The notes beneath the pieces are model-generated. The model had not been told where the DNA came from and made no database searches. It worked only from the letters and a program-made list of their open reading frames with translations. Positions 1-64,000 of a stretch of 64,000 nucleotides of DNA are shown here, in pieces. Origin of the DNA: the human T2T-CHM13v2.0 reference genome, Homo sapiens; assembly GCF_009914755.1 (NCBI RefSeq), contig NC_060934.1; one strand, given 5' to 3'. Within the stretch, counting starts at the first letter, position 1, and each line of letters starts with the position of its first letter. A program made the translations under genes and the position numbers.

Positions 1-1589
1 AGGGGGTTACTGATCACTATGCTGGAACAACAAGGAAAGCCGGCCTCCCTGGACCGCTGGGCATCCCACCATGGCGAGGCAAGGAGCTTGGGCCATGTTC
101 CAGGCACAGCCAGCAGCCTCTGGGAGCCTTAAAGCTGGACATGACCTGACTTCTATTTGCATATTATATATTATAAATATGTTTATATATTTAAAATATT
201 TTGACGTGTTAAACATACCCTCTGGCTGCTGTGGGAGGGGCTGAGGGGAGCAGAGAGCAGTGGGAGGCAGCTGCTCAGAGGTCCGTGCCATGGCTGAGGG
301 TGGCAGCCGTGGAGGGGCATGGGGCAGAGGCACCAGGATATGTGGGCAGGCAGGGGTAGAATCTGTGGGTGGATGGTGTGTGGAACTGCTCTGGGACACG
401 GGGGAGAGGAGCCAGGAGGTGTTGGCAGGCGGGGGTAGAGCGTGCGGGTGGACGGTGCATGGGATGCTCCAGGCTTGGGTCTGAGCAGCAGTGGCCGGGC
501 TGCCCTTTGCTGAGGTGGCATCTGGGCGAGGATGATGGGCACTGGGGGCCGGAGGACATCAAGGACTCTGCGTGAGACAGGACACCGTGGAGCCTCACAC
601 CAACATCCAGGCGGGGGCTGACATTTGGGTGGTGAGCACAGGTGCCTGCTGTCCCGCGGGGCACACGGGCCTCAGGTGTGGGAGCGGGGTCTCCGGGTGG
701 TGGGAGATGCTGCCCAGAGAACAGTGCGAGGGGAGACGGGGCTGGGACCTGCCCTGGGCACTCGGCTCGTCAGCTGGGAAGCCCAGAGAGGGCAGCGAGG
801 AGGCCATACTCTTGGACTTCACCCACCTCATGCCTGCTTCCAGAACATTCCATCCCGCCTCTGTTCTTTCGGGCTGTTAGGTTTTAAGAAGGGTCTCTTT
901 TCCTGGTTCCTTATTTTGTTCAATTGTATTCTTTTCTTCAGTGTTTTTGTCTACAAAGTCCCGCTTGGCTCTGTGTTCACAGAGATTTATGTGAATGTCT
1001 TGCATTTTAAAGAAGTCTCCTGCCTTCCCCTGGGGACTGTCTGCTTATTACTGTGGGTAACTGAATGTTCTGAGCCTATAGGAGTGGGGAAATAGTTCCC
1101 ATGAAGGGTCTGGGATTCGGATTCTCCTTGTCCACAGCCACGTGTCTCCTTGGACAGGGCAGCTCTCCACCTCCCCTTGGACACCGGCTCACATGGTGGA
1201 CGCATCTGACTCTCCAGCCGCCGCTTCTTGGTCAGCCTGCCTCTGCCTGGCTGCGAATCCCCTCTCTCGCTCCCTCTGTCTTTCCCTTCTGCCCCCTTTG
1301 GCTGCTCCATTCTTTCCTACTCCTTAGAAAAAAATAGACAGTTCTCATCAGAGAGCATGCACAGCTAGGGTTTGAAAGACTGTGACCGTCCCACTTTCTA
1401 AAGCGTGACTTACTGAAATATACAAGAAACACACCTACCTAGTGACCAGGATGCTGTATATCCCTGGTCTGAAAGCAGTTGTCACCTCAGTTCAGGGCTC
1501 ACTAGCCACTCTTGGCCTGCTTTAGGGGATTCAATTTGCACCTCCCAGGATTCTGTGATAAAGCTCAGGAGGTAGATGATCTGTGAATG

Positions 1590-2250
1590 GCCGAAAGCAT
1601 TAGCAGTATTATTTAAGGACATGCAAATCAAAACAAAGTTGAATGCACCCAGTCACTTTTATACATGGCAGATCCCCGGGGTTGCTGATTGGGTGGAGAA
1701 GTGATGCCCTCAGAAGCCGCTGGAAGCCTCTCTGCAGGTGCCTTGGCCACCAGTGCACAGCCCTGAGATGCTGCCAGGCTTCTGTGACAGTGACTCCACT
1801 GTTAGAAAAAGCGGAATCCAGCAGATACACAGGGTGTTGGTTTTAGCTCTGCTAATGATAAGGAACAAAGCGGCCACCTGGCTGTCCCAGCCTGAGGAAA
1901 CTGCTAAGGACGTTAGGTTGTATTTACGCAGCAGACTGCCCTGCAGCCATTAGAATCTTGTTGAGGAAGAATGTTTGCTAATAGAGGAATTCCTCATCAT
2001 AGGGCTAAGAAAAGCCTGGGAAAGAGATAGCGGGGCTTTGTGGAGTTTTCCTTTTGAGGAAATCTTTGCCTGTACCAGGTCATGGAGACACTTTCCTATG
2101 TTTTCTTCTAGAAGCTGTGTTGTTTTACCTTTCAATTTTATATCGGAAACCTACCAGGGATTGATTTTGGCACATGAAGTAAGCAGGGTATGACTGTGGA
2201 TGTGAGATGGACCTGGCACCATTCACGTAAAAAAGGCTTTACCCGCTGCA
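1590..2250. mobile_element. Degraded L1 fragments of mixed orientation
   Basis: catgcaaatcaaaac L1-like motif on +; minus-strand translation KTTQLLEENIGKCLHDL resembles L1 ORF2 C-terminal sequence. Confidence 0.5.
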
Positions 2251-2619
2251 CTGCAGTTTCACTTTTACAATAAATCCATGGCCACGTGTGTGAGCCTGTG
2301 TCATAGACAGCGTTACTGTCCCGTCCTTCGCCTCTCCCGGGAGGATGCCTGTGCCGTGCGACTTTGTAGAGCTTTGCTTTGTTCTGGCCAGTGTAGCAGT
2401 GATCTGGGCCAGGCCCAAGCCCAACCCTCTGTGTCCCTTGCTTACTCCTTTACCTCTGTCCTCTCTGTGAGGAGACTGTGTCTAGACTAGTGGCCAGTCC
2501 CAGGAAAATTGCCACGTGGTACCCACTGAGTCCAGCCTAGGCCACCTGACTCCAGCTGACTACCCGACTGATGAGAAACAAGGAATGGTTGTTGCTTCTG
2601 TGCAGCATGGCACAAGTTT

Positions 2620-2915
2620 ACTTATTATTTCTGAGACAGGGTCTCATTCTGTCACCCAGGCTATAGTGCAGTGGTGCGATCACAGCTCACTGCAGCCTCT
2701 ACCCCCCGGCTCAAGCAATCCTCCCACTTCATCTTCCCAAGTAGCTGGGACTACAGGCGTGCATCACTGCACCTGGCTAATTTTTTAATTAATTTATTTT
2801 TTTTGTACAGATGGGGTCTCACTGTGTTGCCCAGGCTGGTCTTGAACTCCTCAAGCCATCCTCCTGCCTCTGCCTCCCACAGTGCTGGGATTACAGGATG
2901 TGCCACTGTGCTGGG
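2620..2915 (-). mobile_element. Alu (AluJ-like), antisense
   Basis: gagacagggtctcattctgtcacccagg...gtagctgggactacagg...gtgctgggattacagg dimeric Alu pattern. Confidence 0.9.
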
Positions 2916-2949
2916 ACAGCAGAAGTTGGCTGTTAGTCATGGTAGCTCC

Positions 2950-3350
2950 CTGAGACAGTCTGTTTTGGATTCTGTTCTGTCTTGGTTCTTTGCATTTCCA
3001 TCTACATTTTAGAATCCATTTGGAGATTTGCATTTTTATAAAAGCTTCTATACATTGAATTGCATTGAATCTATAGATCAATTTGGGGAAAATAAACATG
3101 TTTATAATATTGAGTCTTTGGGTTCATGAGTATGATATATTCTTCCATTTATTTAAACGCTTTTAAATTTCTGTCAGTAACACCTGGTAGTTTTCAGCAC
3201 CGAGGTCTTGGGCGTGTTTTCTAACACGTCTTCAAAAGTGTTGGTTTTTTTGATACCATTATAAATGGTACATTTGGTATTTTCATTCCTAATTATTTGC
3301 TGATGATATATAGAAATCCAGTGATTTAAAAAATATTTGAATTGAGCGTT
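2950..3350 (-). mobile_element. Old L1 ORF2 fragment
   Basis: Minus-strand translation PKLIYRFNAI...WILKCRWKCKEPR matches L1 ORF2 motifs; AT-rich. Confidence 0.75.
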
Positions 3351-3588
3351 CCTCAATGAATTCATTTCTTCATTCAACCAATGTAATGAATACATATTTT
3401 TCCAGGATATGGGAAAAGCATGGTGAGTGGCTGCTGTGATCGGGCGAGGGTGAATTACGCATGAAGTGTTAGCTGCTGTGGCTCCGATTCCATAGACACT
3501 TCCCCAAGCTGCCAAATGCCTATCTGTTCAAATTAGCGCTGAGCACTGTTCATACTACACAGCTCTGCAATCAGCTCCAGCACTGGCA

Positions 3589-3694
3589 GGTCACCGCGAT
3601 CGCGGCTAGGGGTCACCCTGCCGGGTCACCGCGATCGCGGCTAGGGGTCACCCTGGTGGGTCACCGCGATCGCGGCTAGGGGTCACCCTGGCGG
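3589..3694. repeat. 35-bp tandem repeat x3 carrying the palindrome CCGCGATCGCGG
   Basis: tcaccgcgatcgcggctaggggtcaccctg starts at 3591, 3626, 3661. Confidence 0.93.
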
Positions 3695-4700
3695 GGCACT
3701 GATCATGGTTGGGGTCATGCCAGTGGTACACTTCTGTGATCAGAGGGGGACTCTGGGCCCCTGCTACCGATGGGCTGGGATCCCACCAGCGGCCCAGAGG
3801 AGGCCTCCGCACAGCCGCTTGTCAGCCTGGCTGCACTCATCTGGGCCCTTCTAGGCGCCACAGCCCTGATCTTGCACTCTAGTTTTCTGCATTATCCTGG
3901 AGTCCTCTCAGGGGAAATTACGGCTGGTTTGAAATGGAGATGTTGACCTGTGACTCGGTGCCAGCAGGACAGGACTGGCAGAGGAGGTTGGTGTGTTCCT
4001 CTTCAGCGTGTCATTCACGTAAAGGAAATAGTGCTTAAATAGTTGTCTCCAAAGAGGACCCCAAATTCTAGAGCAATTGTTGGAGGTTAGCAGAAGATAA
4101 TTTCTCTGGAAATAAGATGTAAAGAAAAATGTCGTTTCTAGTAGAAATGTGGCTTGACTAAAAGTTAACTCGTGAAAAAAAAATGAAAGGACCTTTGTCC
4201 ATTTCATTTAAGATTCTGTCAACCTTGGAGCAGCCCTGAGGGCTCAGCTGTCCTCCAGCTCCCACTGGAGCCGTGAACATTTGGCGACGTCATCAATGAA
4301 GTATGGCCGTGTCCAGCCATAAGCGGGCATTGGGCCGGATGTGCTGGAAACTCCTCGGAGCGGGAGAGCAAAGCCCTTGGCAGCAGAGCCTGGCCCACGG
4401 CAGGCAGCGGTCCCGGCACTGTGGTCTGAATATAGGACCCCCACAGCGTGTCCTCCCTTAACCCCAGACAGGCCCTTGCTGGGCTATTTTGCTTCTTAGA
4501 AGAAGTGCCTTTTCTCCGCGGTTTCAAACAGTAACAACACAATCTCAACTTCTGGAACGTATTTTTGATTCAGATACCAACAATTCTCATGAATAACAAC
4601 TGATAAAACCTTTCAGCGCGTTACAGATTCCGGTGGGTGACCTCAGGTTTGCCTGAACAGTACCTGCTCCTCAGGTGTTCAGTGATTTTCAAAAAAATCT

Positions 4701-6241
<1,541 letters not shown>

Positions 6242-7379
6242 TAACTTGGGCCACAGCAAGAAACCTAGAAATCGGCACTGCCCATCCACACCGCAGGGTT
6301 CACGGACATCTCTTCTTAGTGTCCCGGGTCACACCTGACACCAGGCAGGGCTCAGTGTTTCGCAGCAGGAGTCCCACACATCCTCACGGGGGGACTCAGA
6401 GGGAATTCTCCAGTGATTCTCCAGTTGAACTCACAGGATCCAGAGAGGCGAGATCAGGAGGCCCCGGGGGGTGGGATGGCCCCCAGCTGCCCTGAGGTCC
6501 CTGTCTCTGCAGAACCGTTGCACTTGGGCTGGACCAGATGAGCTGCCGGTTTTGTGGATCAATGAGGTCTAACGTTGGCATCTGGTGCAGCCTAATAGCT
6601 CCAGAGACCTGGGCACCCATGGCAGGCACCAGGAGAGTCGATGTTCTCAAAGGCCCAGGGTTCAGCTGACGAGAATGTCCAGGGATTGCAAGGGACTGAT
6701 TCCACCCGATGCCCCTTGTCCTTTGGAGAGGAGACTGTCCTGTGATTTTGGGGGAAATGGAGCTCTGTCTTAGAGGTGCGTGCCCCAGCCCTGTGCCTCT
6801 TCAGGACCCGGAGCCCCGGGCACCTTGGGTGGGATGCAGTGGTCTTTCCACGGGGCGTGGCTGTGCACCTGGGGCAGCCTCCCTCTGCCTGCTTCCCGGG
6901 GCCTCCGGTCTCCAGGGATGGCCTCCAGGCTGGGCCAGCATGTGGAACTCCCAGAGAGGGGCAGCCGCTCTCCACACCCACAGCCAGGAAGGGAGAACCA
7001 GCCATTGTGGAGTAAATATGACCTCGCCACAGTGTACACGTGGGTGCCCCCAAACGTGCCTAACCCGGGTGATTCCCTTCCTTTCCAAAGTGGTCCCTGT
7101 TCCAACCTCCCCTACACCTCTTCGCCCTGTCCCAAGCCACATATCGATGTCACCTTAGCAACCCAAGGACCCGGCCCAAACCAGCACTCATAAGAACCGG
7201 GTGCTTTCTTCGCGTGACACGATGCTTGCTTTTCTGTGCGGGGAAGGAAGGAAGCGTTGCCACTGTCCCGGGAAGGTGGGAGGGACAGGTGGCTGCCTCT
7301 GCCCAGTGCCACACGACCCTTTCATTTGTCTTGGTTGGATTCGATGCTCTCAGTAGAGGAAGGCAGCTTTTTTCTTAAG

Positions 7380-8130
7380 TAAAGGCTCGTAACAGAAACC
7401 AGCAGTTCCCTGCCATCCCCTCTCACCCCCGATCTGAACCCCCAGAGGCAGCTATTCACAGTTCCTCTGGCTGATTCTTCTGGATTTTATTTCAAATTTT
7501 CAAAAGCATGCTCCAACCTGTGTCTTCACTCTCCATCCTCGCCAGATCTCTCCCCTCCGTACAGGCTTTTTTTTTTGCAGCTACGGGCAAGCTGGTCCTA
7601 AAACTTACACCGAAGTGCAGGTGTGTTCCCCGTTCTGTGGGTTATCTTTTCCTGTGCTCAACAGCATCGTGTTATGATCTAAGGTCTTAAATTTCAAAGT
7701 AAAACAGTCTAATTTGCTTATCTTTCCCTTTAGGATTGGTACTCACTTTGTCTTGTTTAGGAAATCTTTCGATCCCAGAGTCAGGAATCTTCATCTTTTA
7801 AAAATGTTATAGTTTCGTCTTGCATACTTATGTCTGTAGCAGCCCTTACTTCAAAAACCGCCTCCCCCTTTCTCACAGCTCCTCTCTGCCAGATTGCACC
7901 TGTTCTTACAAGAGTGGACTTTCTGGTGTCTCATTGTCAGTCCCTCCTCCGCCCTACTTTGTAGTAATTATTCTAGCTTTATAAAAAGGCTTCATTTCTG
8001 GAGTAGCACGTTCTCCTGCTTTGTTCACCTTAAAGAGTAACCTGCCTCTTCTTGGCCCTCTAGAATTCCATATACATTTCAGAATCATCTTTGCTGTAAA
8101 TTAAAAAGAACTGTTGGAATTTTGGGTTTT
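7380..8130. mobile_element. Degraded L1 fragments
   Basis: AT-rich; FFAATGKLVLKLTPKC resembles L1 ORF2 FFxEIDKLILKFIWKC; antisense ttcttggccc..ttccatatacatttcagaatca motif. Confidence 0.5.
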
Positions 8131-10384
8131 TAACCAAACTGTTCAAGGGTAAATTTTAGCAGAGGGTATAATCATGACTGTCATACAAACTCTACAATGA
8201 ACACGTCAAAGATTTTATTAACTCATTAATTGATGAGGAAACAAGATGTCACAACCAATTCAAATGAGGATTTGGCCCACAGAGATTCACGTTTCCTGCC
8301 TGACAAAACCCATTTGCATTCCCGTGAGCAGGAATCATGTCCACCTGTGCCCAGGAAATGCACACTTTGCTCACACTCTTCTCCAAGTTTAACTTTTCTT
8401 TCCATGGAGTCGTAGAATAGCCTAGTCAGAGACAAAGGCACAGGCCTCCCAGGGTCAGGTCGTCCCCAGGGCCTCTGGCATTCCAATACAAGGACAGTCA
8501 GAAATCTTCTCTTGCCTATTTCAAAGTCTTACATGATCTTTTCCTACAGAATCCATAGATTTGGGACATCTCCTTTATTTACTGTTTCGATGCTTAAACC
8601 CCTGTCAGTGGGAAGACCAGTGTTGCCCGTGAGAGCCCCTGCCCCACCACCAACATCCAGGAACTCTGGGTCTGCTTGGGTCCTGCGGGGGAGGGATTGG
8701 CTGGGGGCTCACATCCCATCCGCGGTGTGACTCGCCCCTTCCCCCAGGGGTGGCTGCTGGAGCCCAGCTCAGTCCGCACAGCTGCTGGGATGCACTTCCT
8801 TCCTCCACCCCTGACCACAGCTGCCCAGGCCTCATCAGGGACACAGCTCCCATCAGTTCACCCTCAGCCCCATTCCCAGAGCCCAGCTATCTATCTGTCT
8901 ATATCCTGGTTTTGTGCAATTTAAATAAAATAATGAAAAACCCAGGGAGTACTTGGCTCCATGCCCATATCACAAGAGGTGCCCTGAGGGCATCAGCTGT
9001 GGTGAGAGGTGCCCTGAGGGTGTCAGCTGTGGTGATGGAGCTTCTGGTGGCATCAGGAATCCAGCCACCAGGACCCTTTCTTCCTGGGGACCCTGTCCCA
9101 ATGGGGCCCCCTTGCCTAACTGACAAGGGTCCCAGGACCTCAGATCTTCTCTTTTAAGGCCGTCATTTATGAGAGAACACCCCGGCCTCTAAAATCCCGT
9201 GGTGACGGACAGGGCTGCTCCCCAGGCCCAGCTGTGAGGGAGTGTCTGGAGTTAAATCTACGCGTGAGGTGGAGGGGCTGGGAGAGCCAGGCAGGTGTGT
9301 GGCCGCTCGAGCTGCGGGGGCAGCGGCACAGCGTGGTGTCCAGCCTGGGCATGAGAGGCAGCTTCATGAGGATGGGGAAGTCTGGGATGGAAGCTGCTCA
9401 GAGAGGGACTCGGAACAGGGCTGGGACAGAAAAGTGGGAGGAAGGTGGACTGGGGGCAGGGGACTGGGGGCAGTCAGAGAAGAGGCAGGCTGGGGTGAGG
9501 GTGGGGTCCAGAGGCAGGGCCCTGCCCCAAGTGTCAGCAGAGTCAGTAGAGCTGGGGGTGCTGCTGGACCTTTAAGCCCAGGGCAGGACAGTGGCCTCCC
9601 GGGCCTGGCAGGAGCTGCAGGCGGGAGGAACATCATTCCCAGGTTCCAGGACAGCCGCCAACCCAGCTCATGGGGCTCCAGCAAGGCTAGGTGGGCGACG
9701 GAGGCCTCGGGTTCTCCCAACGAGAGACAGCTACTATTACAGCTGAAAATATCACATAACCTTGGTTCCTTACATCAGGCAAACATTTTGCTGTTTCTGT
9801 GGCCATAGCACGGGCCGGCACCTGAGTCCTAGAACATTCTGGTGTGGGACGCTCGGCCTCACCGGGCCCTGGGTGAGGACGTAGCAGGTCAGGGATGGGT
9901 CTCTGCTGCAGGGAGCGCCAGCCTCTGGGAGGAATCGATCTTTGCTCACGGTCAGACATTGCTCCCTCGAGAGCTGTCCCATGATGGCCTCCACCCCCAG
10001 GTGTGGGCACATTGCCGTGGCCCTGGGAGGGTGGTATCTGAGTCTGGGGACGGGCAGGCCTGGGGATAGAGCATTGTGGACGAGGCTGGCCTGACTGGGA
10101 CACTGTGGGAGCTGGGGGTTTCCGTGCCTCCCTTGCTACTTAGCGCCACACGCATGGCCACAACCCCAGCAAGGATGTGCTCTCTGAGGGCGCTGCTTCT
10201 ATGGGGTGGAACCTGTCCCACCAAGGTCCACCCTGAGGACAGTCGCGTCTGGCAGGGCTGGTGAAGGAGGGGGAGGGTCTGAGGGAGTCCTGGGTGTTCA
10301 GCACACACTCAGAACCATCATCTTCTCTTCCCAAAATGGACCCCGTGATTCAAGGTTCTGCCTCCCTAACTCTGGCCAGCAAAG

Positions 10385-10472
10385 CCTCCTGTCTTTACTT
10401 TGGGTCTGTTTTGTTCACTACTCAGTCCCCAGCACCTACGGTAGGTGTTCAATAAATTTTTGTTGAATGGAT
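10385..10472 (+). mobile_element. L2 3' end fragment
   Basis: cagcacct...gtaggtgttcaataaatttttgttgaatg is the typical L2 tail. Confidence 0.6.
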
Positions 10473-10551
10473 TTCAACAAGAGGTGGCCCATTGGTAAAG
10501 AGCACAGCACCCCTGTCCCCGCAAAGGCCCAGAGTCAGAGGCCTCCCCAGC

Positions 10552-10705
10552 CCCCCTGGTCGGCTCCCCGGCTGTCGGGGCCCTGACTGCCCCCCGGTCG
10601 GCTCCCCGGCTGTTGGGGCCCTGACTGCCCCCCGGTCGGCTCCCCGGCTGTTGGGGCCCTGACTGCCCCCCGGTCGGCTCCCCGGCTGTCGGGGCCCTGA
10701 CTGCC
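10552..10705. repeat. 38-bp GC-rich tandem repeat x4
   Basis: ggtcggctccccggctgtYggggccctgactgcccccc at 10558, 10596, 10634, 10672. Confidence 0.93.
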
Positions 10706-12600
10706 ACCTGCCCCAGCACCCCAGCCTTGGCCCAGACACCAGCCTGACTGTGGGTCTTCTGGGCCGAGGCTCCTGGGTGCCAACGGGAGGCTGTTGCCAT
10801 CTCAGGAGCCCACTGGGCACCTCAGTTAGCCCTGGATGGGGAGAGACTGGAGGGGCCACACAGCAGGGCAGGGACTGGGCAGGGGCAGAAGCCCAGCCGG
10901 GCAGGGCCACACCTGCTCTCAGAGCATGGAGGCTTTAACAGGCAAGCCCTCTGTCTTGTCCTGGGACCCTAAGTGCAGGCCTGGAAGTGTGGCACCTGGT
11001 GAGGGCTCAGGGTCTCAGAGAGGAAGCCAGATGGAGGGAAGACAGGAGAGGCCTGCAGGGTGGGGATGTGGGAGCCAACAGACACCCCAGACAAGCACGG
11101 TCGCTGCTGCCAGGGCAGGGCTGGGCACAGCAGGGCTGCAAGGCTGCACTCAGGGCTGGGCTGCTGGAGAAGCTGGGTTATCCAGTGGGTCAGGGACGCC
11201 CTCTCCCTGCCCAGAAGGTTGTGGTGGGTGGCACTGGGGTTAGAGCTGCTGCTTTGCCCTGTACGTGTCAGAATGCCTTAGCTAGGGAACTCAGGAATCA
11301 CCCACTGGCCCAGGGCCCATCATCTTCAGGCCCCAGTGATTCCACTGTGCAGACCCCTTGATTTTACAGCAGAGGAACCTGGAGCCTCGGAAGGCTCCGG
11401 AGCCAAATCCTCGTCTGCGCATGGCCCACTCTGTGCTCCTGGAGAAGCTGGGCTCCCAGCGGCTTTCTTGGCCAAATTTCTGCTAAAGTCAGACGTGGAA
11501 GGGGCGAGGCACTTTCCACCCACAGGTGCGATGACCAGTGCCCCATCCTGTCCGTGCATCTGGATGGTGACAGGCTCTGAGGACAGGGCCGAGCTGGGGC
11601 CCCAGAAGCAGCTGCGTGGCAGATCTGTGCCATGTCATCACAGAGCCTGAGAGAGCCGTCTGGGTGCACGCAGCTACTGCATGCACGCTCAGCGCGTTTG
11701 CTAAAATACAAGTTCAGACGTTGTTAAAGACTCTCTAAATCCAAAGAATTAGACGCAAAAGCCAGTTTCTCCTTCCCGTAAAGATCTGTGATTTCTAATA
11801 TTGGTTCCTCCTCCCCCAGTTGTCTAGACAGCTAGTTAAAGTGGAATGCTAATATACAGCAGTAATTAAAACCCCATTCAAATATGGCTATAAAAATGAG
11901 GTCAGTTTCTCCCCAAGTGCTATTTTGGGGGTAGGGGTAGGAGGAGTAGCCTGTCCTTGCTTTTTGCCTGGAGACGGGTGTCAGGTAAGTGACCGAGAGC
12001 TTGTGCCAGGCCCTTGCTCTCTGATGGCGTCGCTCAGAGTCTGGGCATGAGTGTGTCTTCAAAAATGGCATTGCTGAGTGCAGCAGCAGCAGCTTCCTTT
12101 GCACCCCAAGCCTGGCTCCCACATGATGCTTTGGTTTTGCTGAAGACCCTGAATTGTGACTTCCAGCCACCCACAGCCAGATGCAGCATCGGCTTCTGGG
12201 GCCAAAGCCTCACCGTACAGGTGCTTGCCTTGCAAATGATGAGGGGGTCCCTGAGGTAAGGCCCACCCTTGAGTAGCTGCCCACGGTCCTGGCTGTGGAT
12301 GTCCAGAGACACCTGCTGGGGACGAGTTTGGGAATATTGAGAGCCTTTAGAGTCCCAGGGCGTGGCTGTGCCCACAGCCGAACTAACCCAGAATTTCCAG
12401 AGGGTAACGCCTGGCATCAGGGTTCGCTTTTCTTTCCATTTTGTGGATGTTGAGGAAACGTCTACAGAGAATGGGCTCAAATCCGGAAGAAATGTGTGAT
12501 GATCTGAGGCTGTGTGTCCACCATGACCCAGCACTGGGGTGGGGGCCCAGCAGGATTGCCCCTCCCGGCAGCACCCGTCCTTCCGCTGCTGCTTTGCCCG

Positions 12601-12805
12601 CCCCGGTGCGTCACAGCCGAGCCGGCCACATCACCTACATCCATTGCCACGCGGTCGCCCGTCCCACCCTGGCACATCACAGCTGAACCAGCCGGCCGCG
12701 CCATACACGTCCATTGCCACATGGTCACCTGTCCCACCCCGGCACATCACAGCCGAGCCAGCCAGCTGTGCTACACATGTCCATTGCCACGTGGTCACCC
12801 GTCCT
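12601..12805. repeat. ~70-bp degenerate tandem repeat x3
   Basis: Recurrent catcacagccgagcc...tccattgccacRYggtcRcc.gtcc. Confidence 0.75.
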
Positions 12806-14087
12806 TCTGTGAGAGGCATTTGAGTCATGTCCCACACTTGGCCATCATACGAGCACCTATCACATCCTGGGTGGCCGCGTGCATGCCTTTCTCTTGTGCG
12901 TTCACGGGGCGACGAGGGGAATTGCAGTGTGGTAGGTCGGGCAGCTGCTTCACCTCAAGACAGAAGAGCCATTCGGCTGGTGGGCAGAGCCCCCTCTCGT
13001 TCTACATCCTCATCAGTGACAGTATTGCCATTTCTTTAGGACAGCGGCAAGAAAGAGGCTGGCCGTTCCACTGCCCATCTGCATGTCACCTTTCATAAAA
13101 CACCTGCTCATGTCTTCCCTGCCATTAAGCCAGAGTATTCACCTTCTCCCCGTTGATGGCTTCTCTCAGTTTGTGGCTGACCCAGTTGTCTTCCTCATGC
13201 TGGCTTTAGATGAAAGAAGTTTGGCATTTTAAGGAAGCCCGATTTGTCGGTTTCTTTTGTGTGCTGTGTGTGTCCGGTTTGGACATCCTCTGCCCCTCCG
13301 AGGGCGTGAAGTTGCCCCCTCTGTGTCGCTCAGATGCCTTATTGTTTTTCTCTTAACATTTAATTCTATAATTCGTCCGAGTTCGGTTTTTGTGAGTGGT
13401 TTGGGATGGATTGAGTTGGATATCCCTGCTTGCTGTGTGGATATCCAACTATTTCAGGACTGTTTTTTGAAAAGACCGTCCTTTGCCCCTGAACTGCGAT
13501 AGCGCTTTGGTCGTGCATCAAGTGAGCCCACAGACGCGGGTCTCTTTCCAGGCCCCGTTACGTTCTGCTGGTCTGGTGCTCCGCCTTGCGGCGTTAGTAC
13601 CACGTCTTAGTTCCGACACTCTAAAGCGCATCCTGACATCTCGTCGTCTAAGTTCTACAACTTCCTTCTTTCCCTTCTTCAAGATTGTTACCGCTGTTCT
13701 GTATGAAACTTAAATCAGCTTGTCAGTTTCCACAGAAAAACTGGCACCTTGAACCTTAATGAACCTGGTGTATTTACTGTTAGATTTTTCTCTTCTCTCA
13801 GCCATGTTTTGTAAATTTCAGTGTAGAGGTCTTACATATCATTATTATAATTATTCCTAAATATTTAACGTTTCATGCTATTATAAATGGTCTGCTTTTC
13901 ACATTTTAAAATATTACTTTCCAATTATTTTTCGCTGCTATACAGAAATACAATTGATTTTTATATCGATCTTCTAACCTGCAGCCTTGCTAAATTCACT
14001 TATTAATTCTAACAGCTTGTTTGTATATTTCAAAAATATTTTCCATGTACATAATGTTGTATGTGAACAAAGACAGTTTTGGGGGTT

Positions 14088-14213
14088 GTTTTTTGAGAGA
14101 TAAGTTCTCATGATCGTATCTCACTGCAGCCGTAAACTCATGGGCTCACGCAGTCCTCCCGCCTCACGTCCCAAAGTGCTGGGATGACAGGAGTGAGCCA
14201 CCATACCTCATCC
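14088..14213 (-). mobile_element. Partial Alu/FLAM
   Basis: ctcactgcagcc...cccaaagtgctgggatgacaggagtgagccacc. Confidence 0.75.
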
Positions 14214-14450
14214 CGAAGACAGTTTAAGTCTTCCTTTCCAAGCTCATACCTTTTGTTTTTTCCTTTGCCTTAATGCACTGTGAAGGCCTGCAGTGTAACT
14301 TTGAACAGAGGAGTGTTGAGAGTGACCACCTCCTGTCCTAATTCCCAGCTGCAGGTGAAAGTATCAAATATTCATTTCACCGACTGTGATGTTAGCTGCA
14401 GGTTGGTTGGTTGGTTTTGGTTTTGTTTTTGGTGGGTTTTTTGGCAATAC

Positions 14451-14736
14451 TTTTTTTTTTTTTTTCCCTGGACACGGTCTCGCTCTGTCACCCAGGCTGG
14501 AGTGCAGTGGTAAGATCACAGCTAACTGCAGCCTTGACCTCCCAGGCTCAAGTGATCCTCCTACCTCAGCCTCCTGAGTAGCTGGGACTACAGGCACATG
14601 CTGCCGTACCTGGCTAAGTTTTAAATTTGTTGTAGAGACAGGGTCTCGCTTTGTTGCCCAGGCTGGTCTTGAACTCCTGGCTCAACTGATCCTCCCAAAG
14701 TACTGTGATTACAGGTGTGAGCCACTGTGTCCAGCC
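14451..14736 (-). mobile_element. Alu (AluJ-like), antisense
   Basis: T-run then ggtctcgctctgtcacccaggctggagtgcagtgg...attacaggtgtgagccactgtgtccagcc. Confidence 0.9.
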
Positions 14737-15327
14737 AGCAATACTCTTCATCAGATTAAGAAAATTCCCTCGTATTCCTACTTTGCTAAGCATTTTTTTC
14801 ATGAATGGTTATGGAATTCTGTCAAATGCTTTTTATGCATAAATCAAAATGATCATGTGTTTTTTTCTTTATTCTGTTGATGAGATGACACGTTAATTGG
14901 CTTTTAAGTATAAAATAAGCATTGTATTTTTGGAATAAATTTTACTGGGCCATGATATATTGTCTATTTTATATATAAGTATACACTGGATTTAGGATTT
15001 TTTCCCACTTTTTATAATGTCCTTGCCAAGTTATGGTATCTAGATTTGGCTGGCCTCATAAAATGATTTTGGAACTATTCTCCTTTTTCTATTCTCTCAA
15101 TGAGTTTGTTCAACGTAAGTATATTTCTTCCTTAAGTGTTTGGAAAATTCACCAGTGAAGCTATTTGGGTCGGGAGTTTTGTGATATATTTTTAAATTAT
15201 GAATTAAATGTATTTAATAAATATAAAGTTCAGATTTTATGTTTATTTTTATGTTAAGTTTGGTAAAATAGATTCTTCAAGGAGTATATTCAGTTAATAC
15301 ACATCTTCCCACTTATTGACATTAGAC

Positions 15328-15495
15328 TTTTCTTTTTTTTTTTTTTTCGAGATGGTTTCTCACTCTGTTGCCCAGGCTAGAGTGCAATGGTGCCATCTTG
15401 GTTCACTGCAACTCTGCCTCCTGGGTTCAAGCGATTCTCCTGCCTCAGCCTCCCAAGTAGCTGGGATTACAGGTGTGCGCCACCATGCCTGGCTA

Positions 15496-15532
<37 letters not shown>

Positions 15533-15660
15533 GTGTGTGTTTTAGTAGAGACGGGGTTTCACCATGTTGGCCAGGCTGGTCTCGAACTCCTGACCTCAGT
15601 TGATCCACCCGCCTCAGCCTTCCAAAGTGCTGGGATTACAGGCGTGAGCCATGGCACCTC
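15328..15660 (-). mobile_element. Alu (AluS-like), antisense, with a (TG)n microsatellite in the central linker
   Basis: Canonical Alu sequence; (TG)n at about 15500-15540. Confidence 0.92.
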
Positions 15661-18600
15661 ACTGCTTGCTAGACTTTTCATCGGAGCTTCTTGTTATCCA
15701 TTCACTGTCTCCTGTTTCATTGCTGATGCTGAGAATTTGTGTTCTTCTCTCGCTGTTTTTTACTCTCATCCCCCTGTTCCTTTTTTTTCCCTCCCTCCCT
15801 CGTCTTGCCTCTCTCTACTCCTTGCCTTGGATGGGGTTATCCCATGGGGTTATCCAATCATTGTATGGGATTATCTCCTTTTTTGTCAACATTTAGTGTT
15901 ATTCCATTAGTAGTTACAGAGAAATATTAATATGTATCCTTAACTACATTCTATCATAAATTAGTAATTTTGCCGTATAACCAAAATACAAGTACCTTAT
16001 AAGGCAATAGGTCAACTCCATTTACCCACTTCTCCTATGATTGTCATATATTTTACTTTGACACATATCATAAGCCCCCAAAGAAATGGCTTTTGCTGTT
16101 CCCATAAGCAGCCAATGGTCTTTTATATTTATATCTTTACAATTTCTTATCTGCAGTCTTTTCCCTTCGGCCTGAAAGATTCCCTTTAGAATTATTTGCA
16201 TTGTGGGTGTATTAACAAAGGACGCTCTCTACTTTTGTCTAAGGACATCTTGACTTGCCTTCATTTCCAAGGATGTATTCATTGAACCTGGAACTCTCAC
16301 ATTGTCAGGCGTTTTTCTTAACACTCAAGAGATGTCCTGCCAGTGTCCTCTGATTTTGTTAGTTTCCGTTGAAAAGCCAGCCATCACTCTTAGAATTGTT
16401 CCTTCAGGCAATGTGTCTTTTTTCCTGTCTACTTTTAAGATATTCTCTTTAACTCTGGTTTTCATCAGTTTCAGTATGATGTGTCTAGGTGTGTTTTTGT
16501 AATTTTAAAAAAATACTGCTTGGAGACAGCTGAGCTTCTTGAATCTGAAGGGATGTCTTTTACCAGATATGGAAAATTCTGGACCATTATTTAGTCAAAT
16601 ATTACTTCTCCTCCTTTCTCTTTCTGGGATTCCAATAACATGTATGTTAGACACTTTGACTATACCTTACATTTTTCTTGAGCTCTATTCTGTTTTATTT
16701 TTCTATTTTTTCCTTTTGTGCTTTGATTGGATATTTTCTATCATTTTATCTTGGGTTTGTGATTTTACTGTGTCCAGTCTGCTTTTAAACCTTTGTAATG
16801 AATTTCTAATTTTAGACCTTGTATGTAGGATTTGAGTGCCTTCTTTTTTAAAATAGATCCTAATTCTCATTTGAATTACTGCATTTTATTCATTTTCTAT
16901 CTCTATTAGGAAAATATAAAGTTTTAATTACATTATTTTTAGTGAGTTAATTACAATGATTTAAAAAGTTCCTATTGGCTTACTTCAATATCCTCATCAT
17001 CTCTGGGTCTGTTTCTATCAATCACAATTATTTTTTAAGTTCTTGTTGGCTAACTCTAGTCATCTGTTGATGTGCTGCCACAGACTTAGCTTCGTTATTG
17101 GTTATTTTTCCCTGCTTCTTCACGTGTCTAATGATTTTCATTATATTCTTGGCACTGTGGGTGATGTGTCGTGAGGCTGCGCATTATGTTATTGTGGTCT
17201 AGAGAATGTTGAGTTTTGTTCAAGCAGACAGGTACTGACCAGCAGACTACCTGGATCCTTTTGAGGTGTGGTTTCAGGCTTTGTTAGGGAAGGTCTGTTA
17301 GTTTTCTCTTAATATGAAGTTTTAAAATCCTAGGACATTGTCCTGCCCCTGGAGTGTAGCCAGGGTCTAGAGAATTCACTGTGATCTTCTATTCTGTCTG
17401 GGCTTGAATTGCAGTGTCTCGACAGCCATGTGCAGCCACTTACATTTCTACTTACCATTCGGACTCTCAGGAACTGTTTCCTGCAAGGCCTCTGGGAGTC
17501 CTGCCTTGCACACGTACAGCTTAGCAGTGGACCAGGGACCTGAGGGAATCCTTAGTCAGATCTTTGGCATTCCTTTTCTGCCATTCCCTCCTCTGCTCTC
17601 CAAATCCCAGCTGCTGTGGCAGCCCCAACCAAATTCTGATCTTAGTGTCCTGCAACAGAAGAGGCCTCTGCAGCTCGGGCTCTGTTTCCCAGGAGAGAGG
17701 TTGCAAGAACGCCCTCAGGGAAAACGTTAGGGGAGGCGGGGCCCCGTGATGAGAGGCACTGATCTACAGGCTCAGGGATCTGCCTGTGGACAGCGGTCGC
17801 AGGGGCTGTGACGCTGTGTGTCCGGGGCCCTGTGCTGACAGGCACTGCTTTCCTTTTCTCCTTCTCCTGCCCCTGCGTTGTGTATCTTGTTCAGCTTCTA
17901 GACTTGTTCATCGCAGAAGGGTAAGTCTAATGCCAACTACCCCATCACGTCTGGAACCAGAAGTTTCTGGGCATCAGTACCTTTTTTTTTTTTTTTTTTC
18001 CTTCAGAAAGCTGCTTAGGTGATTCCAGCACGAGACCACCAAGCTTGGGAACCACCTTCTCATGGTATTGGCAGATTATCCCATGATTGAGGGGGACCTG
18101 GACATTCTGTCTAGAGAAAAATTCCCAAGGGTTAATTCCCAGACATGCAGTAAGTCCTGGTGTCTCTGGGACATCAAGGGGCTTGGGCTCCTAAAATGTC
18201 ACATTTCCCCCTCATCATACAAGCTCTCCTACCCCACCAGAGGCTGAGGGAGGCTTGGCGGCCTCTTCTAGCACCTCCAACGCACCCCCACCCAGGTCTC
18301 TGCTTTCTCACAGGGAATAATAGGACCAGGCTCTGTATCTCATCTGTGTATTTTTTTCCCATCTCCCCCACCCATTCTAAGCTCTTGGGAGCTGGGTGAT
18401 GGGGGTCCTTCCTTCTCTCATTAAGACCCTCTGTGCTAGGAAAACAAGCCCCAGCTAGGACAAAGCACATCTCCTTATCTCTAGCACATCCGCTGGGAGC
18501 AGCAGCCTTTTCTGTCTCACAAGGCGCATTCGTGTGCTCACGTCACCACCCACGGAACCAAGAGTTGATGCGGAGGGAGGGCCCCCCTGAGGTGCAGACT

Positions 18601-19279
18601 CCTCTGGAGGAAGAGGTGGTGTGAGTGACGCCTGCCAGACGTGAGGGCTCCCTGCACAGGCCCAGTGTTTGGAAGGATCCTGGCTCCATGGGCCCTGGGT
18701 CAGGAGACCTGCTCGGGGGTTGCAGGTACTCTGCCAACACCTTAGGCAGTCACCTGTCTGCGGCACTGAGGCATGGTCAGCCCAGGTTGGGAGCAGCCAC
18801 AGCTGCCAGTGACCATGCTGGGGGTGATGACGTGGCCTGTGTAGTGAGCATGCTTCATGGCTGTGGCGAGACGCATGTGTGCAGGGGCCTCAGCACTGTG
18901 GGGCAGTGGTGAGATCATGTCCGTGGGCTTCACAGCAGGGAGGCTTATGAAATGCAGCTTCCCAGGCTCCACCCTAGAGGTTCTACATGCTCATCTTGGG
19001 GGGCTCAGGGTTCTGCCTATGGACAGCCGTCACAGGTGGCTGTGATGCTGCATGTCGGGGCCCCATGCAGAGAGACACTGTGCGGGGCATGCTTGGGGGC
19101 AGGCAAGTCGGGGGCGGGCAGAGTGGAGGGGCATCTTCTCTCCTCCAGCCTCAGCGTCGGCCTGCACACCCCCTGTCCTGGAGAGTACCGTCTCAAGGGG
19201 CTTCTCTCCAGTTTCCAGGCATCCTCTGCAGCTGGGAGTGAGGAGGTCCTGGTGGGTGGGGAAGGCAACAGAGGGAGCT

Positions 19280-19600
19280 CATGGGGTGAGGGAGTATGGG
19301 GGCATTGTGGGGAGACGGGAGTTCAGGGGATGAAGAGTATGGGGAAGAGTCGGGGGGCAGGGAGATGGGAGCTTATGAGGTAAGGGTGTGGGGGGCTGGG
19401 GAGATAGGAGCTTATGGGGTGAGTGTGTGGGGGCTTGAGAGACACAGGACTTAACGAGTGAGGGTGTGGGAGATGGGAGCTCTGGGGTGCAGGTGTGAGG
19501 CCCAGGGGAGATGGGAGCTTATGGGGTGAGGGTATGGGGGCCTGAGAGACAGGGTACCTAAGGGGTGAGGGTGTCGGGCCCGGGGAGATGGGGGCTCTGG
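19280..19600. repeat. Degenerate G-rich repeat
   Basis: Recurrent ggagatgggagcttatggggtgagggt. Confidence 0.6.
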
Positions 19601-21418
19601 GGCACCCGGGGGCTCCAGCAAGTGTTGTGGATCCTGTTCTTAGTGCCGGGGTAGGATGTTTTATGACAGCCTCTGACTCTTGTTTGTGGAGCTGACTCTA
19701 GGGTTGTGAGTGGAGCAGCTTGGGTAGGCACAGGAGAGGACACAGGGCGGCCGTTTGGAAGCCATAGCATTCGTCCCAGTGGAAGATGCTGGCAGTGGGG
19801 TGATGCTTGCAGCCTGGTGCACCAGGACGCCTGTTTCAGCTTTGAACGTCCCGTGTCCTGGGAGCCCTCTCAGTCCGGAACCCGCTGGGAGGGCTCTTCC
19901 CCCGGGTGTCTGTGTGGGTGCAGGTGGGACAGGAGACAGGTGTGCCGCCCCCCACCCACAGCCCCATGGGAAGAAGTGCAGGGTGGGGTGCGGCGCCTGC
20001 ACAGGCATGGGAAGCCCCCGAATCCTGCCCTGCCTGCTGCTGGAAACAGCCCACCGTGAGCAAGGTGGGGGCTCCTGATAAAAGAAAATCTTGTTTGAGT
20101 CTGAGAGTGTAAATGCCAGGCCGCAGGCACAGCTGCTGATGGACACGCTCTTATTTCACCGGCCCCATTCCTGCTAACTGACTGTGTTGCCTCTTTCAGC
20201 ATTGCTGTGTGCAGAGAAAATGGGGATTTAGCAATTAAGGATTTATTTTCTTCTGTTCAGCTCATCACTTGCTCCATCCAGGCTAATTAGACATCTCATT
20301 TCTTTGTTTCCAAGCTAATTTCAGCAATAGCAGATTTATTAGCTTGTTTAAACCTCAAACAATGGGTAAAGCAGCAAGATATCCCATTCTGCTCTGTTGT
20401 TTGAAAATATATTTCAAACTGAGTTGTTCATCCCCAAAGACCTTGTCTTTTCATAAATCTAGTGCCGTGGAAAATGATGCCCAAAGTGCCGAGCGTGTCT
20501 GTCTGAAGAGCGGGGGCTGTCGGGTCTGCTGTGCCCGCGTTCTGGCTGGCACATTCCTGCCCGGAAGCGGGGCGGGGTACTTGCAGGCAGCGGCTGCCAT
20601 ATCCCCGGAAGGAAGGACTTCTTCCCTTCATAGGTTGAGCACAAAGCGCCACGTTGTAGGGAGGGTGGGGAGGGCCGCCGACCTCTCACAGCCACTGGTG
20701 GGGCAGACATCCTGCACACCCCTGGGCTGCCGTCTCACCCCAAAAGCCTTGGCTCGCAGCCAGATTAATGAGCAGTGTGGCTCTGCCTGAAGACAGCTGT
20801 GCGGGGCCCCAGCTTTGTAGCCATGCCCAGAAGCATGGAGGGGCGGTGTCCAAGGACCACAGTGGTGCCCCTACGTTGCACAGCCCTCCCCTGGGGAGTG
20901 GGCCTGGGCTGGGGAAGGGGTAGCACTGTCTTTCAGGCCGGAATTTCTGTTCCCCATGGTCTCCCCTGCCTGTTTAGGGAAGAAACTTGGCCGTGGCACC
21001 TTCCTATTGGCAGAGTGTGGGTAACTTGGGTGTCCTCCTCTCTGTCCAACCTACAGCAAAGTCAGGAGCTGGAGGTGGTTTCTGCTGACCCTGCTAGAAA
21101 GTACCACCCCTGTGTGCACCCAGGGCCCCGGCAGGACAGCACGGAATGGGGTGCCTTGCTGAGCACACAGAGCCCGGGGACCGTCAGGAAGGAGTCTCCC
21201 GCTGGCAGCAGCTCTGCGTAGCCGGCTGAGCCAGGGCCTGCTGGGAGCCCGGGTGTCGTGCCTCAGCCCAGGGCCACGGGCTCCTGCTCTTAGTCCAGGA
21301 TGCTTCGCTTTTGCTTCCGGTCTCAGAGCCCAGAGCCTGGCAGGGCTGCGCCCGTTTCTATGGTAACTGCAGATCCGTGTCCTGCCGCCTGTGTGATTGT
21401 GTTCTGTTCTCCTTGTAG

Positions 21419-21856
<438 letters not shown>

Positions 21857-23147
21857 TAGCATCAGCTCTGGCCCTGTCACCCTCCCGTGGGCCCCGGCCT
21901 CATCACCCTTCTGCTGCAGTTCATGGCACTTGCTGGCCCGGAGTCCGGCCCTGGGTTGGTGGGAGGAGGCTGTGCTGGGTATGCGCTGCCACCATCTCCA
22001 AGCACACGGCCTCTGCCTCTGGCCCGGGAAGGCTGGTGCACCGGCTCCCTGCCCACCGCGTGCCCAGCTGGCCCCTCAAGGGTGATTTCCGGCACTCTCA
22101 TCACCAGTCACCCTCCCACCCGCTTCTCATGTGATCATGCCACTCTGCGCTCCTCCCTGGGCCGCTCTGTCGTGTGGGGTCTGCCGACCACCCCGGGCTG
22201 AGCTCCACCCGCTTCCTTGCTGCCGCTCCGCACTCATATCCTCTGTCGTGGTTCTGGGATGCGCTGGGGGATCTGAAGTCCAGGGACCCTCCAGCTGGTC
22301 CTTCTGGGTCTTTGACCCCGAGCCTCTCCTGCACCTGTTGAATGAGGAACTCGAGTCGGGCCCAGGACCATCCTGGATGCTGCTTGTTCGCTTTGAGGAT
22401 AAAACTGTGTGTGAGCTGAGCCGGTCCTAGGACAGTGACATTTCAAGAATAGAAAATATTATTTTAAGATCTCATTCAGACAGCTTCATTGAATGAGATC
22501 CAGCCCCTCCTGCTGGTGCGTGGTAGACTACAGCATTCACTCCAGAGAGATCTGAAACCGGATTCAAATGTTTTCACCAATTTTTGAGTGAAGTCCCAGG
22601 GGTCCCAAAAGCGGCTCTTTAGAAGCCCCATTGGAGGCAGGTCACCTCTTTTGGAAGTCTCCCACAAGTGTCTTTCCCGTGCTCATGTCATCGTACCAGA
22701 GAAATGCCGCCCCGTGGGGCAGGGGGCGCGCACCCTCCTGAAGGGGCAGCGGCAGGGGCCAGGCAGAGGGCTGGGAGCTGGCAGACGTCCTCCTGGCATC
22801 ACCCACACTCGCGGTTTCTGCATTTGCACGCCCCCGCCCTCTCCATCTGCATACTTCTAGACATGTCTGCTCCTTTTCATTATTTTACTTTATGTTATTT
22901 TAAAATAGTTGTGTGTGAGGTAGGGTCTCGCTCTGCCCGTCGGTTCTGTTGCCTCACGCGGTTGCGGCAACCACAGTGCCAGGCTGGGTGCCTTTCCCCG
23001 GGGGGCTCCGAACCTTCCCGGCAGCCGCGTGGAGGTAAAGGCGCGCGTCCCACGGCAGCGTTTTTGTTCCCGTAGCGTGCTGGGATTTGCAAAGGCTTCC
23101 CAGGCTTGTGGGTAGGAACCGTTATTTGCAGTTGATTTTTGTTTTAG

Positions 23148-23426
<279 letters not shown>

Positions 23427-24021
23427 TAGCAAAAACAGGTAGGGGTCACATTTGCCCCTCAAGGGCTGGTTGACTAACCCCTGCTCTGCGTTAGTGGGGG
23501 CAGAAGCCGCCTCTGTTCTGCAGGTGATCTGGGATGTGCAGACGCGGCCTCTCAGTGGGGCTGTTGCCATTGGTCCTTATAGCCACTGAGATTTCCAGGT
23601 AACTCGATATCCCGGAGGGTGCGTGAGCTGTCACGTGTCTGCAAGGGTCCAGTAGGCTGGGTGGTTTTACCACAGCCCTTCTTGGCAAGACAAAGCGCTG
23701 GCCCCAGACTGCTGGTCTTCATCTTCATCCCCATCTGTCAATGGGACGGGACTCACCCCCGGGGACGCCGAGCCCAGCCCTGAGCTTGGGTTCACTAGGG
23801 CACCGGGCGAGCGGGTTCACCTGGGCACTGGGCGAGCAGGTTCACCAGTGCTCTGGGCAAGTGGGTTCACCCGGGCGCTGGGCCAGTGGGCACCACTTGG
23901 AGGCGTGGACTTCCCAAGTAGAGGGCTGGGGACTGCGTTGTTGCAGCCCAAGCTGTGGTCAGTCAGCCGACTCTGCGTGGAGACCTGCTGGTTCTCCGTC
24001 ACTTAAAGAACAATCACATAG

Positions 24022-24498
<477 letters not shown>

Positions 24499-24948
24499 TA
24501 GTAAGAGGCTGCGGAGTCCCGGCTGTTGGGGAGGAGAGGAGGCCTGGCACACAGCGCCAAGCAGGAGTCGGGGGCAGGGAGTCTCTGCTCCGCCAAGGCC
24601 ATGAGCCAGGAGTGGGGGGCCGTCAGCCGGTGTCACCACGTTCCCCTGCCCTGAGGACCCCAAAGGCCATGAAGCCAGAGTTTACTCAATGAGTAATTCA
24701 GCCGGATGTGGGGGAGAGGCGCTCTCCTTACCCCTCTCTATGGAAGCCCCCTTCTTTTCACACTGAATTAGAGTCAGGAGGGATTTGGGAGAGGAGGCCA
24801 CATGGGAAATGGGCACAGATGACCCAGTGTCAGCTTCAGGGCTCTGAGCGATCCCCTCCAGCCATGCTTTCTGGGAGACCCGCAGGGCCCATGTGTGTCT
24901 GTCCGGGCTGCACACACCTGCCCTTGCTGCAGGACTGGGCCCACATAG

Positions 24949-25396
<448 letters not shown>

Positions 25397-26224
25397 GTAA
25401 GTATGGTCAGCGCCCGCTTCCCCACGCCTCCGCTCCCCACGCAGTTGCCCGTGGGACCCATTCTGTGCCCAGGGCTCCTCACAGACCAGACAGAAGCGGC
25501 CGCGGCAGCCTTTCGGGTGGATTTTGTTGTTGCAGTGCCACCTGGCCAAGGCTGTGCACGGGTGGCTGACGCCCTTCAGTGTGGGTCAGAGAGGAGCCAG
25601 GGACACCCACTGATGCCCCAGTTGAGACAGCACCAGCTTGGGACGATCATGTTTCTCAGTTAATGGCCAGGGTCAGACGGCTGCCCTTCTCCGGCTGCTC
25701 ACCCCACCATGCCTTTCTCCCTGGCCAGCACAGACAGGCAGCCGCAGCCCAAGAGGTTCACCATCACGGCCATGAAACCACAGCATGGGTTCCCCGGAGA
25801 GCAGCAGGACCCTGGTCTCCTTAGTATTTTAAGGGCGCCAGTCCCCACACAGATGTGGACGCCACCCCTGCAGGGTCCGGAGGGGCCCTGGCCATGAGTC
25901 CCCTTCCAGCTTCCCACAACTGTGTGCCCCTCAAGTCACCTGCCCCGTGTGGCCCCTGGACGCATTTAGAAGGGGAGCTGGTAGACCATTGAGCAAGACA
26001 AGCTCAGAGCCCACCTAATTGGGGAGCCGTCCGTGTCACCCTGGAGACAGGAGCTCCCCGAGGAGCAGAGCTGGAGCCAGGGCCTCCCGCTGTGGTGTGG
26101 GGACAGCCAGCCCAGACACCGTCTTCCCTGTCATCCAAATGATGGCACACGGGCAGTAAACCGTGGACTGAAACCGGTGGAGCTGCTCTACCACTTACAC
26201 AACCTCTTCAACTGGCTTCCGCAG

Positions 26225-26284
26225 GAGCGGGACAAGCTGTTAAGATTCCGGAAGCAAAGAAAGAAAATGGCAAAACTTCCCAAG
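26225..26284 (+). CDS. JAKMIP3: JAKMIP3 coding exon (ERDKLLRFRKQRKKMAKLPK), 60 nt, basic NLS-like patch
   Basis: cttccgcag acceptor, AAG|gtaagg donor. Confidence 0.93.
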
Positions 26285-26304
26285 GTAAGGAACAGCACAC
26301 CGGC

Positions 26305-26620
26305 ACGTGCGGAGAGTACGCCGGGTGTGTGCGGAGAGGACCACGCCCGCGTGTGTGGAGAGCGCTGGTGTGTGCGGAGAGGGGTGCGCCGGTGTACGTG
26401 GAGGGCGCTGGGTGTGTGTGCCGAGGACCGCGCCCACGTGTGTGGAGAGTATGCCGGGTGCGTGTGGAGAGGACCGCGCCCGCGTGTGTGGAGAGTACGC
26501 CGGGTGTGTGCGGAGAGGGGTGCGCCGGTGTATGTGGAGGGCGCTGGGTGTGTGTGCCGAGGACCGCGCCCGCGTGTGTGGAGAGCGCTGGTGTGTGTGG
26601 AGAGCGTGCTGGCGTGTGCT
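26305..26620. repeat. CpG-rich compound minisatellite directly after the exon donor at 26285
   Basis: Recurrent gtgtggagag.../gaggaccgcgcccgcgtgtgtggagag units. Confidence 0.85.
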
Positions 26621-27149
26621 TAGTAGGAATCAGTCTTTGGAGATGAAAAAACAATTTTATTATTTCTAAAAATTGTTACTGTGAAATGACCAAAATAGGA
26701 CCCAAAGAAAATATTCTGTTTATCATTTTTAATAAACTTGTTTCTTTCAAATTTCCAAGAGAAGATAGGAATTGGTAACAACCATACCAGCAACACTAGC
26801 AATGAAGAGGTGCCGGCTCTGGTGTCCTCACTGCCTGTGTAGGGTCCGAGTCCCCACGACCTGTGGGATGCACGGCTCTGAGGACGGGCGGCTGAGGCTG
26901 CTCACACTCACCCATCCTGGCTGTGCCACACACCCCACGCTCGCCTGTCCTGCCGTTCACCGTCCTCGGCCACACTTGCAGGCTGTGGCAGCCTCATCCA
27001 CAGGCCCCACAGGGCAGACCCACGTCCCCAGGAAATGTGAACACCTGTCATCATTTCTCTACAGTAGAATCCTTTGTGATAAACCTATGATTTTTATTAA
27101 GGGAGGCTTTGGAGCAGCTGCCAAAGGACCTAACTCATCTCCTGCTTTA

Positions 27150-27155
27150 TGTTGA

Positions 27156-27190
<35 letters not shown>

Positions 27191-27638
27191 TGTGAGTGCG
27201 TGTATGTGTGTACATGTGAGTGTGTGTATGCATCTGTGTGTGTGTGCATGTGTATGTGAGTATGAGTGTGTATGTACATGTGTGTATGCGTCTGTGTATG
27301 TGTGTGTATGAGTGTGTGTGTTTGTGTGTATGTGTGTACATGTGAGTATATGCATCTGTGTGTGTGTGAGTGTGTGTGTATGTGTGTACATGTGAGTGTA
27401 TATGCATCTGTGTATGTGTGTGTGTATGTGTGAGTGTGTGTTTGTATGTGTGTACATGTGAGTGTATATGCGTCTGTACGTGTGTATGTGAGTGTATGAG
27501 TATGTGAGTGTGTATGTGTGAGTGTGCGTGTGTGTTTGTATGTGTGTACATGTGAGTGTATATGTGTCTGCATGTGTGTATGTGTGAGTGTGTGTGAGAG
27601 TATGTGAGTGTGTATGTGTGAGTGTGAGTGTGTGTGTG
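27150..27638. repeat. (TG)n-rich simple repeat, ~490 bp
   Basis: Pure TG run followed by TG/TA/GA-interrupted TG. Confidence 0.95.
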
Positions 27639-28533
27639 GCTTGTAAGCTGTCAGCAGTGTTTTCTCGCTGTTAGACTGTGAGATGCTCCTCGGTCACAAA
27701 CACTTGCCCTCTGAAAGGTGGAGAGGAGGAGCTGTCCAGGCTCTCCCCGCTCGGGACCCCTCTGGGATTTGGAAGTGTCCAGCAGACGCCTTGGCCCTGT
27801 GAAGGGAGGACACAGGGTGTGGGGAGGCACACAGGACAGGGGCCAGTGGTTGGCGGGGAGTAGGGGAAGTCGGGTGGCCCTGGGGTCCCTGAGGGAGTTT
27901 TGCTGGAAGGTTCTGGCAGAAGAACTGGGAGGAGACCTGGAGGCCACTGTGGCCACGGCAGAAGGGACTGAAGAAGATGGCGGGCTTTCCATTTTGTAAC
28001 ACTTCTGAAGGGGACCCAGATGAGTCCCTCTTCGATTCTTGAAGGCAGGGGTGAGGGGGCCCTAAAGATGCAGACGTCGGGGTGAACCTGGAGGGTCCCC
28101 AAAGGCAGGGCCTCTCACACCAGCTGGCGGAGGACCCCGTTTTTGTTTGTATTCCAATCAGTCAAGGACTGAAACTTTAAAAAATGGAACAGAAATGCAT
28201 CACTGGGAATGAGATCACACAGGGAAGGCACCCATCGTCGGTTCTGTTAACCCGGGTACCACCCTCAGGGAACCGCAGGGACGGTGCCCCACGAAGGGCC
28301 TCATTCCCCACCACCAAGGGCAGGGCCAGGACCCGCTCACCCACGGGACTCCAGGCCCCTTCCCCACCCGCCCTGCCAGCCTTGCCATAGAGCGCCCCTC
28401 ACACCCAGGCCACCTCCTCGGCCTGTGCCAGGGACAGAGATGGGAGTGTGTCGCAGGGTGGGGCTGCGGCCCCCACCGTTGGGCAGCGGGAGGAGGCGGC
28501 GGGAGGAGGCGGCTGTGCCTGGGTCTGGTTTGA

Positions 28534-28857
<324 letters not shown>

Positions 28858-29930
28858 TGACCCGCTGATAGCTGACTCGGGCACGGTGAGAAGCTCCCAT
28901 GACATGGCTTGGGGTGTGGGCTGAGGCCCGCTCTTGCTCCCATGAAGGCCAAACCATGCCTCCTTCTGCCACTGAGCCTACGCCCCGTCTGCATAGGGGT
29001 ACGGTGAGCTCTCCCTTCCTAAGGGGCCTCCCCAGGAGGGTCTGAACCACTCATCAGGGAGTTTGGTCTCAGTGCCAAGAGCACATTAGGGTGAGGGGTG
29101 TTGAGCAGGAGTTTTCTTTCTGATAACAGCACAGGTGTGTCTGCCCACCAGCCCCTTCTTCCAGAAGGACGGCTACCCTCAGGCGCAGGCAGCCATTTCA
29201 GCACCAGGTCGGGGCTTGGTGTTGTGGGACCCAGACCCTGTGGCTGTGGGACAAGGAGTGGGGTCTGCAGTCAATGGCACAGCCAAGGATTGGGCCTCCC
29301 GTGGCAGACCCTGGAGGGTGGCCCAATGGCCATAGACCTGTTGAGGGATCTAAGACATCCTCTCACAGCCTCAGGTGCAGGGTTGGGCAGGGGAACTGGG
29401 CCAGGCCAAGGCTTCTGGGCTCAGTCACTCCTAGACATGGCCAACCCTTCCAGCCCCGGGGGTCCACCGGGACCCTTTGAAGGCAGCAGCAGGCTCACCT
29501 GTCTTCTCCCTGGGGTGACGGGGGGCACTGCAGCTAGCAGGGTGAGCCTGCAAGAGTGCACCTGGGAGGAGACGTGCTGCCTGGGGTACTTTACCCCCTT
29601 CACAAAGCCCAGCTTTCTTCCCAGGACGTGTTTCAGCAGAGCAGAGCGTGTGCAGGCCTGGTTGGTAACAGAGGGTCTGCTGGGTCAGGGCAGCCTGGCT
29701 AGCAAGCAGGAGCCCCAGCTGAGCCCCTGGCCATGGCCACCAGCCCAGCAGGCTCACCCTGTCCTCAGCCGTGCAGCCGACTCAGCTCCCACCCCAGGGC
29801 TCGGTGCTCCCCTCCCCAGGGAAACCTTTCTCCAAACAGCACTGAGTCCCCAGGCAGCCGCCCCTCCCTGCACACTGGAGCAGGTCCCCTCCCTCATGCT
29901 GCTAGAGAGACCCCCCCATACACCATTTGA

Positions 29931-30245
<315 letters not shown>

Positions 30246-32755
30246 TAGCCCTCCTGGGCCCGGGCCCCTCCTCTCCTGCCCTTGCCTGCAGTCCTGGTGG
30301 TGCCCATGGAAGCCGATCAAAACCAGGGATTGGGGATCCCGGTGCTGGGAGTTGGCCCAGGTGGGAGGGACTGGCCCAGAGCGGTGCCAGGCACAGGTGT
30401 GAGTAAGGGTCCTGGGGGAGGCGGGGTGGTAGTGGTGGCAGGGGCCCACAGCGCCCAGGGTGGGCCTCCTTCCAGACCACCTCTTCCACTCTTGGCAGCA
30501 TGGCGATGACCCGTGGCAGCATCGAGCTCGGTGTTGAAACTTGTGGAGGTCATTCATCCTCAAAGGCTGAGCTCACACAGGCTGTGCCTGCCCCGGCCCC
30601 GGCCCCGGCCCCTCTCCCCCGGCCTCCCCACTGGGCAGCACCCCAGCAGCTGTGTCCCTCCGCCCACTTCCCTGGCTCACCTTAGCGTCGTCCCCCAGGA
30701 AAGGCCTCAGTGTGGCTGGCGGGTGCCCTCTGCGGGCCGTGGAGGGCAGTGCAGGCACCAGGCCTCGTGGGGAGAGCGTGGGCCATGGGTCGGGGGTCCT
30801 CTTGCCGCCCCACCCTCCCTTACTGAGGCTCGGAGGGGAAGCCGCTGGAGGACCTGCACCTGGTACCCCTCACAGCGAGACGGGCTGCTTTCCGGGGGAG
30901 CTGAGGGGTTCTCCAGAGCAGGCAGCTGTGGGGTGTGGGGTTCCCGTTGGCCTCCCCACCCCAAAACCACCCTGCAGGGCCAGAGATGCCAGTGTCTGGC
31001 AATTCTGCAACTTAGGGTGGCTGAGCTGGGTGGGGGACGGACCTCTTGGGGCGAGGGGAGAGTGTCCACAGAGCATCCCCAGTGTGGTCCACGCTAGTGC
31101 CCCAGGGAGCCGCCAGCCTCATCCTCTGTCCACCCAGACCGCCCTGGTGACGTGGCTGGTTTCCCTCCTGCCTTCCTGGCACCTCATTGGGGACGTCTGT
31201 TGTGAAAACTAAGAGAGAGCTCCACCCCTCTGTGCCCTCCTCCTGTCCTGAGTCGGGGGTGGGGGGGCTGGCCTTGGAGGGGGCGTCCCCTCCTCAGGCT
31301 CGGAGAGATTTGTCTCCGTAACTGGGGACTTTAAATATCGCCTCTTTCACTTTGACTTAATTTTTGCATGACCCTTGGAGAAAGGAAAAAGTCAAGGCCT
31401 CGGTTCAGAGCATCATAAAGCACAGCAGCCCCGAGACATCCCAGAGCCTCATGGGCCCAGCCTTTCTCCCTCACAGCGGGGGCGGGGCAACAGCCGCATC
31501 CTCCTGGCCAAGCTCGCCAGGAGCTGGAGGAGCTGGAGAAAGCATCCTGTCTTCCCTTTTTCCTGTCGGGTGCCAGAGAAACATTTGCTCGGGGGCCACA
31601 TGGAAGCAAAGAACTCAGAAGCTTTGCTTAGAGAGTAAAAATGTCCAAACTGCATGTAAAAAAAAGTTTAATGTCATTTAGAATCAGAGGAAAATCTGAT
31701 GCCGAGAAGTGCTGCATGGTTATTTTAAAAACTAGAAGATACAGAAAAGATTAATGAAGAAAATAGACTAGCCGGCATCCCACAATCTGATTCTGTATTA
31801 TAATTGGAAATGTCACTCCTCACTGTGGAAATCGAGGAAGCCTCAGGATAAGGAAGGGGGCAGGAGAGGACAGGCGTCTGAAGACATGGACGTGGGCCCA
31901 TCCCTGCCACGGTCCTGAGGCTGCAGGGGGCCCACAGCCCTCTGTGGGCTCCGTTTCCCTGTCCGGAAACAGGGTTAGGACTAACTGGAATTCCCTCTCT
32001 GCTAAGCATTCTCCAACCCAAGGGCTCACATCCACGATTGTGACCCCTTAAGGGAGGGAAGAGGCTGGGGTGATGGGAGGAGCCCAGGACGGCCTGGGGG
32101 CAGGGAGCTGGGACCAAGCACTCGGGGGCGGGCACCACAGGTCACGCCTTCGCCCACCCCCCACCCCGGCTGATGGATCCTCTGACCCTGCGTCCTGTCC
32201 CGAAACGCACCTCTCCCTTGGAAGCTATCCCCAGAGAGCAGGAGCCACTGTGGCCCATGGTTCGGAGCCACCACAGCAAAGTGAATTAAGGGAGGTGGCT
32301 CAGACCTCGGCTAGAAGCCTCGGTGGCACTCGGGAGGGACTTCACAAACCAGGATGCGGACGGGGAAAGCGCCAGGGCTTTTCCTGTAGATGTGGGGCGG
32401 GCTCTGGGAGTCAGTTAAGGAACACAGAATTCAGGAAGGCAGTGAGCCCTGGGCTGAGGCAGCTCCCGCACAGGCAGCCACACCACCCGGGGCTTCCAGA
32501 GGGGCAGCTCCAGTACAGGCAGCGGCACCACCCGGGGCTTCCAGCGGGTCCATGTGGAGAGTCCCTCGAACAAAGCCCTCTGGCCGGCACCTGGCAGGGC
32601 TGAGCACACGCTAGGCCTCAGTCATCCTCATTGGCTGTGTCATCCTGTAAACAAAGATTTCTCCTAACAGGCTCTCAAAATCAACCTGCAGGATTTCCCC
32701 TTAGAATCTAAGTGAGATCTCTTGCTTCAAATAAGCCTTAAAGTTCTCCCTCCAG

Positions 32756-33051
32756 GGCTGGGCGCAGTGGCTCACTCCTGTAATCCCAGCACTTTGGGAG
32801 GCTGAGGCAAGTGGGTTGCTCGAACTCAGGAGTTTGATACCAGCCTGGGCAACATGGTGAAACCCCGTCTCTACAAAAAATACAAAAATTAGTGGGGTGT
32901 GGTGGTGCATACCTGTGGTCCCAGTTACTCAGGATGGTGAGGTGGGAGGATCACTTGAGCTCGGGAGGCGGAGGTTACAGTGAGCCAAGATTGTGCCACT
33001 GAGCTCCAGTCTGGATGACAGAGCCAAACCCTGTCTCAAAAAAAAACAAAA
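32756..33051 (+). mobile_element. Alu, sense, with probable target-site duplication agttctccctc
   Basis: ggctgggcgcagtggctcac...A-tail; agttctccctc at about 32742 and 33053. Confidence 0.93.
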
Positions 33052-33191
33052 CAGTTCTCCCTCTCTTAGAAAGCATCTCTTCCAAAGGAAGGGCGAACAG
33101 TCACTTCTCAATGAACTGAACCAAAAGACAGACCCTTCTGACGTCTCACGAGTGTGTGTGCTGTCTGTCCCAGCTTTTAGAGAAAATTTGA

Positions 33192-33764
<573 letters not shown>

Positions 33765-35997
33765 TGAAGGATGGAGCGAGGGCTGAGGCTTCTGAATGGC
33801 TGTCCCAGGCCCCTTCTGCTCTGCTCCCTCCTGCGGGACCCCATCAGGAGCCCTGGGGAGGAGGATGGCCTGGACAGAGGGAGCTGGGGCCTGTTCTCCT
33901 GGGTCCTGTTCTCCTGGGTCCGGGCAGGCCCCTATCTGCAGCAGCATCTCCATTCGTGTCCCGTTGTGCTGATGGTTCTGTGGGTGGGCTGGTTAGAGCA
34001 TCGTGACAGAGGAGCTTTATTGAGACCACTAGAATCATCCCCCTGGGAAGCCTGGCTGGGTCAGGGAAGTCTCCTTCCAGCAACGCTTGTGGGGAAGCTG
34101 AAGTCCTCGGGGAAGAGCCCATGGACCAGCCTGGCTGAGCAAGTGCGTGTTTGAGACTTCGGCAAGGCGTCACCTGGCAGGCCCAGGTCCAGGCTCTCTT
34201 GGTCCCAGATGACAAGAGGCTCCTGAAGTGCTGCCCCGCCCCCACCCCCACCCCCACCCCCACCCTGGCCCGGGCTTTGTGGTCTGGAAGACTATCAGAC
34301 GTAAAACAGATCAGAACATGCGATGTGTGGCCAGGCTGCTCTCAGTGGCCTTAGCTTCTGCCTGAGGTGCAGGGAAGGGAGTGCAGGTTTCTCTCGGCAC
34401 CTCCCACCACATCAGGCCCACCTGGCTCAGCTGCTCCCTCCACTGGGTTAAAGAGGGAGTCACAGCACCGAGGGCCCTAGACTTAGGTCTGGGCAGTCCA
34501 GGGCCATCCCAAGAGGGGTGCACCTCACAACTGTGGGAGCAGGTGATGTGGCATGAGGCAGGGGCGGGGCTGGCTACGGGTCCAGGGGCAGGAAGGCCAG
34601 CAGGGCTGTCATTACCACGCACAGGTGAGGGGTGCTCTGTGTGACCCCCACCCCACTTGTCCATGGGCAGGGACAGGTGTCCTGAGGAGGCAGCGATGTC
34701 TCACGCTGGCAGGTGCGGCCCTCTGGGGAGAAGCTAGGGTAGCCTGGCTGATGAGTCTGATCTGTGCCAACAGGACAGAGCTTCAGACAAACAGAGGCGT
34801 CCAATGCAGACTCTGCACTGCTGCCAGCCCAGGGCTGGTCGTGCCCTCTGGGGGTCCTGCTTTAGGCTTGGTTTGCATCTTGAATGGCGAACGACACCCC
34901 CATGTTTCCCGTGGACACACGGAACATCTCTTAAATTAGAAGTGCGTTTCCACAGGGCTCAGCACAGTGCTGTGTGTGCCACGTAAATGCCGGCACAGGC
35001 AGAGATCCACGTGCACTTAAGGGCACACACTTGAACACGCACACACGTAAATGCCTGCGTGCACACTTGAACACGCACACACGTAAATGCTGGCATGTAC
35101 ACTTGAAGACATGCACACAGAAATGCTGGCACGCACATGGAAATGCTTGTGCACGTACACACATGCGCATGTGCACACTTGGAGCCATGCTTTTTTCTGG
35201 CTACACTGGGTGCAGATCACATTCCTGGCCCTGCAGGTGTTCCACGGCAGGCCCACTGTGCAGCAGTACACAGCTGGCCCTGCAAGGGGGTCCAGCTCCC
35301 ACTGAGCCGGCTCACTCCAAGGATGCAATGCTTCTGAGTTTATCTTGGTCCCCTGAGCATCAGAGCAGGTCCCTCAGTCCCTGGAGCTCAGCTTCAGGGG
35401 ATGGACACAGCTGTCTGCCCCTGGTGGCCCCTGCCCCCATGAGGCTGCTGAGGACACATGCCGTGGGCCGTGTCACTTGAACCTTTGGAAGGGGTGGGGG
35501 ACTCCTGCATCCGGTTTACTCGTAACTGGTTCCGTTTAAACAGCTCCTTAATTAGCCAAGTGAATTCCGGTGGCCAGGCAGCCGTGGTACCCGCTCCTTC
35601 CATTGGGCACAGCCTGGGCTCCAAGGGGCACCCGGGAGCCACCTGGGACATTTACCCTCCACGGCCTCCCTTCCTCATCCTAGCTCAGAGCCCCGCTAAG
35701 GCCCCCGTGCTCCTGGCTTGTGATGTACAGCCCCTGCTGGAGACGTTTATCCTTGACGGCCTCCCTTCCACATCCCTGTCCAGGGGCCACCCAAGCTCAG
35801 GGCCCCGATATGATCGCCAGGCTCCTGGCTTGTGGTATGCGGTGCTGCCTGCCCAGCCCCACCCACCACCGGATGGCTAGGCTATCTCACTAGGACAAAC
35901 CCAAACATACCGAGGGCTGTGAGGCGCTTCCAGGGCTGGGTACCAGGCCAGCCGGCCTCCCCGGCAGCCAGCAGCTGTCCCGTCAGCCTGGAGTTGA

Positions 35998-36315
<318 letters not shown>

Positions 36316-37526
36316 TAAACCGCCACCTCTTCATACCGGCCGTCCAAACATCCAATGGGGAACATGGGCCATGGAGCTCAGTGTCAGGCAGGGACCACCT
36401 CTTCATACGAAGGATGAGGCCAGCCGCCCAAAGCACATGTAAATATGGGGGAAATGGCCCGTGGCGCTCAGTGTCATGCAGGGAAAACAAAACAAAAGCA
36501 CGACGGGTGACAGTGCAGCATCTGCTCCAGACCTGTGGGGTGAGGAGCTGGCACGTCCGTCCTCCATCTGCCCGTCCTCCATCCGCCCGTCCTCCATCCA
36601 CCCCCAAGGAGCCGGCACGTCCGTCCTCCATCCGCCCGTCCTCCATCCGCCCCCATGGCCCTGCTGCAGCTGGTGTGGGGCTCTGTCCAGGCCTCCGCCG
36701 TCGGCAGACGTTTGTTTCTTGCCCCTGAGTGAGGACAGTGGGGGCCACGCGGTGACTGGGAGCCCTTTGCCTGTGCCCTGCCATCCCTGGCCCTGTGTCC
36801 TCTGCCATGACCTGCACAGGAGGAGGGAGGAGGGGAATCCCATGGGCAGCTCAGGCTGGGTGTGGGCAGCCACGTCGCTGTGATTGTTTCACGGCAAGGG
36901 TGGTCCACCTGTGGGGCTGGGAGGAAGTGGCCCACACAGGGGCCGCCCCTGCCGAGCACCACACACAGCCCCGAGGCCTCCGTCTCAGGCCAGCACCTGG
37001 AGCCTCACAGTCCAGCTGGAGCCGCCTCTTAAGAGTCTGCCCGTCCACTGCCGGAGGACAGGGCAGCTGTGTGGTCACTCCATGTGTGGACGACCTCGGC
37101 CACGTGGGCCTGCCTGTGGGGACAGTGGCAGCACTGCCAGCCTGTGTTCTCCAGAGGCTCCTCTGGTCAGACCTGAAGGGGATGCAACCTGCAGCCCCTC
37201 CCCTGATCCTCCCCATAGCCCCTGGGATTCACTGAGGGATGTGCCCGTGGGTTCAGGGTGGGACTGCCCAGGCCACGTGGCCAGAGTGTGATGAACTCTG
37301 CCCGGCACATCTGGGGTCAGCGAATATACAGGGGCAGTCCTTGTGGGCAGGTCCAGGTCCAGTGCAGATTCTGCCACCACTGCTGCCGCTGCGGTTTGGT
37401 TTTCATAAATGCTGTGTTGATCCCTGGTTCCATGGTCTTGGCCCGTGTTCCTCAGGCCCCAGCACAGTCCTCTTAGAGGGAAGGGATGGGAGGGGAGCGG
37501 CTCACCCTTCTGTCCCTCTGTCCTAG

Positions 37527-38244
<718 letters not shown>

Positions 38245-38749
38245 GTAAGTGTATGTCGCTCTCCTGGCTTGTGCATGCCTCTTACACCCACAACCCCCAG
38301 CCCAGCCCCTCTGGGGTCCAGGAGGCCCTGCCAGCCTCCCACAGCCCTGCCATGGGCCACCCTGCCTGAGACCCTCCACTAGGCCCAGAGCCTGCTCAGA
38401 ATCGGAGCCTTCCTCACACTGCTCCAGGGCCCACTGGGGCCTCTGCTGTGCACACCTGGTTCTTCCAGCTGATGGCACTTCCCATCACATTGCCCAGCTT
38501 CTGGGATCTCTCAGCCCTTCCATACTTGCCATGAGGATAGGGGGCTGTTGCTCTTAGACAAACCAAGACCCTTAGGGGTTCCACTTCCTTGGCTTGGGGG
38601 AAAAGCAGACTCTATAGATAACTCCTAAATTTCATTTGGGGCAGAGTTCCAATTTCTATAGCAAACTCCTTGAAAGAATGTTAATTACTGAGTGGGCAAA
38701 ATAATGCACCTCTTCATCCCAATTTTCATCCGCCCATTACTAATCCTCC

Positions 38750-39545
38750 GCTCTCCATCCATTTATTCCCCATCAATGCACCATCTACCTAGCCCTTCAT
38801 TCATGCTCTGTCTTATATCCATCCATCTATCTATCCTGTGTAATCCATCCATCCATCCTCCATAATCCATGTATCCATCCTCCACAATTCATTTATCCGT
38901 CCTCCATAATCCATCTATCCGTCCTCCATAATCCATCTATCCGTCCTCCATAATCCATGTATCCGTCCTCCATAATCCATGTATCCGTCCTCCACAATTC
39001 ATTTATCCATCCTCCATAATCCATCTATCTGTCCTCCACAATTCATTTATCCGTCCTCCATAATCCATCTATCCATCCTTCATCCTTCATCTATCCTTCA
39101 TCCATCATCCTTAATCCATCCATTTATCCATCATCCACAATCTGTCCATCCATCCTCCATCTATCTATCATCCATCATCCCTAATCCATTCATTCTCCAT
39201 CCTCCATCTGTCCTCTATCCACCATCCTCCATCCATTCCTTCTCCATCTACCATCCTCTACCCATTAACCTTTCACCCATCCATCCATCTCCCATTCATC
39301 CTCCATAATCCATCTATTCATTCTCCATCCATCCTTCCTTCATCCTCCATTCATTCATCCATTCTCCAAAATCCATCAATCCATCCACCCTCCATAATTT
39401 ATCTATGCATCCTCCATCATTCATTCATTCATCCATCCTCCATAACCTATTTATCCATCTTTCCATCCTTCATCCTTTATCCTTCCACCTATCCACATCC
39501 CCTCCCTCCATCCATCCATCTATCCATCCCTCATCCTACCTTCAT
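38750..39545. repeat. (CCAT/TCCA)n-type low-complexity repeat
   Basis: Recurrent atccatc/ctccataatccat. Confidence 0.88.
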
Positions 39546-41166
39546 TGACCTTCCACTTCCTCCATCCAGTGCTCTGCATCCGAGGACTCCCTTCTCCCCT
39601 TGCCTGCCCAGCCCCTGGGGAGCAGTGAGGCACAGGGCAGGGGTACTTTCAGCAGGGAGGCTCTGGGTGTGGGTCTGCTTCTCTCAGAGCTGGGGGCTCC
39701 ACTGTGGTCATAGGTGGCCGAAGAGCCACAGCAGGGTGGCCGTGGACCTGACATCTCTGGGGTCCAGTCCTGGGTATCAGCCCCATCATGAGGTCTTGGG
39801 AACTGTATTGGGCAACTCTGATTCACAGTTGGAGAAGCTGAGTCCCCAAAGGCACTGCCCAGGGTCACAGAGCTGATGTAGTGGCAGAGTTGGGGGTACC
39901 CAGCCCCACCCAGGCCTATTTCAGGGTTCCTGCCCAGCCCCATAGCTGTCCACCAAGAGTGCCACTGAGTGTGACAGCCCTGCAGTCATCATGCAGCCTC
40001 TGAGGCCATTGTCACAGAGCCCAGGGACAGAGGAGGTTGGATACTGGAGGGCTCATGGCCAGGCTTAAGCTCAGGGGACCTGTGGAGATGCTGGGGAGCT
40101 CTTGACAGTGGGCTGACAGTGGCCCTTCAAGCCTGGCTGTGCAATCAGTGTTGACTTCACATGCAACTTGTGGTTTAATCACATCTGGGTAGATTCCCTC
40201 AGTCACCCTGAAGCCACCTGCTCAGCCTCCCCAACTTAAAGTGTTGGGAGAGGTCTGTGGCCTGCCCAGCCCTGCCATGGGAGAAGGGAGCAGGGCAGGA
40301 GAGATGAGGGCACCTGGCCCCAGCCATGCAGGATGAGGTTCTTGCCTGAGTCAGGAGTGCAGCTGGCCCCCACCATGGACTACAGACTGAGCCTGACTCC
40401 CCCCTGTGGGAGACCCTGTGCAGACTTTGGGGTTGGGGGACAGCAAGAGATGCCTGCTGTTAGGGAGCTTGCACTCTAGGGAGAGAATGGCATGGACAGG
40501 GCTTTTGGAGTGAGCTGGCAAGAATCAGAGAGGCCCCACGAGCTGGAGTCAGGCAGCCCTGGTCTGGATGCAGGCTGCAGCAGAGTCTGAGAGTGTGAGG
40601 TGCCCACATCGAAAGCCATAATCACTCTACCCAGAAGGGCCACCCAGGGGCCCCTCGGTTGGGGAGGAAGCATGAATAAAACATGCATAAAAGAGACAAA
40701 ACCTTCCAGGGATTCAGCCATTTCACAGCCATGAACATGTGGTCTCTCCTCCACTGTTCCCAAGTGGTGTTTTAATAACCACAGGTGCATATGCAGAGGC
40801 TGGCTTTAAACACAGAAGGGGACAGAGGCTGGGCAGAGCAGCAGCCACTGCTGGGGATGTATTGGTGGCCTGCCTGCATTGAGCAGCGCATACGCATCTG
40901 CCTCAGCTGGTTACCTAGACCTGGTGATTACCAGCAGAGGGAGAATGAGAGAAAACAAAATCGGCAGCACCCAGAGGGAACAAGCTCAAGTCAAGGGTGT
41001 CAGAGATGCTGGGAGGGAGATGTCAGTCAAAGCACTTTTTAGCTCTGGCCCCCACCCAGGCGTCCCCAGTCAGCCTCCCCAGTCAGCTTCCCCATGCATC
41101 CATCACTCACCCTCACCCCCAAAGGCACTGCTTCTGACCGCACCTGTGTTCTGCTTTTGGGTGCAG

Positions 41167-41232
41167 AACCTGACCAATGAGGAGCAGGTGGTTGTCATAC
41201 AAGCCAGGACAGTCCTGACCTTGGCCGAAAAG
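41167..41232 (+). CDS. JAKMIP3: JAKMIP3 coding exon (NLTNEEQVVVIQARTVLTLAEK), 66 nt
   Basis: gggtgcag acceptor, AAG|gtaaca donor. Confidence 0.93.
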
Positions 41233-41764
41233 GTAACAGCAGCTGTGTGGACAGTCGGGAGAGGGCCGGGCTCCTGGGGTCTCCTGCCCTGCTCAGCTCA
41301 GAGGTGGTGATCTCGGGAGGAGGGCCTGCAGGGCCGGGTTTGGGGGGTCCACTAAGCCCCGTCTGCCCTGGGAGATCTGACACACTCAGGTCAGACAGCA
41401 CCCACTGTGCATCTTTGCAAAGGACAGATTCGGCTCCACTTTGCTCTGTCACCAACCCTGTCTGCGTTTCCTCCCAAAGGCGGGAAGGTATGGTGAGTCT
41501 GCAGGCAGCGTTCTCTGTTCAACTTACCCTGACCCCCTTCTGGGGCCACCCAGCCCACTACCTGCTCCTAGTCCCACCCCTAGCCCTGACCTGCCTGGTG
41601 AGCTGGGCCTCCCACAGCAAGGAGAAGGGGTGCTCCTGGCACATAGGGGTTTGGAGAAACAGGCCACCCCTCCCCGCCTGTCCTGGCAGAGCTCTGCAGA
41701 TGTGTCTCTCCTACGGTGCCCCAAGCTAGTGTCCCTCCTCTCCTGGAGAAGGTGTCAGGGGTAG

Positions 41765-42244
<480 letters not shown>

Positions 42245-42974
42245 TGAAACGGCCACGTGGCTCAGGTGCCCAGCAGTGCCTCAGGTGCCCATGTGGGTCA
42301 GGTCGCAGGGCCCCTAATGGCCCCTAATGACACCTGCACAGCAGGCTCTGGCTCTCCAGAGCTGCCTGATGGGGTCTTCACTTGGAGCTTCATAAACGGA
42401 GCAGGATTAGTTGAGGAGGCCTAAACCCACACTGTGCAGTGAGAATGTTCTACAGCCTTTGTGCAGGTCACTCAGGCACAGAAACATGCCCGGATTCCTG
42501 AAGGCCATCCAGGTGTTGGTGTGGGCTGGTGTCTACCTCCCACCCTTCCCCTGAGGAACTGGAGAAACTGGTGGCTGTTCTGGGACAACAGCCTGCTCAC
42601 TAGTGGGAGGTGTGGTCTTGTTCTATTTCATCTGGTGTGGCTGGGAGGAGCATAGGACGTTTCTAGGTTGAAAACTAGGCTTCAGAACTGGGTTCCCCTC
42701 TGGGAGCTACTTCCCCCGTGACCGCACAAGCAAAATCATCTGTCCCTGCTGGACTCCTATCACGTGATGGAAGGTACGACCAGGAGGATATCAGGCCATG
42801 TTGTGGAAAGACAAGTGTCACCACCAAGAGGTTCACCTCGGGACCCAGCCCAGCAGGCAGGGTCTTGACCCTCATGCCTGTGAGGAGACCTGCTTGGCTA
42901 CTCAAAGCAAGGGAAAGTGGGCTGGGATGAAAATGCTCATTCCTGGGGCCAAGTTCAGCCTGGGAACTCTCAGA

Positions 42975-43856
42975 GTGATAGTGATGATAATGGTGATGAT
43001 GACAATGGTGGTGGTGATGATTGTGCTGGCAATGGCAATGGTGATGGTGGTGGCGGTGGTGGTGGTGATGGTGGTGATAGTGGTGGTGATGATGATGGTG
43101 ATGATCGTGATCATGATGACGGTGGTGGTAGTGGGATGGTGATGATGGTGATTATGATGGTGATAATGGTTATCATGATGGTGATCATGATGGGGATGAT
43201 GGTGATTATGATGATGATAATGGTTATGGTGATGACGGTGGTGGTGATGATGATGATCATGATGATGGTGGTAGTGGCAATGGTGATGATGATGGTGATC
43301 ATGGCGGTGATCATGATGGTGGTGGTAGTGGTGATGGTGGTGGTGATGATGGCAATGATCATGATGGTGGTGGTAGTGGTGATGGTGATGATGATGGTGA
43401 TCATGGTGACGATCATGATGGTGGTGGTGGTGATGGTGGTGGTGATGATGGCAATGATCATGATGGTGGTGGTGGTAGTGGCAATGGTGACGATGATGGT
43501 GATCATGGTGATGATCATGATGGTGGTGGTCATGGTGATGGTGATAATAGTGGTGATGATGCTGGTGGTAGTGATGATGGTGATTATGATGGTGATAATG
43601 GTTATGGTGATGATGATGGCAATGATCATGATGACATGGTGGTAGTAGTGGTAATGGTGATGCTGCTGGAGGTAGTGATGATGATGGTGGCGATGATGGT
43701 CATGATGATGGTGATGGTGGTGATATGGTGGTGATGATCATGACAGTGGTGGTAGTGGTGGTGATGATGGTGATCATGATGGTGACAATAGTGATCAATG
43801 ATGATGGTGATGATGGTGGTGGTGGTGATGAGGATGGTAATGATAGTGTTATAATG
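42975..43856. repeat. (TGA/TGG)n trinucleotide low-complexity tract
   Basis: gatggtgatgatggtg... over ~880 bp. Confidence 0.95.
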
Positions 43857-45429
43857 ACAGCCTACTCAAGAGCCTTTCCTATGTGGCAGGCACTGGTCTG
43901 GCCAGCCAGGCACAGAAGCTGGTGACCTGCCCAAGGACACGCAGTCAGAATGAAGGCAGGAGTCGAATGTCAGCATTCTTCTCCTGTGCCCACAGCCATG
44001 ACTGCTGCACTAGGCATCTCTCCTTCCTGCACTTGTGGATGTGAGTTCCTCACACAGAGGGGCCAGGGCTCAAACGCAGAAGCCTACAGAGCAAAGAACA
44101 GCCACACCAGGCACCTAGCATCCTGGGTGGGGGTGTAAGGCCCATGTCAGTTGCTGTGGAAGCCAGTGTGTGAGCCATGGGAGGCTTTGGAGGCAGATGA
44201 CCTGGGTTTGAGGCCCAGCTCAGCTGGTAACCACTAGGGATTGGGAGTTCCTGTAAGATGCTGGGCATGGAGGCTGGCCCTGGCTAAACTGGTAATGGCC
44301 CTCCTGTTGCTATGGTTAGTGTCACTATTGCTGACCAGCAGTGTGCACATGACTGCGTGGGAGCAGCTCACAGGTTGCCAGCTGTTCTTCCTGGGCCACT
44401 GTCCTCACGGCCTCTGAGTACTGAGAGCCAGCCCCGGGTGAGCTGGCCCCAGTGGTGGTGAGACCTGAGTCCCTCCAGGTGGCCGGGGACCTGTGCAGCA
44501 CGGAGCATGTCTGTCCACCCTGCTCATGGGGCGGCTCCCAGGCACAGGCTGCTGTGCGCTTAGCTTACCCAGGCAGTCCTCTGGGCCTTGCATGCTTTGG
44601 TCAGAAGGAAGGAGGCTGGAAGTAGGTGGTCACTTGATGTAAAAAGCAGAGGCCCCTCAGTGCCCCAGACCATCCAAACTGCAGCCAGCTGACACTCCTC
44701 TGCCCGCGCCTTCTGGGACTCCCAGCTGCCCTTACTGGAGAGACCTTCTTGCTGAGGCGACAGGTCCTGCAGGCTCCAGGCCCCCGCCTCCCTCCCTCGG
44801 CTCAGTCTCTGTCCCCCGAAGCTTCTTGGCCTCTGCTCTCCAGCCTCCTCGTACCCCCTTATCCTCCTCCATCCTGCTCATGCTGATTGCTGGCATGGAC
44901 AGGTTCCTCTCTGCTGGATGAGGAAGAACCCTCTAGAACAGTGCTCTCCCATGAGCACCAAGGCCCATGTTGCTGCCCGGGTGGAGAGGGCTGGGATCCA
45001 GCTAGGGATCAGCCTAGCTGGCAGGCATCTCCACTGCTGTGCAGCCACCACCACAGCAGGCCGGGAGACAGAGGACCCCACCCAGCCTTCGCTGCTGCTG
45101 TTCCATCTGCCTGGGGCGCCCTCCCTTTCCTTCTCCTGCCCATCCCTGATTGACACTGCAAGCCTCAGTTTGGTACCTCGTCTCCTCTAGGAAACCTTCC
45201 CTGACCCCCAGTGAGGTGGCCCTGACATGCCCCACTCATGGAAGTGGTTCTGCCTTTCTATGGGGCAAGCAGGGACCATGTGCATCTGCTGCCATCTGGT
45301 CTCCTAGACCAGCACGAGGCCTGGCAGGCAGCAGGTGCTTTGCGGGTGATGCATAGGTGAAGAGGAAAAGAGCTAAGGATTATGCGGAGGTTTTTAAATC
45401 CAGCCCACCTTGAGACAGGAGAGGGAAGA

Positions 45430-46600
45430 GAAGGACATGCATTTCTTTTTTTAATATTGCATTTTTTTTCTGAATGAAAGAATAATCAATGTATAGTTCT
45501 GATTTACAACACAGAAAAATCCAAGAAAAAAGTTCACTACGTGCCCAGCACACAGAGAAAGACTGTGGGCATTCTGGTTTCTCTCCTGATGGTCTCTTGG
45601 CAGGATGGGGATACACATAGTATCTTTGCAAAAGCGCGGTCCCCATGCTTATCTGAGGCTTGTTCTCTGAGAGATGGTCATCATGCCAATGGTAGGAAAT
45701 GTTCACAGTAGAAAAGGACATTTTCTTCCCGTTCCTGTTCTCTGGACTCCAGATGCCACCAACAAAGGGGACCCCACTTGCTGGTTCTCTTCTCCTTCTC
45801 TGAAGTGCGGGGTGTAACCACATGTGTGCGCACGTGCATTTTCATGGATAGCCTGAGAAACCCACCAGCTGCAGCATGCTTCCCTTTCACCTGACTGTGC
45901 ACAGCCAGGGCGCTTCCCACCAGCCCAAGGAGTGACTTGGTGTGAGCGCATCATGGACTGTTCATCCCCAGTAGTGGACTTAGGTACTGTCCATGCATTA
46001 GCTATCACCAGCAAAACAGCAATTCCTATCCATTTCTGACGTCCCGACACACAAATGGAGATTATCTGCAGGAAAAGTTATTTGGAATGACCAAAGGGTA
46101 TGCACACTTAAGGTGTTGTTAGGAACTGCCGAATATTTCTCCCCATAGTAGGTATAACTTGCAGCCCAAACTTCCACTGCATGATATGCAGCCGCCTGGT
46201 GCAGTCCTAGCAGGCATGTCTCTGGTGAGCTCAAAGTCTAACATGTTTCTATGCAACTCCACGCCACGTCTGTTTGTAACCTTTCCCACCTCTCTCATGC
46301 TATCTGACATTTTGGTCAGAGCTCTTGATAAAAGAAGGCAACCAGCCCTTTGCCATCCATTGCAAATATTTCCTTTATTTCCTTAGTCAGAAGAATGGGA
46401 CATGGCAAATATTTCACCCAGCTTGTTGTTGCTCTTTGATATCAAACACTGTTTTGAGGGCCTGGCAGAATTTGGGTAATTTTTACGAGGTTGATGGCCT
46501 CCAGGTTTTATGGCATAATTTCAACTTCGTACAGAAAAAAAAAAGAGATTGTACAAAAAAATTCCAGTGTTTTCTTTCAGCATTACTTTGAGGTGTGTGT
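45430..46600 (-). mobile_element. Possible ancient L1 3' remnant
   Basis: AT-richer segment with L1-like antisense phrases; family not determinable by eye. Confidence 0.35.
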
Positions 46601-47181
46601 GAGGCAGGTGTAAAGAGGAAATGGAAATTTATGCACCTCCAGGATGGCTGCCCACCGCCCCCCCGCCCCGCCCCACCCCGCCCCGCCCCCGGCAGCATCT
46701 GTCTACTCAGCCATCCACCTTTTCCACCCTAACGTCACAGATAATTCCCCTTTGTAAGATTGTGTCTGGAGTGATGCCTCAGTCCCAGAATCCCTCCACT
46801 GGGTCGGGAGAGTTGTCCCATGAGTGGAGAAGTGGCCTATGGGCCCCCTTGACCTGACCAGAATGCAGGATCTGAGCATAGAGAGCTCCAGGAGTGGGGG
46901 CCCTGGCCCAGAGCAACTGCCACCATGGTCCTTGTGATCAAACATCCCATGGACACCCCATGGGATTAGAGATGTAGGTCTCCACACACATTTCCAGAAG
47001 ATCAAAGCCCAGCTTCAGCTTTCTGTGAGGCCACCTCTCTCTGCCACCTCCACAGTAGCTGTGTTCTCAGACCTCAGATGGGGCCAACTGCTCAGGGGAT
47101 CATTCAGCCCCAAAGACCAGTGGGGAGGCACATGGTTGCTGGTTGGGCCAGGATTAATGGCCCCTACTCTGGAGGGGACTG

Positions 47182-50100
47182 GGGGCATCCTCCTGTGAGA
47201 TGCTGTGGGAGGAGCATCTTCCTGTGAGATGCTGTGGGAGGGGCATCTTCCTGTGTGATGCTGTGGGAGGGGCATCTTCCTGTGTGATGCTGTGGGAGGG
47301 GCATCTTCCTGTGTGATGCTGTGGGAGGGGCATCTTCCTGTGTGATGCTGTGGGAGGGGCATCTTCCTGTGTGATGCTGTGGGAGGGGCATCTTCCTGTG
47401 TGATGCTGTGGGAGGGGCATCTTCCTGTGTGATGCTGTGGGAGGGGCATCTTCCTGTGTGATGCTGTGGGAGGGGCATCTTCCTTTGTGATGCTGTGGGA
47501 GGGGCATCTTCCTTTGTGATGCTGTGGGAGGGGCATCTTCCTTTGTGATGCTGGGGGTGGGGACCTCTCGCTGTGTGATGCTGGGGGGGACCTCTCGCTG
47601 TGTGATGCTGGGGGGGGGCCTCTCCCTGTGTGATGCTGGGGGGGGTCTCTTCCTGTGTGATGTCAGAGGGCCCTCTCCCTGTGTGACGCTGGGGTTGTGT
47701 CTTCCCGTGTGATTCTGGGGGCGTCTCTCCCCGTGTGATTCTGGGGGCGTCTCTCCCTGTGTGATGTTGTGGGGGTATCTCTTCCTGTGTGATGTTGTGG
47801 GGGCATCTCTCCCTGTGTGATGCTGGGGGGGCCTCTCCCTGTGTGATGTCGGGGGCACCTCTTCCTCTGTGATGCTGGGGGCGCCTCTCCCTGTGTGATG
47901 CTGAGGGCGCCTCTCCCTGTGTGATGCTGAGGGGGCCTCTCCCTGTGTGATGCTGGTTGGGGGGGGTCTATTCCTGTGTCTTACTGAGGGGGCCTATTCC
48001 TGTGGATGCCGGGGGTGTGTTTTTTCTGCGTGATGCTGGGTGGGGGGGCTCTCTTCCTGTGTAATGCTGGAGGAGGCTCTCCCTGTGTGATGCTGGGGGT
48101 GTGTCTTCCTGTGTGATGCTGGGAGGGTCTCTCCCTGTGTGATGCTGGGGGGGCGTGTCTCCCTGTGTGATGCTGGGGGCATGTCTTCCTATGTGATGCT
48201 GGGGGTCCTCTTCCTTTGTGATGCTGGGGGGCCTCTCCCTGTGTGATGCTGGGGGGTCCTCTCCCTATGTGATGCTCAGGGGGCCTCTCCCTGTGTGATG
48301 CTGGGGGCATGTCTTCCTGTGTGATACTGGGGGGGCCTCTTCCTGTGTGATGCTGGGGGCATGTCTTCCTGTGTGATACTGGGGGGGCCTCTTCCTGTGT
48401 GATGCTGCGGGGGGGTCTATTCCTGTGTCTTACTGGGGGGGCCTCTCCCTGTGTGATGCTGGGGAGCCTCTTCCAGTGTGATGCTGGGGGGGTCTCTTCC
48501 TGTGTGATGCTGGGGGGCCTCTCGCTGTGTGATGCTGGGGGGCCTCTCCCTGTGTGATGCTGGGGGAGTCTCTTCCTGTGTGATGCTGGGGGGGCCTCTC
48601 CCTGTGTGATGCTGGGGGGCCTCTCCCTGTGTGATGCTGGGGGGCCTCTCCCTGTGTGATGCTGGGGGAGTCTCTTCCTGTGTGATGCTGGGGGGGCCTC
48701 TCCCTGTGTGATGCTGGGGGGTCTCTTCCTGTGTGATGCTGGGAGGGTCTCTCCCTGTGTGATGCTGGGGGGGCCTCTCCCTGTGTGATGCTGGGGGCGT
48801 GTCTTCCTGTGTGATGCTGGGGGGGTCTCTCCCTGTGTGATGCTGGGGGGGCCTCTCCCTGTGTGATGCTGGGGGCGTGTCTTCCTGTGTGATGCTGGGG
48901 GGCCTCTCGCTGTGTGATGCTGGGGGCGTGTCTTCCTGTGTGACGCTGGGGGCGTGTCTTCCTGTGTGATGCTGGGGGGGCCTCTTCCTGTGTGATGCTG
49001 GGGAGGGTCTATTCCTGTGTCTTATTGAGGGGGCCTCTCCCTGTGTGATGCTGGGGAGCCTCTTCCTGTGTGATGCTGGGGGCGCCTCTTGCTGTGTGAT
49101 GCTGGGGGGCCTCTCGCTGTGTGATGCTGGGGGGCCTCTCCCTGTGTGATGCTGGGGGGCCTCTCCCTGTGTGATGCTGGGGGGCCTCTCCCTGTGTGAT
49201 GCTGGGGGGGTCTCTTCCTGTGTGATGCTGGGGGGTCTCTTCCTGTGTGATGCTGGGGGGGGTCTCCCTGTGTGATGCTGGGGGGGCCTCTTCCTGTGTG
49301 ATGCTGGTGGGGGTCTACTTCTATGTCTTACTGGGGGGGGCCTCTCCCTGTGTGATGCTGGGGAGCCTCTTCCTGTGTGATGCAGGCGGTGGCCTCTTCC
49401 TGTGTGATGCTGGGGGGGGTCTCTTCCTGTGTGATGCTAGGGGGTCTCTTCCTGTGTGATGCTGGGTGGGCCTCTCCCTGTGTGATGCTGGGGGGGGCCT
49501 CTCCCTGTGTGATGCTGGGGGGGCCTCTCACTGTGTGATGCTGGGGGGGCCTCTTCCTGTGTGATGCTGGGGGCGTGTCTTTCTGTGTGATGCTGGGGGG
49601 GCCTCTTCCTGTGTGATGCTGGGGGGGGTCTATTCCTGTGTCTTATTGAGGGGGCCTCTCCCTGTGTGATGCTGGGGAGCCTCTTCCTGTGTGATGCTGG
49701 GGGGGTCTCTTCCTGTGTGATGCTGGGGGACCTCTCCCTGTGTGATGCTGGGGGGGCCTCTCCCTGTGTGATGCTGGGGGGGCCTCTCACTGTGTGATGC
49801 TGGGGGGGTCTCTTCCTGTGTGATGCTGGGGGCGTGTCTTTCTGTGTGATGCTGGGGGGGCCTCTTCCTGTGTGATGCTGGGGGGGGTCTATTCCTGTGT
49901 CTTATTGAGGGGGCCTCTCCCTGTGTGATGCTGGGGAGCCTCTTCCTGTGTGATGCTGGGGGGGTCTCTTCCTGTGTGATGCTGGGGGACCTCTCCCTGT
50001 GTGATGCTGGGTGGGCCTCTCCCTGTGTGATGCTGGGTGGGCCTCTCCCTGTGTGATGCTGGGGGGGTCTCTTCCTGTGTGATGCTGGGGGGTCTCTTCC

Positions 50101-50980
50101 TGTGTGATGCTGGGGGGGGGTCTCCCTGTGTGATGCTGGGGGGGGCCTCTCACTGTGTGATGCTGGGGGGGCCTCTTCCTGTGTGATGCTGGGGGCGTGT
50201 CTTTCTGTGTGATGCTGGGGGGGCCTCTTCCTGTGTGATGCTGGGGGGGGTCTATTCCTGTGTCTTATTGAGGGGGCCTCTCCCTGTGTGATGCTGGGGG
50301 GGCCTCTCCCTGTGTGATGCTGGGGGGGCCTCTCCCTGTGTGATGCTGGGGGGGTCTCTCCCTGTGTGATGTTGGGGGGGGCGGTCTCCCTGTGTGATGC
50401 TGGGGGGGCCTCTTCCTGTGTGATGCTGGGGGGGGTCCATTCCTGTGTCTTACTGGGGGGGGCCTCTCCCTGTGTGATGCTGGGGAGCTTCTTCCTGTGT
50501 GATGCAGGCGGTGGCCTCTTCCTGTGTGATGCTGGGGGGGTCTCTTCCTGTGTGATGCTGGGGGGCCTCTCCCTGTGTGATGCTGGGGGGGTCTCTCCCT
50601 GTGTGATGCTGGGGGGTATCTCTCCCTGTGTGATGCTGGGGGGTGTCTCTCCCTGTGTGATGCTGGGGGGTATCTCTCCCTGTGTGATGCTGGGGGGTAT
50701 CTCTCCCTGTGTGATGCTGGGGGGTATCTCTCCCTGTGTGATGCTGGGGGGTATCTCTCCCTGTGTGATGCTGGGGGGTATCTCTCCCTGTGTGATGCTG
50801 GGGGGTATCTCTCCCTGTGTGATGCTGGGGGGTGTCTCTCCCTGTGTGATGCTGGGGGGTGTCTCTCCCTGTGTGATGCTGGGGGGGGCCTCTTCTTGGG
50901 TGAAGCTAGGGGGTCTTTTCTTGGGTGATGCTGGGGGGGCCTCTTCCTGTGTGATATTGGGGGGGCCACTTCCTGTTTGA
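47182..50980. repeat. ~3.8-kb VNTR of 27-29-bp units
   Basis: Core cctgtgtgatgctggggggcctctY; homogeneous sub-arrays at both ends. Confidence 0.97.
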
Positions 50981-51824
50981 TGTGTGGGCCTCTCTCTCCA
51001 CTTCCAACAGGAAGGCCCCCTTGTTTGGGATGCTCCGAGTTTTCTGAGTTCACTGTTGATTTCCTTCCCTTTCCCTGCACACTCGCCCGGTTCTCTCCTA
51101 TGTCGTTCATGGTGTGGCTCTCGGTCGCTCGGGTGCCCTCAGGTGACCCACAGGCCTGTGAGCACCGAGGTTTTTTTCTGCACTTCCTGCTCTGCTTCTG
51201 GGAGACACTGGGGCAAGGAGGGGAATGACTGGTTCCTCCTGGGGCAGTGGTGGCTCTTTATGGCAGGGGCTAGTGCCGACTTTGCCTCTCTGGACATGGG
51301 TGTGGGAGACCGTGGTCTGTGTGGCTGCCGAAGGCAGGGAGGCTCATCCAGGCAGCCCACAGTTCGTGTCACCACGGAGGTCCTGATGAGCACCTCCCAC
51401 CACCAGGTGCACGTGAAGCCACCATGAGGTTAATTCCAAGCCAGCACTTGACCAGGTTTATTTTTAGAAGCTGGAGCTCATCTTAAAGGCACCAAGCTCT
51501 TTTGCTCTAAGAAGTGGAGGTTGACATGTGAGCTGGTTGTGACTGTAAGAAGTGGAGGTTGATGTGCGAGCTGGTTGTGACAGCTGGGGACAGTTTATTT
51601 TGTGGCCGCCAAGAACAATAAAGTGTAACTGAGGCCCAAAAGCATTTGTTTCCATTTCCTAATATTTCTGCTATCTCTGAAGATGTTACATTTGGTTGGG
51701 AAGAAAGAGCCTCTGTAGTGTGAGAATTTGTTTTTTACAAAGATTGTATCAATAAAATTTGCCTAAGAAAAGCTTTGAAATATACAGAGCAAACTGCCAA
51801 ACCCCAGGAATTCATGAAAAGGTG

Positions 51825-51893
51825 TGTATTTTGGCTGCTGGGTTATTATGTATTTTGGCTGCTGGGTTATTATGTATTTTGGCTGCTGGTTAT
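51825..51893. repeat. 24-bp tandem repeat x3
   Basis: tgtattttggctgctgggttatta at 51825, 51849, 51873. Confidence 0.88.
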
Positions 51894-52246
51894 AGCACCA
51901 GGATCGGGTTCCATGGGTCTGTGAATTGGATTTGGGGAGGCAGCGTGTGACCCCACACTCAGCTCCCTCCCACCTTGCTGTATCCCCACAGGCCACCTGC
52001 AGCCCCTCCACCTCCCACTCAGCTTCCCCACTTCATAGCTCAGTCCTCCCCCACTCTGGGGTCAGGGTCCTGGCTCTTGCTGGCCTGGTCAGCGTCTCTG
52101 CTTCTAGGGTCTTCTCACAGACTGGGGAGGTCCGTGGGGCCCCTGGTCCTTCTGCAGAGGCCACAGCACTGGGTCCCTCCCTGTTGCATATCCTCTTGGC
52201 CCTGCTCCCAGGCGGAGGGTGGCCCGGCCTCCGTTGCCCTTCCTGA

Positions 52247-52639
<393 letters not shown>

Positions 52640-53761
52640 TAACACACACTCTGATGGCTACACCCTGATGGCCATGCCCCCAAACTGTCACGCCTTCCAC
52701 ACAGAGCCTTGGATGGCCACACCTTCTGATGATCATGCCCCAGAATGGCCACGCCCCCTGCTGGCCACACCCTCTGATGGCCACACCCCTGGTGGCCATG
52801 CCTGTCAATGGCAGGCACTCAGGCCAGACTGCCTCCCCTACCAGCCTAGTGTCCTGGGCGTGTTGCGGAGGCCTCTGGGTGGCAGTTCCCCTCTTTTGGA
52901 CCCCTGGGTACTGTCTTTTCCGTGACACTGTTTCCTGATGGCAAGGATGTTCTCTGGGGACAGCAGCCCAAGGCCTGCCTTTGCCTCAGGGCACTGTGGG
53001 ACCTCAGGCCTGTTGGGTCAGTTCTGCTCTAATGGGAGGTGAGAAGCCCTGCTGACTAGATGGCCTGGATGTGTAGGACACGGCCCAGCTTCTCCGTGAG
53101 CCAGGTTGGCTGGGAGGCAGCTTTATGGATGTATTCCTTGTTAAGAACACCACTAGTGAAGGCTTAGTTGAAATTCACATAAACAAGTGTGCTGTGTGCC
53201 AGCTGGCTGTGGGCATCGGTGGGTTAATGTTGGCCATGCTCTGCTGGCTCCTCATTAGCCTCCTGGGCCTCTTTGGTCTCCAGGGGCTCAGGGTGAGGAC
53301 AGTGACCTGCAACCCCTTTGCTGCCTCAGAGGGGCTGTGGTTGGAGCTCGGATGCTTGGGGGACCCCAGGCGCCAGCATCCCCCTCACCGGGAGGCTCTC
53401 TCTGTGCCCAGCTCTCCTGCGACCCTCTGGCGGCCCCTTACTCCGCTGCGGTGGCATCTGGGGGACCGGGAATCCATTCCTACCATTTCCCTGGCTGTCA
53501 GGCGTTGTGCTTTCTGAGTTGAAGTTGCAGGAATTGGAAGGATATTGTTCCCACCACGGGGAGTGTGGCATGGCGAAGACCCTCCACTCTCCTGCCAGAG
53601 CAGTGCAGCAAAGGCTTGTGTCCTCGTCAGGAGCCACGGGCCATGGCCATGCCAGCTGCTCTGCGACGATCTGTTACCAAGGAAATGAATGAAAATCTTG
53701 AAGGATTTGGGTTTCCCGAGTACTGTGACTATTGAAGATGTTCTTCCTTTTAATCTTGCAG

Positions 53762-53827
53762 AGAATTAAAGAGTTAGAAGAAAGAATAGAAGCTCAGAAG
53801 AGACAAATAAAGGAACTGGAGGAAAAG
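53762..53827 (+). CDS. JAKMIP3: JAKMIP3 coding exon (RIKELEERIEAQKRQIKELEEK), 66 nt
   Basis: aatcttgcag acceptor, AAG|gtaaaa donor. Confidence 0.94.
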
Positions 53828-55133
53828 GTAAAACAAATGCAGTTTTGGGGGTTGCTTGTTAAGATCAAGGGAGAGGAACCCGGTGTCACCCCGACCTGAG
53901 TCACTCAGCTCCAGGCCGTTGGGGCAGCAGACTTCGCTCCCAACAGCAGCGGGAAGCGGCCGCCTGGAGGCCTGAAGGCTGGGCGGAGCTGAGCTGGGCG
54001 GAGCTGAGCTGGGTGGTAGCTGCAAGGGCTCTGGACCCGGAGACAGGAGCCCCAGGGTCTAGGAATGCCCCTGCCAGGGCCCAGCCATGCGACCTCAGAG
54101 GAGCCACTCCTCTTGTGGCCTCAGTTTCCCCATCTGGAGCCAACGGCCTCGGGTTCCTCCCATCACTGAAGCCTGGGCTGTGTGGAAGCCTTTGATCCGT
54201 GCAGGTTCACCTTGCACTGGTCTAAGAATCCAGTTCCCGGATCAGAAGCACCCGTTGACGTGCAGTTAGGCAGAGGCCACACACCAGGGCTGGGGAGGGC
54301 TGTCTGGCTCTTTCTCGGGGTCCCAGCTCCGTGAGGTGTGGGGTCAGGGCTGCTCTGTCCATGCACATAACAGACTTGGTGCTCCCCAAGTCATGATGGG
54401 GGGAGCACAGCAGAGTCCCTCCCGGGGTTGCCTGCAGGCGTTCAGGGCAGCGCTTGTTCTCCCACGTGGGGCTGGTTCAGTCATGTCTGGGGGTGACAGT
54501 GTTCACTCCATTGTGATTGGTCCTGGGGGCCCGGCTCCCGACCCCCAGCCCAGAGTGAGACTTTTTGCTAAATCTGCTATGCGGTGGAGCTCACTGAAGG
54601 GACGGGCTCCCTCCGAGGGCTGAATGAAATGGTCAGTGGCCCCACCTTCTGCCTCATCCTTCCGGAGAGAACAGGAGGCTGGCATTGGGATGCCCCTGTG
54701 GTTGGCATGTGCTGGTCCCGGCCTGAGGAGGAGCCCACAGATGCTCTGCAATTGCCAGGAGAGACCGGGTCCCTCTGGACAGCAGTCGCCTTAGACGGGC
54801 CGTGTGTCATCCCACATCCACCCTAGCCCTGCCCCGCCCCTCGTAGGCGGTGACACCCATGCCCTTCCACTGGGCACTCACTGCCGCCTGTGAGAATCAT
54901 CATCCTGAGGAACGAGTTACTCAAGGCACAGCCTTTGAGGCCCCGGTGGACTCCAGGCCATGTGGGGAAGCACCCACTAGCACGCAGGGGCACCCGGCCT
55001 TGCCGGGAGGGGACACAGTGTTCTGGGGGCTGGAGCCTCAGAGGGCAAAGCCTCTCCCCAAACCAAATGTCTGTTTCATTTTGCATCTTAACCTAAGGAT
55101 ATTTGTTTGTATTAAATACTAGAAAAATGTGAG

Positions 55134-55429
55134 GGCTAGGCGTGGTGGCTCATGCCTGTAATTCCAGTACTTTAGGAGGCCTAGATGAGAGGATCGCTTG
55201 AGCCCAGGATTTCAAGACCAGCCTGGGCAACATAGTGAGACCCTGTCTCTAGAAAAAAATTTTAAAACATAGCTGGACATGGTGGCACGTGCCTATAATC
55301 TCCGTTACTCAGGGGGCCGAGGTGGGAGGATCACCTGAGCCTAGGAGGTTGAGGCTGCAGTGAGCCATGATTACGTCACTGCACTCCAGACTGGGTGACC
55401 GACTGAGATCCTGTCTCCAAAGAAAAAAA
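55134..55429 (+). mobile_element. Alu (AluJ-like), sense
   Basis: ggctaggcgtggtggctcatgcctgtaa...gagcccagg...cactgcactccagactggg. Confidence 0.9.
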
Positions 55430-56074
55430 TAGATCAGGTGTTATTTCTTAAATCTAGCTAAATAGCTCTTCATTCCCAAGCGATGCCCCACTGCCCGATT
55501 TTCTCTCGTGTCCAGATGGGCCTGGCTCCCGACCCCCAGCCCAGAGTGAGACTGTGTGCGCTTTGTCTGCTCAGGGTGCTGGTTGTACTTTGCTGCTTAC
55601 GGTGGGACTGAGACCACAATATTCTCACAGGCCTGCTTTTGTTTGCTGGGCACTTGGAATGTCTTTCAATACAACGTTCACCATTATTATTACCCCATTG
55701 GTGCTCTTGCCAAAAATTCCTGCAGCAGGTCTCAGCGATGGGTTTCACTTCAGGGAGGAGGAGACCCAGTCCCCGGGAGGCTGGCCTTGTGGTGCTGGGG
55801 ACACGCTGGGTGTGGGGCCCCCGACCAGCGCCCACCACCCGCATCTGCCCGGTGCAGAGTCCCCAGTGCGTTCCTAGGGGTGGCGGCACCACCCCTCAGA
55901 CCCGGGGATTTGGGCAGCATCCCTCCCTCGGCACAGTCCTTAATAGCGTCCTCTCCTCCCTGCCAACAGCTCTGTCTTCAGTCTGTAATCGCGTGTATTT
56001 CTTGCCAGAAGCACTACAAACTCTTTTTTCTCTTTCTTTCCTTCCGTTTCTCCATCCTCCCCTTTCCGTTTCAG

Positions 56075-56125
56075 TTTCTATTTTTGTTCTTATTTTTCTC
56101 CTTAGCTTTCATTCTCTGGTCATAG
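56075..56125 (+). CDS. JAKMIP3: JAKMIP3 last coding segment, hydrophobic tail FLFLFLFFSLAFILWS-stop; exon continues as UTR to the donor after 56147
   Basis: cctttccgtttcag acceptor; TAG at 56123-56125; GTG|gtgagt donor at 56148; hydrophobic C-terminus characteristic of JAKMIP/NECC proteins. Confidence 0.92.
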   Translation, partial: FLFLFLFFSLAFILWS

Positions 56126-56894
56126 TCCGTCTTGGCACCCTGACGTGGTGAGTATTTCGTTGGCAGGGCCCAGCAGGGGTCCCGCTCTGCTTCCCGGAAG
56201 ACTCCTCTGCCCCTGCCCTGCCAGGGAGTTGCCCACCTGCCATTCGATCAACTGGAAGGCGATGACCCAGCATCCCCAAAAGGGTTGTTAGAAAGCCACC
56301 CGCGTCCTTCAACACTGGAAGTCCCTCCCTGGGGGTCAGGACCCGGAGTCTTCCACTGTAGAGGCCGCAAGGTGCTCACCTTTCCTGAACGGGAAGGAGA
56401 GCAGGGTTCCCACCACCACCCCAGTGTAGCAGAAACATGCAGGACCCTCTCTAGGGGGTCTTTCTGCTTTGGTGGCACTCGGCAGCAGGCCCTGGGGGCA
56501 GACACGGTGGTTCTGTGATTCGTCCTTGTTCTTTTCTGGGTGGTGCTGAGCACAAGCTCGGGCGGTGCTGGAGATTCAGCCAGGAGGGCTTGGTCTCCCT
56601 GCCAGGCCGGGCAGCTTAGGCCAGGATAGCTGGAGTCTACAGGTCATGGCTGCTGCTACCATGGCACCCGCCAGCATAGATGGCTGCCTCCTTCCAAACT
56701 GGAGGAGGGGCAAGTAGGACGTCACATCATTGTTCGCCTCGGTCCTCGAGTCTGCACCCTTCAGCAGGTCCCGAGAGGAGCTTCCCCTGGGAGCAGGGCT
56801 CTCCCTCTCCATGAAGCCCCTCATCCCTCACCCCTTACCCCTCACTCCAGCCAAGTGGAGTCTCCCTGACATCCTCTCCACGCAGCCCTTCGGT

Positions 56895-56998
56895 CCTCAC
56901 CCCTCACCCCTCGGCCCTCACCCCTCGGCCCTCGCCCCTCGCCCCTCACCTCTCGGCCCTCGCCCCTCGCCCCTCGCCCCTCGGCCCTCGCCCCTCAC
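56895..56998. repeat. 7-bp (CCCTCGC-like)n repeat flanked by a duplicated ccctcactccagccaag motif
   Basis: cccctcg/ccctcac units; flanking motif at about 56841 and 56992. Confidence 0.75.
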
Positions 56999-57051
56999 TC
57001 CAGCCAAGCGGAGCCTCGCTGACTCTGCACTCTACGTTTCATTTCTTCCAG

Positions 57052-58115
57052 CCCCACATTGAATCGGACCCTTTTCCTCCAGTGGGACCAGAAAGCAGGG
57101 ACAAAATGGGACGTCGCGTCTCCATCCTGAAGACCCAGGGAGATTTGGTCTCTGCACGCCCGTCCCGTGGAGGAAGAGTGAGAAGGGGCAGTGTGTGGGG
57201 CGTGGAGCTGCCGTCCACGTGGGATGTGCCAGAACTAGAACTGGCTCTGCCGACTTCTCGGGGGCTTCTCCGGGACAGGCCTGGCCTTGGCTGCTGGACC
57301 CTGGGTCCCTTCTCCCGGACGGCAGACCCCATCCCATTTCCAGGGATGTGTAGCATTCCCTGCCAAGCAGGGGTGAGAACTGCTTCTGTGCAGAAGCACC
57401 AGCCGCGGGTCCCCTCCTCTCTCTTGGTTCTCACAGTAGCTGCCACTGGTGTCTGGAGGAAGATTTTCAGAAACAACAGAGGCTTGGCCTGATGACAAGA
57501 TGAAAGCTGGACGGTGACCTTCATTCAGGGGAACCTGGAGGCTCCCTGGGATGGTCCTGGGAGGGCTCCCCGACGCCTCAGGGGCCCCTCCGATGCTGCA
57601 ATATGTTGCTGGGGTCCTGAGCACCCGCTGGCCAACAGACCCCACATCCACCCTCGTTCATCATCATCTCTGTGGGGACAGACAAGAGCCGTGGCCGCCG
57701 CGGGCCGCGTGGTGCCATCAACCCTCTGCCTCCCTACTCAACCTGAGACAGGAAGGCCAAGATCCCGCCCAAGCCGCCAGCTGGGAGCACCGCGGGACTG
57801 AGCCAAGGAAGGCGTGGGGAGCGTGGTGACAGGAGGTGGGACGAGGGGGCGGAGCTGGCTGGAACACGGATGCCAGAGGCTGCCTCCATAGTGAATCTCC
57901 AGAAGTCACAGAGGCCCTGGGCACCCAGAGCCACCCAGCCTGGAAGCCCCTGCACGGGCCAGCCCTGCAGGCACCGAAGCCTCACCCCAAGCCTTTGCAC
58001 ACAAGGAGCAGCCCAGGTGGGGATGGCGGGCGCAAGAAGGGAACCGCGGGGACGGCCTTTCCCCTCCCGCCCTGTGTGGGGACGCTGCACGAGCCGTGGA
58101 CCAAGAGGCTGACAG
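57052..58115 (+). other. JAKMIP3: Probable JAKMIP3 3' UTR exon (3' end uncertain); coding for 146 aa in alternative splice forms
   Basis: Strong acceptor tttcatttcttccag at 57051; candidate donor CAG|gtaagg at 58116; I did not spot an AATAAA downstream in the window. Confidence 0.55.
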
Positions 58116-60611
58116 GTAAGGGCTGCCATCTGTCCGCGGGGAGGGCCTTTGCACCCTCCCTGCGAGGTGAGCTCCAGCTTCTTCACACCTCTGTGTCCCC
58201 GTCTGCACATGCGTGACGCTGCCACCCCGTCCACTGCTGACCCGTCAAGATCACCTCTCCCGCCACTGACGGGACAGGGCCTGGGGGCTGGTGTGGAGCG
58301 TGGCGTGAGCTGTCGCTGGGGCAGGGTCTGCAGACATGGTGCTCCACGGGGACCTGGCGTCTGGCAGAGCTGGTCCTCCTCCCACTTGCAGGAGGAGGCT
58401 TGCGGGAAAAGGGAGAAACCCCGTAGGTGCAATGAGGCCGCTCTCCGAGTGCGCCTCCCTCCGCTGCTCCCGTGCACTTGAACGTGGACGCCGCCCCACA
58501 CTCGGCCCCGGCACCTGAGGTGTCCGCTCTGGGGAGGCGACTCTGGGTGCTCCCAGCAGGGAGGGAGGGAGGTCAGGACTCTGGGCATGCTCCACCGTGG
58601 AGCTTTCCTCGCCAGCGGGGTTCCCTATGGGAGGGTTTGTGGATCCGTTGTGTCTGTGGGACTCAGCGGGGCCCTGGGGCAGGGTGAGCCGGTTCTTGGG
58701 GAGGCAGTGGCAGCCCCATGGGGGGCCGCCCAGGGAGCGCTCCATCTCCCCCACCTCCGACCCACACCGTGTCTGAGAGCCACCTGTGTCTCCTGCAGTG
58801 GGCAGCGGCTGTGGGCCACGGGCACTGTTGTTCCCGGGAGATGCTCCCTGCGTAGAAAATGGGAGGGGGAGGAGGAGGTGCGACCACCACCCTGGACTCA
58901 GGAGAGGGCGGCAGCTCCATCTTCACCCTTGACTCAGGAGGGGTCCGCAGCGAGGAGGAGGTGCGAAGGGGGCGGCGGCTCCGTCTTGCAGGTCCCCTGG
59001 GGCGTGTTCTTCAGGTGCGTGGTGGACGAGGCGGCGTCCTCGCGGGGTCGGGACCTGGGTACCCAGCAGCATCTGGCTCCTGCATCCACCAAGGGCGCCC
59101 AGGCACAGCCTCAGGCCAGAAGGTTCGCTGCAGAGGTTCATTCTAGAAGGAGCGGGAGACCAGCAGTCCCAGCCCTGTCCAAGGACGCCCGCTGCTTGGC
59201 ACACGAGGGCGCCGCAGGCCCACCATCCCTCAGGACATGGCTGCCGAGTCCCCAGAGACTTCTGGTCCCACAGCAAGAGCTGGAGCTCCAAGCATAACAT
59301 CTCTAACTGTGCGGCAAGGACAGCGCAGCCAGAGGTCGGGAGCTCCACAGCCTCCAGGGTCCCCCGAGGGCGGCTGGGGACAGGGAACGCCCCACAGCAC
59401 AACAACACACACGGCGTGGACATACGCACCTCCCCGCCATACGAACCTCCCCGCGGAGGCTTCCCGGCTGCCTCACTCCCACCCCCTGCGGGCCAGGCCT
59501 CACAGCAGGGGCAGGTGGACCATCCAGGCCATGCTAAGCCCCGAGCAGGTTCCCACAACAGGTCACAGAGGGGACGCCGGGTCAGGAGATGGGGGCCTGG
59601 GGAGCAAGGCCCCCCACAGCTGCCCTCGGTGACATCTGGGACTTGGACATCCATGGACGGCATCCCTGGATGGAGCCATTTCCTGGGTACTGGACCTGGA
59701 GGTGACTCGGAGCTTCTCCTGCTCCCAGCGTGTGTCCATGGGGGCGGTCAGGGTAGACAGGCCACACCGTCATCAGGGAGGGGCAGCCGGCCGCCAACGT
59801 GCAGACTGTGTCTCAGGCCTGTCGGCATGGCGGGGACAGAGGTGGGTGGGCGCCGCTCCGCTCGGGGGCTGACAAGCCACAGGCTCATTGTGGACAAGGC
59901 GTCTGTACAGCTCCGCACAGAAGACTTCTCAGCCAGTCCCGTCAGCCTCCCGGGATCAGGGAGTGAGCCTCGAATGCTAGATCAGAAAGGAAAACGTGTG
60001 AGTCAATTGGCCCCAAGCGTCACGTTGCACCAGGCAGAGCTGTCAGCCCCAGATGCTCGTGGAGGGCTGTCACCCAACCCTGCAGCTAACCCAGGGGTGG
60101 GGAAACCTGTGAGCAGAAACCTGTCCCCGCTGGAGCACCAGAAGCAATGCCTTCTTGAGCATGTTCAGTCAAGTGAGGAGAGGAGAGCGATGCCTTTGCA
60201 GGCTCCCTTGGGGGAGGTTACGGAGCGGGGACTTTGGGCCGAGGCCGCCAGCTCACAGGGCTCCTCTGAAGCGAGGCGGCTGTCATCCTCTCAGGATCCT
60301 CTCCCACCGCGTCTGCTCCGAGTGTGCAGTCTCCAGCGTGAGTTTGAAGGGTGTCAGGAAAGAGCTACTACCTAAACTTGCAGCCAGCAAGGGGCTTTTG
60401 TGCCCTAGTCCCCACTCCCAGCCCTGGACCACCAACCCCACACCCATGGGAAGCAGAGGGCCCCTCACCCACAGCCCGGCAGGTGCACTGTGCACCCTGC
60501 TCTGTGGTAGAGGAATTGCGACAATGTCCGTCCGAGTGTATTTTTGCCCAGTAAATGAGACGCGAGACGTTACTGTGCTGTCCCAGTGAGCATCTCCCTT
60601 CTCTCCAATTA

Positions 60612-61990
<1,379 letters not shown>

Positions 61991-62004
61991 ACACCCACAC
62001 ACCT

Positions 62005-64000
62005 GTGCTTCCCGCCTTCCCTCTCTACTTCCTTCTCTCTCTCCTTCCCTCTCTCTCCTTCCCTCTCTCTCTCCCTCTCCTTCCCTCTCCCTCCCTCTCT
62101 CTCTCCCTCTCCTTCCCTCTCTCTCCCCCTCTCCTTCCCTCTCTCTCCCCCTCTCCTTCCCTCTCTCTCTCTCCCCCTCTCCTTACCTCTCTCTCTCTCC
62201 CCCTCTCCTTCCCTCTCTCTCTCTCCCCCTCTCCTTCCCTCTCTCTCTCCCTCTCCTTCCCTCTCTCTCTCCCTCTCCTTCCCTCTCTCTCTCTCCCCCT
62301 CTCCTTCCCTCTCTCTCTCTCCCCCTCTCCTTCCCTCTCTCTCTCCCCCTCTCCTTCCCTCTCTCTCTCCCCCCCTCTCCTTCCCTCTCTCTCTCTCCCC
62401 CTCTCCTTCCCTCTCTCTCTCCCCCTCTCCTTCCCTCTCTCTCTCTCTCCCCCTCTCCTTCCCTCTCTCCCTCCCCCTCTCCTTCCCTCTCTCCTTCCCC
62501 CTCTCCTTCCCCCTCTCCTTCCCCCTCTCCCTCCCCCTCTCCTTCCCTCTCTCCCTCCCCATCTCCTTCCCTCTCTCCCTCTCCCCCTCTCCTTCCCTCT
62601 CTCTCCCTCTCCCTCCCTCTCTCTCCCTCTCCTTCCCTCTCTCTCTCCCCTTCCCTCTCTCTCTCCCCTTCCCTCTCTCTCCCCCTCTCCCTCCCTCTCT
62701 CTCCCTCTCCTTCCCTCTCTCTCTCTCTCCTTCCCTCTCTCTCTCCCCTTCCCTCTCTCTCTCCCCTTCCCTCTCTCTCTCTCCCCTTCCCTCTCTCTCT
62801 CTCCCCTTCCCTCTCTCTCTCTCCCCTTCCCTCTCTCTCTCCCCCTCTCCTTCCCTCTCCCTCTCTTACCCTTTCCTTCCCTCTCCTTCCCTCTCCATCC
62901 CTCTCCCTCTCCTTCCCTCTCCTTCCCTCTCCCTCTCTCCCCCCTCCTTCCCTCTCCCTCTCTCCCCCCTCCTTCCCTCTCCCTCTCTCCCCCCTCCTTC
63001 CCTCTCCCTCACTCCCCCCTCCTTCCCTCTCCCTCACTCCCCCCTCCTTCCCTCTCCCTCACTCCCCCCTCCTTCCCTCTCCCTCACTCCCCCCTCCTTC
63101 CCTCTCCCTCACTCCCCCCTCCTTCCCTCTCCCTCACTCCCCCCTCCTTCCCTCTCCCTCACTCCCCCCTCCTTCCCTCTCCCTCACTCCCCCCTCCTTC
63201 CCTCTCTCCCCCTCTCCCCCTCTCCCCCCCTCCCCCCCTCCCCCCTCTCCCCCTCTCTCCCCCCCTCCCCCCTCTCCCCCTCTCTCCCCCCCTCCCCCCT
63301 CCCCCCTCTCTCCCTCTCTCTCCCCCCCTCCCCCCTCCCCCCTCTCTCCCCCTCTCCCCCCCTCCCCCCTCCCCCCTCCCCCCCTCCCCCCTCCCCCTCC
63401 CCCCCTCCTTCCCTCTCTCTCCCTCTCCCCCTCCTACCCTCTCTCTCCCTCTCCCCCTCCTTCCCTCTCTCACCCCCTCCCCCTCCTTCCCTCTCTCTCT
63501 CCCTCCCCCTCCTTCCCTCTCTCTCTCCCCCTCCCCCTCCCCCTCCTTCCCTCTCTCTCTCCCCCTCCCCCTCCCCCTCCCCCTCCTTCCCTCTCTCCCC
63601 CTCCTTCCCTCTCTCTCCCCCTCCCCCTCCTTCTCCTTCCCTCTCTCTCCCCCTCCCCCTCCTTCTCCTTTCCTCTCTCTCTCCCCCTCCCCCTCCCCCT
63701 CCTTCTCCTTCCCTCTCTCTCTCCCCCTCCCCCTCCTTCCCTCTCTCTCTCCCCCTCCCCCTCCTTCCCTCTCTCTCTCCCCCTCCCCCTCCTTCCCTCT
63801 CTCTCTCCCCCTCCCCCTCCTTCCCTCTCTCTCCCCCTCCCCCTCCTTCCCTCTCTCTCTCCCCCTCCCCCTCCTTCCCTCTCTCTCTCCCCCTCCCCCT
63901 CCTTCCCTCTCTCTCTCCCCCTCCTTCCCTCTCTCTCTCCCCCTCCTTCCCTCTCTCTCCCCCTCCTTCCCTCTCTCTCTCCCCCTCCTTCCCTCTCTCT
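62005..64000. repeat. ~2-kb polypyrimidine (CT-rich) tract running off the window end
   Basis: ctccttccctctctctc units, almost no purines on the + strand. Confidence 0.97.

What the first reader, a model, noticed from the sequence alone, without database searches (positions are those of the whole stretch)
56075..57492. Membrane-tail codons double as a polypyrimidine tract; an internal acceptor opens a ~160-aa alternative C-terminus
Seen: the Phe/Leu codons tttctatttttgttcttatttttctccttag end in an AG at 56104-56105, making a very strong second acceptor 31 nt into the exon. Splicing there reads LSFSGHSPSWHPDV (56106-56147, 42 nt, bypassing the TAG) and joins 57052 in frame: PHIESDPFPPVGPESRDKMGRR...RNNRGLA-stop (57492), 146 more codons. 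Skipping the exon altogether (53827 to 57052) enters the same frame. A third AG, the stop codon itself at 56125, would give SVLAP-stop. From memory, NECC/JAKMIP isoforms with and without the hydrophobic tail have been reported. Inference: this is the membrane-anchored versus soluble switch, and the nominal 3' UTR is conditionally coding.
Basis: partly seen in the sequence, partly recalled or inferred. Interest (0 to 1): 0.72.

Follow-up and report, generated by a model that had tools for sequence, protein, structure and literature searches.

The report
Known JAKMIP3 tail-swapping splice site
An internal splice site in the next-to-last JAKMIP3 exon replaces the protein's greasy membrane tail with a long tail read from the 3' UTR; this switch is already annotated and published, and the long human tail looks like unselected read-through.

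Summary
AG 56104-5 lies 31 nt into exon 56075-56147. Splicing to 56106 bypasses the TAG, and 14 + 146 codons run to TGA 57490-2. Skipping the exon enters the same frame.

None of this is new. The hub's table lists exon 56106-56147. A protein database holds a human JAKMIP3 'isoform a' of 990 aa plus X1-X6 models with exactly these tails. A 2013 PLoS One paper (PMC3765260) amplified rat Necc2 transcripts with and without the hydrophobic region, and tied that region to integral membrane association.

- The 160-aa tail is complete only in apes and diverges there at the neutral rate.
- Macaque, rodents, camel, whales and bats read the homologous DNA in shifted frames or stop early, giving tails of 58-347 aa.
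- The tail matches no Pfam family and gives no confident fold.
- JAKMIP1 has the same AG at the same offset, and there it gives a conserved 24-aa tail. JAKMIP2 lacks the AG.

So the functional output is most likely loss of the hydrophobic tail, not gain of a 160-aa domain. The finding is already known and of low interest.

The parts
53762..53827 (+). Upstream coding exon. It ends on a complete codon (...ELEEK) with donor aag|GTAAAA.
56024..56074 (+). Long CU-rich pyrimidine tract ahead of the standard acceptor (20 of 22 Y at -25..-4). No strict yUnAy branch-point motif was found between 55990 and 56074.
56075..56125 (+). Standard C-terminal coding part: hydrophobic tail FLFLFLFFSLAFILWS plus TAG. 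The tail is identical in 15 of 16 residues to the JAKMIP1 and JAKMIP2 tails. The stop lies 22 nt before the last exon junction.
56075..56105 (+). 31 nt of Phe/Leu/Ser codons that also form the pyrimidine tract and AG (56104-5) of the internal acceptor (20 of 22 Y).
   Evidence: The AG is kept in rat: the reverse complement of a published primer matches 56100-56121 with 1 mismatch. It is also kept in human JAKMIP1.
56106..56147 (+). Alternative short form of the exon (listed in the hub's table). It is read as LSFSGHSPSWHPDV, and 56106-56125 is coding in two frames.
   Evidence: 46 of 61 database proteins carry this segment followed by the full tail
56124..56125 (+). Third AG (inside the TAG). 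Acceptor 56126 would give SVLAP-stop. Its tract is weaker (16 of 22 Y) and no evidence of use was found.
56148..56153 (+). Donor GTGAGT of the penultimate exon.
57052..57096 (+). First 15 codons of the last exon in the alternative frame (PHIESDPFPPVGPES). This is the only part of that exon read in this frame, without indels, in all 14 mammalian tails aligned.
57097..57492 (+). Distal alternative reading (131 codons plus TGA 57490-2). It is open at full length only in apes. Elsewhere it is frame-shifted or stopped early.
57083..57083 (+). Further annotated acceptor 31 nt into the last exon. With 56106 it gives a 29-aa tail, and with exon skipping a 15-aa tail.
   Evidence: hub table
57374..57376 (+). 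TGA in human frame 2. It follows directly on the last aligned residue of three of the five rodent-type tails examined (chinchilla, squirrel, unnamed P0077), so their tails appear to end here.

Best explanation
This is the known alternative splicing switch at the C-terminus of JAKMIP3 (NECC2). The penultimate exon encodes a 16-residue Phe/Leu-rich hydrophobic tail followed by a stop. Phe, Leu and Ser codons are pyrimidine-rich, and the Leu-Ala codon pair (TTA GCT) creates an AG. As a result the tail's own codons form a second 3' splice site 31 nt inside the exon. Using it, or skipping the exon altogether, removes the hydrophobic tail and shifts translation into the frame that stays open through the first 441 nt of the last exon. 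The stop then lies in the last exon, so nonsense-mediated decay is not expected. The functional output is most likely presence or absence of the hydrophobic region, giving an integral-membrane or a soluble/peripheral protein. The ~160-aa human replacement tail is mostly unselected read-through of the 3' UTR. Only about the first 30 residues are shared across mammals. Shown here: the sequence anatomy, the annotated isoforms, and the lack of frame conservation. Shown in print for rat: both transcripts exist, and the hydrophobic region confers integral membrane behaviour. Inferred: that the same holds in human tissues, and that the distal tail has no function.
For: Anatomy.

Annotation: the hub's table lists exon 56106-56147. 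One search returned 61 proteins with E <= 0.001 among 1141 candidates. All 61 carry PF16034, 58 are named JAKMIP3 by a source and 3 have no name. In one search, 46 of them have the LSFSGHS... tail of 159-161 aa, 14 have the exon-skip tail of 146-147 aa, and 1 (macaque) has a 75-aa tail. They include human 'isoform a' (990 aa).

Literature: PMC3765260 reports rat isoforms of 844 aa with the hydrophobic region and 915 aa with an alternative C-terminus, found by RT-PCR and nested PCR. The form with the region migrates with caveolin-1/TrkA, while the endogenous protein and the construct lacking the region do not.

Neutral tail: amino-acid differences from human, in the 160-aa tail versus the preceding 600 aa, are chimp 5 vs 1, gorilla 6 vs 2, orangutan 9-11 vs 5, Nomascus 15 vs 5, and T2T versus GRCh38 human 2 vs 0. 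Unconstrained simulation of the same DNA expects 4.1, 5.3, 11.3 and 14.6 differences at d = 0.0123, 0.016, 0.034 and 0.045 (these d values are recalled genome averages).

Frame not kept: tails are macaque 75, Peromyscus 58, Fukomys 65, camel and cetaceans 66, chinchilla 121, squirrel 122, and Rhinolophus 146 and 347 aa. In tblastn against human DNA, macaque moves to frame 2 near 57190. Rodents move to frame 3 and then frame 2, and three of the five align up to the codon before the human frame-2 TGA at 57374-6.

No fold or family: no Pfam family at E <= 1. AlphaFold2 gave mean pLDDT 35.6 and no secondary structure (single sequence, so weak evidence). The tail found no match at the JAKMIP1 or JAKMIP2 loci in the genome.

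Paralogue: JAKMIP1 keeps the AG at the same 31-nt offset. Of the 120 JAKMIP1-type proteins listed, 29 use it and 26 of those 29 have a 24-aa tail.
Against: No human RNA-seq junction counts, Ribo-seq or peptide data could be examined, so use and abundance in human tissues rest on annotation names alone.

Most database proteins are automatic gene models. Models pick whichever frame is open, so tail lengths in other species show what the DNA allows, not what is made.

The neutrality test uses proteins only and recalled genome-wide divergences. No orthologous DNA was available for dN/dS or PhyloCSF.

The frame has stayed open, with an almost unchanged end point, in all eight ape species seen. In the simulation a new stop arose in 16-47% of runs over those divergences, so this is mildly more open than chance alone predicts.

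The first ~30 residues are conserved without indels across 14 mammalian tails, which could reflect a real short motif.

The single-sequence fold is weak evidence for disorder.
Confidence: 0.85

Rival explanations
1. The 160-aa tail is a functional, ape-specific coding extension: a newly born C-terminal segment that gives the soluble isoform a new property.
For: The frame is open at full length, with nearly the same end, in human, chimp, bonobo, gorilla, two orangutans and two gibbons. Simulated neutral change introduced a stop in 16-47% of runs at those divergences. An open run of 146 or more codons arose in only 2.7-4% of shuffles. A moderately hydrophobic stretch (SSLLVLTVAATGVW) lies near the end of the tail.
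Against: Amino-acid divergence among apes equals the neutral expectation and is roughly 7-19 times the per-residue rate of the preceding 600 aa. Two human assemblies already differ at 2 of 160 residues. No Pfam match was found and the model has pLDDT 35.6. Macaque loses the frame after 48 codons of the last exon.
Confidence: 0.07
2. The switch works mainly by skipping the whole exon (53827 to 57052) rather than through the internal acceptor. The 56106 site would then be a minor by-product.
For: Both routes give the same frame. 14 of 61 database proteins are exon-skip forms. These include human X6 and three unnamed records from transcript-sized contigs of 2223-4625 nt. An unnamed representative also joins ...ELEEK directly to PHVESD (P0003). 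The reverse complement of the published primer specific to rat Necc2-alpha does not match contiguous human DNA at up to 3 mismatches. Its first 9 nt match the end of exon 53762-53827 with 1 mismatch (read). The rest would encode Pro-Ser-Ala, which are the first residues of the last exon in Peromyscus.
Against: [quoted passage not shown] 46 of 61 primate proteins and all 73 non-primate proteins among the 120 listed use the internal acceptor. The AG and its 20-of-22 pyrimidine tract are kept in rat and in JAKMIP1.
Confidence: 0.25
3. Use of 56106 is splicing noise at a chance AG, with no biological role.
For: A Leu-Ala codon pair makes an AG by chance with two of the six Leu codons. Any Phe/Leu-rich coding stretch is pyrimidine-rich. 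JAKMIP2 does without the AG, using Leu CTT.
Against: The AG sits at the same offset in rat JAKMIP3 and in human JAKMIP1. In JAKMIP1 the resulting tail is a conserved 24 aa in 26 of 29 proteins from several mammalian orders. Rat transcripts were amplified and the hydrophobic region changes fractionation behaviour. Endogenous NECC2 in PC12 cells and 3T3-L1 adipocytes is mostly soluble.
Confidence: 0.05

Closest known systems
Rat Necc2 and Necc2-alpha isoforms (Diaz-Ruiz et al. 2013, PLoS One 8:e73668, PMC3765260; passages and section 17 read)
   Same: Same gene and same exon. Alternative splicing removes the C-terminal hydrophobic region and gives a longer alternative C-terminus. The AG is conserved: the reverse complement of the published primer matches 56100-56121 with 1 mismatch. 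The paper links the hydrophobic region to integral membrane association.
   Different: The rat long isoform is 915 aa, against 844 aa for the form with the hydrophobic region. That implies an alternative tail of roughly 87 aa, versus 160 aa in human. The isoform-specific primer looks like an exon-skip junction (and my reading). The truncated construct used for localisation is not the natural alternative tail.
Human JAKMIP3 'isoform a' (990 aa) and models X1-X6, as named by NCBI in the protein database
   Different: Nothing differs. The GRCh38-derived versions differ from the T2T window at 2 of 160 tail residues.
JAKMIP1 alternative C-terminus (ELEEK|HSFCGLDD...DRKR.YGI., 24 aa)
   Same: The hydrophobic tail exon is homologous (FLFLFLFFSLAFILWP). 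The internal AG lies at the same 31-nt offset, and there is a further downstream exon. Of 120 listed proteins, 29 use the AG and 50 end in the hydrophobic tail.
   Different: The alternative tail is short. It is 24 aa in 26 of 29 proteins, with a stop 9 codons into the next exon, and it is conserved in length and sequence across orders. The JAKMIP3 tail is 58-347 aa and not frame-conserved. The two alternative tails share nothing beyond the xSFxG start, which comes from the overlap with the AFILW codons.
JAKMIP2 (NECC1) tail exon
   Same: It has the same hydrophobic tail (FLFLFLFFSLAFILWP-stop) and the same layout, with the stop in a penultimate exon followed by a GTAAGA donor.
   Different: The Leu codon is CTT, so there is no AG at the 31-nt position. 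The internal-acceptor switch is not available in the human gene.

Membership tests
JAKMIP family protein | JAKMIP_CC3 domain (PF16034) above Pfam's gathering score | tested here: met
   P0024 (990-aa isoform): PF16034, E 1.2e-90, 303 bits against a cut-off of 30.2
Alternative 3' splice site event | An AG preceded by a pyrimidine tract, inside an exon, downstream of the standard acceptor | tested here: met
   AG at 56104-5; 20 of 22 Y at -25..-4, equal to the standard site, against a median of 16 for the 20 acceptors of the selected transcript
Alternative 3' splice site event | Transcripts that use it | tested here: inconclusive
   The hub's table lists exon 56106-56147. 46 of 61 proteins carry the resulting full-length tail. 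Rat RT-PCR is published. Human junction reads were not available to any tool here.
C-terminal hydrophobic anchor (tail-anchor-like region) | A single hydrophobic stretch at the extreme C-terminus that confers integral membrane association | not testable with these tools
   A 16-residue F/L-rich tail is encoded at 56075-56122 and is conserved 15 of 16 in both paralogues. Membrane behaviour is shown only in the rat paper. The stretch is short for a membrane span.
Conserved protein-coding sequence (distal alternative tail, 57097-57489) | Reading frame kept in orthologues | tested here: not met
   Macaque, five rodent-type tails, camel, cetaceans and one bat leave the human frame or stop early
Conserved protein-coding sequence (distal alternative tail, 57097-57489) | Amino-acid change slower than neutral | tested here: not met
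   Observed 5, 6, 9-11 and 15 differences per 160 aa; neutral simulation gives 4.1, 5.3, 11.3 and 14.6. Protein-level test only, with recalled divergences.
Conserved protein-coding sequence (distal alternative tail, 57097-57489) | Known domain or confident fold | tested here: not met
   0 Pfam families at E <= 1; mean pLDDT 35.6 and pTM 0.16 from a single sequence

The most novel reading that the evidence does not exclude
The acceptor embedded in the Phe/Leu codons may be an ancient on/off switch for the hydrophobic tail, inherited by both JAKMIP1 and JAKMIP3 from before these paralogues split. JAKMIP2 would then have lost it through a synonymous Leu codon change. On this reading the tail's codon choice is constrained at once by the peptide and by splice-site function. 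In JAKMIP3, the ~30 residues conserved at the start of the alternative tail (LSFxGHS...PDVPxxExDPxPPxGPES) would form a short proline-rich motif specific to the soluble isoform. The ape-only distal 130 residues would be neutral cargo.
Probability: 0.3. Interest if true: 0.35.

Novelty: already known. Interest (0 to 1): 0.15.

Why it matters
The switch decides whether JAKMIP3/NECC2 carries its hydrophobic C-terminal region. In rat cells that region determines integral versus peripheral association with caveolae membranes. This is already in the annotation and the literature, so the finding itself adds nothing new. They should not be treated as a conserved domain in variant interpretation or isoform-function studies. 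The observation that JAKMIP1 has the same internal site but a conserved 24-aa tail is a modest lead on how old the switch is.

Tried and rejected
- A search of the genome with the tail exon DNA found only the locus itself. The paralogous exons were found instead by fetching DNA downstream of the paralogues' upstream exon.
- A six-frame search of the genome with the 146-aa tail gave the locus itself plus three weak matches (E 0.13-0.94) on other chromosomes. None lies at the JAKMIP1 or JAKMIP2 loci.
- Three of the eight representative-library hits (P0005, P0007, P0008) are long repeat proteins that match short low-complexity stretches. I set them aside by eye.
- The Rbfox1 preprint that mentions Jakmip3 concerns exon 4, not this exon.
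- Paper searches for JAKMIP1/2/3 C-terminal isoforms found nothing beyond PMC3765260 in the listings read. I recall a 2007 Gene paper on Jakmip1 transcripts and the 2007 FEBS Letters paper on NECC1/2, but neither was seen.
- No strict yUnAy branch-point motif was found upstream of 56075. The only one (A at 56092) lies 13 nt from AG 56105, which is probably too close, so I make no branch-point claim.
- The upstream-600-aa comparisons for Hylobates X4 and macaque X8 are distorted by isoform differences, so I did not use them.
Full report
**Observation.** The window was read at 53700-53900, 55950-56260 and 56950-57560. The in-window CDS upstream of exon 56075-56147 is 2355 nt and open only in frame 0, so that exon starts on a full codon. 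It reads FLFLFLFFSLAFILWS and then TAG at 56123-56125. The first 31 nt end in AG at 56104-5. Starting at 56106 the reading is LSFSGHSPSWHPDV (42 nt). This joins 57052 in frame and continues for 146 codons to TGA 57490-57492, 160 aa in all. Skipping the exon gives the same 146 aa, and an acceptor at 56126 gives SVLAP-stop.

**Splice-site strength.** The pyrimidine content at -25..-4 is 20 of 22 for both 56075 and 56106. The 20 acceptors of the selected transcript have a median of 16. Acceptor 56126 scores 16 of 22 and acceptor 57083 scores 15 of 22. No MaxEnt-type score was available.

**Is the open frame more than chance?** Only mildly. A frame fixed at base 1 stayed open for 146 or more codons in 2.7% and 4% of 3000 dinucleotide shuffles. 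The same exon has open runs of 121, 103, 101, 96 and 95 codons in its other frames. The G+C fraction is 0.60. The open frame also continues 79 codons upstream into the intron, 225 aa stop to stop, across a CCTCGCC tandem repeat.

**Already annotated.**
- The hub's table lists exon 56106-56147 among other transcripts.
- A search of 5.8 billion proteins with the 146-aa last-exon reading (longer proteins only) returned 61 proteins with E <= 0.001 among 1141 candidates. All 61 carry PF16034. 58 are named JAKMIP3 by a source and 3 are unnamed.
- Sorted by what follows ...ELEEK, 46 have LSFSGHS... tails of 159-161 aa, 14 have the exon-skip tail of 146-147 aa, and 1 (macaque) has LSFSGHS... with only 75 aa.
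- They include human 'isoform a' (990 aa), human X1-X5 (through 56106) and X6 (exon skip), from two human assemblies.
- That a name without 'X' marks a curated record is my recollection of RefSeq practice.

**Already published.**
- This gives an 844-aa isoform with the hydrophobic region (HR) and a 915-aa isoform with an alternative C-terminus. Both were amplified from PC12 cells by RT-PCR and nested PCR.
[quoted passage not shown] Endogenous NECC2 and a construct lacking the HR did not.
- A later paper found NECC2 soluble in 3T3-L1 adipocytes and attributes the membrane fraction in PC12 cells to an alternative variant (PMC6201366, passages).
- The reverse complement of the HR-specific rat primer matches the window at 56100-56121 with one mismatch and keeps the AG.
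- The reverse complement of the Necc2-alpha-specific primer matches no contiguous human DNA at up to 3 mismatches. Its first nine bases equal the end of exon 53762-53827 with one mismatch (read). The rest would encode Pro-Ser-Ala, which are the first residues of the last exon in Peromyscus.
- So the rat product may be the exon-skipped form. I could not see the figure or the rat sequence, so this stays open. Either way the frame is the same.

**Is the 160-aa tail a selected protein segment?** The evidence says no.

*Distribution.* The full-length tail occurs only in hominoids: human, chimp, bonobo, gorilla, two orangutans and two gibbons. Macaque covers 33% of the query.

*Rate of change.* Amino-acid differences from the T2T human, in the 160-aa tail versus the preceding 600 aa, set against the differences expected from random substitution in the same DNA (the divergence values d are recalled genome averages):

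| Comparison | Tail (160 aa) | Preceding 600 aa | Neutral expectation (d) |
|---|---|---|---|
| Chimp | 5 | 1 | 4.1 (0.0123) |
| Gorilla | 6 | 2 | 5.3 (0.016) |
| Orangutans | 9 and 11 | 5 | 11.3 (0.034) |
| Nomascus | 15 | 5 | 14.6 (0.045) |
| GRCh38 human | 2 | 0 | not simulated |

The two rows distorted by isoform differences (Hylobates X4, macaque X8) were not used.

*Frame in other mammals.* A second search, with residues 801-870 of the 990-aa isoform, gave 2075 hits of which 120 were listed. It brought in 73 non-primate proteins, all starting LSF[SC]GHS. Their tail lengths are:

| Species | Tail (aa) |
|---|---|
| Peromyscus | 58 |
| Fukomys | 65 |
| Camel and all cetaceans | 66 |
| Chinchilla | 121 |
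| Squirrel and one unnamed record | 122 |
| Rhinolophus sinicus | 146 |
| Rhinolophus ferrumequinum | 347 |

An alignment of 14 tails is free of indels and well conserved only over about the first 30 residues.

tblastn of these tails against human 57052-58115 shows the following:
- Macaque shifts to human frame 2 near 57190. Its alignment ends at 57235, just before the human frame-2 TAG at 57236-8.
- Rodents leave frame 1 after 57096, run in frame 3 and then in frame 2. Chinchilla, squirrel and the unnamed P0077 align up to 57373, just before the human frame-2 TGA at 57374-6. Fukomys and Peromyscus end earlier.
- Camel and whale alignments stop at 57189-57195, just before the human codon 57196-8, which is Trp.
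- One bat later continues in frame 3.

Unnamed representatives from the 1.84-billion-protein library tell the same story. Of 8 hits, 5 are related. One of these is a genomic ORF that includes intron sequence, and three depart from the human frame part-way.

*Fold and family.* The tail has no Pfam family at E <= 1. It gives no confident fold: mean pLDDT 35.6 from a single sequence, which is weak evidence. It has no match at the paralogous loci.

**What counts against this reading.**
- The frame has stayed open in all eight ape species, although the simulation put a new stop in 16-47% of runs.
- The first ~30 residues are conserved.
- All non-human tails come mostly from gene models, which choose open frames.
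- No orthologous DNA, RNA-seq, Ribo-seq or peptide data could be examined.

**Paralogues.**
- The human genome is held, and the exon homologous to 52301-52504 located JAKMIP1 (contig C4, minus strand) and JAKMIP2 (C5, minus strand).
- Both have a tail exon encoding FLFLFLFFSLAFILWP-stop.
- JAKMIP1 keeps an AG at exactly the 31-nt offset (...CTAG|C). JAKMIP2 has Leu CTT there and no AG.
- Of 120 listed JAKMIP1-type proteins (1311 hits), 50 end in the hydrophobic tail, 29 read ELEEK|HSFCGL..., and 41 are other or partial. 26 of those 29 tails are 24 aa, from several mammalian orders.
- Human JAKMIP1 DNA supports this. The exon would end 45 nt after the internal acceptor at a GTTGGT donor. The next exon, preceded by ...cttacag, reads DRKRIYGIN-stop.
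- So the internal-acceptor switch is shared by JAKMIP1 and JAKMIP3. In JAKMIP1 it gives a short conserved tail, and in JAKMIP3 a long drifting one.

**Mechanism.** The hydrophobic tail's Phe/Leu/Ser codons are necessarily pyrimidine-rich, and TTA-GCT supplies the AG. The two acceptors lie behind one long CU-rich tract and presumably compete. I found no convincing separate branch point for 56106, so this step is inferred. The standard stop lies 22 nt before the last junction. The alternative stop lies in the last exon. By the usual 50-55-nt rule (established knowledge) neither should trigger nonsense-mediated decay in transcripts that end with exon 57052-58115. The outcome is presence or absence of the hydrophobic region.

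**Verdict.** The added points are the neutral, ape-only distal tail and the shared JAKMIP1 acceptor.

Noticed in passing
window 56872-56996: A CCTCGCC tandem repeat (14.6 copies, also scored at periods 21 and 28) lies in the last intron just upstream of exon 57052. The alternative frame stays open through it (225 aa stop to stop). One database 'protein' (P0001, 217 aa) is simply this genomic ORF, intron included.
   Followed up: partly
window 57083: The further annotated acceptor lies 31 nt into the last exon, the same offset as 56106 has in its own exon. It converts the long tail into short ones: 29 aa with 56106 and 15 aa with exon skipping.
   Followed up: partly
L012 (JAKMIP2, reverse strand, exon start at rc position 6088) and L010 (JAKMIP1, rc position 1588): The 16-residue hydrophobic tail is identical in 15 of 16 residues across the three human paralogues, although synonymous codon use differs widely. 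JAKMIP2 alone lacks the internal AG.
   Followed up: yes
window 23148/23154/23157 and 52343/52346: Closely spaced tandem acceptors (cag|cag type) from the hub's list of alternative exons. They would account for the 2-aa differences between the 988- and 990-aa isoforms.
   Followed up: no
window 56106-56147 + 57052-57489: The T2T window and the GRCh38-derived proteins differ at 2 of 160 residues in the alternative tail, while the preceding 600 residues are identical.
   Followed up: partly
window 55990-56074: No strict yUnAy branch-point motif lies upstream of the standard acceptor. A CU-rich tract of about 50 nt precedes it, the kind of sequence that (from recall) binds polypyrimidine-tract-binding proteins.
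   Followed up: no
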